Shown here in pieces: positions 1 to 58,737 of a DNA stretch of 58,737 nucleotides. Within the stretch, counting starts at the first letter, position 1; each line of letters begins with the position of its first letter. Position numbers and translations under genes: made by a program. The DNA is from Bacteroidia bacterium (GTDB lineage: Bacteria > Bacteroidota > Bacteroidia > NS11-12g > UBA955), in assembly GCA_044377005.1 (NCBI GenBank), contig JBILJV010000006.1, positions 1 through 58,737 on the forward strand, in the 5' to 3' direction. The notes below the pieces were generated by a model, which did not search any database, was not told the DNA's origin, and was given only the letters and a program-made list of their open reading frames with translations.

Positions 1-1667
1 ACGATGAACTCAGTGCACTTTACCGCTGCCGATTTCAGTCATTCAATGAATTAATAAACAAAGGTGTTGTTGTAGATGGACATCCAGCTTTGGTTCAAGT
101 TTTATTATGGAGTTTGATTCATTTTTGTGGTGCTTCTGTTACAACGGTTAAATTGCCTTTTGTCCTTTTTTCACTAATAAGTACCTTTTATTTTTTCAAA
201 ATTGGGATTAAGTATTTTGGCATATACACTGCTTTACTTGCCGGTATTTTCTTTATAAGTTTAGAATATTTCTTATATCTACACAGTGTTGCTCGTCCGT
301 ATTCTTTGGGACTAATGCTCAACTTAATACTCGTTTATCAGCTTCATTCGTTCAATCAAAATTCAGAAAAATGGAGTAGGCTATTCTTCATTACAAGTAT
401 TACAACACTTAGTTTTTACACCCATTATTTTAGTTTTTTGCAAAGTGTAACCATACTTCTTACTTACCTTACCTTCCAATCGAATAAAACACAAAAAATA
501 CAATTATTGGGCGTTTTAGTTTTTAGTTCATTGTTGTTTTTACCTCATTTACCAATTACACTTACCCAACTAAGTTATGGCGGTTTGCAATGGTTAAGTA
601 CCCCAAATTGGCAATTTTTCAAACAGTTTTATTGGCAATTGTTTAATCAGTCTTTGACTATAACTTTTCTTTTTTCAATTTTACTACTGTTGGCATTTCT
701 GCAAATAAAAAAGAATTTCAAGAACAGAATAATTGCCTTCCTATTATGGGGGGTTCCACTCCTAATAATCTATTTATACTCAGTTCTAAGAGCTCCAATA
801 ATGCAGTCGGCTGCCTTATATTTTTCGACCCCTTTCCTACTATTACTTGCGGCAAACGGTATTGAAACATTGAAATACAAAAAACTAAAAATGGCAGGAA
901 TTATAATTAGTTTTATACTGTTAATTTATCATTTGCATTACAGCACACATTTTGTTCAAAACAGATATTTTCAACCCATGCAAGCTTTTATTGAGGCAAG
1001 CAATACCTTTAAAAAACAAAATCCCGAAAAGAAAATTGGCATTTATTGGCAAGGGAACTCCAGCTATTTTAATTTGTACTTACAGCTTAGCAAACAAACT
1101 TTTGAGTGTCAATACACTGAAAAAATTAAGCAATTGGACAGTAACGAACTAAGGGGAAAAGACTACATTATTTGCAATCACTTACAAGCAGAAAACATGT
1201 CCATATTAGGTCAATATTTTCCTTTTATTAAACAGAAAGACTACCATTTACAATATGAATTTGTGGTTTTACAAAAAACCAACTCCAAACAACTTTTGTA
1301 TGAAAAAACGATGTCATTTACTTTTGATTCAAGCAATTCACAAATTCCGGTAACGATTCCCATCCATTCCATTATTCCTAATCACTATTACTACCTCGAT
1401 TGGCAAATAGTTGAAAATGAAACCATAGACAATGAATTAGTGATTGAAACTTTTGTTAATAAGCTAAGAGTTGATTGGCGTTCAATGAACTTGAATGAAA
1501 AACAGACTTACAGCATCAAATTAAAAGATGTATTGAACCCCAAACAATGGCTACAAAAGCCTGATTTAAAAATATATCTATCAAATCCTCAATTAGTAAG
1601 CAAAAAACCTTTACAACTAATCGTAAGAATGAGGACAGACAATCCTTTTGAATATACTGGAAAATAA
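1..1667 (+). CDS. GT-C fold membrane glycosyltransferase (GT39/GT83, PMT/ArnT-like), 5'-truncated by the window edge
   Basis: Frame is open from position 3 (DELSALYR...DGHPALVQ), showing the luminal DE motif and HP motif. Also ARPYSL, YTHYFS, many TM segments and a soluble C-terminal domain. The ORF-track start at 90 is internal. Confidence 0.75.
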   Translation, partial: DELSALYRCRFQSFNELINKGVVVDGHPALVQVLLWSLIHFCGASVTTVKLPFVLFSLISTFYFFKIGIKYFGIYTALLAGIFFISLEYFLYLHSVARPYSLGLMLNLILVYQLHSFNQNSEKWSRLFFITSITTLSFYTHYFSFLQSVTILLTYLTFQSNKTQKIQLLGVLVFSSLLFLPHLPITLTQLSYGGLQWLSTPNWQFFKQFYWQLFNQSLTITFLFSILLLLAFLQIKKNFKNRIIAFLLWGVPLLIIYLYSVLRAPIMQSAALYFSTPFLLLLAANGIETLKYKKLKMAGIIISFILLIYHLHYSTHFVQNRYFQPMQAFIEASNTFKKQNPEKKIGIYWQGNSSYFNLYLQLSKQTFECQYTEKIKQLDSNELRGKDYIICNHLQAENMSILGQYFPFIKQKDYHLQYEFVVLQKTNSKQLLYEKTMSFTFDSSNSQIPVTIPIHSIIPNHYYYLDWQIVENETIDNELVIETFVNKLRVDWRSMNLNEKQTYSIKLKDVLNPKQWLQKPDLKIYLSNPQLVSKKPLQLIVRMRTDNPFEYTGK

Positions 1668-1703
1668 TGGGCTAATTTGTAGGCTGCAAATTTAAAAATT
1701 ACT

Positions 1704-1711
1704 TACTTTTG
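1704..1711 (+). promoter_or_regulatory. Bacteroidota sigma-A -7 box (TACTTTTG)
   Basis: Exact TAnnTTTG, 4 nt before the GTG at 1716. Confidence 0.6.
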
Positions 1712-1715
1712 TGCT

Positions 1716-3692
1716 GTGCATTACAACAGAAAACAATTAAGTAACGAAACATTATTAGAGCTTTATAAAAACATCCTTTATCCAAGAATTATCGAAGAAA
1801 AGATGTTGATTTTATTGCGTCAGGGTAAAATCGGGAAATGGTTCAGTGGCATAGGTCAAGAGGCTATTTCTGTGGGTGTTACTATGGCGCTGCATAACGA
1901 TGAATATGTATTGCCGCTGCATAGAAATTTAGGCGTTTTTACCACCCGAAAAGTGCCATTCAGACAATTGTTTGCGCAATGGCAGGGTAAAAAAAGTGGT
2001 TTTACCAAAGGCAGAGACAGAAGTTTCCATTTTGGGACCAACGACTATCACATTGTCGGTATGATTTCACATTTGGGCGCTATGTTGGGCGTTGCCAATG
2101 GTATCTCTTTGGCACATTTGCTCAACAACGACAAAAAAATAAGTGTCGTTTTCAGTGGTGATGGTGGCACAAGCGAAGGCGATTTTCACGAAGCCATGAA
2201 TGTGGCTGCAGTTTGGCAATTGCCCGTTATCTTTTTAATAGAAAACAATGGTTACGGATTGAGTACTCCTAGTAATGAGCAGTTCAGATGCAAACAGTTT
2301 ATTGACAAAGGCATAGGTTATGGCATGGAGGCTTATCAAGTGGACGGTAATAATATTTTGGAGGTTTACAACAAAGCGACTGAATTATCAGAAAGCATGA
2401 GAAACTCCCCTCGTCCCATTTTGTTAGAGTGCATGACTTTTAGAATGCGCGGTCACGAGGAAGCAAGCGGTACTAAATATGTTCCTCAAGAATTGTTTGA
2501 AGAATGGGGTAAAAAAGACCCAATTAGTAATTATGAAACCTATTTGATGTCAGAAGGTATATTAAACGAAACCCTTAAAACTCAAATTTATGATGAACTA
2601 AAACATGGCATGGATGATGATTTGGCAGCAGTGTTTGCGGAACCAGAAATTGTGGCCGATATTGAAGAAGAATTGAACGATGTGTATGCGCCCTATACTC
2701 AAGAAATTATTGCGCCAGCTACCAACAACACTAGCACTAGACGCTTGGTAGATGCTATAAGTGATGGCTTGAAACAAAGTATGGAACGCCACTCCAACAC
2801 AGTGTTGATGGGACAAGACGTGGCTGAATATGGTGGTGTTTTTAAAATTTCAGACCAATTTTATAAATTGTTCAGCAAAGCGAGAGTAAGAAATACGCCT
2901 ATTACAGAATCCTCAATTTTAGGGGCGGGTTATGGTTTGGCGATTAAAAAATACAAGGCGATTGTAGAAATGCAATTTGCCGATTTTGTCACTTGTGGGT
3001 TCAACCAAATAGTGAACAATTTAGCCAAAAGTCATTACCGTTGGGCACAAGCAGCCGATGTGGTGGTAAGAATGCCGACAGGTGCGGGTGTTGGTGCAGG
3101 GCCGTTTCACAGTCAGAGCACTGAGGCTTGGTTTTTCCATGTGCCGGGACTAAAAATTATATATCCTAGCAATCCTTATGATGCCAAAGGTTTGTTGTGT
3201 GCTGCTATTAACGACCCTAATCCAGTGTTGTTTTTTGAACATAAAAACTTATACAGAAGCATAGAAGGTGAAGTGCCTAACGATTATTACACCTTGGAAA
3301 TTGGCAAAGCCAAAACCGTAGCTCAAGGCGAAGAGTTAACCATTATCACTTACGGTTGGGGTGTTCAATGGGCATTGGAGGCATGTAAAAACTTAAATAT
3401 CCAAGCAGAAATAGTAGATTTACGCACCTTGTTGCCATGGGATAAAGAAGCAGTAAAAACAGCTGTTGAGAAAACAGGTAAAGTCATGGTGTTGCATGAA
3501 GATACCCTCACAGGCGGTATAGGCGCAGAAATAGCCGCTTGGATCAGCGAACATTGTTTTACTGCCTTAGATGCACCTGTAAAACGCATTGGAAGCTTAG
3601 ATACGCCGGTACCTTTAGCTAAAGATTTAGAAGACAAATTTTTGGGCAGGGAGCAGTTAGAGAGAGGCTTGAAGGAGTTGAGGGATTTTTGA
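1716..3692 (+). CDS. Fused alpha/beta E1 component of a 2-oxoacid (probably branched-chain, 2-oxoisovalerate) dehydrogenase
   Basis: GQEA, TPP-binding GDGGTSEGDFHEAMN...ENNGY, RMRGHEE; beta part GQDVAEYGGVF, NTPITE, EMQFADF, GPFHSQ, EIVDLRTLLPWD. Confidence 0.93.
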   Translation: MHYNRKQLSNETLLELYKNILYPRIIEEKMLILLRQGKIGKWFSGIGQEAISVGVTMALHNDEYVLPLHRNLGVFTTRKVPFRQLFAQWQGKKSGFTKGRDRSFHFGTNDYHIVGMISHLGAMLGVANGISLAHLLNNDKKISVVFSGDGGTSEGDFHEAMNVAAVWQLPVIFLIENNGYGLSTPSNEQFRCKQFIDKGIGYGMEAYQVDGNNILEVYNKATELSESMRNSPRPILLECMTFRMRGHEEASGTKYVPQELFEEWGKKDPISNYETYLMSEGILNETLKTQIYDELKHGMDDDLAAVFAEPEIVADIEEELNDVYAPYTQEIIAPATNNTSTRRLVDAISDGLKQSMERHSNTVLMGQDVAEYGGVFKISDQFYKLFSKARVRNTPITESSILGAGYGLAIKKYKAIVEMQFADFVTCGFNQIVNNLAKSHYRWAQAADVVVRMPTGAGVGAGPFHSQSTEAWFFHVPGLKIIYPSNPYDAKGLLCAAINDPNPVLFFEHKNLYRSIEGEVPNDYYTLEIGKAKTVAQGEELTIITYGWGVQWALEACKNLNIQAEIVDLRTLLPWDKEAVKTAVEKTGKVMVLHEDTLTGGIGAEIAAWISEHCFTALDAPVKRIGSLDTPVPLAKDLEDKFLGREQLERGLKELRDF

Positions 3693-3739
3693 TTTTTGAT
3701 TTTTGATTTGGGATTTTAGATTTTAGGTTTTAGGTTTGA
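3684..3739 (+). repeat. Degenerate heptamer tandem repeat, 8 units, consensus G(A/G)TTTT(T/A)
   Basis: gattttt x3, gatttgg, gatttta x2, ggtttta, ggtttga; overlaps the E1 stop codon. Confidence 0.85.
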
Positions 3740-3774
3740 AATTGCATAAACCATTTGCAGCAACTCATGATTTA

Positions 3775-3816
3775 TTGGTTGGTCACCTACACAAGCCCTT
3801 GCTTCAGACCAACCAA
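3775..3816. repeat. 10-bp perfect inverted repeat TTGGTTGGTC / GACCAACCAA with 22-nt spacer (REP-like element or bidirectional terminator)
   Basis: Arms at 3775-3784 and 3807-3816, between convergent genes. Confidence 0.65.
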
Positions 3817-3867
3817 AGGAAAAGTTTTTTAGGAGAAGGCAAACAAGCAAACCAAGAAATTTTGCTT

Positions 3868-4344
3868 TTAAAATTCTATATCAAGTACAGGTTTGAAGCC
3901 TTCAAACTTGGGTAACTTTATGTAACTTGAATAGATGAAAGTTTGATAACTTGAATTCATTCCACTATTGTTTGCTACTTTATATTTTTTACTTACATTA
4001 ACTCCATAAGTTTTGTTTTTATGGTTAATATAACCTTTTGCAAAAAAACTAGCAGAATATGTGTTATATAGATAATGATATTCTAAAAACATCACATTTT
4101 TGTTAAAATCAAAGTTTTTACATGGGCAGTTTATGGTATCATTATAACGAATTTTATAAGACATACATGAATCATAAGATTCAATAATGGCATTAGTTCT
4201 TATAAATTTATCTGAACTATATTCAATAATTTTTAATTCTTGAATATTAATGTCATATGGATATCCATCAGGATTTGTTGTATCATATTCTTTTAAACAT
4301 GATACGAATAAAAATAACGTTGATATAATGATAAGACATTTCAT
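3868..4344 (-). CDS. Hypothetical lipoprotein
   Basis: 158-aa ORF with signal peptide and lipobox LFVS-C; 4-bp overlap with the upstream gene. Confidence 0.65.
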   Translation of the reverse strand: MKCLIIISTLFLFVSCLKEYDTTNPDGYPYDINIQELKIIEYSSDKFIRTNAIIESYDSCMSYKIRYNDTINCPCKNFDFNKNVMFLEYHYLYNTYSASFFAKGYINHKNKTYGVNVSKKYKVANNSGMNSSYQTFIYSSYIKLPKFEGFKPVLDIEF

Positions 4345-4907
4345 TTATAGTTGATTAAATAAGCTAAACCTAATGAAACATAAAGATTTGGGTTGACTTT
4401 TGGAATTTTAAAAATATTGATTCTAGAGTATAGAGATATCTCTTTATTAAAAAAATATTGTGGCTTTAATAAAAAAGAGACCCCAGTATATTCTTGGTCA
4501 TAATCAGCATTTATCATTTTTTTTATGTCTTCATTATTTGAATTAAGCTTACTATTTATAAACATATGATTTAAGGACAAACCCCAATATATATTAAATT
4601 TTTTATCCCTTAAAGAGTTAAAACCTATGCTATAATTAACCAAAATTAAATTGTTTTTTACTTGATAATTACCGTATGGTGGTAATTCAAAAGTTTTTTT
4701 TTGATTGCTAATATTAAATTCTAATCCAATAACTAATGGTAATTTATGGGCAGATAATCTATGAAACCCAAATTGATACATGTATCTAGGATTATAATTG
4801 TCATAATAACTAACTCCACTGTATAGTTGAATTGCGCTTGGAATCGTATCATTGGAATAACAATTTAAATGACAAAGTAAAGTAAAAAATAACAGCGCTT
4901 TTAACAT
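4341..4907 (-). CDS. Hypothetical exported protein, probable small outer-membrane beta-barrel
   Basis: Signal peptide MLKALLFFTLLCHLNCYS; alternating aromatic/hydrophobic strands; C-terminal strand LYVSLGLAYL. Start moved from 4919 to ATG 4907 because a -7 box covers 4917-4924. Confidence 0.6.
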   Translation of the reverse strand: MLKALLFFTLLCHLNCYSNDTIPSAIQLYSGVSYYDNYNPRYMYQFGFHRLSAHKLPLVIGLEFNISNQKKTFELPPYGNYQVKNNLILVNYSIGFNSLRDKKFNIYWGLSLNHMFINSKLNSNNEDIKKMINADYDQEYTGVSFLLKPQYFFNKEISLYSRINIFKIPKVNPNLYVSLGLAYLINYK

Positions 4908-4916
4908 AACTCTTAA

Positions 4917-4924
4917 CAAACTTA
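4917..4924 (-). promoter_or_regulatory. -7 box (TAAGTTTG)
   Basis: Exact TAnnTTTG on the minus strand, 9 nt before ATG 4907. Confidence 0.5.
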
Positions 4925-5048
4925 GTGTTTTGGTTTTTATTTACAAAATAATATCCAATTCGCTTTTCGTTTGTTTGTTTTGGGTTATAATATCAATAAT
5001 GGCATTAAGTTGAAGGTTTTGTATGACTTTTACAAATGTTACTAATGT

Positions 5049-5990
5049 TTACTCATCATACTTAATAAAATAATACCTTTCGTAACCTCCTTCAAAACCT
5101 TCTACAACCACATTTGGTTCCTGATTGACACCATATGAATACTTGTATTGTCCCGCTCGTCCGCCAATTACAGCAACTAGCCAACCATATAAATTATATT
5201 TGTATTCTATTTTACCAAATTCATTCTCTATATAATCTAATTTTCCTGGAAAATCCTTGCTGTACTTGGTCAAATATTCTAATTTTTCAATTTTATTATT
5301 CTTATTCAATAATAATTTTGTAGTTAAAATCTGGCTAATATTTCCTTTAAAGTAAGTATAAATTAAAATTGTGGAATCAATTTTAATTCCGTTGGAATAT
5401 GTAAATTCTTTTTTTCTAGTAAGTAGTGTATCTTTATATTCGTATTCGAAAATATTAACAGGATTAATTGTGTCAGGATAATGAAAATATTCCTCTTTAA
5501 TTACTTGGTTGTAGGTGTTATATATTATAGTGGTATGACTGTTAAAATCTGAACTCCTGTTTATTTGGCGTAAAAATTTCTGTTTTTTAATATTACAACC
5601 TTCATATTGATAAATATTTCTAATATTTTCAATTTCTGAACTCATGGTTAACAGATTGCCACATTGATCATAAATGTACTTGTAAGTTCCACAATCTCTG
5701 CCATTGTCTTGTTTATCTTTAATTTCAACTACAGAATCTCCTTTAAATTCAATGGTTCGATGACTGAAAATATATGGCATTCTTGATTTGTTATATCCAA
5801 AGTCGTTAAAGTATACTACTTCTATTGTAATTTTGGTGTGTTTTTTTTTCAGGCTTTTTTTTAGTTCTAAAGGGTCAGAGTAGAATATATTGGGATTCGA
5901 ATAAAAATATAAACTCTTATTTTGACCAACAATAGTTGACGTGGTCAATAACATTAAAAGGAATAATTCAAAAATATACCTTATTTTCAT
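5049..5990 (-). CDS. Hypothetical exported Tyr-rich protein with YD/RHS-like beta-hairpin motifs
   Basis: Signal peptide; recurring YxYD..GNL, YEYKD..L and YKYN..GWL motifs. Confidence 0.6.
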   Translation of the reverse strand: MKIRYIFELFLLMLLTTSTIVGQNKSLYFYSNPNIFYSDPLELKKSLKKKHTKITIEVVYFNDFGYNKSRMPYIFSHRTIEFKGDSVVEIKDKQDNGRDCGTYKYIYDQCGNLLTMSSEIENIRNIYQYEGCNIKKQKFLRQINRSSDFNSHTTIIYNTYNQVIKEEYFHYPDTINPVNIFEYEYKDTLLTRKKEFTYSNGIKIDSTILIYTYFKGNISQILTTKLLLNKNNKIEKLEYLTKYSKDFPGKLDYIENEFGKIEYKYNLYGWLVAVIGGRAGQYKYSYGVNQEPNVVVEGFEGGYERYYFIKYDE

Positions 5991-6387
5991 TTTTCTAATT
6001 GCTTCTTAAATACTTATATCCGAAGTTATTTTACGCCTACTCTAACAATATTCTGTTGTATTAACGAAATTCTGTTTGGTGTATTTTTAGTTACAATTAC
6101 GCAAAGTAAACCCATCCCCACCCAACTACCAAAAAAAACCTGCGATAAAGCCTATTTTTTTATAATAAAGAACTATTAAAAGGTTACTCCACAATTGTTT
6201 CCTCATAGACTTATGGCAGAGTGCTGTTGTTTTGCAACAGTATGAAATACATTAGCCGTTGTTTGTGTTATACTCATTCTTCATAAAATAAGTTCACCAA
6301 CATCGGCACAATTCAATTAACAATTTGAATCAAAAATCTTAATTAGATTAAAAATCCCAAAAATAAATTAATATTGCTATTGAATCT

Positions 6388-7179
6388 ATGACGCCTTCTG
6401 TTAGTTTGATTATATCGGTGTATAAAAATACCAAAGCATTATTATTAATTCTTAAAAGTATTAATTCGCAATCTTTTAATGGCTCTATAGAAGTTATTAT
6501 TGCCGAGGATAACAACAGTGATGAAATGAAAGAAGCCATTCAGAGTTTTAAGCCTAACAACAATATTACCCTAAAGCATATTCAGCAAGAGGACTTGAAA
6601 TTCAGAAAATGCAAAATTTTAAATTCAGCTATTCGAATTGCCTCATCACCTTATTTAATTTTCATTGATGGAGACTGTATCCTTCACCCCCATTTTATAA
6701 AATCACACTTAAAATTCAAGAAATCCAAACAAGTGCTTTTTGGAAGAAGGGTGATGCTTTCCCAATCATTGTCAGACAAACTAATATCAGAGAATTCACT
6801 TAAAAGTTTGGGACTAATTAATTGTCTTATTTATCAATGTAAACGAATAGATGCTGCTTTGTACTTGCCCTTTTTAAAACCTAAAAATAAAAGTGGTTTT
6901 TGGGGTTGTAACTGGAGTATTCACAAAACAGATATAGAATTAGTGGGTGGTTTTGATGAACAATATAACGAACCTGGCATAGGGGAAGACACTGACATTA
7001 ATTGGCGCTTAGAACAATGTGGCATTTATACCTTGCAAATAAAAAATCACGCCATACAATACCATTTATACCACCCCGAAAACTATAGCAACACAGCTAA
7101 AATGGAATCAATTTTGGCACAGAAAAAACTGGCATTTGAGAAAGAAAATGATAAAAACATATTGGTAGGTAGCCTTTAA
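6388..7179 (+). CDS. Glycosyltransferase family 2 with galactosyltransferase-like C-terminus
   Basis: SLIISVY, IIAEDN, FIDGDC (DxD), WGCNWS, GGFDE..GEDTD, YHLYH. Confidence 0.9.
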   Translation: MTPSVSLIISVYKNTKALLLILKSINSQSFNGSIEVIIAEDNNSDEMKEAIQSFKPNNNITLKHIQQEDLKFRKCKILNSAIRIASSPYLIFIDGDCILHPHFIKSHLKFKKSKQVLFGRRVMLSQSLSDKLISENSLKSLGLINCLIYQCKRIDAALYLPFLKPKNKSGFWGCNWSIHKTDIELVGGFDEQYNEPGIGEDTDINWRLEQCGIYTLQIKNHAIQYHLYHPENYSNTAKMESILAQKKLAFEKENDKNILVGSL

Positions 7180-7185
7180 TAACTA

Positions 7186-9372
7186 TTAAAAACTACTTGA
7201 TTTTACCCATTTCACAACAGACACTCCCGACTTGGTTATAAATTTGAAGAAATAAATCCCATCGGGTAATGCTTTTAAATTCAATGTTTGCATTGCGGGA
7301 ATTTGGGAATATTGATTAGAAATCACTTGTTTTCCGCTAGCACTAACTACAACTAATTCTGTCGCTTCATTTGTTGAGAATGACACATATTGTGCTGAGG
7401 GATTTGGAAACACATTTCTTGCATTTAAATCAATATGTTTATCCTTTACCTCAAGAAGTGCAGCATAAGCATTTATTTTACCCCTACCCCATATCAATGA
7501 CCCTGTATCTGCAATTTGACCCGTATGTTTGTCCAATCTTGCTGTATTTTGAATAATTTCTTTTATTTGAGTGTGGTTTAAGTTTGGATTCATTTCGAGC
7601 ATTAGTGCAACTATACCTGCCACAGCTGGACCCGACATAGAAGTTCCTGAAAAAGCCACAAATTGATAACTTTTACCATTAAATTGGGTTGTTTCTGCAA
7701 TTGTTCCGGGATTGGGGTCGAAAGAATTAACTGAGGAAATTACCAATTGCCCGGGACCAGCAATATCAGGTTTTCTTCTTTCATCCACTGTAGGACCATG
7801 GCTTGAAAAATTAGAAATTTGACCATAAAAAGTCAGTCCGTTAGGTAAAGAAACTTCGGAACGGTATGAAGCAACCGTTAAAACATTTTTACCTACACCT
7901 GCTGGTTCTCCTACACCATAAGCTGTATTGCCGGATTTAGTATTTACAAAATCTGCTGTAAAAGGCACTCCCCAATTGGTGTAACGATTAAAAAGTCTTA
8001 CATTGTTCCATACATGCAAATCGCACTGTGAAGAGCTGACTGCTTCAAGCAATAGTTTTAAATTTCCTTTCTTTCTAATATCAACCCGAATGTTAGGTTT
8101 TTGGTTGGTAACAAATGAATTGGTAATTGTAAATCGCATTTCAATAGAATCGCCATTGCTATTGCCAATTATTTGATTAAAAACAGTGTCTTTCAAACTT
8201 GAAAACCACGAAGAGTTTAGTAAACTTCTTCTTTGATTATTGAGCAGACTAAAGCGAACAGAAAATGAAGAATTTTTAGACCCCCACATTGATAATGTTT
8301 GACCAAAATAGTCGGGCAAAGTTGTAAAATTAACAACCGTTCTAAGAGTATCTGTGTTTGATTTAAAGGCTTGTTGAATATGAAAATTTGCATCGCCATT
8401 ATTTCCAGCAGAACCTACCAAAATTTTACCTTTTCCTGCAAAGGCATCAATACCAATATTTTCAAGAGTTGTGCCATCGTGAGGCCCCAAATGGTTCCCA
8501 AAACTCATGTTTACCACGAATGGTTTATTTACTTTTCGTGAATACTGTTCTATGTAATGATAGGCATCAATTAATGAGGGAGCATCTCTTCTCAAAGAAA
8601 TAAGAATTAAGTCACTTTCGGGAGCCATCCCTATAAGATTTACCCCTGCACCTCCACCAGCAGCTATTCCTGCGACGTGAGTGCCATGCGAACCGGGACC
8701 AAAAACATACAAAGTATCTTGCTGAGCGGTCAATAAATCAGCCTGAGTTTCATAAGCCGTACCAAAATCAAAACCATTTGGAGGAGGACCCGATAATTTA
8801 TTTTGATCCCAAGCCCTTACCACTCTATAACGAGAAAGAGTGCTGTCATAAAACATTGGATGTGTGTAGTCGAACCCCCAATCGATAACGGCAACAACAA
8901 CTCCTTTTCCTGTGTATGCACGCGGCAATGCTCCTAAACCCTTGTGAACACTGTCAACCTTTGTGGTTTTTATCGCATTTTCCAAATCAGGGAACAATGG
9001 GTCACCAATATCAACCAATAAAACACCGTTTAACTGGGCCAAAGATTCCAAAAATTGAACAGGCACTCTTACAGAATAAATATTGCCTTTTTGGTTAAAA
9101 TTAGTAATTCCTTTTGCACCTAACTCATTAGAATTAAACTTAGAAGATTCAACCAATAAAAGGGCTCCAATATAATAAGATTGATTTTTATAATACAAGG
9201 CATATTCATTGATAAGCTGACCATTAGGAACCATATTATTGTTGCGTTTAGCTGGTTTAGATTGTTTTAATTCAAACAAAAAACGCTTGGTAGCAGGAGA
9301 AAATTGAGCTTGAGAAAACAATACTTGAGCACAAGCAAAAACAACAGATACTAAAAGTAGTTTTTTAAACAT
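7186..9372 (-). CDS. S8 subtilisin-like serine peptidase with T9SS type-A C-terminal domain
   Basis: Triad motifs VIDWG, HGTHVAGIAAG and GTSMSGP; CTD VFPNPS...GIYFFK...KWVK; signal peptide from ATG 9372 (track start 9396). Confidence 0.92.
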   Translation of the reverse strand: MFKKLLLVSVVFACAQVLFSQAQFSPATKRFLFELKQSKPAKRNNNMVPNGQLINEYALYYKNQSYYIGALLLVESSKFNSNELGAKGITNFNQKGNIYSVRVPVQFLESLAQLNGVLLVDIGDPLFPDLENAIKTTKVDSVHKGLGALPRAYTGKGVVVAVIDWGFDYTHPMFYDSTLSRYRVVRAWDQNKLSGPPPNGFDFGTAYETQADLLTAQQDTLYVFGPGSHGTHVAGIAAGGGAGVNLIGMAPESDLILISLRRDAPSLIDAYHYIEQYSRKVNKPFVVNMSFGNHLGPHDGTTLENIGIDAFAGKGKILVGSAGNNGDANFHIQQAFKSNTDTLRTVVNFTTLPDYFGQTLSMWGSKNSSFSVRFSLLNNQRRSLLNSSWFSSLKDTVFNQIIGNSNGDSIEMRFTITNSFVTNQKPNIRVDIRKKGNLKLLLEAVSSSQCDLHVWNNVRLFNRYTNWGVPFTADFVNTKSGNTAYGVGEPAGVGKNVLTVASYRSEVSLPNGLTFYGQISNFSSHGPTVDERRKPDIAGPGQLVISSVNSFDPNPGTIAETTQFNGKSYQFVAFSGTSMSGPAVAGIVALMLEMNPNLNHTQIKEIIQNTARLDKHTGQIADTGSLIWGRGKINAYAALLEVKDKHIDLNARNVFPNPSAQYVSFSTNEATELVVVSASGKQVISNQYSQIPAMQTLNLKALPDGIYFFKFITKSGVSVVKWVKSSSF

Positions 9373-9453
9373 AATTGTAAAGTGGTAAAGATACACAAAA
9401 TATAAAAATACAAGAATAGCAAAATATTCAAAGTTGAATGATTAGAAAAAGAG

Positions 9454-9461
9454 TACTTTTG
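9454..9461 (+). promoter_or_regulatory. -7 box (TACTTTTG)
   Basis: Exact TAnnTTTG, 5 nt before GTG 9467. Confidence 0.6.
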
Positions 9462-9466
9462 CGCCC

Positions 9467-10342
9467 GTGAAAATTGACTTAAAAATGTTTTTGACGCTCT
9501 TTTTTTTAGGACTTGTTTGGGGCAGCTCCTTTATCCTAATGAAAAAGGGATTAGTTGCTTTTACACCTTTCCAATTGGCCTCATTAAGACTAGTGTTTGC
9601 TGGTAGTGTAGGCGCCTATTTCTTTGTTAGAGAATTTAGTAAACTAAGTAAAAAAGATTGGTTGTTTTTAAGTTTATCAGGGATACTAGGAAACTTAATT
9701 CCTGCTTATCTATTTGCGAGTGCAGGAGCTGAAATCCCAAGTTCTTTATCGGGAGCATTGAATGCAATGACGCCATTTTTTGCACTATTAACAGGAGTTT
9801 TTTTGTTTTCACAACTTTTTAAGGTATCTCAAGCCATAGGAATAATAATTGGTTTAGCAGGTTCATTGCTTCTTATATTTTCTAAAACTAAAGATGGGTT
9901 TCAGTTTGAAATAGATTATTTGATTCCATGTTCTAAAGTTATTTTAGCAGCTTTTTTATATGGCATCAATGTTAATATTATCAAATCAAAATTAAGCCAC
10001 AATACTGCTATTGTAAATAGCATGATTCCCTTAAGTATTGTTTCAATTCCGGCATTAATAATAGCATTACAGACAGGTGCATTTAATGTGGCAATGCAAG
10101 AAGAATCTCTTAAACCACTTTTATATATATTTTTATTAGGCGTAATTGGTTCAGCCATTTCACTCATTGTTTTTAACACATTAGTTAAAAAAACGACTGC
10201 TATTTTTGCGGCTTCTGTCACTTATCTAATACCTATATTCGCTTATTTTTGGGGTATTTTGGATGGTGAACCAATTGGTTTATTTCAGGTATCAGGTATG
10301 TTATTAATTTTACTAGGAATTACATTAGCGCGTAGATCATGA
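9467..10342 (+). CDS. DMT/EamA family transporter
   Basis: WGSSF start motif, about 10 TM helices in two repeats, YLIPIFA..WG. Confidence 0.9.
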   Translation: MKIDLKMFLTLFFLGLVWGSSFILMKKGLVAFTPFQLASLRLVFAGSVGAYFFVREFSKLSKKDWLFLSLSGILGNLIPAYLFASAGAEIPSSLSGALNAMTPFFALLTGVFLFSQLFKVSQAIGIIIGLAGSLLLIFSKTKDGFQFEIDYLIPCSKVILAAFLYGINVNIIKSKLSHNTAIVNSMIPLSIVSIPALIIALQTGAFNVAMQEESLKPLLYIFLLGVIGSAISLIVFNTLVKKTTAIFAASVTYLIPIFAYFWGILDGEPIGLFQVSGMLLILLGITLARRS

Positions 10343-11688
10343 TTCAATTACCTAATGGTTTTAAACAAAGATTACGCCATCAATTGGGTGAACAAGCATA
10401 TATAGAATTTGAAGCATCTCTAAACAAAGAAACTCCAGTTTCTTTAAGAATAAATAAAAAGAAGTTAAATACTGAACTAAATTACTCAAAAGTAAATTGG
10501 TGTTCTACAGGCTATTATTTGCCTGAGCGACCTTTATTTGTATCTGACCCACTTTGGCATGCAGGGGCATATTATGTTCAAGAAGCTTCGAGTATGGTTT
10601 TAGAACAAGCCTTTAATAAAATTATAGAACTCAATGATAAAGACTTAAAAGTTTTAGATTTATGTGCTGCACCTGGAGGAAAATCGACTCATCTATCTTC
10701 ATTACTCAAAGATAATGATATTTTACTAAGTAATGAAGTTATCCAAACAAGGGTTCCAGTTTTAAAAGAAAATTTATTGAAATGGGGATTTCCCAATACC
10801 ATAATTTGTAACAATGATAGTCGTGATTTTTCACAACTTGGCGAAATATTTGATATTGTAGTTGTAGATGCACCTTGTAGTGGTGAAGGCTTATTTAGAA
10901 AAGACCCACATGCTACAGAGCAATGGACAGAAGATAATGTAACAACTTGTGAATTAAGGCAGAAAAGAATATTGCAAGAGGTTATTAATTGCGTTAAAAA
11001 GGGTGGATTTATTATATACAGTACATGCACCTATAACCCAGGAGAAAACCAAGCTCAAGTTGAATATTTAACAACAAAAGGCTTTCAAACTGTTCCATTT
11101 TCATTTGCAGGGAAATTAGAAAGTTCATACCAATTAATGCCACATACCCATCAAGGTGAAGGGTTTTTTATTGCATTACTACAAAAAATAGAGACTCATA
11201 CTGAGGGATCAATAGAGCGAGATGAAACCCAAATAAAGACAGAAAAGTTGGGTATTGAGTGGAAAAAATTAATGAACGTCGATATTGAATTTATTAAATT
11301 TAGAAATGAAATGACGGCTGTAAAACCACCTTTATTAGATTTTTACAAGACAATTTCAAAACAATTAAAAATAGTTCAATTAGGCACGAGTGTTGGGACA
11401 CAAAATCAACAACTGATGATTCCATCTGGTGAACTTGTTTTTTCACAACATTTTAATATTGAGTATTGGCCAAGTATAGAACTAACGATAGAACAAGCTT
11501 TGCTATATATAAGTAAACAAACAATTCCTTATTCCAGTTCAAACAAGGGTTATGTAACCTTAACTTATAAAAACATTCCAATTGGTTTAGGAAAATTTGC
11601 AGGGAATAGAATTAATAATTTATTTCCGAATGAATGGCGTTTAAGAAAACAGATAAAACAAGAAGAAATTTTTACTATTTTACCTTAA
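10339..11688 (+). CDS. RsmB/RsmF-family RNA (cytosine-C5) methyltransferase
   Basis: YYVQEASSM, VLDLCAAPGGKS, VDAPCSGEG, YSTCT; RsmF-type C-terminal domain. Confidence 0.92.
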   Translation: MIQLPNGFKQRLRHQLGEQAYIEFEASLNKETPVSLRINKKKLNTELNYSKVNWCSTGYYLPERPLFVSDPLWHAGAYYVQEASSMVLEQAFNKIIELNDKDLKVLDLCAAPGGKSTHLSSLLKDNDILLSNEVIQTRVPVLKENLLKWGFPNTIICNNDSRDFSQLGEIFDIVVVDAPCSGEGLFRKDPHATEQWTEDNVTTCELRQKRILQEVINCVKKGGFIIYSTCTYNPGENQAQVEYLTTKGFQTVPFSFAGKLESSYQLMPHTHQGEGFFIALLQKIETHTEGSIERDETQIKTEKLGIEWKKLMNVDIEFIKFRNEMTAVKPPLLDFYKTISKQLKIVQLGTSVGTQNQQLMIPSGELVFSQHFNIEYWPSIELTIEQALLYISKQTIPYSSSNKGYVTLTYKNIPIGLGKFAGNRINNLFPNEWRLRKQIKQEEIFTILP

Positions 11689-11963
11689 ATATTCTGTTAT
11701 TAATATACAGAATTAATAAGATAATGGATTCATAAAATAAACAAACTATGCTGTTTGATAGTACAATTGTATTGTTTTTGTATTAATAAATATTAAAATA
11801 TTATTCATTCGTAAAACAATGGTATTTCAATTATTAATTATAACTTATTGAATATATGATAATTAATATAAAATATAGTAGTGATATCTCAAAATAATTC
11901 TATATTAACATATAAATACTCAAATTTTTATTAAATTTAATTAAAAATAAGTACAATAAGCAT

Positions 11964-11971
11964 TATGTTTG
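11964..11971 (+). promoter_or_regulatory. -7 box (TATGTTTG)
   Basis: Exact TAnnTTTG upstream of ATG 12007, at the end of a roughly 300-bp extremely AT-rich spacer. Confidence 0.5.
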
Positions 11972-12006
11972 TAATCACAATATAACACAAATTTCCTTAA
12001 ACGTGT

Positions 12007-13179
12007 ATGTTTAGTAACGAAAGTATTAATTTAGAGATATTAAAAGAGAGAGCTTATAATTTAAGATGGGCCACTCATAACGAGGGAGTTATTCCACTAA
12101 CGGCTGCTGATCCCGATTTTCCATGTGCACCTGAAATAAGTGAAGCCATACAAAAATATGCAAAAGAGCGTTATTTTTCTTATTCACCTGTTGAAGGGAT
12201 CCCTAAGTTTCGTGAAGCTGTAGCTCGTTATTATTTAAACAAAAGACAAGTTGATATTCACCCAAAAAATGTTTTAGCTGTAAACAGTGCTGCCTATGGC
12301 TTGTATGCTGTATGTAAAACATTTCTAACTTTAGGTGATGAAGCTATTGTTTTTAATCCTTGTGATTTTTTATTTGCCCATTCTGTTAGAGCTGCAAATG
12401 GCAAAGTTGTCCCCTTTTCTATTCCTTTAAATCCTAATGAAAATTTGGACATTAATGCATTAAAATCTTTAATCAACAAACAAACAAAACTGATTTGCAT
12501 TTGCAACCCTATTAATCCAACGGGTAGAGTTCTCAACAGTTATGAATTAAAGCAAATTGGCGAACTCGCTGTTACTCACAATCTCATTATTTTATCAGAT
12601 GAGATATGGAGTGACATTGTTTTTGAACCATTTCAGTACAAAAGTATTGCTTCTATAAATGAGGCAATTAAAAATCAAACAATTATTGTAACGGGTTACA
12701 GCAAATCATATGGATTAGCTGGACTAAGAGTAGGTAGTGTTATAGCACCAAATGAAGCTTTATTTACCAAAATACTAAATGAATCGGAGCACAACTCAAC
12801 TGTAAATGGTTGTAATGTATTGGCTCAAGTTGCGGTTATTAGCGCCTTAAATGAATGTGACTATTGGTTAACTTCATTTATTGAACATTTAAGCAAAATG
12901 AGAAATTTGTGTGTTAATGAACTCAATTTAATAAAAGGAATTCATTGCAATGCACCACAAGGTTGTTATTTGGCATTTCCCAATATCAGTGAAACAGGAC
13001 TGAATGAAACACAAGTCCATCAATTGCTGCTCGAGAAAGCGCATGTAGCTATTGTTCCGGGATTAAGCAAATGGTTTGGAGAAAGAGCGCAAGGTCACAT
13101 TAGATTAAGTTTTGCAACTTCTGAAAAAATATTAACAGAAGCTTTACAAAGGATACAATTTACATTCAAACAATTATGA
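12007..13179 (+). CDS. PLP-dependent class I/II aminotransferase, MalY/PatB (C-S lyase)-like
   Basis: IPLTAADPDF (cf. PatB LPMWVADMDF), CNPINPTG, SDEIW, Schiff-base lysine in YSKSYGLAGLR, IRLSFA. Confidence 0.88.
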   Translation: MFSNESINLEILKERAYNLRWATHNEGVIPLTAADPDFPCAPEISEAIQKYAKERYFSYSPVEGIPKFREAVARYYLNKRQVDIHPKNVLAVNSAAYGLYAVCKTFLTLGDEAIVFNPCDFLFAHSVRAANGKVVPFSIPLNPNENLDINALKSLINKQTKLICICNPINPTGRVLNSYELKQIGELAVTHNLIILSDEIWSDIVFEPFQYKSIASINEAIKNQTIIVTGYSKSYGLAGLRVGSVIAPNEALFTKILNESEHNSTVNGCNVLAQVAVISALNECDYWLTSFIEHLSKMRNLCVNELNLIKGIHCNAPQGCYLAFPNISETGLNETQVHQLLLEKAHVAIVPGLSKWFGERAQGHIRLSFATSEKILTEALQRIQFTFKQL

Positions 13180-15110
13180 AAGTGGTTATTATTGGAGGCG
13201 GAATTGCTGGATTAACATTAGGTGTTTTTTTACATCAAAATGGGCATAATATTTCCATAAATGAACGCAGTCATAAAAACCAACGCAATGGTCATGCTTT
13301 TTTACTTCATCCAGATGCAATGGATATTTTACAAAAGCTATCTTTAACAAATCAGAAAATTGAATTTCCCGGTCAAATTATTGATGAAATCAGACTAAAT
13401 AAGGCTGACAATAATGCATTATTGCAACGTACAGATTTAGAATCATGGATTTGTATGAAAAGATGTGATATCCTTAACTTCATCAATCATTTTTTACCAC
13501 AGGATACCATTCAATTTGACCGCAATTATAAAAATTTTATATACAAAAATAACCGTGTTGTTGCTGTTGAATTTGAGAATGGTGACATTGAATATGGCGA
13601 CGTTTTTATTGGTGCAGATGGAGTAAAGTCAAAAGTACGAAATAGTCTTTTTGGTGAGGTTGAATTTTCTAAAACCGAAGTTAGAGAAATTGTAGGCATT
13701 ATCAAAAACGCTGACATAACTCAAAAATCACCAAATACTTTTACTAAAATAAACTGCTTACAACAAGGTATTGCTTTTGGCTATATTCCATGTTCAAATG
13801 ATGAGATGGTTTGGTATATCCAATACGATGTTAGGTTACAAAAAGCTGAATTTGACGGGCCAGAATCTATAAAAAATCACTGTTTATCATTATTAGAACA
13901 ATTTCCTGATGAAGTTCGTAACCTTTTGTCATTTAATGATTTTTCAAAGAATTTTTTATGGCAATCTACAGATTTTGATTTGTTACCTATCTTTCACAAA
14001 GACAATGTTGTTCTTATTGGAGATGCAGCACATGTCGCTTTACCATTTACAAGTGCTGGCACTACCAATGCACTTATTGATGCTTATACATTGTCCCATC
14101 TACTTCAACAAAATCCTACCATTACTGGAGCATTTAATCAGTTTTATGAGACAAGAGCGCCAAGAATCAAAGAACATATTTCACTGGGAAGGGAAATTAA
14201 AAATAATTTTTTAGACAATACTAACCAAACTGTTAAAACTCCTCTTATCCAAAATCTTAAAAAAGAGGAGGAAATCAATGTTAACTCTAAAATAGAAATT
14301 TCATACTTCACAGACCCTGTTTGCTCAACCTGCTGGATAGTTCAACCTCAATTGAGAAAATTGTCCTTAAAATATGGTGAGTACTTTGAAGTAAAATATC
14401 TGTTGGGCGGTCTTCTTCCGAGTTGGGACGAGTTAAAAGGCAAAATGGGACGCATTAAACAACCGTCTGATGCGGCTGACTATTGGGAAGAGGTTTCTAA
14501 ATCACAAAAAATGCCATTGTCTCCAGATATTTGGATCAATTCTCCTTTGTCTTCGTCATTTCCACCCTCAATAAGTATTAAGGCTGCACAAATGCAAAAT
14601 AAATTAAAAGCCTACCAATTTCATAGAAGGATTAAAGAGCTTTTATTTTTGGAAAGCAAAAACATTACAGATATTGAATTGCTTTTACATACGGCAGAGG
14701 AAGTTGGTTTAGATGTCATTAAACTTAAAGAGGATATGAAATTAAATGCAATTAAAAAATTCAATGAAGACCTTGAATATGCCTCTGAACTCAAAATTCA
14801 TACGCTTCCAACCTTTATCTTTAAAAATGAATTTGGTGCTGAAAAAACTTTAAAGGGATATCAAGAATACGAAGTTTTGGAAAAAGCTATACTTGATTTA
14901 AATCCATTAGCTGTTAAAAACAATACCAAACGTCAACCTATTGAGTTATTTAATATTTACCCAAGCATGACTGCTCATGAGTTTTCATATCTTTTAGAAA
15001 TCAATATCCTTGAAGCTGAGAATATCCTAATAAACCTAGAGCACTCAGGAATTGTAGGTAAAAAGAAAAACAAGTCTGGAGATATTTGGAAATTAAAATT
15101 TAAAAATTAG
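13176..15110 (+). CDS. Fusion: group A FAD-dependent monooxygenase + DsbA/YjbH(SpxH)-like CxxC thioredoxin-fold domain
   Basis: N-terminal GGGIAG, IGADG and LIGDAAH..P..SAG motifs; after a linker FTDPVCSTCW...QLRKL, SSFPPSISIKAA and cis-Pro motif TLPT; short helical C-terminal domain. ATGA overlap with the upstream gene. Confidence 0.85.
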   Translation: MKVVIIGGGIAGLTLGVFLHQNGHNISINERSHKNQRNGHAFLLHPDAMDILQKLSLTNQKIEFPGQIIDEIRLNKADNNALLQRTDLESWICMKRCDILNFINHFLPQDTIQFDRNYKNFIYKNNRVVAVEFENGDIEYGDVFIGADGVKSKVRNSLFGEVEFSKTEVREIVGIIKNADITQKSPNTFTKINCLQQGIAFGYIPCSNDEMVWYIQYDVRLQKAEFDGPESIKNHCLSLLEQFPDEVRNLLSFNDFSKNFLWQSTDFDLLPIFHKDNVVLIGDAAHVALPFTSAGTTNALIDAYTLSHLLQQNPTITGAFNQFYETRAPRIKEHISLGREIKNNFLDNTNQTVKTPLIQNLKKEEEINVNSKIEISYFTDPVCSTCWIVQPQLRKLSLKYGEYFEVKYLLGGLLPSWDELKGKMGRIKQPSDAADYWEEVSKSQKMPLSPDIWINSPLSSSFPPSISIKAAQMQNKLKAYQFHRRIKELLFLESKNITDIELLLHTAEEVGLDVIKLKEDMKLNAIKKFNEDLEYASELKIHTLPTFIFKNEFGAEKTLKGYQEYEVLEKAILDLNPLAVKNNTKRQPIELFNIYPSMTAHEFSYLLEINILEAENILINLEHSGIVGKKKNKSGDIWKLKFKN

Positions 15111-16384
15111 TATTTTAATGGCAATGTAATGCTGAATTCAGAACCTTTGTTTAAGGCACTTGAATAAGCAATAGTTCCATTTAACAATTCTACAAACTGT
15201 TTTACAATAGTTAAACCCAATCCTGTTCCTACTATTCCTATTACATTTGAAGCTCTGAAAAAACTTTCAAATAAATGCACTTGTTCATCTTCTGGAATTC
15301 CTATACCTTGGTCAATAATTGAAATTTTAATTTCAGATGAAAATGGTTCAACAATCAAATTAACTGTAGAATTCTCCGCTGAATATTTTAAAGCATTATC
15401 AAGTAAATTAGATATTACGTGGGTTAAAATTTGTGAGTCACTATTAATATCTAATGGAGTATTAGGCATTTTTAAAACGATGCGATTGGATTCTAATTTC
15501 TTTGAATAATATTCGTTAAGGAAATTAGTTATAAATAATGAAAGTGAAAAAAGAGAAGGATTAAAAGTATACTTTCCTAAAGATTGTTTTTCTAAAATTA
15601 AAGTGTCATTTAACAAAATTACCATTCTGTTAATTTCCTTTTTAATTCTATTAATGTGTTTTTCGTATTTCTCTGCAAGTTTCAAATTAGGTATTTCACT
15701 AATGTACATTTCCATTAATTCTGTACTTCCTGAAATGGTAGAAAGGGGTGTTCTAAACTCGTGAGAAGCGGTTGTCACAAAACGAGACTTTAACTTATTT
15801 ACCTCCTTTTCAGAATTTAATGCTGCCTTCAATCGGTTATTTGCCATCTGAACTTCAGCCTGTTGCTTTTGCATAGCAATTACATTTCCTATTGTAGAGG
15901 CAAGTACTAATAAAGCATCCTGCTGACTTTCAGTGAAAGTATCATCTGATTGACAATTATCAAAACCAACCCATCCCCAAAATAATTCATTAGAATAAAT
16001 AGGAACAAATAATACTGCTTTTATATCTTGCGATTGAAGCGTTTCTCTAAAAAAATCATCCTTTATGTCTTTTACTATTGCACTGTATGTTTTTCTTTCT
16101 AACATAACCAAATGCAAATCGGCAAAAATTGACCAAGGTAAATCTTGTAATTCAGGATTATCTAGCTGTATACTTATGTTCTCTTTGGTCCACTCATATC
16201 TTTGTGAAAAAATTTCTTCATTATCACTGTTTTGAAAATTTTGAAAAATATAAACCCTGTCAACATCTGTTGCTTTGCCCAAAATACCCAATACATTAGT
16301 TATGGAACTTTCCAAACTATTGTTACTTGACAAAGTAAAATAAGCCTGACCAAGTGCATTTAATATTTTTTCACTTCTTTTCAT
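15107..16384 (-). CDS. Cytoplasmic GAF-domain sensor histidine kinase
   Basis: GAF (DVDRVYIF...WGWVGFD), H-box ASHEFRTPL, N-box NLLDNALKYS, DQGIGI, FFRASN, GTGLGL; no TM segment. Start moved to ATG 16384. Confidence 0.92.
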   Translation of the reverse strand: MKRSEKILNALGQAYFTLSSNNSLESSITNVLGILGKATDVDRVYIFQNFQNSDNEEIFSQRYEWTKENISIQLDNPELQDLPWSIFADLHLVMLERKTYSAIVKDIKDDFFRETLQSQDIKAVLFVPIYSNELFWGWVGFDNCQSDDTFTESQQDALLVLASTIGNVIAMQKQQAEVQMANNRLKAALNSEKEVNKLKSRFVTTASHEFRTPLSTISGSTELMEMYISEIPNLKLAEKYEKHINRIKKEINRMVILLNDTLILEKQSLGKYTFNPSLFSLSLFITNFLNEYYSKKLESNRIVLKMPNTPLDINSDSQILTHVISNLLDNALKYSAENSTVNLIVEPFSSEIKISIIDQGIGIPEDEQVHLFESFFRASNVIGIVGTGLGLTIVKQFVELLNGTIAYSSALNKGSEFSITLPLKY

Positions 16385-16392
16385 TGAATGCA

Positions 16393-16400
16393 CAAAACTA
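16393..16400 (-). promoter_or_regulatory. -7 box (TAGTTTTG)
   Basis: Exact TAnnTTTG, 8 nt before ATG 16384. Confidence 0.55.
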
Positions 16401-16445
16401 ACACAATTTAATTTACAAATTAATTGAAAGCAAAATAAATATTAA

Positions 16446-18566
16446 CTATGCTATTTTACTACCCGGACTTATAGCAGTGCCTCCCGGTTGCATTAGCTTA
16501 AGTGAACCATCTTCATTTTCAGCAAGTAACAGCATTCCATTACTTTCTATCCCTTTAATTTTTCGTGGCGCCAAATTCGCTAATACACAAACTTGTTGCC
16601 CTATTAATTCACTTGGTGTAAAATGTAAAGCTATCCCCGAAACTATAGTGCGTTGCTCAAAACCTAAATCTACTTTTAATTTTAATAATTTATCTGCTTT
16701 CTCAACTTTTTCTGCTTCCAATATTATACCTACTCTTAAATCAATTTTACTGAAATCATCAAAAGAAATCAATGGTTTTAATTCAGATTGAGATACTTCT
16801 TTTGTTTCTAAAACTGAAGCTGCAATCATTGTTTTTGACTCTTCTAAATACTTTACTTGTTTTTGAATAATATCATCTTCTATATTACTGAATAAATGGG
16901 CTGATTGACCTAATGTGTGTCCTGATTGTAATTGAACAAAGCTATTATTCACATAATTTTCTTTTTGTATATTCAATTGGTTTCTTAATTTTTGAGAAGA
17001 AAAAGGCATGAATGCATCCATCCACCAAGACAAGGTAGCACATACTTGAATGGCATTAAACAAAACTGTTGCCGTTCTTGTTTCGTCTGTTTTAACCAAT
17101 TTCCAAGGCTCCATTTCTGCCAAGTATTTATTTCCAGCACGAGCTATATTCATCAGTGCAAACAATCCGTCTCTGAATTTAAAATGACGTATAGAATGGT
17201 CTATTTCCTCTTGGAATAACTGAATATCCTTTATTAATTGTTGGTCTATTTCTAACAAATTACTTGCAACAGGCACTACCCCTTCATAATATTTATGAGA
17301 CAGTACCATCACTCTGTTTATAAAATTGCCTAAAATTGCAACCAATTCACTGTTATTTCTGGTTTGAAAATCTTTCCAACTAAAGTCTGCATCTTTGGTT
17401 TCTGGTGCTATAGCTGTTAAAACATATCTCAGTACATCTTCTTTGTTTTCAAATTCCTTGAAATAATCTTCCATTTCCACACTCCACTTTCTGCTAGTAC
17501 TCATTTTCTCACCCTCTAAATTTAAAAATTCATTAGCAGGAACATTGTCAGGCAAAATGTAGGATTCTGCAGCCTTTAACATTGTTGGAAAAATAATACA
17601 ATGAAACACGATATTGTCTTTTCCAATAAAATGTATCAAGCGACTGTCATCATTTTGCCACCACTTTTTCCAATCATTAGCTAGTCCACTTTTAATCATT
17701 GAATTTTGTGGGTATGCATAATGAAATGATTTTTCTTCCATTTCTTTGAAAAAAGCTTTAGTAGCAGAAATATACCCAATAGGGGCATCAAACCATACAT
17801 ACAACACTTTTCCTTCAGCACCTTTGATTGGCACTTTTACACCCCAATCAAGATCACGAGTCATGGCACGAGGAGACAAACCGCCATCAATCCAGCTTTT
17901 ACTTTGTCCATAGACATTGGTTTTCCAATCGTCTTTATGTCCTTCGAGTAACCATTCTTTCAACCATGATTCATATTCATTTAATGGCAAATACCAATGT
18001 TTAGTGGTTTTTAAAACAGGGGTTTTATCAGAAAGTGTAGAAACAGGATTAATTAATTCATTTGGGCTTAAAGCTTTACCACACTTTTCGCATTGATCGC
18101 CATACGCACTATGAAAACCACAATTGGGACATGTCCCTTTGATGTATCTGTCTGCTAAAAAGGTTTGTTTTTCTTCGTCGAAATACTGTTCCGAAACCTC
18201 TTCTTTAAACAAGCCTTTTTCATATAGATTTAAGAAAAACTCTTGAGCAGTTTGGTGATGTATTTCGTCACTTGTACGATGATAGACATCGAATGATATA
18301 CCAAGCTTCTCAAAATTTTCTTTTAATAAATGATGGTATCTGTCAATAATATGTTGTGGGCTTGTATTTTCTTTTTGAGCTTGAATAGGGATTGCAGTTC
18401 CATGTTCATCACTTCCACATACAAATAATACTTCTTCTCCCGCATTTCTTAAATAACGGGTATAAATATCAGCAGGAATATAGGCACCAGCCAAATGACC
18501 AATATGTTTAGGGCCATTTGCATATGGCAAAGCCGCTGTCACAAGGGTTCTTTTAAAAGACTTCAT
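16446..18566 (-). CDS. metG: Methionyl-tRNA synthetase with C-terminal tRNA-binding domain
   Basis: ALPYANGPKHIGH, Zn knuckle CPNC...CEKC, YVWFDAPIGY, IGKDN, KMSTS, C-terminal OB fold DLRVG...ESNGM. ATG 18566 preferred over 18578. Confidence 0.97.
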   Translation of the reverse strand: MKSFKRTLVTAALPYANGPKHIGHLAGAYIPADIYTRYLRNAGEEVLFVCGSDEHGTAIPIQAQKENTSPQHIIDRYHHLLKENFEKLGISFDVYHRTSDEIHHQTAQEFFLNLYEKGLFKEEVSEQYFDEEKQTFLADRYIKGTCPNCGFHSAYGDQCEKCGKALSPNELINPVSTLSDKTPVLKTTKHWYLPLNEYESWLKEWLLEGHKDDWKTNVYGQSKSWIDGGLSPRAMTRDLDWGVKVPIKGAEGKVLYVWFDAPIGYISATKAFFKEMEEKSFHYAYPQNSMIKSGLANDWKKWWQNDDSRLIHFIGKDNIVFHCIIFPTMLKAAESYILPDNVPANEFLNLEGEKMSTSRKWSVEMEDYFKEFENKEDVLRYVLTAIAPETKDADFSWKDFQTRNNSELVAILGNFINRVMVLSHKYYEGVVPVASNLLEIDQQLIKDIQLFQEEIDHSIRHFKFRDGLFALMNIARAGNKYLAEMEPWKLVKTDETRTATVLFNAIQVCATLSWWMDAFMPFSSQKLRNQLNIQKENYVNNSFVQLQSGHTLGQSAHLFSNIEDDIIQKQVKYLEESKTMIAASVLETKEVSQSELKPLISFDDFSKIDLRVGIILEAEKVEKADKLLKLKVDLGFEQRTIVSGIALHFTPSELIGQQVCVLANLAPRKIKGIESNGMLLLAENEDGSLKLMQPGGTAISPGSKIA

Positions 18567-18575
18567 AGACAATGG

Positions 18576-18583
18576 CAAAGATA
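18576..18583 (-). promoter_or_regulatory. -7 box (TATCTTTG) of metG
   Basis: Exact TAnnTTTG, 9 nt before ATG 18566. Confidence 0.65.
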
Positions 18584-18672
18584 CATTTAATGGATTAAAC
18601 TAAATATCCCTTCTTTAATTATCTAATATTTGAATAATTCAAATGATGTATTGACGTTTAATCATATATTTC

Positions 18673-18680
18673 TACATTTG
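18673..18680 (+). promoter_or_regulatory. -7 box (TACATTTG)
   Basis: Exact TAnnTTTG upstream of ORF 18694, divergent from metG. Confidence 0.55.
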
Positions 18681-18693
18681 TAGAAAAAAATAA

Positions 18694-19443
18694 ATGAACC
18701 TATATAGAACAAATTACTACTCTATTTATTCTCTGATGAACTACTTTATAAAACGTATTGTTTTGGTTTTTGCTTTTGGTATTTGTATCACTATTTCTGC
18801 ACAAGAACGCATTACATCTCTCAATTTTTTGCAAGCAGGTGCTGTTCCAAAAACAATTACAGAAAGAGGAAAAAATTTAAATACTTCAGGATTGTCATTT
18901 AATTTCGTTCATTTTAATGAAAAAAAGTTTTTTAGAATGGATGCCACTTGGCTTGTTCGATATTTATTGAATGGGAATAAAGATTCAAGTGTTTTTAATG
19001 ATACCAACAAAGTATATGGTTTGGACTTACCTGTTTTTACCGCAACATATGGAGTAAACTTTATAAAAGGAGAAGATTTTAGTTTAGGGATAGGAATTAA
19101 TTTAGACTCAAGAACTTTTTACAGCGCTCCATCAGCGAAAGCAAAAAATATAATTGATGCATTTAATACTGGGGTAGTATTAGGCACTAAAATTAGAATT
19201 AATAAATGGTTAAGTTACACTAGTTTACTAGGTTACGACATTATGTTTACTGATTCCAAAAGTTCCTTTACTAATGGGAATCAATATTATTTACAAAACA
19301 ATTTTTCTTTTTTATTAAAAGGTAAACTTGGAATAAATTTACAACCTGATTTAAGCTTAAAAACTTTTGACTTAAATGGCATCAAAGACGCTAAAATATT
19401 TAACAAAAATATTAAAATTGGATTGGCATACGCCATAGACTAA
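18694..19443 (+). CDS. Hypothetical exported protein, probable outer-membrane beta-barrel
   Basis: Signal peptide (the real start may be ATG 18736); amphipathic beta strands; C-terminal IKIGLAYAID. Confidence 0.6.
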   Translation: MNLYRTNYYSIYSLMNYFIKRIVLVFAFGICITISAQERITSLNFLQAGAVPKTITERGKNLNTSGLSFNFVHFNEKKFFRMDATWLVRYLLNGNKDSSVFNDTNKVYGLDLPVFTATYGVNFIKGEDFSLGIGINLDSRTFYSAPSAKAKNIIDAFNTGVVLGTKIRINKWLSYTSLLGYDIMFTDSKSSFTNGNQYYLQNNFSFLLKGKLGINLQPDLSLKTFDLNGIKDAKIFNKNIKIGLAYAID

Positions 19444-19471
19444 AAAAAGGCGATTAAAAAATCGCCTTTTT
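19444..19471. terminator. Bidirectional rho-independent terminator
   Basis: AAAAAGGCGATT-aaaa-AATCGCCTTTTT hairpin with A/T tails between convergent genes. Confidence 0.85.
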
Positions 19472-19497
19472 GAATAACTTATATGTTTTTTATATTG

Positions 19498-19878
19498 TTA
19501 TTGATTTGGTTGTGTCATTGGTTGAGAAGCATCTTGTGATGGTGCTTGTGTTGACGGAGCTGCTGCTGGCGTTGAATTTCCTTTAGCCGCTGGTGCATTT
19601 ATTAATTCATTTATTTTAGCATCTTTTGCTTCAACTTTACCTGTACCGACAGTAGAAGCTCCATTGTATGAACTTGCTACTAATGATACTACTAAAATAA
19701 CCGAAGCAAAAATCCAAGTCAATTTCTCAACACCTTCTGAGGTTCTTTGAACTCCGAACATTTGGTTACTTGAAGAGAAATTAGAGGCCAATCCTCCACC
19801 TTTAGGGTTTTGAATTAAAATAATTCCAATAATTAAAGCAGCTGCAATTAGACCTATTATTAATATGATATTTAACAT
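19498..19878 (-). CDS. secG: Preprotein translocase subunit SecG
   Basis: ILIQNPKGGGLASNF...EKLTW; two TM helices; low-complexity tail. Confidence 0.93.
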   Translation of the reverse strand: MLNIILIIGLIAAALIIGIILIQNPKGGGLASNFSSSNQMFGVQRTSEGVEKLTWIFASVILVVSLVASSYNGASTVGTGKVEAKDAKINELINAPAAKGNSTPAAAPSTQAPSQDASQPMTQPNQ

Positions 19879-19887
19879 AATTTTTTT

Positions 19888-21267
19888 TTATTTTTTAAGA
19901 TTTTCTATAAGGGATGCAAAATACGCCTTTTTTGAAGGATTTTGCAAAATTAATTTTTCATATGCTTTTATAGCCAAACTAATATCTCCTTGTTGATGGT
20001 ATAGTTGGGCTAATGTTTCTGTTACAAAATCCAATTCAAAAACCTCACTTTTCTTTGCCATATTTTCTGCATTGAAAAACTCTTTCTTAGGTCTCGAAAT
20101 TTGAGGATTCTTTTTTATAAACCTAGCAATGATGTCGTCTTCTTCTATCTCTTCTTCAATTTTGCCATCGGTTTCCAAATCTTCCTCTAAGGGCTTCTCA
20201 ACTATTTCTGAAACTCCTTTAGGCTGCTTAAGCCAAGCAAAAAAATCTTTCTCCGAAGAAGCGGTTTCTCTTTCTATCTGTTTACTGTTTAACTCCAATT
20301 CTAAATTATAAATTGGATTTTTTCTTAAGTCTAAATATTTTTCTAGTTCTTTTTGAGATTCTATTACTGTTTCTATCGATTTCTCTTCTTGAATATCTGA
20401 ATACTCAATTTGTATTTCTGTTTCTTTAACTTCCTCTTCTGTTTCTTCTATCTGAATTTCTTTACTTTCTGCTATCTCTTCATCTACTAAAACATCTCTT
20501 TTTTCACTCTCTTCCATATCACCAACTAACAGCTCTGAAAATTCTTCTGGAATTGTAGACAACTCATTTATAGGCACTAGTTCGGTCTCCAAAACTATAC
20601 CATTAACTGACGGACTTTCTTTTATAATTTCCTCAATTTGTTGATGTTGATCAGAGAAAGTAAATTCAGTTTCTACCAATTCTAATCCCTCTGTTTCGGT
20701 CAATGTGAATTCATCTGTAACAGACACCTCATTATTGTGTCGTAATTCAAAAAAAACTTCTTCAACATCCTCTATTGTATCTTGATGCGCAAGCTCAACA
20801 TCAGTATTTGCAGACTCTACAGGCAATTCCTCTTCATCATCTCTTAAAAAAGCCTCCAAATCATTCACAGGTGATTTGATTTTCTCTACTTGTGGTAAAT
20901 CTCCTGTTACGGTTTCGTCTTCGACAATATGTTTATCTTCAATAATTTCAGATTCTTGAATTGAAATCAATGCTGAATTTTCGAGGGTATTATTATCAGA
21001 AACTGCCTCTATACTGTGTTCACTTTTTACCCATTCATTTTGATGAATATATTGATATAAGGCTTCTCTATTATTGACTCTTATAGCGGCATGACGAAGG
21101 TAAAAGTCAAACTCCTGTTCATTTTCACTGACATAAAATTTTGCTAAAAGAACATAAGGTAAATAGTAATAGGGTGACTTTTGAATCATCATTTTTAGGC
21201 CATCAACATCCTCTGAATTCATTAATCCAGGCTGATGATAAAGCGTTATTATTCTATTGCTATCCAT
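19888..21267 (-). CDS. Conserved Bacteroidota hypothetical protein with long acidic linker and C-terminal TPR-like motif
   Basis: N-terminal PYY..PY.LLAK; Glu-rich middle; C-terminal IIARFIK.NP and VTETLAQLY..QG...AI.AYEKL. TAATG coupling to lptE gives start 21267. Confidence 0.75.
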   Translation of the reverse strand: MDSNRIITLYHQPGLMNSEDVDGLKMMIQKSPYYYLPYVLLAKFYVSENEQEFDFYLRHAAIRVNNREALYQYIHQNEWVKSEHSIEAVSDNNTLENSALISIQESEIIEDKHIVEDETVTGDLPQVEKIKSPVNDLEAFLRDDEEELPVESANTDVELAHQDTIEDVEEVFFELRHNNEVSVTDEFTLTETEGLELVETEFTFSDQHQQIEEIIKESPSVNGIVLETELVPINELSTIPEEFSELLVGDMEESEKRDVLVDEEIAESKEIQIEETEEEVKETEIQIEYSDIQEEKSIETVIESQKELEKYLDLRKNPIYNLELELNSKQIERETASSEKDFFAWLKQPKGVSEIVEKPLEEDLETDGKIEEEIEEDDIIARFIKKNPQISRPKKEFFNAENMAKKSEVFELDFVTETLAQLYHQQGDISLAIKAYEKLILQNPSKKAYFASLIENLKK

Positions 21268-21773
21268 TACCACTTCAAAGCTACTTTGTTAAATATTTCT
21301 TGAATTATTTGTGTACTTACCTCATCTGACAATCTATTTTCAATAGTTTGGAAATTCTCTGTAGCATTAAACTCTTGAAATTTAGTAATACGCTCAGTAA
21401 AATTCATTTCCTTGTGTTTAGGACATTCAAACACAACATTAACGGTCATGGAAAATCTATTTTTGGCAGCTTCAGTTGTATTCGTCGTTGCTGATGGTTG
21501 AATTCTGTAATCAGTTATAGACCCCGTAATTTTAAAATCACCATTTTGTGGGACAATCGCCAATGAGGTTTCTCTCATAAATTTATCTTTCAGTTGTTCT
21601 GTAAACTTTTGACTGATAGATGGATTTACCAAACTAGCTTGATTATTGAAATAGGCAATGCTAATATTGCTAACATCGGCAGGTATGTTTATCCCCGATA
21701 AGCTGTACTTGCATGACTTACAAGCAGACAAACTCAATAAGATAAGTCCTAAAATTAATCCTTTGTATTTCAT
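21267..21773 (-). CDS. lptE: LPS assembly lipoprotein LptE family
   Basis: Lipoprotein signal, YSLSG, F.NQA, GSITDY; usual position in the miaB-secG operon. Confidence 0.8.
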   Translation of the reverse strand: MKYKGLILGLILLSLSACKSCKYSLSGINIPADVSNISIAYFNNQASLVNPSISQKFTEQLKDKFMRETSLAIVPQNGDFKITGSITDYRIQPSATTNTTEAAKNRFSMTVNVVFECPKHKEMNFTERITKFQEFNATENFQTIENRLSDEVSTQIIQEIFNKVALKW

Positions 21774-23035
21774 TAAAAATCTTCTAAATTGTATTGTTTA
21801 ATTTTACGATAAAGGGTTCTTTCTGAAATACCAAGTTCTTTGGCAGCTCGATTTCTTTTTCCTTTATTTCGTTTTAATGCGTTTTTAATCATTTCCAACT
21901 CTTGATCGGCAATTGTTAATGAGCCAAGTGTATGGTCATCTAATGGTTGAACTTCTATAAAACTCTCTTTATTATTGGCAATAATTGTATTTGATGGAAT
22001 AATGATTGCTGGTTTCTGCTCTGCAACTTCAAAATCTGGCTCTTGATTGTAAAGCACATGGTTTATTTCTGACTGATGTTTTTTGATGAATTCCTCACGA
22101 TTGGAATTATTCTCTATCAATCCCATTACTATTCTCTTTAGTTCACTTACATCTTTTTTCATTTCAATAAGGAACTTATAGAAAATATCACGTTCACTGA
22201 ATCCTTGAGTTTGTCCTTCTGAAGAATTTGCCAATTGAGGTAAATTAGAAACTGGTAGTGGCAAATAATAGCCGAGTATTTCGCTACTTATTGGATTGTT
22301 TTCTGACTCCAATACACAAATTTGTTCTGTCACATTTTTCAATTGACGAATATTCCCCGGCCAAGTGTAATTTTTCAATAATTCTTGAGCCTCTTCGGTT
22401 AATCCTACAAGAGGGGCATGGTTTTTTTCTGCAAATGCACTAGCAAATTTTCGAAACAGCAAATAAACATCTTCTTTTCTCTCAGACAATTTGGGTACTC
22501 TAATAGGCACTGTAGCAAGTCTGTAATACAAATCCTCTCTAAACTTACCTTGTTGAGCTCTTTCAAGCAAATCTCTATTTGTTGCTGCTATTACTCTGAC
22601 ATTAGTTTTTAACACCTTTGAAGAACCCACTTTAATGTATTCTCCATTCTCTAGCACCCGAAGTAATCGGGCTTGAGTTCCCAATGGCAATTCGCCAACT
22701 TCATCCAAAAATATTGTTCCACCACTTACGGTCTCAAAATACCCTTTTCGGGCATCTGTAGCTCCTGTAAATGAACCTTTTTCGTGACCAAACAATTCAG
22801 AATCAATAGTCCCTTCCGGAATTGCACCACAATTTACCGCAATGAAATTTGCATGTTTACGGGCACTTTGTGCATGTATTATTTTCGAAAACGATTCTTT
22901 GCCGACACCACTTTCACCTAAAATTAGGACACTCATATCTGTAGGTGCAACTTTTATTGCGGTTTCTAATGCATGGTTTAATGCAGGTGAATTCCCCACT
23001 ATTTCAAACCTATTTTTTATATTTTGTAATTGCAT
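21773..23035 (-). CDS. Sigma-54-interacting AAA+ transcriptional regulator with Fis-type HTH and no N-terminal sensor domain
   Basis: GESGVGKE, NCGAIP, ELFGHEKGSFTGA, FLDEVGEL, FREDLYYRL, WPGNIRQL, AAKELGISERTLYRK. Confidence 0.93.
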   Translation of the reverse strand: MQLQNIKNRFEIVGNSPALNHALETAIKVAPTDMSVLILGESGVGKESFSKIIHAQSARKHANFIAVNCGAIPEGTIDSELFGHEKGSFTGATDARKGYFETVSGGTIFLDEVGELPLGTQARLLRVLENGEYIKVGSSKVLKTNVRVIAATNRDLLERAQQGKFREDLYYRLATVPIRVPKLSERKEDVYLLFRKFASAFAEKNHAPLVGLTEEAQELLKNYTWPGNIRQLKNVTEQICVLESENNPISSEILGYYLPLPVSNLPQLANSSEGQTQGFSERDIFYKFLIEMKKDVSELKRIVMGLIENNSNREEFIKKHQSEINHVLYNQEPDFEVAEQKPAIIIPSNTIIANNKESFIEVQPLDDHTLGSLTIADQELEMIKNALKRNKGKRNRAAKELGISERTLYRKIKQYNLEDF

Positions 23036-23037
23036 TA

Positions 23038-24450
23038 TTATACAGCTTTACCTATTAATGTTGTACCTGTAGCTCTCTCTATCAATACATTCGCATAATC
23101 TCCTAGTTGATAGTTTTCTTTAGGAAATACTACAATATTATTTTGATCATTGCGACCACATAAATCCATTTCACTTTTTTTGGAAACACTGTCAATCAAA
23201 ACTGTCACCACTTTACCTATCATCTTTTGATTGTTTTCTAAAGAGATTTTACTTTGTACCTCAATAATTTCAGTTAGGCGGCGCGATTTTATTTCTTCAG
23301 GTACGTCATCTTGCATCTTTTTCTGCGCCAAAGTACCTGGTCGTTCCGAATATTTGTACATGTAACTAAAGATGAATTTACACTCTTCCATTAATGATAA
23401 AGTCGCTTGATGGTCTTCTTCTGTTTCTGAACAAAACCCAGCTATAATATCACAACTGATGCTACAATTGGGTATAATTTCTTTAATTTTATTAATTCTT
23501 TCCAAGTACCATTCTCTAGAATATGTTCTATTCATTGCTTCCAACAAACGGCTACTACCACTTTGTGCAGGCAGGTGAATATGATTACAAATATTAGGAT
23601 ATTTGGCAATAGTATGCAACACATCGTCGTTAATATCTTTAGGGTGCGAAGTACTAAATCTGATTCGCATATTTGGGTGAACGAGTGCTACTTTTTCGAG
23701 TAATTGAGCAAAATTAATTGCATTCTCTTTTTGTTCATCACTTGCATTTTTATAGTCTATTTTTGGACCGCCTCCAAACCACAAATAACTGTCTACATTT
23801 TGCCCTAAAAGTGTTATTTCTTTATAACCATTGTCTCCCAGTATTTTCACTTCTTCCAATATGGTTTGTGGGTCTCTGCTTCTCTCTCTTCCACGTGTAA
23901 AAGGAACTACACAAAAAGAACACATATTGTCACAACCACGCATTATACTTACAAAAGCAGATATTCCATTGGTATTTAATCTTAATGGCGAGATTTCGGC
24001 ATAAGTTTCTTCCCTACTCAACAAAACATTGATAGCCCTATTTCCTGTTTCAACCTCGGCCACCAAATTTGGTAAATCTCTATAAGAATCAGGACCGGCT
24101 ACTATATCAACTAATTTTTCTTCCTCTAACAATTTAGTCTTTAATCTTTCTGCCATGCAACCTAAAACCCCAATGATTAAATCAGAATTTTTTCTTTTGT
24201 TGTTTCTTAAATGTTTTAGACGGTCTCTAATTTTTTGCTCTGCATTGTCACGAATAGCACAAGTATTTAAAAAAATAACATCTGCGCTAAACTCATCCTT
24301 AGTATACTCAAAACCATTCTCTGACATAATAGATCCAATAATTTCACTGTCACTAAAATTCATAGCACAACCATAGCTTTCAATATATAATTGCCTTTTA
24401 TCGGTCTTAGGGATGGTTTGATTATTGGATAAAATTAGCTCGTCTTGCAT
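23038..24450 (-). CDS. miaB: tRNA-2-methylthio-N6-dimethylallyladenosine synthase MiaB
   Basis: YGCAMN, NTCAIR, LGCMAE, radical-SAM motif [18 protein letters not shown]-terminal TRAM domain. ATG 24450 preferred over 24483. Confidence 0.96.
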
Positions 24451-24458
24451 AGGGAATG

Positions 24459-24466
24459 CAAAACTA
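24459..24466 (-). promoter_or_regulatory. -7 box (TAGTTTTG) of the miaB operon
   Basis: Exact TAnnTTTG, 8 nt before ATG 24450. Confidence 0.65.
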
Positions 24467-24472
24467 CAAAAT

Positions 24473-24495
24473 AAATATGACATAATGACATATTT
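24473..24495. promoter_or_regulatory. Candidate operator: near-palindrome AAATATGACA-TAA-TGACATATTT
   Basis: 10-bp arms with one mismatch; also contains tandem ATGACATA x2; lies within the miaB promoter. Confidence 0.45.
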
Positions 24496-24635
24496 GCAAT
24501 TCCATATTTGTTAAATCTAATCTATTTTCAGATTAAAAGCTTCCTCAATAAAAAACAGAAAAACTCTTTCCATCCTTTTAAAATCTTGAAACTTTACAAA
24601 CAATGGTTTACGTCAATTCAATGCAGTAACATTAA

Positions 24636-25967
24636 CTAAATCAATCCTCTCGATTTTAATTCAAGGTATTTATTAAGTGTTTCAAGTGACAAATCTTGTG
24701 GTCGTGTATACACAGTTTGTATTCCAGCATTGTGAAGTTCATTGACTATAATTTTCTTTTCGTGAATGGTTTGTTCAGCAACTATTTGAGTATATATTCC
24801 TTTTAAATCAATTGCGTCTTTATTGCTCATATCCAATATATCTGTATTTTCGAAAAAAATAACCACTAATAAATGCTGTTTATTGATTCTTTTTAAAATC
24901 GGCAAAACCCTTTTCATACTGTAAGTGCTTTCAAAATTTGTATAAAGGAACAATAAACTTCGGGTTTTTACTAACCTATTGACACTGTGATACATTAGCT
25001 CATAGTTAGCTTCTAAATTCCTCTCTTTTTGGTTATAAAGCGCTTCTAACAATTGATTAAGTTGCCCTACTTTTCGTTCGGCTTTAATAGCAGTGCCTAT
25101 TACATCAGAAAATGTTAGCAAACCAACCTTGTCTGATTTTTTTAATGCAACATTGCTAGTAACTAAGGCACTATTGATTGAATAATCCAACAGACTTAAC
25201 CCATCAAATGGCAGTAACATTGTTCTACTTTTGTCAATGACATGGTAAATTGGTTGTGATTTTTCATCTTCATGTTGATTAATCATCAACTTTTGATGTC
25301 GCGCTGTCGATTTCCAATTAATTTGACGGACATCATCGCCTCTAACATAATTTCTTATTTGTTCAAACTCATAACTATGGCCTATTCTGCGCATTTTTTT
25401 GATACCATATAGGCTTGATATTTTTGAAAAAGTATAAAGTTCAAATTTCTTCATTTGAATAATACTAGGATATACCGGCACCGATTGTTGGGATTCAACC
25501 ACAATTCTGCGTTGGATTAACTTTAAAGGACTTTGAATAAACAGATTAATATTCCCAAAATCATAAACCCCTCTACTTAATGGTTTTATAACATATCTTA
25601 AAACTTTGTTATCGTATGCTGTCAAAGAACATTTCAATAAAAAATCGCGATTTTGGAGTTGAAATGGCAATTCATCAATCACCTCGACGGTCCATTTTCT
25701 ATTACTTAAATTTCTTACCACAATTTCCACATGGTTATCATCATTTAGTGAAAGCAATTTAGGTATTTTTCTATGTGCTTGAACCATTACCCATTTGCTA
25801 TAAATCCATAATAAGTCGAGCAACAAAAGTGAAAAGACTGTGAACGTTAATAATACAGTAATCAAAAACATAGGTTTAAAGGCAAAACTGATGCAAAACA
25901 AGGCTATAAGAACCCATAAAAGCATAAAAAATCGTTTCCCAATAAAGATGTTACTGATTTGTTTCAT
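24636..25967 (-). CDS. DUF58 domain protein (MoxR-associated, vWA-like)
   Basis: N-terminal TM pair; RGVYDFG; EFEQIRNYVRGDDVRQINWKSTAR; IDKSRTM. Confidence 0.9.
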   Translation of the reverse strand: MKQISNIFIGKRFFMLLWVLIALFCISFAFKPMFLITVLLTFTVFSLLLLDLLWIYSKWVMVQAHRKIPKLLSLNDDNHVEIVVRNLSNRKWTVEVIDELPFQLQNRDFLLKCSLTAYDNKVLRYVIKPLSRGVYDFGNINLFIQSPLKLIQRRIVVESQQSVPVYPSIIQMKKFELYTFSKISSLYGIKKMRRIGHSYEFEQIRNYVRGDDVRQINWKSTARHQKLMINQHEDEKSQPIYHVIDKSRTMLLPFDGLSLLDYSINSALVTSNVALKKSDKVGLLTFSDVIGTAIKAERKVGQLNQLLEALYNQKERNLEANYELMYHSVNRLVKTRSLLFLYTNFESTYSMKRVLPILKRINKQHLLVVIFFENTDILDMSNKDAIDLKGIYTQIVAEQTIHEKKIIVNELHNAGIQTVYTRPQDLSLETLNKYLELKSRGLI

Positions 25968-25970
25968 TTT

Positions 25971-26969
25971 TTATCTAGGCACTTCAATATTAAGAAACAA
26001 CTCTTGTAAAATAGATTTTACATCAAAACCTTCCATTTCTTTTTCTGGCGACAATATAACGCGGTGATTTAATACTGGAAATGCTGCATATTGAATATCA
26101 TCAGGCGTTACAAAATCTCTACCTTGAATAGCGGCAAGTGCTTTTGCTGTTTTCAATATAGCCATAGAAGCTCGTGGAGAAGCCCCCAAAACCAAATCCT
26201 TGGTATTGCGGGTGTGATGGATAATTTCGGCAATATATCTAATCAATGATTCCTTGATAAAAACTTTTTCTACTAAAGTTTGACACTTAAAAATAGCATC
26301 TGAATTAAGCACTTGTTGAACTTCCTTTATGGCTAATTGATTAAAATCTCCTTCAAACCTTGTGATAATCTCTATTTCCTCTTCCAAGCTAGGGTAATTT
26401 ATTTTTACTCTAAACAAAAAACGATCTTGTTGTGCTTCGGGTAATTTATATGTCCCTTCTTGTTCAATAGGATTTTGGGTTGCCATAACCATAAATGGCG
26501 ATTCTAGTTGATAAGTTAACCCATCTATTGTTACTTGCTGTTCTTCCATTACCTCAAATAAGGCGGCTTGTGTTTTGGCTGGGGCTCTATTGATTTCGTC
26601 AATCAATACAATATTGGAAAAAATAGGTCCTTTTTTAAATTCAAAATCATTGGATTTTGTGTTATAAACACTAGTTCCTGTAACATCGGCGGGCATTAAA
26701 TCTGGTGTAAACTGAATTCTTTTAAAATTCAAATTAAGTGTTTTAGCAAGTAAATTCACAGTCAATGTTTTGGCAATTCCGGGAACGCCTTCAATAAGCA
26801 CGTGGCCTCGAGTAAATAAGCCTGCCAATAATAAATTGATAAGTTCATCTTGTCCTACTATTACTTTATGAATTTCATGTCGAATAGCTTCCACTTGCTG
26901 TTGTAATGCTTGCAAATCCAAAGCTTCTCTTCCCGATTCTAATTGGCTCCATTCATTTTGTTTTTCCAT
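25971..26969 (-). CDS. MoxR-family AAA+ ATPase
   Basis: GHVLIEGVPGIAKT, RIQFTPDLMPAD, LIDEINRAPAKTQAAL, ATQNPIEQEGTYKLPEAQQDRF, GASPRA. Confidence 0.96.
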   Translation of the reverse strand: MEKQNEWSQLESGREALDLQALQQQVEAIRHEIHKVIVGQDELINLLLAGLFTRGHVLIEGVPGIAKTLTVNLLAKTLNLNFKRIQFTPDLMPADVTGTSVYNTKSNDFEFKKGPIFSNIVLIDEINRAPAKTQAALFEVMEEQQVTIDGLTYQLESPFMVMATQNPIEQEGTYKLPEAQQDRFLFRVKINYPSLEEEIEIITRFEGDFNQLAIKEVQQVLNSDAIFKCQTLVEKVFIKESLIRYIAEIIHHTRNTKDLVLGASPRASMAILKTAKALAAIQGRDFVTPDDIQYAAFPVLNHRVILSPEKEMEGFDVKSILQELFLNIEVPR

Positions 26970-26970
26970 A

Positions 26971-28236
26971 TTATAGGTTATTGTTATAATGTTTGTAAAA
27001 AATATTTATTCTATTGTATAGTTCTATTAAATTAGTGCTGTCTGTTTTCTCTTTTTTGTAATCGATTACTTGAAAATAATAGTCGAAAATTCGCTCTACT
27101 ATTTTTTCATTGACTTTAGATTTTTTTGCAATTTGCTTTACTTGTTCGGTTTTAATATCCATGGTTGCAATACCTAATTTTGTTCTAATAAAATATAAGA
27201 ATAATTGCATTTTTTGCTCTGCCATTTGGTAGGAATTATCATGGCTCAGATTAAGGATACTTAATGTTTCAATAAAACCCATTGTGGTATTTTTCTTTTG
27301 TTCAAGAACCGGAATTTCCCTTTGTTTTCTTTTAATGAAAAAAAACAAGAAGAGAATTAAGCTTAGTAAACATAAATACCATGCCCACTTTAATGCAGGT
27401 TTACTTAAAATAAAAGACAAAGGCGTTTCAGATTGCTTCATTAATAAATCTGTTTCTCTTTTATAAATTCTTGCACTGTAATCAAACAACACATTACTTA
27501 ATTGTATGCTATTTAAACATTGATTAACATACTCAAAACCGCGTTCATTTCGCATTGCATAATTTGTAAACAAAATGGGGTTAGAATGCACATAAATTTC
27601 TCCTTTACCATAATATATTCTTATAAAATTCACATTAGAGTCTACAGTACCTAAAATATCATACTGAGGTTGAACATATTCAAAAAACAAATTATTTTTA
27701 GGAAATTGAAAATAGTTCCAATTGGCATTTTCGGAGGTGTCTTTATTAAAACTTCTAAATTGAAATAAATTTTTACCATTGAACTTCAAAGAGGCAGCTT
27801 GATTTAGACTGACACTTACCTTATTTTGGAAATAAGTTTCCAATTGAATTTTTTCGTCTGCTAAGGCTTGTTTAAGAAGTTGTTCTGGAATACCTTCTGT
27901 TATAAAAACCAATTGATTACCAACTCTAGCGAAAGACAACAATGAGTCTATCTCAGAAGCTCGTAAATAACAATTATCGCCTGCAAATAAATAGGTTTGT
28001 CCTAATACACTTGTATCTAAATATTGATTTAATGACTCTTTAACACTTGTAACTTTATTTTCTCCTCCCTTTTGAATTAGTGCTTCAAATAGACCAAAAT
28101 CGTAAGGATGTATAGTCGTACTTTCAAATGATTTATACCATTTAAATTTCTCATTTTTTTTACGAAAAAGTATGAATAGCAACATTGCTGAAATCAACAC
28201 TAACAAAGTTATCCATATGGCTTTATCTCGTTTCAT
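26971..28236 (-). CDS. DUF4350-like membrane-anchored protein
   Basis: N-terminal TM, YGKGEIYVHSNPILFTNY, second TM followed by KRKQREIPV; directly upstream of moxR. Confidence 0.7.
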   Translation of the reverse strand: MKRDKAIWITLLVLISAMLLFILFRKKNEKFKWYKSFESTTIHPYDFGLFEALIQKGGENKVTSVKESLNQYLDTSVLGQTYLFAGDNCYLRASEIDSLLSFARVGNQLVFITEGIPEQLLKQALADEKIQLETYFQNKVSVSLNQAASLKFNGKNLFQFRSFNKDTSENANWNYFQFPKNNLFFEYVQPQYDILGTVDSNVNFIRIYYGKGEIYVHSNPILFTNYAMRNERGFEYVNQCLNSIQLSNVLFDYSARIYKRETDLLMKQSETPLSFILSKPALKWAWYLCLLSLILFLFFFIKRKQREIPVLEQKKNTTMGFIETLSILNLSHDNSYQMAEQKMQLFLYFIRTKLGIATMDIKTEQVKQIAKKSKVNEKIVERIFDYYFQVIDYKKEKTDSTNLIELYNRINIFYKHYNNNL

Positions 28237-28928
28237 TTATGACTTGTTAGTAGAGATTCAAACTGATTAAAAACAATCATTAATTCATTAAAACTTTCTT
28301 CCGTTAATAACATTTCACCATACCAAATGCCATCAAAATTAAAAGTTAATTTATTAAACAAGGATTGAATTTCCTTGGGCTTTATTTGCAACATCAATTC
28401 ATAATTGGTAATGTGTTTTTTATATAAAATAATATTCTTTAACACCAATAACTTGAGTGCATTTAAATATTTCAATCGGTAAGCCAATGCAAAATCTTTT
28501 TTAGCCACAGCATCATTGAAAGGCTCATTAATTTGCAATTGCATAAGTTCTTCTTTTTCAGGAGCTTCATAGCTGTATAAAAAAGGTGATTTATTAATTA
28601 TGTTCTTGCTTTTAAAATTCTTTGTAATTATGTATAAAACCCATAATAATAAAGCAATAGATAAAAACAAGAAGAAATATCTAAAAGGGGTGAAATTAAA
28701 ACTAGTTCTTGGCTTAAACGCCTTTGGTTTTTGTTTATTTCTAGCAATTGTATCTTCCTCAAATTGCAAATCTTTAGCTTTTAATTTCCACTCCGATTTA
28801 TCTAAAGCAGACTTATAAACTTCGGCATAACGTAAATTACGCGATGAGTCTAACTCAATGATATTGGCAATTGCAGAGGGCAAGTAAAACCATAAAACAC
28901 AAATCAAAAAAGACAAGTTTAACTTCAT
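28233..28928 (-). CDS. DUF4129-like membrane protein
   Basis: Signal/TM segments, then A....DF.LAYRLKY, TNYE and FDGIWYG motifs. Confidence 0.7.
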   Translation of the reverse strand: MKLNLSFLICVLWFYLPSAIANIIELDSSRNLRYAEVYKSALDKSEWKLKAKDLQFEEDTIARNKQKPKAFKPRTSFNFTPFRYFFLFLSIALLLWVLYIITKNFKSKNIINKSPFLYSYEAPEKEELMQLQINEPFNDAVAKKDFALAYRLKYLNALKLLVLKNIILYKKHITNYELMLQIKPKEIQSLFNKLTFNFDGIWYGEMLLTEESFNELMIVFNQFESLLTSHK

Positions 28929-30799
28929 TCTGTTTCAATACCGTATACCTTTTTGGTGTTACCTAACTTACTTATTGCTGTTTTTAATCCATTTGCTGTA
29001 TTTATTTCTCTAATACTTAATGCATTTAATATTAATTGTACAATTTGAAAAGACACAAGCAAACTACAAATAAATATGAACAGCAATAACAAAATACTTT
29101 TTATTAGAATTGTATATTTTTCAGGAGGTAATTGGACATTTAGCTCTATTAACCAAACCATTAAAAAACTAATAGGTGACATTAACAAAATAAAGCTTAT
29201 TATTGAAATAAATGCCATAGTTAGAGACAGTAATTGAGTTTTGATAAGTCCACTTTGAAATACCATTTTTATACCTTCCATTATAGAATAACGGTCTGGA
29301 AACATTAAATAAATAAAGACACTGGACAATGCAATTGGAAACATAAACAGATATATCAATAGTATTATTGATTCATTTAAAAGTAACAATAAATTGATAG
29401 AGAACACCATTAAAATCAAAGAAACAACAGCTTTCTGACTTGACACCTTCACATCAAATTCCTTGAATAATTTTTTACTAATAAAGAATAACAATCCAAT
29501 TTGCCATAAAGACATTAGAATGAATTGTATGAAGCTTTCATTACTATTTAGCAATATTCCAAAATTAGAATAACTAGCCCCTAATTTACTCATTAAATTA
29601 TAAAGGTCTAAATCATCTAAATCTAACGACAAAACTTGAAATTGACTTAAAGTTTCTTTGAAATTAAAAGCCGAGATACTTACAAAAAACAATATTGAGC
29701 TAAGTAGAACTGAAACCAAAATTGCATTTAAGTATTTCTTAAAAAAACCAATTGACTTCATAAAAATGAGACCATTTGAATAAATTGTATTTTTATCAAA
29801 CTCAAAGGGTTCATCAGGTTTATAATCAGCATCCCCAAAATCAACATCTTTAACATCTTTAAATTTATTGTATGGATAAATTACAAAGTAAAATATCATT
29901 AAACCAATGGATAGTATAATGAAAGAGGCTCTAAAAGCGTCGGGTATTTCAGTAAATCTAGTTAAAAAGGATTCGACAAAAGCGGCAAACACAATAAAGG
30001 GAATACCAGCTAAAAACAGCATTGCACCTCTTTTTCCCCAAACACTGAAAGCTTTACTTCTGCTCAAAGTTCCTGGATAAAGCAAACCCCTTCCCAAAAG
30101 CATTCCTGCTTGAGTTTCTATAACCAATGTTAAAATCTCTATACTACCATGCATCCAAACTGTTAGATTAAATTCTCCAATTAAATTTCGTGAATAAAAG
30201 AAATAAATAAAGGCTCCTAACATTACCCCATTGCGAATCATTAATACCATAGCACCATAGGAGAAAAGGAGTCCAAACAAAAACACAAACAACGAAACCC
30301 TTAAATTATTGGTAGCTATATTCACAAACATGCCAAACGCGTCGTTAGATTTATAAATCCCCAAAGGATCTCCTTTTTCTATATTTTTAATGGTTTGATT
30401 GATATAATCGTCGCCAAAAATAGAGCGTGCAAATTGTTCGTCATTAGCCGAAGAAAAAAGCCCTATGATTACCGAAACAATAAGAATAACAAAAGATAAC
30501 AACATTTCCTTACGACCATAATAAACAATCTTGGGCACATCTGTTTTAAAGAAATCATGTATAGACTTGGAAACATTTGATTTGTTTTTATAGATAGAAT
30601 GATAAATGAGTTGAGCTAAACCATTCAAATAGATTCTCACTGACCTGTTTTTGTAGTATGTTCGAGCATACGACAAATCATCTGTAATTTGAATTAATTG
30701 AGCTCTTAACTTGCTGGGGTTCTTTTGAGCTTGCTTTAATTCAAGTTCGAATTGTTGCCATTTCTCTTTGTTTTGATCTACAAATTTACTCTCACGCAT
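28925..30799 (-). CDS. Stage II sporulation protein M (SpoIIM/DUF95) family protein with extra C-terminal multi-TM domain
   Basis: MRESKF..QNKEKW, DDLSYARTYY, NNLRV, NGVMLG, WMHGSIEI, AAFVESFLT, then about 300 further hydrophobic residues. ATG 30799 preferred. Confidence 0.85.
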   Translation of the reverse strand: MRESKFVDQNKEKWQQFELELKQAQKNPSKLRAQLIQITDDLSYARTYYKNRSVRIYLNGLAQLIYHSIYKNKSNVSKSIHDFFKTDVPKIVYYGRKEMLLSFVILIVSVIIGLFSSANDEQFARSIFGDDYINQTIKNIEKGDPLGIYKSNDAFGMFVNIATNNLRVSLFVFLFGLLFSYGAMVLMIRNGVMLGAFIYFFYSRNLIGEFNLTVWMHGSIEILTLVIETQAGMLLGRGLLYPGTLSRSKAFSVWGKRGAMLFLAGIPFIVFAAFVESFLTRFTEIPDAFRASFIILSIGLMIFYFVIYPYNKFKDVKDVDFGDADYKPDEPFEFDKNTIYSNGLIFMKSIGFFKKYLNAILVSVLLSSILFFVSISAFNFKETLSQFQVLSLDLDDLDLYNLMSKLGASYSNFGILLNSNESFIQFILMSLWQIGLLFFISKKLFKEFDVKVSSQKAVVSLILMVFSINLLLLLNESIILLIYLFMFPIALSSVFIYLMFPDRYSIMEGIKMVFQSGLIKTQLLSLTMAFISIISFILLMSPISFLMVWLIELNVQLPPEKYTILIKSILLLLFIFICSLLVSFQIVQLILNALSIREINTANGLKTAISKLGNTKKVYGIETE

Positions 30800-30851
30800 T
30801 AGACATAGCAATGATAATAATATTTTTCTATATTATTTAGCACTTATTAAT

Positions 30852-30859
30852 TATTTTTG
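30852..30859 (+). promoter_or_regulatory. -7 box (TATTTTTG)
   Basis: Exact TAnnTTTG, 11 nt before ATG 30871. Confidence 0.55.
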
Positions 30860-30870
30860 TGTTTTATAAT

Positions 30871-31236
30871 ATGCTCAAAGACATTGAATCCGAATACGAT
30901 ATTTCCCAATGGCAAAATGCGTTTTATAAACACTTATTAAACGACCCCATTACCTCTCCTAAATTTTCTCATTTGAATTTGGAGGAACACATGCCTAAAA
31001 TAGTGGCATTTTGGTCGTTTGTATTACTCGATAAAGAGGGCTATAAAACCAATGTTTTTGAAAAACATATCCATCTTAATTTGGAAAAAATCCATTTCGA
31101 AAAATGGTTGAATTACTTTACCACCACTACCAATGAAATGTATAGTGGACCTAATGCTTCCATTGCTCTTGAAAGAGTTAAATTACTAGCTTCTACATTC
31201 TTACATAAACTTACAGGCGAATACCATGGTTTTTAA
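30871..31236 (+). CDS. Group III truncated hemoglobin (2/2 globin)
   Basis: KDI, FY (TyrB10), EEHMPKIVAFW (HisE7), EKH (proximal HisF8), HFEKWL (TrpG8), SGPNA. Confidence 0.85.
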   Translation: MLKDIESEYDISQWQNAFYKHLLNDPITSPKFSHLNLEEHMPKIVAFWSFVLLDKEGYKTNVFEKHIHLNLEKIHFEKWLNYFTTTTNEMYSGPNASIALERVKLLASTFLHKLTGEYHGF

Positions 31237-33394
31237 TTTCTTCAAAATTCAACTTTTTTTAATAGCGTTATTGCTCGTTAATATTTGTAGCGCCCAAAGT
31301 AGTCCAGTTGTTCGCAAACAAGCTTTAATATTGATAGACAGCAATTTTAATGAAAGCAGTTTTAAAAATCTTGACATCCACATCAATAGTCGTTTACAAT
31401 CTATTTTAACGATAGATTTTGCTGAAAACTTAAGCATAGTAATTCAAGAAACTAAAGGGGTATTATACATGGAACAAGCACTAGTTGGTGTTAATTTTCA
31501 CCCATTAAACGACATAGAAAGAATATTTACCAGTGTTGATAAAGTTAACAATGGAAGCAATAATGGAATGCCAAAAAACTTTGAGGGTAAAGGCGTAATT
31601 ATAGGCATTGTAGATGTTGGTTTCCAAAACAACAATCCTAATTTTTTTAATAAAGACGGAACAAAAACAAGAATTTCTAGATTTTGGCACCAAGGACAAA
31701 GTGGAACCCCTCCTAATGGATACAATTATGGTAATTTATATACGGATTCTACTTTAATAATTAACGCTAATGACCTTGACGGGAGTCATGGAACTCATGT
31801 AGCCGGCATTGCTGCAGGTAGTGGCTTTTCAACGCCTAATAGACAATATAGAGGAGTAGCACCTGAGGCTGAATTAGTATTTGTAAGTATTAAATATAGA
31901 AACGATTCCCTTAAGGGTAGCGCTTTGGGTGATTATGTGATTGCTAATCCAAGCATTATCGATGCTTATAAATATATTTTTGACTATGCCGCATCGGTAG
32001 GCAAACCGGCAGTGATTAATTTAAGTTGGGGTATGCATACTGGCCCTCATGATGGCACTAGTTTGTTCGATATTGCTACAGAACAATTGGTAGGCAATGG
32101 TAAAATAATTGTTGGTGCCAATGGCAATGATGGCGAAAATCCAATGCACTTAAATCACAAATTCAACAAGGATACTATTTCCACCCTTGCTATCGAAAAC
32201 AATCGACAATGGCGAGGTCGTGAGAGTATTTATTGTGATTTTTGGGGAAGTAAAAACAGCCGTTTTGGCATTCAGGTTCAAGTGCTAGACACCAATTTAC
32301 AAATAGTAAGAGAAACTCCCTTTGTGTATTCAAATGAAAGCAACCGATCTTACACTTTATCTCATCAAAATAACCTGTTTGAGATTACCTTCCAAAACCA
32401 AGCAAACTATCCTCTTAATAACAAACCTAACATTACATTAAGTGCAGAAAGTTCAAACAGACGACTTTATATTTTTAAGGTGAATATTACCTCAGATTCT
32501 TCAGAAATTCATGCTTGGAATAGCGGTGCGGCGAGAGATTGGACAAGCGGTTCGTTCACGAATAAATGGGGGAAATGGAACTTTGAAAACACTTTTATTA
32601 AAGGAAATTCCAACTACACCGCAGGCGAAAATGGCGGCACTTCCAAAGCTGTAATTTCTGTTGGAGCCTCTGCTGCAAGATCTTCTTTTACTAATATCAA
32701 AGGCAAGTTAGTGAATGACTCTGCCTATGCTTTTCCTGGCAGTTTGGCCTCCTTTTCAAGCAGGGGACCTACAGTAGATGGCCGTATAAAACCCAACATT
32801 GTTGCACCAGGTTTTAATGTTCCTTCATCTTATAACAACTTGCAAATGGCTCCATGGATGAATGACCGAACATTATTAAAAACTACATTCCGAGGAGATA
32901 CACAATATTGGGCAGCTTCGAGTGGAACTTCAATGGCGGCACCTCATGCAACCGGTATAGTAGCCTTAATGCTTGAGGCAAATCCCAATCTCAATGCTTA
33001 TCAAATTATGGAAATTTTAGAACATACTGCCACAGAAGATCAATGGACTGGCACTACCCCAAATAACAATTATGGACATGGAAAAGTAAATGCTTATGAG
33101 GCGGTATTATTGGCTCTACAATATGCAGGAGTTAATGCTTTTAATAACATTAACAATTTGTTTTTCTACCCAAATCCAAGTCAAGAGTATATCAGATTCA
33201 AAGGAAATGTCACAATGCAAAACGCAAGCATTTCTGTCTACAATGCACATGGCACTTTAGTAATTCATCAATCTGAAATTACTAACATTAACAGCTATCA
33301 AATAAACCTCCAAACTATTACTGATGGTATCTATACTGTAGTTGTTAAAAGTGAAAATTCAGGACCTTATGTTTTCAAATTATTAAAACGTTAA
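31226..33394 (+). CDS. S8 subtilisin-like serine peptidase with T9SS type-A C-terminal domain (paralog of 7186-9372)
   Basis: IVDVG, HGTHVAGIAAG, GTSMAAP; CTD FYPNPS...GIYTV...FKLLKR; signal peptide. Confidence 0.92.
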   Translation: MVFNFFKIQLFLIALLLVNICSAQSSPVVRKQALILIDSNFNESSFKNLDIHINSRLQSILTIDFAENLSIVIQETKGVLYMEQALVGVNFHPLNDIERIFTSVDKVNNGSNNGMPKNFEGKGVIIGIVDVGFQNNNPNFFNKDGTKTRISRFWHQGQSGTPPNGYNYGNLYTDSTLIINANDLDGSHGTHVAGIAAGSGFSTPNRQYRGVAPEAELVFVSIKYRNDSLKGSALGDYVIANPSIIDAYKYIFDYAASVGKPAVINLSWGMHTGPHDGTSLFDIATEQLVGNGKIIVGANGNDGENPMHLNHKFNKDTISTLAIENNRQWRGRESIYCDFWGSKNSRFGIQVQVLDTNLQIVRETPFVYSNESNRSYTLSHQNNLFEITFQNQANYPLNNKPNITLSAESSNRRLYIFKVNITSDSSEIHAWNSGAARDWTSGSFTNKWGKWNFENTFIKGNSNYTAGENGGTSKAVISVGASAARSSFTNIKGKLVNDSAYAFPGSLASFSSRGPTVDGRIKPNIVAPGFNVPSSYNNLQMAPWMNDRTLLKTTFRGDTQYWAASSGTSMAAPHATGIVALMLEANPNLNAYQIMEILEHTATEDQWTGTTPNNNYGHGKVNAYEAVLLALQYAGVNAFNNINNLFFYPNPSQEYIRFKGNVTMQNASISVYNAHGTLVIHQSEITNINSYQINLQTITDGIYTVVVKSENSGPYVFKLLKR

Positions 33395-33463
33395 TGTGCA
33401 AATTCAAAGATTCTATCGAATGAAACTAAATAATTGCAAAAATACACTTAAAATTGCCATACT

Positions 33464-34738
33464 TTGAACAAATGGACCTTATACTACCGCCTTGTTAACG
33501 AAAGTGCAAAGTTTGCAGTTCAATCATTATTGAGTAACAAGCTTCGTTCATTTTTATCTGTTATTGGCATTACGATTGGTATTTTCTTAGTTATTTTAGT
33601 TTTTACTCTTGTTGATTCTTTAGAGACAAATATCAAAAACAGTGTTCAATCCTTGGGTAAAAATGTAATTTATATAGACAAATGGGAATGGAGTGGTGGT
33701 GGGAGCGATTACCCTTGGTGGGAATATTTAAAGCGACCTGACTCTAATTTAGAGGAATTAAAAACACTAAAACAATATCCAGTTAATCATTTTTTCGAGG
33801 CGCTTTCCTATTCATACTCATCTAGGTCGACGATTAAACACGATAACAATGAGGTTGAAAATGCAACCGTAGATGGTTACACTTATGATTTTGTAAAAAT
33901 AGAAGAAATAGAGCTCGAAAAAGGACGATTTTTTAATCCCTATGAAGACCAAAATGGATTAGCCGTTGCTGTTATTGGAGCAAATGTTGCCAAGGGATTA
34001 GCCACTGATGAAGATATCATTGGAAAAACAATTACCGCTTTTGGTAAACCTATCAAAGTTATTGGTGTTTTTAAATTTCAAGGAGATAATTTAATCAATA
34101 TAGATTTTGATGACAAAATGGTTGTTCCTATTCGTTTTTTAGAATATGCAACTGGTAAAAAAGGAGGAGGAAAGCTGATTATAAAAGTGAAAGAGAATGT
34201 GAATGAAATAGCAGTGAATGAAGAAATAAGAGGGACGATGCGAACCATCCGAAAATTGAAACCTTCGCAAGACGATAATTTTTCATTAAACAGAATTTCT
34301 TTTTTGACTGAAACCATAGGCGATTTCTTTAAAAGTGTTAACAAATTTGGATTAGTCATTGGATTGTTCTCGCTACTTGTTGGCGGTTTTGGGGTGGCTA
34401 ACATTATGTTTGTTTCTGTAAAAGAAAGAACCGCTATTATAGGAATACAAAAAGCATTAGGTGCTAAAAATGAATTTATTATCATTCAGTTTCTTACTGA
34501 ATCTGTATTATTGAGTGTTATGGGTGGTCTCATTGGATTATTAATTACTTTTGGATTTTCAATGTTATTAAATGTTATTATAGAAAGCCAGTTTGAATCC
34601 AACTTTAGATTATTAGTAACCAAAGAAAATGTATTAATTGGTCTTGCATTTTCAACCCTAATCGGTTTACTTTCAGGATTTATTCCTGCATACAAAGCTG
34701 GACAACTTCAACCTGTAGAAGCAATGAGAAGTAAATAA
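33464..34738 (+). CDS. MacB/FtsX-family ABC transporter permease
   Basis: NKLRSFLSVIGITIGI, periplasmic domain, VGGFGVANIMFVSVKERT..IG..KALGA, PA.KA..L.PVEAMR. Confidence 0.92.
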   Translation: MNKWTLYYRLVNESAKFAVQSLLSNKLRSFLSVIGITIGIFLVILVFTLVDSLETNIKNSVQSLGKNVIYIDKWEWSGGGSDYPWWEYLKRPDSNLEELKTLKQYPVNHFFEALSYSYSSRSTIKHDNNEVENATVDGYTYDFVKIEEIELEKGRFFNPYEDQNGLAVAVIGANVAKGLATDEDIIGKTITAFGKPIKVIGVFKFQGDNLINIDFDDKMVVPIRFLEYATGKKGGGKLIIKVKENVNEIAVNEEIRGTMRTIRKLKPSQDDNFSLNRISFLTETIGDFFKSVNKFGLVIGLFSLLVGGFGVANIMFVSVKERTAIIGIQKALGAKNEFIIIQFLTESVLLSVMGGLIGLLITFGFSMLLNVIIESQFESNFRLLVTKENVLIGLAFSTLIGLLSGFIPAYKAGQLQPVEAMRSK

Positions 34739-34739
34739 A

Positions 34740-36572
34740 TTAATCTCCTATCAAATGGATTACCCCATGAATTTGCTCTTGTAGTTCACAATCCTTTATG
34801 TTTATAAAGTAATAATACACGCCGTCAATAGACAATGCTCCATCCCAAGGCTTATTGCTCGACTCAAATATCAACAGTCCCCATCGGTTAAACACTTTTA
34901 AATCATACAAATATTTGGGATTTTGTTCAGGAAAATAATCGTTAATAAAATCGCCATTAGGTGTAAATACATTCGGGATTTTAATGGTATAACTTTTTTT
35001 AAAATCCGGAATTTCAATAACTTCGCTATAACTACAATCATTGGTTTTAATACCTGTAATATTAACCGTTCCCATCTTTTTTACCTTTACAATTGTATCG
35101 GTAGAATTAGGAAGAAACTGTTGTGGTGAAGACATCCAATTAAGCGTTTTAAATGCTCCCTTAGCACGAACGCTTCCAGTGTAATCGAAACTACTTAAAT
35201 TACATTGTAAACTATCCAAAACCAATCGGACTTGAAGACTGTCCAAATTAATAAATATACTATCCGTAAAAATACAATTTATTCTTTGCATTTTGAGCCA
35301 ATACAAACCTTTTTGATTCACTATTATCACAGAATCTGTTGAACCATTAGACCAATTGTATTGTGTTTTATCATAAAATTGATTGGGTTTAATAAGGTAA
35401 TTAGCCCCTTGACATAAAAAGGTATCATTGGGTAATTTAAAATCTATTTTATCATAAATAGTGATTATTTTTATAATAGTATCTACACAATTTCCATTAG
35501 TCGCAATTAAAGTTACCTTATAGTCACCTATAATAGGGTAAGTATATCGCCCCACTTTGTCGCTCGAAGTATCAGCGGTAGTAGAAGTATCTCCATAGTT
35601 CCAAAAAAACTGAGTCGCATTTTGACTGGTATTATTAAATATTACTTGCTTATCGCAATTAATATCGGGTGAGGTAAAAGCAGATGTTGTTTCAAAAACA
35701 CATTCTTGAACATTGAATTGAAAGTCGCGAAAAGTAAAACCGATTAATCGTCCATTTCGGTACTCCTTTACCACTATACCTACGACAAACTGACCATTCA
35801 AGGTTGGGGTAATTTTAAGAATACCAGATTTAGCATTGATAATAGCTTTGGGTTGTGAGTTTATTGCATCAGCAAAACCATAAGGAGATTCATATACAAT
35901 TTGACTAAAGGGGGGCGATTCATAATCAACAACATTGGGTCTTGGATTAAACTGAGTTCCTCCAGTAAAAGGATGAAAAAACTCATATACCAAACTATCG
36001 CCATCGGCATCGGTAGCAGAATGGTCGAAAATTAAAGGGGCATTAGTACAAAGAAAATTAGGAGGTAATTGCTTAAAATAGGGACTACTATTGTTCCCGA
36101 TAGAGTCGAAATCGTTGATTATTGTCCAAATATTTTCACCTGTGGATTCAGGCGAAATGATGTTTTTGATGGTATTATTTCTACAACATCTTTGAAAAGA
36201 CAACACATAACCCCCTTTATGTTTGGGCAAAGTAATTACGGTATCGTAATCATAAGCATCAATACAGGCATTTGGTGGAATGGCTATACAATTATAATTG
36301 GTTTTAGAAACCCTAACAGGTGGTTTTCGTTTTATCATAAAACTTAAACCATTCATTAAACTGTCATTGTCTTTAGAGAAAACGCCAATTCTTGCATATT
36401 CATCGTCTCTAATGGCACCTGCTTGACCAAACACACAATCGACATACAATTTCAAAACTATTCTAAACTGCCTGTTACCAAGATATGTATAATTCATTTC
36501 ACTACCCACAATATGTGTTGCGAGAGCGCTTTGGGTGAAAGCAAATAACAATATTATTAAAACAAATCTCAA
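34740..36572 (-). CDS. Secreted protein with PKD domain and T9SS type-B (gliding-motility-associated) C-terminal domain
   Basis: Signal peptide then ATHIVGSEM; FQRCCRN; PKD motif FNNTS...WNYGD...Y.VTL; CTD IPNVFTPNGDFIND...FNRWG...WDG...GVYYY. Confidence 0.88.
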   Translation of the reverse strand: MRFVLIILLFAFTQSALATHIVGSEMNYTYLGNRQFRIVLKLYVDCVFGQAGAIRDDEYARIGVFSKDNDSLMNGLSFMIKRKPPVRVSKTNYNCIAIPPNACIDAYDYDTVITLPKHKGGYVLSFQRCCRNNTIKNIISPESTGENIWTIINDFDSIGNNSSPYFKQLPPNFLCTNAPLIFDHSATDADGDSLVYEFFHPFTGGTQFNPRPNVVDYESPPFSQIVYESPYGFADAINSQPKAIINAKSGILKITPTLNGQFVVGIVVKEYRNGRLIGFTFRDFQFNVQECVFETTSAFTSPDINCDKQVIFNNTSQNATQFFWNYGDTSTTADTSSDKVGRYTYPIIGDYKVTLIATNGNCVDTIIKIITIYDKIDFKLPNDTFLCQGANYLIKPNQFYDKTQYNWSNGSTDSVIIVNQKGLYWLKMQRINCIFTDSIFINLDSLQVRLVLDSLQCNLSSFDYTGSVRAKGAFKTLNWMSSPQQFLPNSTDTIVKVKKMGTVNITGIKTNDCSYSEVIEIPDFKKSYTIKIPNVFTPNGDFINDYFPEQNPKYLYDLKVFNRWGLLIFESSNKPWDGALSIDGVYYYFINIKDCELQEQIHGVIHLIGD

Positions 36573-36650
36573 TTGATTATTGGTTGTAAAAGAGACTTTA
36601 AAAAAACCGAAATAGTTTAACTATTTCCCTAAACAAAATGTCGATCTTTT

Positions 36651-37112
36651 CTATTTATTATCTTTAGGTTTTTTTTCTTTTTTAGATTTTCCCTTTTTTG
36701 AGGGTTTGATAGAATCTGGTTTGCCTTTATCATTAGGATAATTACATCTAACAATCAATTGTTTTCTGGCAGTTTGCACATTACCATGGTTATATGTTGA
36801 AATCATCAATCTCAAATTAGTTTTTTCGACAAGAGTCAATATGTACATAAGTTGAATTGTTTGACGAGAACCATGTGTATGGTAATTTTTATTAAAAAAT
36901 ACCATATTACTATCATTTTCAGAACTAATTACAACATTTACATCATGCAAAGCGGCATCCGAACTCACTTCTGCAGAGATAAAAATGGTATCTCCTTTTT
37001 GATATTTGTTTTGAGTTTGGGGCGATTTTATATCAATTTTAGTAGCTTGTGCAAAAAGAGATTGAAATCCAAAAGAAACTATAGCAATTAATGTAATTTT
37101 AAGAATATTCAT
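36651..37112 (-). CDS. Hypothetical exported Ig-like protein with His motifs and Lys-rich tail
   Basis: Signal peptide; I.SP...Y..GDTI.I pattern; LHDV, YHTHG, NHG. Confidence 0.6.
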   Translation of the reverse strand: MNILKITLIAIVSFGFQSLFAQATKIDIKSPQTQNKYQKGDTIFISAEVSSDAALHDVNVVISSENDSNMVFFNKNYHTHGSRQTIQLMYILTLVEKTNLRLMISTYNHGNVQTARKQLIVRCNYPNDKGKPDSIKPSKKGKSKKEKKPKDNK

Positions 37113-37116
37113 CTTA

Positions 37117-37124
37117 CAAATTTA
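37117..37124 (-). promoter_or_regulatory. -7 box (TAAATTTG)
   Basis: Exact TAnnTTTG, 4 nt before ATG 37112. Confidence 0.55.
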
Positions 37125-37222
37125 AACAAAAAATATAAAGAATAAAAAATGGACTTTTTGACTCCCTAATTTCATATTTAAAAAATTTGAGTGTTTAATT
37201 TTTTAAATATGAAAAAATTAAA

Positions 37223-37230
37223 TATATTTG
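37223..37230 (+). promoter_or_regulatory. -7 box (TATATTTG)
   Basis: Exact TAnnTTTG, 12 nt before ATG 37243. Confidence 0.55.
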
Positions 37231-37242
37231 AATTTAAAATAA

Positions 37243-40200
37243 ATGAAATCTAAAAACATATATATGAATATTATTTTTATAAATAACAATACATTTAAAA
37301 ACCATTTATTAATTATCCTGCTTCTTTTTACAGTAAAAACAAATGCACAACCACCAGCAGGTGCTGTATCTGCTAAGCCAAACATGATATATTATGCAGG
37401 TGGTAGTTGTAAATTTTACGACATCAATGATAATTTACTTCTTTCTGTAGATGCTACAGAAGCTGGTTGGTCAGCTACTCCTGCCAAAACTGCTTGGGTA
37501 GTTGTAACCCCTACAAATGGAGGTTATTACGAATTCCCTAACTACACTTCAAATACACCTACATGTAATATCTCTCAATATCTTCAGCCATTTTGGAAAT
37601 CAGACACTATTTTTAATGAGTTAGTACTTTTAAATGGGGTTAATACTACCGCAAAACTCATGTTTAAACCTGCAAAAATTATTTCAGTGACCAATTATGA
37701 TTTTTCTAAATCTTATGTGCAAAATACAGATTTTTCAATTTTAGGAAATGTTATTAAACAATTAAATACAAAAATATCGTCTACTGTTTCAATTGTAGCA
37801 GGGAAAAAAGGGAATGGACAACTTAATGGATTAATGAATACAAAAGCTACTTCATGGACTTGTGTTACATATATTCCCGATAGAAGTAATTGGAATGGAT
37901 CAAATTTGATTGGATATAAAGGCGATAAATTACCTAAAACTATGGCAAAATTAAAAGCAGGTTTACCCGTAAAGATTCAAGCTTATGGCATGAGTATAAC
38001 GGCAGGTCTAAATGTAAGTGGTTTTGCTGGTGATGATAAAAACTTTACCCCTACAGCACCATACATGCGTAGTTATGTAGAATTGTTAGAAAACTCACTG
38101 GAAGCAAAATTTGGTTCAGATGTTACTATTATAAATGGCTCATGTGGTGGTAAAATGGTAGCTTGGATTGACCAATATTGTGAAAGCATGGTGGTGCCTA
38201 ATGTGCCAGATTTAGTTTTGTTAGATATGGGAATGAATGACATTTGGGGTACAACCACCAATTCAGCATTTAAAACTAGTATGCAATCTTGCATTAATAA
38301 AATAAAAAATGCAAATCCTAATACTGAATTTATTTTAATAGGCAATATGCTGCCTGATGTAAATTCACAAGGAGCTCCATCAAATGGCGATGTTCTAATG
38401 TATGGTTTCTTATCTCAATTAAAAAGTATAGAATCCAATGGAATTGCTGTATTTGACATGACCACTTTAAGTGATACAATATATAAAAGAAAAGGAGCTA
38501 CACACTGCCTTTCTAATTCACTGCACCCCAATGATTACTTAGCAAGGTGGTATGCTCAAGGATTAACTGAATTATTTAATGATGGAAGTATTATTGATAA
38601 AAAACCTAAAAAATATTATGTAAATAATACTGGAAATAATACCGATGGATTAAGTATTGCAACTGCTTGGAACAGTTTGGATAAAATTAATTTGAAAAAT
38701 TTTAATCCTGGAGATACCATTGTTTTTGAAGGGGGTAAAATTTTTACAGGTAATATTGAATTTGATAACAATGACGGCAATTCATCTTCAAAGCCTATTG
38801 TTTTAACAACTTATGGGTCTGGACAAGCTACAATTAAAACAACACTAACTTCAAAATGTGGATTCAAAGCCACCAATACACAGGGATTTCAAATCAGTAA
38901 TCTAAAATTTGTTGGACCAGGAAATGGAACCCAAAAAGATATTGATGGCATGTTATTTTTTACAACTAATCAAAATGGCTATTTAAGTAATATTCAAATC
39001 AAAAATTGTGAAGTTAGTGGATTTGGCTATTGTGGAATCAGATTTTATTCCAATTGGGATGTAAATGTTAAAGCAGGTTATAAAGACGTAATTATTGACC
39101 AATGTAAAATATTTGATTGTCGTGAAAATGGCATTGTAACATTTGGATACGATGTACAATCCACTAATTTTTATCATCACAAAAAATTCACTATAAAAAA
39201 TACAGAAGTTTATAATATAACTGGCTATGCTTCTGCATCGCACAAGGGCAGTGGAATTGTTCTTTCTCAAATAGACTCTAGTGTAATAGAACGATGTGTG
39301 GCATATAACACAGGAACTGCCAATACTGCTTGTGGTGGACCAGGAGGAATATGGGTTTGGGCCGCTAACGCTATTACAATACAATATTGTGAAAGTCACC
39401 ATAATTCATCTGGAACTTCAACTGGTTGTGATGGATTAGGATTTGATTTAGATGGAGGTGTAACAAATTCCATTATTCAGTATTGCTATTCTCATGACAA
39501 TGATGGAGCAGGCTATTTATTAGGAAATTTTGCTGGAGCAAGACCTTGGGGAAATAACATTGTTAGATATTGTATTAGTGTAAACGATGCTAAAACAAAT
39601 AATTCCGCAGTTACTTTATTCACTGCACCAAATACAATATGGAATGGATTAAAACTTTATAACAATACTATTTATGTTAGCCCCTCTTCGAATAACAAAT
39701 ATAGTACTTATGGTGCTTTTCAAATGACAGATTATGGAACAAATATGTCAGAAGTAGAATGTTATAATAATATTTTCTATACCAAAGGTGGATTACCATT
39801 GATTACTGTACCTAATACATTCGTAAATCAAACACCAAAGTTTATTGGAAACTTATATTATACAGACGGAGAAACTTTTACAATTACATACGGAAATAAG
39901 TATAATTCATTAAATGATTTTAGAAATGCTGGAATTTACTGCGAAAAAAACGGAAGCAAAAACACTGGTTTTAATACAGACCCTCTTTTAATCAATACAA
40001 ATAAAAGTCCATTGACTATTTTTCCAAAACCAACAGATTCATTAGATGCTTTCCAGATTTCTCAAATGTCACCTTGTAGAAATACAGGTTTGGATTTACA
40101 AACATTATTTGGTATTAATGTTGGTAAACATGATTATTGGGGAAATCAATTAAAAAATGAAAATAGCTTTGAAATCGGTGCATTTGAATGGAAAAACACA

Positions 40201-40470
40201 TCTACTGATATAATATCAACAGAACTTTCAACTATTAAATTATTCCCTAATCCAATTGGAAGTCAAGATTTGATTATTAGTTTCCCGTCTAACAACATAC
40301 TTGAAACTAAACTTGACATATATGACATTAAAGGCAAATTATATATTTCACAAATATTAACAAATGAGATAAATACAATAAAAATAAATTCTATACCATT
40401 AGGGTTATATTTTATCAAAATAAGTGATGGTAAAAATTTTCAAACTTTTAAATTAATTAAGAGTGAATAG
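37243..40470 (+). CDS. T9SS-secreted SGNH/GDSL hydrolase + right-handed parallel beta-helix protein
   Basis: SGNH blocks YGMSIT, GSCGG, GMND, NSLHPND; then YYVN..GNN.DG...AW, PGDTI.F and beta-helix repeats (IQYCESHHN, GFDLDGG, IQYCYSHDN); IGAFE; CTD LFPNP...GLYFIK...KLIK. Confidence 0.85.
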   Translation: MKSKNIYMNIIFINNNTFKNHLLIILLLFTVKTNAQPPAGAVSAKPNMIYYAGGSCKFYDINDNLLLSVDATEAGWSATPAKTAWVVVTPTNGGYYEFPNYTSNTPTCNISQYLQPFWKSDTIFNELVLLNGVNTTAKLMFKPAKIISVTNYDFSKSYVQNTDFSILGNVIKQLNTKISSTVSIVAGKKGNGQLNGLMNTKATSWTCVTYIPDRSNWNGSNLIGYKGDKLPKTMAKLKAGLPVKIQAYGMSITAGLNVSGFAGDDKNFTPTAPYMRSYVELLENSLEAKFGSDVTIINGSCGGKMVAWIDQYCESMVVPNVPDLVLLDMGMNDIWGTTTNSAFKTSMQSCINKIKNANPNTEFILIGNMLPDVNSQGAPSNGDVLMYGFLSQLKSIESNGIAVFDMTTLSDTIYKRKGATHCLSNSLHPNDYLARWYAQGLTELFNDGSIIDKKPKKYYVNNTGNNTDGLSIATAWNSLDKINLKNFNPGDTIVFEGGKIFTGNIEFDNNDGNSSSKPIVLTTYGSGQATIKTTLTSKCGFKATNTQGFQISNLKFVGPGNGTQKDIDGMLFFTTNQNGYLSNIQIKNCEVSGFGYCGIRFYSNWDVNVKAGYKDVIIDQCKIFDCRENGIVTFGYDVQSTNFYHHKKFTIKNTEVYNITGYASASHKGSGIVLSQIDSSVIERCVAYNTGTANTACGGPGGIWVWAANAITIQYCESHHNSSGTSTGCDGLGFDLDGGVTNSIIQYCYSHDNDGAGYLLGNFAGARPWGNNIVRYCISVNDAKTNNSAVTLFTAPNTIWNGLKLYNNTIYVSPSSNNKYSTYGAFQMTDYGTNMSEVECYNNIFYTKGGLPLITVPNTFVNQTPKFIGNLYYTDGETFTITYGNKYNSLNDFRNAGIYCEKNGSKNTGFNTDPLLINTNKSPLTIFPKPTDSLDAFQISQMSPCRNTGLDLQTLFGINVGKHDYWGNQLKNENSFEIGAFEWKNTSTDIISTELSTIKLFPNPIGSQDLIISFPSNNILETKLDIYDIKGKLYISQILTNEINTIKINSIPLGLYFIKISDGKNFQTFKLIKSE

Positions 40471-40632
40471 GTGTTTTTATTATTTTATCTCAATTTTGTA
40501 AATTTATGAGCTAATAAATTGAAAAATAATTTTTTTTAATTAAAAATTAAAGAAATGTAAGTTATATAATACATTTAAATTCAATCAAGTTCTTTTTGTA
40601 CTTAATACAATACAACTTCAAAAAAAATGGTT

Positions 40633-40647
40633 TAATTGTGACAATTA
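40633..40647. promoter_or_regulatory. Candidate operator palindrome TAATTGT-G-ACAATTA
   Basis: Perfect 7-1-7 palindrome ending 16 nt upstream of the -7 box at 40664. Confidence 0.35.
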
Positions 40648-40663
40648 GTAACAAGAAAACTAT

Positions 40664-40671
40664 TAAATTTG
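40664..40671 (+). promoter_or_regulatory. -7 box (TAAATTTG)
   Basis: Exact TAnnTTTG upstream of TTG 40691. Confidence 0.55.
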
Positions 40672-40690
40672 CCTAACAAATATCAACTTC

Positions 40691-43489
40691 TTGAAAAAAT
40701 TTCTACTGATTTGTTTCTTACAAATAGTATTCACAAATGCTAATTCACAAAGTATAAGTATAAGAGATTATAACTTAGAAGTTTCATGTGTATCAAGAGT
40801 TCGAAATTCATCAACTTCAATTTTGGATTTTGCATGGAAAAATCCACCACCAACAGCTAGAGCACAAAGGGTTTACAGAAAGTCAAAAACCTCCTACACT
40901 TGGGGAAGTGCATACCGCACCCTCAATATGAATGATACCACATTTAGTGATACTATTACAACCGGTAGTGATTTTGAATACCGATTTGAAAAAGATACAG
41001 GTAGAGATGGATACTCAGTTCAGGGTTATATTTATTCTGGCCACAGAGTTTTACCTGTCAAACAACGAGGGACTCTGTTATTAATTATAGACAGTACACA
41101 TCGCGTGTTTTTGTCTAATGATTTAAGGACATTCAGAAATGATTTGACTGGCGACGGATGGTATACCAAGGTAATGTGGGTGTCTCCTAGCACTAGTGTC
41201 TCAACTATTAAATCATTCATTGTTAGTGAATATAACTCAAATCCTACTCAGGTAAAAAGTATTTGTTTAATTGGTGATGTTGCAGTTCCATACTCTGGAA
41301 ACTTTTCTTCATCTGGCATTTTTCCTCCTGATGGACACACCACTTTTTCGGCACCTAGTCACGAAGGTGCTTGGCCTGCGGATGTTTATTACGGTGATAT
41401 TAACAGTTCTAGTTGGACTGACAATACAGTAACTAATAACGCTGGAGCTAGAGCGGCGAATAACAATAACACATCTGATGGAAAATTTGATCAAACATCC
41501 TTGCCCACATTAATTGAACTTGGGGTAGGAAGAATAGATTTATCTAATTTTACATCGTTCTCGGAAACAGAAAGAGAACTATTGAGACGATATTTTAAGA
41601 AAAATCACGATTACAAGCATTTGAATTTCACCACTGTACCAAGATGTTTAATAGACGACAATTTTGGACTATTAAATTACTCTTATCCCTATATTGACGA
41701 ACATTTTGCTGGCAATGCATACAGAAATACTGCTCCATTAATCAATAAAGATTCTTGTTTTAATCTCGATTATTTGACAACTTTAAATACAAAATCATAC
41801 CAATGGAGTTATGGTTTTGGTGCAGGAGGATATTCCAGTGCTTCGGGTGTATCAAATACCTCGCAAATGGCTTCCTCAACCCAAGAATTAAAAACGGTAT
41901 TTACAGGTCTATTTGGTAGTTACTTTGGCGATTGGGATAATACCAATAATCTTCTTAGAGCTCCATTAGCGGCCAAAGGCCATGCATTAAATTCCTTTTG
42001 GGTTGGTAGACCACATTGGTTTTTTCATCACATGGGTTTGGGTGAAACTATCGGGTATAGCACCATGAGAACTCAGTATAATTATGATACAATTGCAAAC
42101 TATCTGCTATACCCAACTACTGCTTTTAGCTACCTACAAATACATCCTGCACTTATGGGTGACCCAACAACCCGTTTGAATGTTGTAGAACCAATCACCG
42201 ATTTTGTTGTGAAACAAGACAGTTGTAATCAAAGGTTTAAATTGTCATGGACAGAACCCACCGACACAGCTGTAAATCAATATTTTATTTTTAGAGCAAA
42301 ACACATAGACAGTTCTTTTGTTGAAATTGGCATATCCGCAAATCAAACCTTTACTGATAGTTTCCCTTTGACTGGGAACAATGTATATATGGTTCGTGGC
42401 ATGAAACTACAAGTCAACAATAGTGGTTCATATTTCAATTTAAGTCAAGGTATCTTTGATACTATAAGTTATTCCATCCCGCTTTCCAATGTAGGTTCTG
42501 ATACTTCGTATTGCTTAAATACCACTGTAACACTTGGCTATTTGCCTACTCAAAACAACAATAAGACAAGCTACTTATGGATGCCTAATAATGTAAATAA
42601 CCCAACTATTACAACTACTATAACTGGCAACGAATCTAAATATCTTACAATTAAAGATACATTATCAGGGTGTATTATTAAAGACACTTTAAACATTAAT
42701 GCTTTGTCTTTACCTATTAAGGATAGTATTAATCTAAGCTATAATTATTGTAACGATTCTATACTGTGGAGTTGTACAAACCTAAACCCTTCAAGTTATA
42801 TCTATACTTGGAATTTTGAAGGCGGAAACCCTAATGATACTTTTGGAAGTGGACTTATTAATCCAGGTTTAGTTGTATACCCCAATACCGGCACTTATGC
42901 AATGGTATTAAGCATAACTAACCCAAGTAATACCTGCTTTGTTTTAGATACTTTAATTCATACTGTATCGTGTATCTCACTTAATTTGGATGAAGTCAAT
43001 ATAACATGTTCCGACAATTCAGTAACTGTTCAATTAAAGGATGATTTTATCTATAAATACCCCCAACTTTCACTTTATGGCTTATTCAACAATGAATGGT
43101 TTTACATAGAAAGTATAAAAACAAAGGGAGCTTCAAGTTATGTGTTTAATATCAATAATACTTTTTCCGATTATCAAATTAGAGGAATAAAAAATGGAGA
43201 TTTGATTGAGACAGAGCTTGGAGAGTGCAGTTCAAATAAACTTGGAAAACAAGTTACCGTTTACCCGATTCCATTTCATGACTTATTACATTTACAATTT
43301 AATCGGTCAGAACCATTCCGAAAATCCTACTTGGTAGAAATAATGAGCTATGATGGCAAAATTGTATATCATCAATATCATAAAGAGTTATTATTAAGTT
43401 TAAAACTAAACGACTTAATTAAAGGTGCTTATTTAATTAGAATTATTGACCAATACAATATTCAAACATTCAAAATCAATAAACAATAA
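40691..43489 (+). CDS. T9SS-secreted protein with FN3-like domains flanking a peptidase C25 (gingipain)-like core
   Basis: ICLIGDVAVP, PADVYYGD, LGVGRIDL and LMGDPT scaffold motifs; FN3-like LSWTEP...Y.IFRA; PKD-like WNFEGG.P; CTD VYPIPF...GAYLIR...FKINK. Confidence 0.75.
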   Translation: MKKFLLICFLQIVFTNANSQSISIRDYNLEVSCVSRVRNSSTSILDFAWKNPPPTARAQRVYRKSKTSYTWGSAYRTLNMNDTTFSDTITTGSDFEYRFEKDTGRDGYSVQGYIYSGHRVLPVKQRGTLLLIIDSTHRVFLSNDLRTFRNDLTGDGWYTKVMWVSPSTSVSTIKSFIVSEYNSNPTQVKSICLIGDVAVPYSGNFSSSGIFPPDGHTTFSAPSHEGAWPADVYYGDINSSSWTDNTVTNNAGARAANNNNTSDGKFDQTSLPTLIELGVGRIDLSNFTSFSETERELLRRYFKKNHDYKHLNFTTVPRCLIDDNFGLLNYSYPYIDEHFAGNAYRNTAPLINKDSCFNLDYLTTLNTKSYQWSYGFGAGGYSSASGVSNTSQMASSTQELKTVFTGLFGSYFGDWDNTNNLLRAPLAAKGHALNSFWVGRPHWFFHHMGLGETIGYSTMRTQYNYDTIANYLLYPTTAFSYLQIHPALMGDPTTRLNVVEPITDFVVKQDSCNQRFKLSWTEPTDTAVNQYFIFRAKHIDSSFVEIGISANQTFTDSFPLTGNNVYMVRGMKLQVNNSGSYFNLSQGIFDTISYSIPLSNVGSDTSYCLNTTVTLGYLPTQNNNKTSYLWMPNNVNNPTITTTITGNESKYLTIKDTLSGCIIKDTLNINALSLPIKDSINLSYNYCNDSILWSCTNLNPSSYIYTWNFEGGNPNDTFGSGLINPGLVVYPNTGTYAMVLSITNPSNTCFVLDTLIHTVSCISLNLDEVNITCSDNSVTVQLKDDFIYKYPQLSLYGLFNNEWFYIESIKTKGASSYVFNINNTFSDYQIRGIKNGDLIETELGECSSNKLGKQVTVYPIPFHDLLHLQFNRSEPFRKSYLVEIMSYDGKIVYHQYHKELLLSLKLNDLIKGAYLIRIIDQYNIQTFKINKQ

Positions 43490-43554
43490 CGATAAACTTG
43501 AAGGTGTAATGTCCTTATCAAATAAGGATTTCAACATTGCATTAAGAGTATTAG

Positions 43555-44373
43555 TTACTTAAAAAAAAGTACTCTAAAAAGGGTAAATAGTGAAAAAGCA
43601 AAAAATAGAAACAAGATTATTGAAGGTCGCATTTTTTGAGCCAGTATAATACCCCATCTTGCTGATATTGCCGCAGATAAACCCAATGGAATAATGGCTA
43701 CCCACATCATAAAACCTGTTTGAAAAGTAGGAAAAACCAATAAAATTGGCTTTTGAACCATGTAATAAATGATGAGAGGTAAGGCAATTATAGGAATAAC
43801 AGACAATGACAAACCTGTAGAAAACCGAACAGGAAGTTTTAATATTTTGTTAAAATAAGGTACCATTATTACCCCTCCACCTAAACCTGTTAATGATGTA
43901 ATTATTCCTGCAAAAAGACCAGCAGGGATAAATTTTTTATAGGGTGGTAATTTCAGAATTTCAGAATCTTTATTTTTAGAAAATTGACCAATAAGCACCC
44001 TTATGATTGTCACTATTAAAACCAATGTGAAAAACGATTTAAAAATAGACAAATCATTAATTTCAAAAATATTAAGCAATACAGTTACAAGTATAGAAGA
44101 GCAAACTGCAGCAATTCCAGTATAAATAGTGGCTTTTGTGTCTGTATTTTTCAATTGCCTTTGTTTTAAAAACCCCGACAAGCCAACTATAAAAATAATC
44201 ATCAAACTATTGCCAATCGTATAAGAAACAATGTCTCCGGGAGCAACTTTGTCTTGAATAATGTATTGAATAATAGGAATAAAAACCAATCCGCCACCTA
44301 CACCCAACAAGCCCGATAATATTCCGCCGAAAACGCCTGCCCCTAATAAGAACAACAATGATAAATAATCCAT
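43555..44373 (-). CDS. TauE/SafE (TSUP) family membrane transporter
   Basis: Duplicated GLLGVGGGLVFIP / SLTGLGGGVIMVP motifs; about 8 TMs. Confidence 0.9.
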   Translation of the reverse strand: MDYLSLLFLLGAGVFGGILSGLLGVGGGLVFIPIIQYIIQDKVAPGDIVSYTIGNSLMIIFIVGLSGFLKQRQLKNTDTKATIYTGIAAVCSSILVTVLLNIFEINDLSIFKSFFTLVLIVTIIRVLIGQFSKNKDSEILKLPPYKKFIPAGLFAGIITSLTGLGGGVIMVPYFNKILKLPVRFSTGLSLSVIPIIALPLIIYYMVQKPILLVFPTFQTGFMMWVAIIPLGLSAAISARWGIILAQKMRPSIILFLFFAFSLFTLFRVLFFK

Positions 44374-46010
44374 TATTTCTTATTTAAGATTTGCTGATAT
44401 TGCATTGAATTATTGAATATTTCAAGCGATTTTAAGATGTATTGATCGTGTTTAAAGGATTGAATAAAGCCTCCTTCTTGATATTCATAACGCCTAACAA
44501 TCTCTTGGGCTAACAATTGACTTATGCTAGTTTGATGCTTTTGTATTTCTTGTAGTTTATAGTCGTACAAAAACTTTTCTATTGCTGTTATTGAAGATTG
44601 AATTGATTCTACATTAGGTTTAGACTTTAATTTTACTTTCAATTGTTCTAATTGCTTTTCCGTTTCGCTCGACTGAATTTCTTTTTGCTTTTTTACAAAT
44701 TGAACAAACTCTTCGAACATCTGAGGGGTAAACAAAAACTGACTAGCAGTAGGAATAGACTCTTTGCTTGAAGCAAACTTTGTAGCATAATCAAACATCA
44801 AATAACTTTTTTCAAGTAAGTCTACAATTTCGGGTTTATCTTCTTTTTTGATTTCAATATCAGGCTGAACACCTCCTCCTTCTAATACTTCACGACCGTT
44901 TTTTGTTTTAAACTTCTTTTTCAAACTATCGGGCATTACTTGTGCTTTTCCATCTTTAGACTTATTGCTATAATCCAATTCTTGAATACATCTCCCTGAC
45001 GGAATAAAATATTTAGCAATTGTAACCTTCATTTGAGTACGGTACACTAAAGGTCTTACATTTTGAACCAATCCTTTACCAAAAGTATTTTCTCCAATTA
45101 CAACTCCCCTATCGAAATCCTGAATAGCGCCACAAACTATTTCACTTGCCGAAGCAGAACGATTGTTCACCAACACCACCAATGGAATAGTGGCATCTGT
45201 AGCAGGATCAAGAGTTTTATAATTTTTACTTGCATCAGCTGAACGTCCCTTTGAATACACTACCAACTCACCACCACCAATAAATATATTAACAATATTT
45301 ACCGCTTCATGTAACAAGCCACCTCCATTATCTCTCAAATCAAGTATTACTTTACTAATCCCTTTACTCTTTAAACTCAACAATGCTTCTTTTACCTCAG
45401 CACCTGCACCCATTGTAAAGTGGTCGAGACGGATATAACCCGTTTCGGAATTAACCAATCCAAAATAGGTAACATTTTTAACCTTTATTTCTTCTCTGAA
45501 AATCTCTAATAGTTTTTTTTCTCCATTCCTTTCAACCAACAAAGTTACTTTAGTATTTGGTGCACCTCTTAGGGCATTCCCAACTTCTTCTGAAGATTTA
45601 GCAATGAAACTTTTACCATTAATTTCCAATAATTTATCTCCTATTTTTAACCCTGCTTTATCGGCTGCAAAACCTTTGTAAACATTGGTAATGTATGTAT
45701 AATCTCCCCTTTTTATACTTTGACTACCTAAACCACCATATTCTCCACTTCGCATCATCATGGCGTCTTCTGCCTGACTTTCTGTGTAAAAATTAGTGTA
45801 TGGGTCTAGAGAGGCTAACATAGCATCAATACCAACTTTCATTAAATCTCCTGGTTTTACTTCATCTACATAATCGCGGTTAATGGTTTTATAGACGGAA
45901 CCAAAGATTTCCATTTGTTTACTAATTTCAAAATAATCATCCGCTGTTTTAAAGGCAAACAATAGAAAGGAAAAAATAGCAATTAAAACAATCTTGTTCT
46001 TTTTTAACAT
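44373..46010 (-). CDS. S41 C-terminal processing protease (CtpA/Prc) with PDZ domain
   Basis: LDPYT, PDZ domain, LDLRDNGGG, SASASEI, TFGKGLVQ, GGVQPD; signal peptide from ATG 46010 (track start 46112). Confidence 0.93.
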   Translation of the reverse strand: MLKKNKIVLIAIFSFLLFAFKTADDYFEISKQMEIFGSVYKTINRDYVDEVKPGDLMKVGIDAMLASLDPYTNFYTESQAEDAMMMRSGEYGGLGSQSIKRGDYTYITNVYKGFAADKAGLKIGDKLLEINGKSFIAKSSEEVGNALRGAPNTKVTLLVERNGEKKLLEIFREEIKVKNVTYFGLVNSETGYIRLDHFTMGAGAEVKEALLSLKSKGISKVILDLRDNGGGLLHEAVNIVNIFIGGGELVVYSKGRSADASKNYKTLDPATDATIPLVVLVNNRSASASEIVCGAIQDFDRGVVIGENTFGKGLVQNVRPLVYRTQMKVTIAKYFIPSGRCIQELDYSNKSKDGKAQVMPDSLKKKFKTKNGREVLEGGGVQPDIEIKKEDKPEIVDLLEKSYLMFDYATKFASSKESIPTASQFLFTPQMFEEFVQFVKKQKEIQSSETEKQLEQLKVKLKSKPNVESIQSSITAIEKFLYDYKLQEIQKHQTSISQLLAQEIVRRYEYQEGGFIQSFKHDQYILKSLEIFNNSMQYQQILNKK

Positions 46011-46015
46011 CTTTA

Positions 46016-46023
46016 CAAAAATA
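46016..46023 (-). promoter_or_regulatory. -7 box (TATTTTTG)
   Basis: Exact TAnnTTTG, 5 nt before ATG 46010. Confidence 0.6.
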
Positions 46024-46205
46024 ACAAAACTTGAGGAATATAAAAACCAGAGCAATCCCAATCCATATAAACATTTAAAATCAAGCTTAGTAATTATAAC
46101 ATACTTATTCAATTTTTATAATTTGGGTGTCATTCAAAACTAAATTTATAATGCTTTAATAAATTAAAAATGTGAAAAAAAATTAATTATAATTGTGAAA
46201 TACAA

Positions 46206-46213
46206 TAAATTTG
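46206..46213 (+). promoter_or_regulatory. -7 box (TAAATTTG)
   Basis: Exact TAnnTTTG upstream of ATG 46233. Confidence 0.55.
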
Positions 46214-46232
46214 CAATAAACAATAAAGCAAT

Positions 46233-47249
46233 ATGAGTGTAAAAGTAAAAAATGCAAAAAATTTCCAAGAAACCTTTAATCAAATTCTTGAAAATCACAT
46301 TCCTGCTAATATTTCTTTGGCTAGGGAACTAAGCGAACTTTTAGACATCAGTTTGGATAGTGCTTATAGAAGGCTTAGAAATGAAACAGATTATACATTG
46401 AATGAAACTTCAAAAATTGTTGAATATTTTAAAATTCCATTTGAATCATTAAATTCAGAATTGAACAATGTGGTATCATTCACTGTAAATCACCTTAATA
46501 GTGATACAAAATCTTATCATTCTTATTTAAATAATATGCTTACTAATCTTGAAAGATTGGCTTCTATGGAAAATGTCCATATTACCTTTGCTGCTGAAGA
46601 TATTCCTGTATTTTATCACTTTGGATTTCCACAATTAATGGATTTTAAAATTAAATATTGGTTAAAATCCTTGATGAATGTCTCTGAGTTCCAATATAAA
46701 CATTATGAAAAGATTGACTTGCCAGAAGAGATTGTTAATACAGCTAAAAAGATATTTTTAACCTATCAAACCATAGATTCAACAGAAGTTTGGACCAATG
46801 AAACGGTTATTAGCACCATCAAACAAATTAAATATTATTATGATGCTGGCTTTTTTAATAAAACAGAAAGCGTTTTAGAAATCATTTCCCAGTTAGAATC
46901 CATGATTCAATTAATCCAAAAAAACTGTGATATGGGTTATAAATTCAATCAAAATGATAGCATGACTTCCACTAAATTGCAGTTTTATTTAAGTGATGTA
47001 ATGATTGGCACCAATTGTATTTTGGCAAAATCCAAACAATTATCGGCCTCATTTATCAGTTACAGTTCGTTTAATTTTATGCAAACCACCAATGCTAATT
47101 TTAATCAACAAAATGAACAATGGTTGAACAATATTTTAGCTAAATCGACCTTGGTAAGTGGGGTATCAGAAAAACAAAGAAATCAGTTCTTTAAGAGTAT
47201 CTACAAACAAATTGATGAATTAAAACAACACATCCAATCGGAAGGTTAA
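46233..47249 (+). CDS. BetR-like N-terminal helix-turn-helix transcriptional regulator
   Basis: SLARELSELLDISLDSAYRRLRNET..TL.E HTH; AAEDIPVFY; STEVW; C-terminal RNQFF. Confidence 0.75.
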   Translation: MSVKVKNAKNFQETFNQILENHIPANISLARELSELLDISLDSAYRRLRNETDYTLNETSKIVEYFKIPFESLNSELNNVVSFTVNHLNSDTKSYHSYLNNMLTNLERLASMENVHITFAAEDIPVFYHFGFPQLMDFKIKYWLKSLMNVSEFQYKHYEKIDLPEEIVNTAKKIFLTYQTIDSTEVWTNETVISTIKQIKYYYDAGFFNKTESVLEIISQLESMIQLIQKNCDMGYKFNQNDSMTSTKLQFYLSDVMIGTNCILAKSKQLSASFISYSSFNFMQTTNANFNQQNEQWLNNILAKSTLVSGVSEKQRNQFFKSIYKQIDELKQHIQSEG

Positions 47250-47250
47250 A

Positions 47251-47258
47251 TAAATTTG
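47251..47258 (+). promoter_or_regulatory. -7 box (TAAATTTG) for the epimerase-GT2-GT-C operon
   Basis: Exact TAnnTTTG just after the regulator stop codon. Confidence 0.5.
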
Positions 47259-47275
47259 TAAAACCTAAGGTTTTA
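47259..47275. promoter_or_regulatory. Candidate operator palindrome TAAAACCT-A-AGGTTTTA
   Basis: Perfect 8-1-8 palindrome abutting the -7 box; a 1-nt loop is too short for an RNA hairpin. Confidence 0.45.
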
Positions 47276-47300
47276 AATTAGATTCGAAACCAATTTAGGT

Positions 47301-48296
47301 ATGGAAAAAGCAACGCTTAAAAATGCAAGAGTACTTGTAACTGGAGGGGCCGGTTTTATTGGTAACAATTTGGTCCGAAAACTCTTGTCCGAAAATGTAT
47401 CAAAAATACTCATTATGGACAATCAATCCTCGGGTATGTCTGTTTTTTTACCTAATGACCCACGCATTGTTTTTGTGGGAATGGACATTGATAAAATGGA
47501 CAAACTAAACTTTGTTATTAATCAACATGAGTTTGATTATGTTTTTCATTTGGCAGCCCATTTTGCAAATCAAAATTCTGTCGACCACCCATTCAGTGAC
47601 ATTCAAACTAACATTGTAGGAACTGTTGGTTTGTTAGAAATACTAAAATCTCACAAAAGTTTGCAAAAATTTGTTTATGCTAGTAGCAGTTGTGTTTATG
47701 GCACTGCCGAACAAATGGATGAAAATACTTTTATCTATCCTTCGGAAACCCCATACTCTATCAATAAATATACGGCCGAACTATATACCCAATACTACGC
47801 TCACTTGTTCCATGTTCCTACTGTTTCTATTCGTATTTTTAATACCTATGGACCTTATGAACTAGCTGGGAAATACCGAAATGTTATTCCTAATTTTATT
47901 GAAAAAGCACTGAATAATGAGGACTTGATAATCACAGGAACAGGAAAAGAAACCAGAGATTTTACGTATGTAGATGATCTTATTGATTTAATGATTTCAG
48001 CAGCACTTGGACCAAACAAAGACGGTGAAATTTTTAATGGTGGCACAGGAACAAAAACTGAAATACTAAAAATGTCGGAAATAATAAAAGAAGCAACAGG
48101 TTCTTTGTCTAATATTATTTTTAAACCCGCTAGAGCATGGGATAAAGTAAAAGACAGAGTGTCCGATACTTCCAAATCTGCTTCAGAATTGGGCTATCAA
48201 CCGAAAGTAAATATCGAAGAAGGGTTGCAAAAAACCATTAAATGGTACAAAGAAAACTACGATAAAGTTAAATCTTTAAAAAACTATTTTGAATAA
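47301..48296 (+). CDS. NAD-dependent nucleotide-sugar epimerase/dehydratase (extended SDR)
   Basis: VTGGAGFIG, HLAA, ASSSCVYG, YSINK (YxxxK), RIFNTYGP, RDFTYVDD. Confidence 0.93.
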   Translation: MEKATLKNARVLVTGGAGFIGNNLVRKLLSENVSKILIMDNQSSGMSVFLPNDPRIVFVGMDIDKMDKLNFVINQHEFDYVFHLAAHFANQNSVDHPFSDIQTNIVGTVGLLEILKSHKSLQKFVYASSSCVYGTAEQMDENTFIYPSETPYSINKYTAELYTQYYAHLFHVPTVSIRIFNTYGPYELAGKYRNVIPNFIEKALNNEDLIITGTGKETRDFTYVDDLIDLMISAALGPNKDGEIFNGGTGTKTEILKMSEIIKEATGSLSNIIFKPARAWDKVKDRVSDTSKSASELGYQPKVNIEEGLQKTIKWYKENYDKVKSLKNYFE

Positions 48297-49055
48297 ATGA
48301 CATTCAATATTTCAAGACGAATATTAGTTGTATTACCCGCTTACAATGAAGAAGAAAACATAGGCGACCTCCTTTCGCAGATACAATTTGCATTGGAAAA
48401 TGACAGCAAAACAAACTATAAGGTATTTGTAGTAAATGACGGAAGTAGAGACAAAACCGAAGAAATAGTTAAAAAAATGGCTGAGTCTATGCCTATTGAA
48501 CTTATCGTTCACGAAGTTAATCAAGGATTGGGAGCCACCATAAGAGACGGATTATACAGGGCTGTCAATGACTCTAACAAAAATGACATCATTATTACAA
48601 TGGATGCTGACGCTACTCATAATCCTGGACTTATTTTAAGACTCATGAGAATGATTATTGAGGGGCATGATGTTGTTATTGCCTCAAGATTTCAACCAGG
48701 AGCAAGGGTCATTGGTTTGGTTTGGTATAGAAAATTATTAAGTATCTTAGCTTCTATTATTTTTAGAATTACCTACCCTATCAAAGGGGTTAAAGATTAC
48801 ACATGCGGCTATAGAGCTATACGTGCAGATGTACTCAAAAGTGCGATGGATGAATATGGCGAGAGGTTTTTCGACCAAGATGGTTTTCAAGCCTTGGTCG
48901 ACATATTACTAAAACTAAGAAAAAGAAAACTATTGTTCGGCGAAACCCCACTCATTTTAAGATACGACCAAAAAGGTGGTATGAGTAAAATGAATGTCGG
49001 AAGAACTATCAAAAAAACACTCATTCTAATTGTTAAAAGATTTTTTGTTAATTAA
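48297..49055 (+). CDS. GT2 polyprenol-phosphate glycosyltransferase (DPM1-like)
   Basis: LPAYNEEENI, VNDGSRD, NQGLG, MDADATH, DVVIASRF, DYTCGYRA. Confidence 0.9.
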   Translation: MTFNISRRILVVLPAYNEEENIGDLLSQIQFALENDSKTNYKVFVVNDGSRDKTEEIVKKMAESMPIELIVHEVNQGLGATIRDGLYRAVNDSNKNDIIITMDADATHNPGLILRLMRMIIEGHDVVIASRFQPGARVIGLVWYRKLLSILASIIFRITYPIKGVKDYTCGYRAIRADVLKSAMDEYGERFFDQDGFQALVDILLKLRKRKLLFGETPLILRYDQKGGMSKMNVGRTIKKTLILIVKRFFVN

Positions 49056-49057
49056 TC

Positions 49058-51103
49058 ATGAATAAACAAACAGCTCCTAAAAAAACTGTTGTTAAAAATA
49101 ACATAAACGTTAAAACTAAAACGACTGTTTCTTTTATTGAAAAAAATGCACTCAAAATTGCAATAGTTTTGGCAGTATTTGCCCTATTTTTACGTTTATA
49201 CCGCATAGGATTTTTATCCCTTTGGGTAGACGAATACATGCATGCTATTGCCGCAATTAATGGCAAATTCAAGCATGGTGAAAACAATGGCATTTTGCTT
49301 ACTTGGTTCAACACCCTATTTAGTTTTATACTTGGTAAAACCGAATTTGCAATGCGTTTCCCTGTCGCACTATTAGGTGCTGCTCTAATCCCAACTGTTT
49401 ACGTATTAGGTCAAAGAATTGCCAATTTCAGAGTTGGTTTAATGGCAGCTCTGTTCTGTACTATCTCGCTATATCTAATTTTTTGGAGTAGAGTAGACCG
49501 TCCTTATGGCATGGTTGCTACATTTTATATGCCACTTTTATTGGTTTTTTGGTTACTATTAGAGTCCAAATCTAAAACAGAAAATGCTTTGTCGAAATTT
49601 GGGATTAACCCAAAGTATATTCCATGGCTAGTATTGGCTCTAGCACTTTCTATGATGAGTCAATTAATTTGTTTCTTGTTTATTTTTTCTGCAGGTATGT
49701 ACGGCACCTTGGCAGCAATAGACTCTTGGGTAACAAAAACAAGTAAACCATGGCAATTTAATGCTTACAACCTGTTGTTTATCCTTAATATCACCGCTAT
49801 TATTTTACTGCTTACACCGTTTGGAAATAAAATAATGCGTCCAATTATAGAGCTTTTTTTACCTCCTAATATTGCCACATTAATATTGCCAAATATGAAG
49901 GAAGTATTGGTTCAATTTTCTGGTGAAAATTCTTCTAAATCTTTAGACGTGTACTTAGGAGTTATTAATACCGATTTCAAGGGTCTGAAATACTTTGCTT
50001 GGATTGGCTTTGTTGTTTCTTTTATTAAAAACCGAAAACTATCTTATTTCCTAATCTCCACTTTTGTAGTTCCATTTCTGCTTATGAGCTATGTATTTAG
50101 AGAACCTGTTCATGCAAAATACCTTACTTATATTTATCCTGTATTTATGATAAGTGCAGCTTATGCTCTTTATTTCATTGCATTTGTTGTAGCCAAATCT
50201 GTGAGTCAATCGTTTTCTGAAAACAATATTTCTTACAATAATGCTATGCTAATACTTTTTGTTTTTTTAAGCATAGGGGTTAGTAAAAGAAAAGATATTT
50301 CTGAAATGTTAAAAACAGAGAAACATGGTAATATTGTTCCGAAAGAAATTTCTGAAATTCACTTTGTTAACTGGAAGCAACCTTGTTTATTTATCAAAGA
50401 ACAGTATCAAAAAGGCGATGTTGTAATGGCAACAGTTCAACAAGCACCAAGTTTTTATTTGCAATTAGATACAGTAGTTTGGTTTCGCCAAATGCACTAT
50501 GACGCAGCTCAGAAAAAATACGTCCCGAACCTTTCAGACAAAAGAGAAAAAAGCGCTTATACTTTTGAACAATTAGTAAAAACTTTTCAAAACAATCCTC
50601 GTGGTTGGTTATTGGCTGATTATTATTTTGACAATGCATTAACAGATCCTAGGGCCAAACAATTTGTTGAACAAAATTTTACTTACCACTTTGAAGCTTG
50701 TGCTGATGGTGCAGTTAAAGTATTTAGTTGGAATAAGGCCAAACCTAAATCTTACCAAAGTGCATTTGTTTTTGAGTTAGGGAAAAATCCTAACCAATCC
50801 GCCTCTACTCCCTTTGGAATAAATATTAACCGTGCCTCATTACCTCCCAAAGTCAATCTTTATTTACTAGCACAAGGTATAGACAGTAATTCCGAAGCTT
50901 ATGTCATTATAAACGATAACTCCAATAAAGCAATCCCAATAAAAAGCAATGGTAAACCAAACCAAATTGACTATTGTTTTGCAGAAGTCGATGCTTCATT
51001 GTTTGTAAATGGTGAAAATAAAATTCAATTTGCCTATAATGATACAGAAGGAAATGGTGACCTTATCAAAGGATTTGTTATCTTTAATATTGAAATAAGA
51101 TAA
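49058..51103 (+). CDS. GT-C fold membrane glycosyltransferase (GT39/GT83, ArnT/PMT-like) with C-terminal periplasmic domains
   Basis: FLRLYRIG..SLWVDE, EFAMRFP, WSRVDRPY; multiple TMs; soluble beta-rich C-terminus. Confidence 0.82.
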   Translation: MNKQTAPKKTVVKNNINVKTKTTVSFIEKNALKIAIVLAVFALFLRLYRIGFLSLWVDEYMHAIAAINGKFKHGENNGILLTWFNTLFSFILGKTEFAMRFPVALLGAALIPTVYVLGQRIANFRVGLMAALFCTISLYLIFWSRVDRPYGMVATFYMPLLLVFWLLLESKSKTENALSKFGINPKYIPWLVLALALSMMSQLICFLFIFSAGMYGTLAAIDSWVTKTSKPWQFNAYNLLFILNITAIILLLTPFGNKIMRPIIELFLPPNIATLILPNMKEVLVQFSGENSSKSLDVYLGVINTDFKGLKYFAWIGFVVSFIKNRKLSYFLISTFVVPFLLMSYVFREPVHAKYLTYIYPVFMISAAYALYFIAFVVAKSVSQSFSENNISYNNAMLILFVFLSIGVSKRKDISEMLKTEKHGNIVPKEISEIHFVNWKQPCLFIKEQYQKGDVVMATVQQAPSFYLQLDTVVWFRQMHYDAAQKKYVPNLSDKREKSAYTFEQLVKTFQNNPRGWLLADYYFDNALTDPRAKQFVEQNFTYHFEACADGAVKVFSWNKAKPKSYQSAFVFELGKNPNQSASTPFGININRASLPPKVNLYLLAQGIDSNSEAYVIINDNSNKAIPIKSNGKPNQIDYCFAEVDASLFVNGENKIQFAYNDTEGNGDLIKGFVIFNIEIR

Positions 51104-51145
51104 TCATTTCATATCTTTATATAAAACTTGTTGTTAGTTTAGCAC

Positions 51146-51153
51146 TAAATTTG
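51146..51153 (+). promoter_or_regulatory. -7 box (TAAATTTG)
   Basis: Exact TAnnTTTG upstream of ATG 51180. Confidence 0.5.
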
Positions 51154-51179
51154 TATTAGACTTAGTTGTCTTAATTTCT

Positions 51180-53888
51180 ATGAAAAAAATATTTAAAATT
51201 ACAGGGGTAACTTTGATTGTTATTCTGTTTGCTTTAATTGCTGCCCCTTTCTTATTTAAGGGTAAAATAATTGAAGGTATTAAAAAAGAAGCTAATAAAT
51301 CATTAAATGCTGAATTTAACTTTGATGAAAATGCCATTGGACTCTCTTTAATAAAAAATTTTCCAAATATGTCTCTAACTTTAGAAAGAGTAAGTATTGT
51401 AGGAAAAGATTCATTTAAGGGTGACACTTTGGTATATCTTCCAAAAATCAATGCACAACTTGACTTAATGTCCTTTTTCAAAGGCTCAAGTATTAAAATC
51501 AATAAAATAGCACTTACTCAACCTTTCATTCAACTATTAGTGCTTAAAAATGGCCAAAGTAATTGGGATATTTCAATTCCAGATACCACTTCAACCGAGA
51601 GTGATACGAGTTCAATGTTTGACATTAAACTTAAAAAACTAAGTATTGAAAATGGTATCCTAAAATACAGTGACGAATCATTGAATTTTTCTACTTCACT
51701 TTACCAATTTAATCATGACTTAAAAGGCGATTTTAATCAAGATAATTTTTTACTAGAAACAATTACTGAGGTGGAAAAATTGACCTTGAATTATGGAGGT
51801 ATTAGTTATTTGTACAACATTAAATCTGCAGTTAAAGCAAATTTAAACATGGATATGAAAAACATGAAATTTACATTTTCCGACAATGATATATTACTTA
51901 ATGATTTGAACATTGGTGGTGAAGGTTATGTGGACATGAATGAAAATGACATGGATTTTGACATAGTTTTTAATACCAAAAAATCAGACTTTAAAACCTT
52001 CTTATCTCTAATTCCTGGCGTTTATTCGACAAGTTTCAAAGACCTAAAATCCAACGGGAAATTGGAATTAAGCGGCTATTTTAAAGGCAAAATGACAGAT
52101 GAACAAATGCCTGGCTATGGTTTAAAAATAGACATTGACAATGGTCAATTCAAATACCCCAATTTACCCAAATCACTCAACAATGTCTTTGTAAATTTAA
52201 ATATCGACAACCCAACAGGAGGTTCAGATGCTACAATTATTGATCTTAAAAGATTTGAGATGGTAATGGCTGGAGAACCTTTTAAAGCACAATTATTTGC
52301 CAAAAATTTTGAGAGTAACCCATATATAAAAGGTTTTGTAAAAGGTGCCATAAAACTAGACGAGTTTAGAAGCTTTATTCCTTTGGACAAATCAACATTG
52401 ATCACTGGTAAAATTACCAGTGATTTAGAGTTTGATGGATATACCAAAGACATTGAAAATTCAAATTACAATAAATTCAAAGCAAGCGGCAACTTATTGG
52501 CTCAAAATTTCCAATTCAAAGACCCTGAAATGTTGAAACAAGGAACTAAATTAGAAACATTACTTAGTTTCTCTCCTCAAAAAGTTGACATAAAATACTT
52601 GAATGGTACGATTGGAATGAGCGACTTTGCGGTAGTAGGATATTTGGATAATTTATTTTCGTATTTTACAAAAGATGAGCTCCTTACTGGAAAATTCAGC
52701 TTACAATCCAACTATATTAATGCCAACGAATTCCTAACAGATGATGAAGTTGTGAAAGAACCAACAGTTAATGACACTGTATCTTTAGAAGCATTTGATG
52801 TTCCCGAAAATTTAGACTTTACTCTTAAATCACAAATCAATAAACTGGTTTATGACAATCTTATTTTAACCCAATTAAATGGAGATGTAATAATCAAAGA
52901 AAAACAATTAATTTTTAATCAATTAGCCGTTCAAATATTGGGTGGTTCAATGACCTTAAATGGTATTTACGATTCGCACCAACCTCAGTTTCCATTTAGT
53001 AATATCAACTTTAATGTAAGCTCTCTTGACATTATTAAAACCTACCAATATTTTGATATTGTCAAAAAATTAGCCCCTATAGCCCAATACACTCAAGGTC
53101 TTTTTAATTCGCAAATCAAATTACAAAATAATTTCAATAAAGACTTAAGTGTCAATTACCCAACCGTAACTGGTGAACTACAAATGGGAATTTCAGGCGC
53201 TTCTTTAAAAAACATGCCGTTACTAAACCAATTGGCAAGTGAGTTAAAAATTACCAAATTAAACAACTTAAGTTTAAAAGACCTCAATTTTAAATTGAAA
53301 ATTGACAATGGCAAGGTGTTATTAGACAGTTTAAAAATGGCATTATGGCCGGGTGCAAATGCCAAGATTAGTGGTTTTTCAGCTTTAGACCAAAGCATTC
53401 AATACATTGCTAAATTGAGTATCCCTAGGAAAGATTTTGGAGAAGCCAATACTGTCCTTAACTCACTCACTTCACAAGCTCGTACTAAAGGTGTTAATTT
53501 AGAACTGAGTGATATTGTAAATGTTGATGTATTAATTTCTGGATTCTTTAATAAACCAATTTTTAAGGTAAGTTTGGCAGAAACCAAAAAGAAATTTATA
53601 GATGATGTAAAAACTCAAATTAAGGATGAAGCAGAACAACGTAAAAAAGCATTAGAAGATGAAGCAAAACGAAGAGCTGAAATTCAAAAACAAAGAGTCA
53701 ATGATTCTTTGATGAACCTAAAGCAACAAGCGGTTGACAGAGCGAATTTAGAAAAGAAAAAAATGGAAGAAAAAATTCGTTTGGAAAAACAATTAGCTGA
53801 AGAAAAAGCTAAATCTGAGTTAGAAAAAGCCAAACAAGATGCAGCCAAAAAGGCGAAAAAAGCAATTCTTGATGGACTTAAAAAATAA
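51180..53888 (+). CDS. AsmA-family protein (lipid-bridge type)
   Basis: N-terminal TM plus PFLFKGKI, SLIKNFP, NWDI; long beta-rich body; charged coiled-coil tail. Confidence 0.88.
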   Translation: MKKIFKITGVTLIVILFALIAAPFLFKGKIIEGIKKEANKSLNAEFNFDENAIGLSLIKNFPNMSLTLERVSIVGKDSFKGDTLVYLPKINAQLDLMSFFKGSSIKINKIALTQPFIQLLVLKNGQSNWDISIPDTTSTESDTSSMFDIKLKKLSIENGILKYSDESLNFSTSLYQFNHDLKGDFNQDNFLLETITEVEKLTLNYGGISYLYNIKSAVKANLNMDMKNMKFTFSDNDILLNDLNIGGEGYVDMNENDMDFDIVFNTKKSDFKTFLSLIPGVYSTSFKDLKSNGKLELSGYFKGKMTDEQMPGYGLKIDIDNGQFKYPNLPKSLNNVFVNLNIDNPTGGSDATIIDLKRFEMVMAGEPFKAQLFAKNFESNPYIKGFVKGAIKLDEFRSFIPLDKSTLITGKITSDLEFDGYTKDIENSNYNKFKASGNLLAQNFQFKDPEMLKQGTKLETLLSFSPQKVDIKYLNGTIGMSDFAVVGYLDNLFSYFTKDELLTGKFSLQSNYINANEFLTDDEVVKEPTVNDTVSLEAFDVPENLDFTLKSQINKLVYDNLILTQLNGDVIIKEKQLIFNQLAVQILGGSMTLNGIYDSHQPQFPFSNINFNVSSLDIIKTYQYFDIVKKLAPIAQYTQGLFNSQIKLQNNFNKDLSVNYPTVTGELQMGISGASLKNMPLLNQLASELKITKLNNLSLKDLNFKLKIDNGKVLLDSLKMALWPGANAKISGFSALDQSIQYIAKLSIPRKDFGEANTVLNSLTSQARTKGVNLELSDIVNVDVLISGFFNKPIFKVSLAETKKKFIDDVKTQIKDEAEQRKKALEDEAKRRAEIQKQRVNDSLMNLKQQAVDRANLEKKKMEEKIRLEKQLAEEKAKSELEKAKQDAAKKAKKAILDGLKK

Positions 53889-53889
53889 G

Positions 53890-55380
53890 CTATTGTTTGT
53901 CTGGCTTAACTAGTAAAGTTTTTTCATTACTAACCGTTACATGTCCCTTTTCTGCACCTTTAATTTTTCGTACAAATTTTCTAAGAGTGAACATAACCGT
54001 AACCAAACTTTGTTTTCTGTTTTTTGAATAATAAGCCGCTAAAGATGCTCCCTTTTCTATCACTTTCAACGGTAATTCTTTACCCTTCTTAACCTTTATA
54101 ATCACATGACTACCACTTACATCCTTGGCATGAAGCCAAATGTCATTCTTATCACTGTAATAGTTTAATAACTTTTCATTGCTCTCAGCATGTTTGCCAA
54201 CTAATATGGAATAATCATCAAAATTAAAGAGTTTATAAGGCAAATCTTGAATAGAATCTGTTGTAATTTGCTCTTTTTTGAAAGGTTTTAATTGTTTTAA
54301 ATTTTCAGCATTTTGCAACTTTTCTTTTGTTAGCCTCAACTGATCCAATTGCTGTTGGGCTTTATCTATTTTACTGCTTAATTGTTGTAATAGATAAGGC
54401 CTACCTTTCGATTTTCTGAAATATTTATTTGCATTTTCTACAGCATTTAACTTATTGTCATAAGGCACCTCAATTATAGTTTGGTTATAAATATCTAGTA
54501 AAAATTGTTTTGACAAATCTTGATTAATTTGATGCAAACTCGACAAAATAATGTGACCAATCTCTTCATCATTTCTTTGTAGTTTAAGAGACTCTAATGC
54601 TTTTAGATTTGTTTGCAAATAAGCTTCTTTTTCTTGAATTTTTTTCTCAACTTGTTGTTTTAATTCACTTTTTTGTTGCTCATAAGTTTGTTTTCCTATG
54701 AATTGCCTTGTCCATCTACTAAATACCTCCAAAACATTATTATTTTCATCAACTGGAATAAATAAATTAGTATTCTCATCTATTTTAAACCCTTTGATTG
54801 ACCTTAATTTTTTAACTTCATTTTTGAATATTTCTTCACTTGGATTGATGTGTAGTTGATAAAATAAAGGTTCGGGCAAAAAGGAGTATTTCTTTTTGAA
54901 TAAAGACAATTCATTGAAAACATGTGACTCAAAATCAAGCTGCCGATTCAATGTATTCTCATTGAACACAAAATTCAAATCAGTTTCTATGTGTTTGCAA
55001 AAATGCTCAATCGTTTGATTGTTGTGAATCAACATTACATTTGACTTTCTTCCAAAACATTTAAAAAAAAGGATGAAATTATTATTAAGTTGAATGTGAA
55101 AACTTCTATCAAATGGATGCGTTATTACCGATTCAACGTAACTGTCTATAACTTCAGTAAATTGGGGTTTAAACAATCTACTTTTCCCAATCATTTGTTC
55201 ATCAATATCAAATAATAATTCACCATTTAAAAAATTACATTTCACAACTGTATTTTCAAAGCAAAAGATTAATTCATTAGGACTATTACTGAAACAATCG
55301 ATAAGTTTAGAATGCTGTATTTTCTGATGCAATGCTTTCGCTATTGATTCGATTACAAAACAACTGTGGTGTGTAAGCAT
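53890..55380 (-). CDS. NFACT/RqcH (FbpA)-family ribosome quality-control protein
   Basis: FDRSF, GRKSNV, ENANKYFRKSK, coiled coil, NFACT-R domain ILVGK...N..L...DIWLHAKDVSGSHV...AAYYSK. Confidence 0.88.
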   Translation of the reverse strand: MLTHHSCFVIESIAKALHQKIQHSKLIDCFSNSPNELIFCFENTVVKCNFLNGELLFDIDEQMIGKSRLFKPQFTEVIDSYVESVITHPFDRSFHIQLNNNFILFFKCFGRKSNVMLIHNNQTIEHFCKHIETDLNFVFNENTLNRQLDFESHVFNELSLFKKKYSFLPEPLFYQLHINPSEEIFKNEVKKLRSIKGFKIDENTNLFIPVDENNNVLEVFSRWTRQFIGKQTYEQQKSELKQQVEKKIQEKEAYLQTNLKALESLKLQRNDEEIGHIILSSLHQINQDLSKQFLLDIYNQTIIEVPYDNKLNAVENANKYFRKSKGRPYLLQQLSSKIDKAQQQLDQLRLTKEKLQNAENLKQLKPFKKEQITTDSIQDLPYKLFNFDDYSILVGKHAESNEKLLNYYSDKNDIWLHAKDVSGSHVIIKVKKGKELPLKVIEKGASLAAYYSKNRKQSLVTVMFTLRKFVRKIKGAEKGHVTVSNEKTLLVKPDKQ

Positions 55381-56774
55381 TAAGATTTTGGGGATGACTG
55401 ATGGTTGAAAAAATAATACAATGGAACACCTAAAACCACCAAAATCAACCCAACAATGGCATATCCAGGCGACTGAACGATAGAATAGTAAACCAAAAAG
55501 GCACTAAATAATGAGAAAACTAAAGGTATAATAGGATAAAGTGGCACTTTAAATGGTCTATTTTCATTGGGCATTTTTCTTCTTAATATGATGACACCAA
55601 AAGCGCCACAACCATAAAATATAAATGCAACAAAAACCAACATTTCTGTTAACATATTAAAACTTCCACTAATAATTAACACTAAACACCAGAATAATTG
55701 CAATAATATGGCTTTGTGCGGAGTTAAAAATTTAGGATGAGAAAAACCAGCTTTCTTAAAGAATAAACCATCTTTGGCCATTGCATAATAAATGCGTGGA
55801 GCTGTCATTAAACTGTTGTTAGTGCTATTAAATGTACTGACTATTATTAGTATTGAAATAAAAAGCCCTCCCATTACCCATACTTGCTTTATTCCTGCAA
55901 TAGCTGCAACTTGATTGTCTTGTTGGTAAATTTGATTGTAGAACGAAATATTACCTAGTTTAAAAAAAGCTGCATTTACAAATACGTATAATACCATTAC
56001 TATAGTAGTTCCTAATGCCAATGCAATTGGAATATTTTTCTTTGGATTTTTAATTTCACCACCCAAAAAACCTACATTATTCCATCCTTCGTAAGCCCAA
56101 AACGCGGCTAACATTGCAGAAAAAAACATTGGCAAAAAGTCAATGTCCTTAAATTGGTTCGACTGAGATTGTATGGAATTATCGCCCATAACAAATGAAA
56201 AAATAATAATAAAAAACACACCCAAAACAATCGCGGAACCAAATAGATTACTTATTTTCTCGCCATAATCTATGCCGCGATAATTAATCATTGATAAAAC
56301 TAAAACTAATAAACAAGCTATTGATTTTACTCCTAAATTATTAAAAGGCTGTAATTCAAAATCATAAACAGAAATTAAAGTCCAATTTGCCCAATATGAT
56401 GAGGCTTGTGGTAACGGAATTAAATTATTAATAGATTCTGCAAATACGAAAGCTACAGATGCCGCAGTTGCTGTTTGAATAACAGAAAATGAGGCCCAAC
56501 CAAACAAAAAAGCAAATAACTTACCATACATGATCTGAAAATAAACATATTGCCCACCCGGTTTAGCAATCATTCCTGCTACTTCAGCATTACTTAGTGA
56601 ACCCATCAAAGTAATTAATCCAGCACATGCCCATGCTACAAGTACCCAAACACTGTCTTGTAAGTTGTAACTCATTTGGGAAATCTGTTTGAAAACACCA
56701 CTTCCAATCATAGCACTAACCACAACCATTACTGCAGAAAAAACTCCAAGTTTTTGTTTTAGTTCTTGTGACAT
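55380..56774 (-). CDS. APC-family amino acid permease
   Basis: MIGSGVF, GGQYVY, WAYEGW, EIKNPKKNIP, PRIYYAMAKDG, RPFKVP. Confidence 0.93.
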   Translation of the reverse strand: MSQELKQKLGVFSAVMVVVSAMIGSGVFKQISQMSYNLQDSVWVLVAWACAGLITLMGSLSNAEVAGMIAKPGGQYVYFQIMYGKLFAFLFGWASFSVIQTATAASVAFVFAESINNLIPLPQASSYWANWTLISVYDFELQPFNNLGVKSIACLLVLVLSMINYRGIDYGEKISNLFGSAIVLGVFFIIIFSFVMGDNSIQSQSNQFKDIDFLPMFFSAMLAAFWAYEGWNNVGFLGGEIKNPKKNIPIALALGTTIVMVLYVFVNAAFFKLGNISFYNQIYQQDNQVAAIAGIKQVWVMGGLFISILIIVSTFNSTNNSLMTAPRIYYAMAKDGLFFKKAGFSHPKFLTPHKAILLQLFWCLVLIISGSFNMLTEMLVFVAFIFYGCGAFGVIILRRKMPNENRPFKVPLYPIIPLVFSLFSAFLVYYSIVQSPGYAIVGLILVVLGVPLYYFFNHQSSPKS

Positions 56775-56849
56775 CGATATATGCGAACTTAAGAAAAAAG
56801 TTTAAACTTTATTTAAATTTCCCATTTATTTTATCAAATTTGTAAACAC

Positions 56850-58737
56850 ATGTATCAATTGTCAAAAATAGCGCAAGAACTAAATGGAAAATTAGTTGGA
56901 AAAGATATTGATAACAATTGGATATTACTAATAGACAGTCGAAATCTAACGCAAGCATCACACACTATATTCTTTGCCATTTCTACAAAATTCAATAATG
57001 GAAATCGCTATATTGATGAATTGTACCATAAAGGGGTTAAACAATTTGTTGTAGAACCTGACTTTAATACACACTTATACCCTGATGCTAGTTTTATATT
57101 AGTCAAAAATACTTTAAATGCTCTTCAGAATCTTAGTCGTTTTCACCGGCAGTCATTTAGTATTCCTGTTTTAGGAATAACCGGAAGCAACGGAAAAACA
57201 ATTGTTAAAGAATGGTTATTGCAACTTTTAGCGCAAGACATTTCTATTTGCGCAAGCCCGAAAAGCTATAACAGTCAGATTGGGGTTCCACTCAGTGTTT
57301 GGCAGCTGAATGAAAAACATGAACTTGCTATTTTTGAAGCTGGTATCTCCCAAAAAGGAGAAATGGAAAGGTTAACTTCTATTATTCAAGCAAATATTGG
57401 AATATTAACTCATATGGGTTCTGCCCACGATGAAGGATTTGATGATTTTAATCAAAAACTTAATGAAAAGATTATACTTTTCGAAAAATCAAAATATGTT
57501 ATTACAAAGTATAACTCGGAAATTATTTCAAAATTAAATGGAAAAGCCATTACTTATGATTTTGATAATCAGAGCGCTGATTTAAATATTTTTTCAAAAA
57601 TTACAGAACAACAAAGCGTAACATTAAACGCCAATTATCAAAATCAAAACTACTCAATTACCATTCCTTTTAAGGATGACATATCAATTGAAAATATTTG
57701 TTTGTGTTGGCTATTTTGTCTGAAATATAATTGTTTTAAAGCTGAATCTTTTTCAACCTTAAAACCAATAAGTATGAGGATGGAGTTAAAAAAAGGGATT
57801 AATAACTGTATTGTTGTAAATGACTCCTATAGCAATGATTTACAAGCATTAAGTGTGGCATTGTCTTTTTTAAAACAACAAAACATCTACGCCAAAACAA
57901 CCTTAATATTATCAGACATTCAACAAAGTGGATTAAATGATGAAGTATTAACTCAACATTTAATAGACCTACTTAAAGAAAAACAAATTCAAAGAATAAT
58001 AGGAATAGGGCCTAACTTTATTAAATACCAAATACTTTTTCAGTCTGCCATTCCAAGCTCACAATTTTACATAAATACAAATACTTTTTTAGAGAATTTT
58101 AAAACAATACATTTCGAAAATGAGGGTATTTTAATAAAAGGCGCTCGATTATTTGCATTTGAAAAAATAGCAAAAAAATTAGAGTTACAATCACATGGCA
58201 CAGTATTAGAAATTAATTTGAATGCTGCATTACATAATTTTAATGTTTATAAAAAAGAGTTGTTACCAAATCAAAAAATGATGGCAATGGTTAAGGCATT
58301 TGCATATGGAAGTGGCAGTTATGAAATAGCTAAATTACTCAATCACAAGGTTGATTATTTTGCTGTTGCTTATGCAGATGAAGGGGTTGCACTTAGAAAG
58401 AGTGGAATTAATACGCCCATAATGGTTTTGAATGTAGATTCAGAAAGTATTTTGCATTTACTTCAATACAAACTTGAGCCGGTAATATACAGTATTCAAC
58501 AAATTTATGATGTAATTCCATTGATTGGAGATGTACCCATTTCAATACATATTGAATTAGATACAGGTATGCATCGCTTAGGAATATCAATAGATGAAAT
58601 TACTCAATTATGTCAAGAAATTATTGGTTTAAAAAATTGGAAAATTGCCAGTGTTTTTTCTCATTTATCTGCCAGTGAAGAGTCTATTCACGATAGTTTT
58701 ACTCTTGAACAGAATGAATTATTCGAAATGGCTTGTC
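56850..58737 (+). CDS. alr: Bifunctional MurF-like ligase / alanine racemase fusion, 3'-truncated by the window edge
   Basis: Absent from the ORF track because there is no stop in the window. Translated by hand from ATG 56850: MYQLSKIAQ..IDSR, GITGSNGKT, SPKSYNSQIGVP, FEAGIS, NDSYS, IKGAR; then LEINL, MAMVKAFAYGSG (PLP lysine), VAYADEG, DTGMHRLG, FSHLSAS. Confidence 0.93.
   Translation, partial: MYQLSKIAQELNGKLVGKDIDNNWILLIDSRNLTQASHTIFFAISTKFNNGNRYIDELYHKGVKQFVVEPDFNTHLYPDASFILVKNTLNALQNLSRFHRQSFSIPVLGITGSNGKTIVKEWLLQLLAQDISICASPKSYNSQIGVPLSVWQLNEKHELAIFEAGISQKGEMERLTSIIQANIGILTHMGSAHDEGFDDFNQKLNEKIILFEKSKYVITKYNSEIISKLNGKAITYDFDNQSADLNIFSKITEQQSVTLNANYQNQNYSITIPFKDDISIENICLCWLFCLKYNCFKAESFSTLKPISMRMELKKGINNCIVVNDSYSNDLQALSVALSFLKQQNIYAKTTLILSDIQQSGLNDEVLTQHLIDLLKEKQIQRIIGIGPNFIKYQILFQSAIPSSQFYINTNTFLENFKTIHFENEGILIKGARLFAFEKIAKKLELQSHGTVLEINLNAALHNFNVYKKELLPNQKMMAMVKAFAYGSGSYEIAKLLNHKVDYFAVAYADEGVALRKSGINTPIMVLNVDSESILHLLQYKLEPVIYSIQQIYDVIPLIGDVPISIHIELDTGMHRLGISIDEITQLCQEIIGLKNWKIASVFSHLSASEESIHDSFTLEQNELFEMAC

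Follow-up and report, generated by a model that had tools for sequence, protein, structure and literature searches.

A flavin monooxygenase fused to a complete YjbH/SpxH-type module in Bacteroidota

Described relatives of the two halves

In Bacillus, Geobacillus, Staphylococcus and Listeria, YjbH (SpxH) acts as the ClpXP adaptor that targets Spx, and it has been studied only as a proteolysis adaptor of the Firmicutes. It is a cytoplasmic, stand-alone protein of about 270-300 aa, composed of a thioredoxin/DsbA-like fold, an inserted alpha-helical segment and, at the C-terminus, a winged helix. In PMC7253607, the cysteines of B. subtilis and S. aureus YjbH are described as dispensable, with S. 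aureus possessing an SXXC motif, and the CXXC of L. monocytogenes YjbH is described as needed for protein-protein interactions. Chemistry by the YjbH thioredoxin motif is treated there as an open point in the literature (PMC7253607).

The group A flavoprotein monooxygenases of the PHBH fold include the urate hydroxylase HpxO, PhzS, NicC, PqsL, TetX and the tetracycline destructases, and the salicylate and 3-hydroxybenzoate hydroxylases. These are single-component FAD/NAD(P)H enzymes with GxGxxG, DG and GD motifs. To our knowledge, none of HpxO, PhzS, NicC and TetX uses a flavin-proximal disulfide. In QSOX, VKOR-thioredoxin and methionine sulfoxide reductase-thioredoxin fusions, a CxxC thioredoxin-fold domain is held by a flexible linker beside the redox enzyme that it serves. 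We know of no such tethered fusion with a group A hydroxylase as the catalytic partner.

The fusion gene and its domains

The window is a 58,737-nt stretch of DNA from a freshwater Bacteroidia bacterium. It encodes a flavin monooxygenase joined to a complete YjbH/SpxH-type module, a domain assignment that a preliminary description had made and that Pfam, an alignment to PDB 6GHB and model superposition bear out. The single 644-aa frame claimed for the gene is likewise intact. The features are as follows.

12007..13179, plus strand: PLP-dependent enzyme of the class I/II aminotransferase fold, 390 aa (Pfam Aminotran_1_2, E 1.4e-55)
13176..15110, plus strand: fusion gene, flavin monooxygenase::YjbH-like protein, 644 aa; one uninterrupted ORF with an ATG start
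13176..14213, plus strand: group A flavoprotein monooxygenase domain, aa 1-346 (Pfam)
13194-13211, 13617-13622 and 14019-14033, plus strand: GxGxxG, DG and GDAAH motifs of the monooxygenase domain
14214..14291, plus strand: polar linker of variable length, aa 347-372 (low pLDDT, gapped alignment)
14292..14900, plus strand: DsbA-like thioredoxin fold, its helical insertion included, aa 373-575 (Thioredoxin_5)
14322-14333 and 14805-14813, plus strand: CSTC and putative cis-Pro loop (L544-P545-T546) of the thioredoxin fold
14937..15095, plus strand: C-terminal winged helix of YjbH type, aa 588-640 (model and YjbH alignment)
15107..16393, minus strand: GAF-HisKA-HATPase histidine kinase, convergent, its stop overlapping the fusion stop by 4 nt (Pfam)

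An architecture search with Pfam places all three relevant models above their cut-offs: FAD_binding_3 at aa 2-310 (E 1.5e-21; 77.4 bits against 22), Thioredoxin_5 at aa 377-569 (E 1.6e-44; 152.3 bits against 27) and DSBA at aa 375-572 (34.1 bits against 25.6). The protein begins with the Rossmann beta-alpha-beta of the flavin domain, in the sequence and the AlphaFold model alike, and, as previously noted, it lacks a signal peptide and with it the periplasmic export of classical DsbA. Because of this N-terminus, the YjbH-like module is internal to a cytoplasmic protein. The AlphaFold model has a mean pLDDT of 90, falling below 50 at aa 362-370 of the disordered linker, a region that is gapped and unconserved in the homologue alignment. 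The domain interface looked for in this model was not obtained with confidence (pTM 0.60), and the geometry of CSTC to the active site is thus not given.

In the monooxygenase half, the three FAD fingerprints reported earlier correspond to G7/G9/G12 (GxGxxG), D148-G149 (DG) and G282-D283 (GD), all of which are either invariant or reach at least 90 % conservation across alignments of 20 and 89 sequences. Among solved structures the domain superposes best on HpxO (3RP8; TM 0.83 by target, rmsd 2.4 A); PhzS, NicC, TetX and PqsL follow with TM 0.79-0.81 by target, and the salicylate and 3-hydroxybenzoate hydroxylases are likewise near in structure. Identity to the solved members is only 17-23 % by structural superposition, and the best PDB sequence matches reach only 1e-16 to 1e-11. 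The domain falls below all NCBIfam equivalog cut-offs (HpxO, 125 bits against 500; PRK06753, 143 against 365), and therefore no substrate can be transferred to it. What sets this family apart from the known group A enzymes is a conserved WxCxKR cysteine and C236 of its own, the coupling to a PLP enzyme and the presence of a thiol-redox domain.

The second half resembles YjbH from end to end. In an alignment with Geobacillus kaustophilus YjbH (298 aa; PDB 6GHB/6GHO), residues 365-644 (4-275 of 280) match its residues 22-291 at E 1.6e-38, and superposition of the module model on chain B of 6GHO gives TM 0.91 by target and rmsd 2.4 A over 277 columns at 29 % identity. Both comparisons include the winged-helix stretch, which the AlphaFold model builds as H588-594, H600-607, H611-623, E627-632 and E635-640, so that the tail first described as a possible winged helix is confirmed as one. 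The module and YjbH share the thioredoxin/DsbA-like fold with its helical insertion and winged helix, the motif block around CxxC, the SSxxPS..KAA.MQ stretch and a cytoplasmic location. They differ in that the module carries CSTC where Geobacillus YjbH has CPEC, lies behind a 346-aa monooxygenase and is hosted by Bacteroidota rather than Firmicutes.

The motifs named in the preliminary description are present, CSTC at the bases that it gave. CSTC is C383-S384-T385-C386 and opens the helix at 384-403 in the AlphaFold model; SSFPPSISIKAA at aa 459-470 and LPT at aa 544-546 are conserved in the homologue alignments. P545-T546 align with the IPT of YjbH, suggesting a cis-Pro loop. C383, S384, C386, W387, P545 and T546 are invariant in all 89 aligned sequences. 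CSTC occurs in 126 of the 128 fused homologues (the other two have CSAC and CCTC), and there is one CSTS variant in addition. Judged by residue conservation, this shows a dithiol under strong selection. Its nearly invariant cysteines contrast with the variable, dispensable ones that PMC7253607 reports for B. subtilis and S. aureus YjbH.

The fusion is genuine, and misassembly or stop-codon loss in a single genome, either of which would have undone the preliminary description, is ruled out. Both Pfam domains are present in all 120 homologues listed (635-658 aa), and 77 of the best 80 genome loci contain the full fused ORF. The junction at 14200-14300 was compared with contig pieces from independent lake-water metagenome runs (X4-X7). 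Pieces of X4 (14043-14697), X5 (13766-14401) and X6 (13858-14457) cross it with 0 differences; those of X7 end at 14281 and resume at 14311, leaving the junction bridged in three of the four runs. Nothing was found in favor of such an artefact, and its probability is negligible. In several orders of Bacteroidota the fused architecture is kept even at an identity as low as 43 %. The earlier statement that proteins of this type normally stand alone therefore holds for Firmicutes YjbH and fails for Bacteroidota, where the fused form is common. A characterization of the fused family, which the preliminary description had also named as refuting, was not found in the literature searched.

Gene partners and mobility of the thiol module

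The stop of the PLP gene overlaps the start of the fusion gene by 4 nt. The PLP enzyme scores equally as an aminotransferase, a C-S lyase and a GntC-like protein and is below every NCBIfam cut-off (PatB C-S lyase, 223.5 bits against 340; GntC, 222.4 against 415; PRK07682, 219.6 against 620), so that only its fold class, Aminotran_1_2, is established; its best PDB match is the aromatic aminotransferase 1DJU (E 5.7e-48). A PLP gene lies immediately upstream on the same strand in 71/77 fused genome loci, 40/45 fused metagenome loci and 20/26 unfused metagenome loci, and directly upstream in 60 of the 71 metagenome loci with a complete monooxygenase ORF. In 41 of 72 loci the two genes are spaced by -4 nt. 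The conserved core consists of the PLP gene and, translationally coupled behind it, the monooxygenase gene. This defines a widespread, unannotated PLP and flavin enzyme pair, whose hosts are soil and freshwater Bacteroidota of several orders and which two-component genes often accompany. The coupled PLP enzyme and the kinase and receiver genes of relatives, the most informative context of the locus, were missed in the preliminary description.

Where there is room upstream, a histidine kinase and a receiver-only gene lie directly before the pair in 26/67, 18/30 and 13/15 loci (57/112 in total). The last of these counts is made up of unfused monooxygenase loci that lack the YjbH-like module, and the kinase/receiver pair is missing from the window's own clade. 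It is therefore the enzyme pair to which the two-component genes are tied, rather than the YjbH-like module.

Fused and unfused states require 20 changes on the monooxygenase tree, and well-supported branches force at least 14 of these. A large unfused clade has no YjbH-like gene nearby, and among the 13 unfused loci whose downstream sequence reaches at least 3 kb a separate one is found in only 1. A dithiol is therefore not an obligatory catalytic step of the pathway. At two loci (L103 and L179), an unfused PLP-monooxygenase pair is accompanied by a separate, convergent Thioredoxin_5 gene about 380 nt away. In a small clade kept in 5 protein clusters, the module is N-terminal and the monooxygenase follows it in a protein of 659 aa; behind this fusion comes an orthologous PLP gene with 42 % identity over its full length. 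The reverse-order clade is an independent fusion event. The YjbH-like module is accessory, and its gains, losses and changes of end are those of an accessory enzyme domain. No monooxygenase column tells fused from unfused forms, and C93 (98 % of fused, 99 % of unfused) and C236 (92 % and 96 %) are kept in both.

Stand-alone relatives also exist in Bacteroidota. They are 39-43 % identical to the whole module, winged helix included, and 10 of 11 carry CSSC. No monooxygenase or PLP gene was found within about 6 kb of them. Four of five such genomes lack a monooxygenase match at E <= 1e-10; in the fifth, the sole match is 29 % identical. An HxlR regulator adjoins the stand-alone gene in 3 of 6 inspected loci, and MerR, SDR and DoxX genes were also seen, whereas the fused module has PLP and monooxygenase genes. 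Surroundings of this kind are typical of thiol and electrophile stress. Unlike the fused module, the stand-alone forms carry an additional cysteine pair, NPLxCDxxTGxC, at the N-terminus, with signal-peptide-like extensions in some of them. Other stand-alone proteins are the Thioredoxin_5/COG3531-type DsbA-like proteins (PDB 3KZQ, VP2116; 2IN3), which belong to the same Pfam family, have a CSxC-type active site and are unfused; VP2116, with CSWC, matches the module at E 8e-11.

Readings of the YjbH-like module

Our favored reading, to which we give about even weight, is that the YjbH-like module is a flexibly tethered dithiol oxidoreductase serving a small-molecule pathway of PLP and flavin enzymes. 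The fusion protein would be a cytoplasmic two-module redox enzyme acting second in a two-gene pathway. The upstream PLP enzyme may convert an amino-acid-type substrate by transamination or by C-S/beta-lyase chemistry, and the monooxygenase may then use NAD(P)H, FAD and O2 to oxygenate the electron-rich product, which is probably aromatic or N-heteroaromatic. The CSTC module, acting as an oxidoreductase and not as an Spx/ClpXP adaptor, might reduce or trap a reactive oxidized product of the quinone, quinone-imine or sulfenate type; alternatively, it might re-reduce C93 and C236 of the monooxygenase after uncoupled peroxide formation. It would be recycled by the thioredoxin system of the cell, and would be helpful yet dispensable or replaceable. 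Near-absolute conservation of both cysteines and the putative cis-Pro loop fits catalysis better than a Bacillus-type adaptor, whose cysteines are dispensable according to PMC7253607. The catalytic residues are intact in both halves, and the PLP gene upstream, the reverse-order fusion and the split forms at L103 and L179 speak for a functional tie among the three parts. Of the three functions raised in the preliminary description (redox gating, proteolysis gating and a built-in dithiol), the last is favored by CSTC in 126/128 homologues and by the residues invariant in 89 sequences.

The module could instead be a redox or aggregation switch, or a ClpXP adaptor or degron, that controls the monooxygenase, the PLP enzyme or a receiver-only regulator. 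Retention of the whole YjbH architecture, including the winged helix, speaks for such control, as do the L. monocytogenes interactions that need CXXC (PMC7253607) and the kinase and receiver-only genes upstream at many loci. CpdR and RssB are examples of single-domain receivers that act as ClpXP adaptors. ClpX is encoded in the window's genome (TIGR00382, 557 bits against 370.75, contig C24), but the ArsC/Spx family (PF03960) has 0 matches in this 96.4 % complete genome, with control genomes including B. subtilis positive, so a classical Spx-adaptor role does not fit. This argument is limited to the window's genome, because five other fusion-bearing genomes have two generic ArsC-family genes each, none adjacent to the fusion. 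The conserved cysteines and cis-Pro loop also weigh against regulation, and the kinase/receiver pair is as frequent with unfused monooxygenases. Proteolysis gating as borrowed from Bacillus is without support, the module being gained and lost like an accessory enzyme domain, and regulation by the module is on balance unlikely. The two halves might also do different work within one stress or metabolic response, joined only for co-expression with no direct hand-over. The lack of evident docking in the model (pTM 0.60) may be read this way, and the absence of fusion-specific changes in the monooxygenase, repeated loss of the module and stand-alone relatives in genomes without the monooxygenase agree with it. 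However, two independent fusions in opposite orders, together with neighboring split forms, would be difficult to account for if no direct functional link existed, and the fused form persists to 43 % identity across several orders; so loose a partnership seems distinctly improbable.

Still less probable is a relay of electrons as in QSOX or VKOR-thioredoxin fusions, in which flavin and CSTC would swap electrons, perhaps through C93 and C236, in a machine that makes or reduces disulfides for external thiols and is not a hydroxylase with a helper. The design principle of a flexibly tethered CxxC thioredoxin-fold partner is alike in the two systems and the catalytic partner differs. The two conserved cysteines within the flavin domain agree with a relay, and a Pseudomonadota look-alike cluster (FAD_binding_3, DsbC_N and Thioredoxin_2; 644 aa; Atlas score 0.87) offers a lead only. 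Yet unfused forms without a YjbH-like partner nearby keep C93 and C236 equally well, the domain has the fold and motifs of the NAD(P)H-dependent group A hydroxylases (HpxO, PhzS, NicC and TetX among them), and the scheme leaves the PLP partner without a role.

The Bacteroidota family offers the same complete fold as the Firmicutes adaptor, with a dithiol under strong selection. Two fusions of this fold to a flavin oxygenase, opposite in order, and the lack of an Spx-type protein in the window's genome make its chemistry directly testable on a soluble enzyme. The frequent kinase and receiver-only genes hint at a signaling role outside the dithiol oxidoreductase reading. A bolder proposal, which we regard as a long shot, is that the YjbH fold was at its root a substrate-specific dithiol partner of oxygen-activating enzymes, from which the Firmicutes Spx adaptor is derived. 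The CSTC domain would help to make or quench a reactive, amino-acid-derived oxidized metabolite from the PLP enzyme and monooxygenase, which the co-encoded GAF/PAS histidine kinase and receiver-only regulator would read as a signal. If true, the locus would be a self-contained system of an undescribed kind for redox-signal synthesis and sensing.

The convergent histidine kinase of the window (15107..16393) is context only and probably lies outside the module. Over the kinase core it shares just 24 % identity with the kinase in the operon of relatives, and its position is not conserved in the closest loci, one of which (L001) has an HHH_3 gene there.

Two domains in one open reading frame

The flavin monooxygenase and the YjbH-like module are encoded in one open frame, and Pfam models match both halves above their gathering scores. 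This confirms the fusion that had been proposed from the sequence. The CSTC motif, the downstream SSFPPSISIKAA and the LPT that follows it are found where the preliminary description had placed them. The features of the gene and its product are:

13176..15110, + strand: fusion gene, one open frame, 644 aa
aa 2-310: FAD_binding_3 (Pfam, above gathering score)
aa 377-569: Thioredoxin_5 (Pfam, above gathering score)
aa 375-572: DSBA (Pfam, above gathering score)
bases 14322-14333: CSTC, C383-C386 (read from the sequence)

Fold and sequence both identify the C-terminal half as a homologue of YjbH. Geobacillus kaustophilus YjbH (PDB 6GHB/6GHO) aligns end to end with the last 280 amino acids (E 1.6e-38). 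In an AlphaFold model based on 89 homologues (mean pLDDT 90.2), this half and the YjbH chain in 6GHO superimpose with a TM of 0.91 (by target) and an rmsd of 2.4 A. The alignment and the modeled helix-helix-helix-strand-strand order at aa 588-640 establish that the tail, at first called only a possible winged helix, is a true one. The N-terminal half is a genuine flavoprotein monooxygenase of group A. Its closest structure is the urate hydroxylase HpxO (TM 0.83 by target), followed by PhzS, NicC, tetracycline destructases, and PqsL, and in profile comparison it falls below every curated equivalog.

No column of the monooxygenase alignment tells fused from unfused proteins. With no such fusion-specific column, a disordered linker between the halves in the model, and a pTM of only 0.60, the model and alignment point to the YjbH-like module as a helper on a loose tether, not a regulatory lid that docks. 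A complex prediction of the monooxygenase (aa 1-352) with the YjbH-like part (aa 370-644), made from an 89-row alignment, gave an ipSAE of 0.00/0.00, which is no evidence either way.

Misassembly and the loss of a stop codon in a single genome had been named as outcomes that could undo the fusion, and both are contradicted by related loci and by contigs of independent runs across the junction. A scan of species-representative genomes located 388 stretches encoding a relative. Among the best 80 of these, 77 loci contain a complete fused ORF, 2 are cut by a contig end, and 1 (L020) is broken. Moreover, in three of four independent metagenome runs from lake water, contigs span bases 14200-14300 with 0 differences, so the junction is continuous where a check had been proposed. 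An artefact is scarcely credible. Of 8,000 candidates scored in a search of a 5.8-billion-protein collection, 1,744 matched at E <= 0.001, and both domains are present in all 120 matches listed (635-658 aa, 44-92 % identical). The named homologues among the matches listed are labeled 'DsbA family protein', and their hosts are Bacteroidia, Pedobacter, Flectobacillus, Flavipsychrobacter, Puia, and Emticicia. The fusion is a real, conserved, and uncharacterised enzyme family. The architecture is already in public databases, named only 'DsbA family protein', and a literature search that covered few subscription journals found no published description of it.

At one related locus (L020:6001-7931), a gene 86 % identical to that of the window has its frame broken inside the thiol domain, giving products of 475 aa and 155 aa. 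With one base fewer than its neighbours, the locus has an apparent frameshift, due either to a sequencing error or to a pseudogene.

The distribution of the fused architecture is patchy. The monooxygenase was found at E <= 1e-50 in 9 of 401 genomes sampled evenly from the class, and a strong match to the YjbH-like part (E <= 4e-61) in 13 of 401 sampled evenly from the phylum. In the family of genome G319, 2 of the 201 genomes sampled encode a monooxygenase orthologue, and no unfused example was found among them. Some fusion-bearing metagenome-assembled genomes (as at L008, L010, L058, and L079) are titled Bifidobacterium, Methylacidiphilales, Balneolales, or Vulcanococcus in their records, and several fusion-bearing freshwater bins are titled 'Chitinophaga pinensis'. 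These odd titles look like mis-binning or mislabelling, not a wider taxonomic range. The window itself encodes a subtilase (Peptidase_S8; 7186-9396, - strand) with a Por_Secre_tail, the C-terminal sorting domain of type IX secretion, which fits a Bacteroidota origin.

Unfused, split, and reverse-order forms

Many orthologues of the monooxygenase are unfused. These proteins of ~366 aa are 42-52 % identical, as close as the fused proteins of other clades, and their loci keep the kinase, receiver, and PLP genes. A separate YjbH-like gene is present in only 1 of the 13 unfused loci with at least 3 kb of downstream sequence. A tree of 241 monooxygenase domains contains two large unfused clades, and 20 switches between fused and unfused are needed to account for the states at its tips, 14 or more of which fall on well-supported branches; the count is rough, given a FastTree tree with some long branches. 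Split arrangements also occur. In L103 and L179, a PLP gene and an unfused monooxygenase gene are followed by a convergent stand-alone Thioredoxin_5 gene ~380 nt away, and L177 encodes the fusion plus an extra stand-alone Thioredoxin_5 gene.

In genome G662, the order of the domains is reversed. In the 659-aa protein (L107:619-2598), aa 15-280 form the YjbH-like part with its winged helix and aa 296-628 the monooxygenase. Downstream of the reverse fusion lies an orthologous PLP gene (42 % identical), and upstream a receiver-domain gene. The reverse-order form is kept in 5 protein clusters, and the relatives of the L107 protein are P0248-P0250 and P0252. The YjbH-like module is accessory, and its recruitment took place on more than one occasion.

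Two candidate look-alikes came up as leads in the Atlas. One is an Aminotran_1_2 + FAD_binding_3 fusion (778 aa, 176 members, mostly Acidobacteriota), and the other a FAD_binding_3 + DsbC_N + Thioredoxin_2 fusion (644 aa, Pseudomonadota). If these leads are true, the PLP-monooxygenase and monooxygenase-thiol pairings recur as fusions in other phyla.

Stand-alone Bacteroidota relatives are 39-43 % identical to the YjbH-like module, and 10 of 11 have a CSSC motif. They share an extra conserved N-terminal cysteine pair, NPLxCDxxTGxC (L087-L096; for example, L087:5881-6804), which together with CSSC could form a putative four-cysteine metal or redox site. Several of them would gain a signal or lipoprotein-like peptide if translation began at an in-frame start further upstream. 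Within ~6 kb of these genes there is neither a monooxygenase nor a PLP gene. At E <= 1e-10, the monooxygenase has no match in four of five genomes with stand-alone relatives; the fifth has one that is only 29 % identical. An HxlR regulator adjoins the stand-alone gene in 3 of the 6 loci inspected, and MerR, SDR, and DoxX genes are also near.

The thiol motif and its possible role

All 89 aligned sequences have the same C383, S384, C386, W387, and P545-T546 loop. CSTC is present in 126 of 128 fused proteins; the other two have CSAC and, in the L107 reverse fusion, CCTC. There is 1 further variant, CSTS. One published account has the cysteines varying among Firmicutes YjbH proteins; B. subtilis and S. 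aureus can do without them in Spx degradation, though Listeria needs them (PMC7253607). Because CSTC is near-invariant here, whereas the cysteines vary in Firmicutes YjbH and two species can dispense with them, thiol chemistry seems to be selected in the fused family. The family is a tractable subject for studying the chemistry of the YjbH fold.

The YjbH-like module may be a general cytoplasmic dithiol oxidoreductase of the phylum that became hitched to a particular oxygenase. Its dithiol would either handle a reactive product or keep C93 and C236 of the monooxygenase domain reduced. We infer every chemical step of this reading, and as a whole it stands at about even chances. The main competitor is a redox or proteolysis switch. 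ClpX is encoded in the window's genome (2.49 Mb, 96.4 % complete), and searches of the same genome found neither an ArsC/Spx-family gene nor a second Thioredoxin_5 gene; in five other fusion carriers, generic ArsC-family genes occur away from the fusion. Such a switch is unlikely. A loose fusion that serves co-expression has to be set beside the two domain orders. Opposite orders require separate fusion events, so the functional link between the halves is real, and co-expression is quite an unlikely account of the fusion. An electron relay like that of QSOX would also join a flavin domain to a dithiol domain, and is improbable to a similar or slightly greater degree. The winged helix is unlikely to bind DNA as part of a 'trigger enzyme', since its third helix is acidic and its basic residues are not conserved.

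Two testable defining features of the SpxH adaptor are missing: no cognate Spx was found in the window's genome, and the protein does not stand alone. The YjbH-like part is therefore not classed as SpxH. The 'YjbH domain-containing proteins' of Bacteroides presumably reflect a name collision with the unrelated YjbH of E. coli. The Bacteroides proteins appear under that name in PMC10434189.

The PLP enzyme and the surrounding genes

The gene directly upstream (12007..13179, + strand) codes for an enzyme of the class I/II aminotransferase fold, and there is a 4-nt overlap between its stop and the start of the fusion gene. Among fused loci, 71 of 77 from genomes and 40 of 45 from metagenomes have a PLP orthologue as the next gene upstream in the same orientation, as do 20 of 26 unfused metagenome loci; most of those that lack it are at contig ends. 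The same spacing, a gap of -4 nt between the two genes, is seen in 41 of 72 loci. The conserved core is the PLP enzyme and the monooxygenase. The fusion family marks an uncharacterised PLP + flavin pathway in Bacteroidota. In three Chitinophagaceae-type loci (L037, L060, and L062), a metallo-beta-lactamase-fold gene of 281-294 aa replaces the PLP gene.

Models of PatB-type C-S lyase, GntC, and aminotransferases score about equally on the PLP enzyme, all below their cut-offs, and among solved structures an archaeal aromatic aminotransferase is its closest relative. The idea of a kynurenine 3-monooxygenase (KMO) and kynurenine aminotransferase (KAT) pair came from the name that one source gives the Emticicia homologue. 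The matches are weak and decide neither for nor against the pair, as KMO matches the monooxygenase only at 1e-4, and KAT matches the PLP enzyme at 1.8e-22 compared with 5.7e-48 for the aromatic aminotransferase. An Rfam scan of window 9000-17000 at E <= 1 returned 0 matches, so the 318-nt AT-rich leader gives no riboswitch clue to the metabolite. In window 11400-16600, a terminator scan found 0 sites, including between the fusion gene and the convergent kinase gene, and promoter-like sites were not enriched (25 compared with a shuffle mean of 26.8).

Of 112 loci whose upstream sequence is long enough to tell, 57 have a receiver-only response regulator ahead of the PLP gene, usually with a GAF/PAS histidine kinase upstream of the regulator. 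The resulting four-gene operon of kinase, receiver-only regulator, PLP enzyme, and fused or unfused monooxygenase is seen on metagenome contigs (L110-L124 and L178) and at L031:2427-7938. No DNA-binding output domain is encoded in it, and no LOV-type flavin-cysteine motif was seen by eye in the PAS domain of its kinase. The kinase and receiver genes are absent from the loci of the window's own clade. The receiver-only protein had no match in the window's genome at E <= 1e-5, though an empty answer from such a search shows nothing. The window's histidine kinase, a GAF-HisKA-HATPase protein (15107-16393, - strand), does not qualify as an orthologue of the operon kinase because the two are only 24 % identical, over the kinase core. 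Its gene converges on the fusion gene, and their stop codons share 4 nt.
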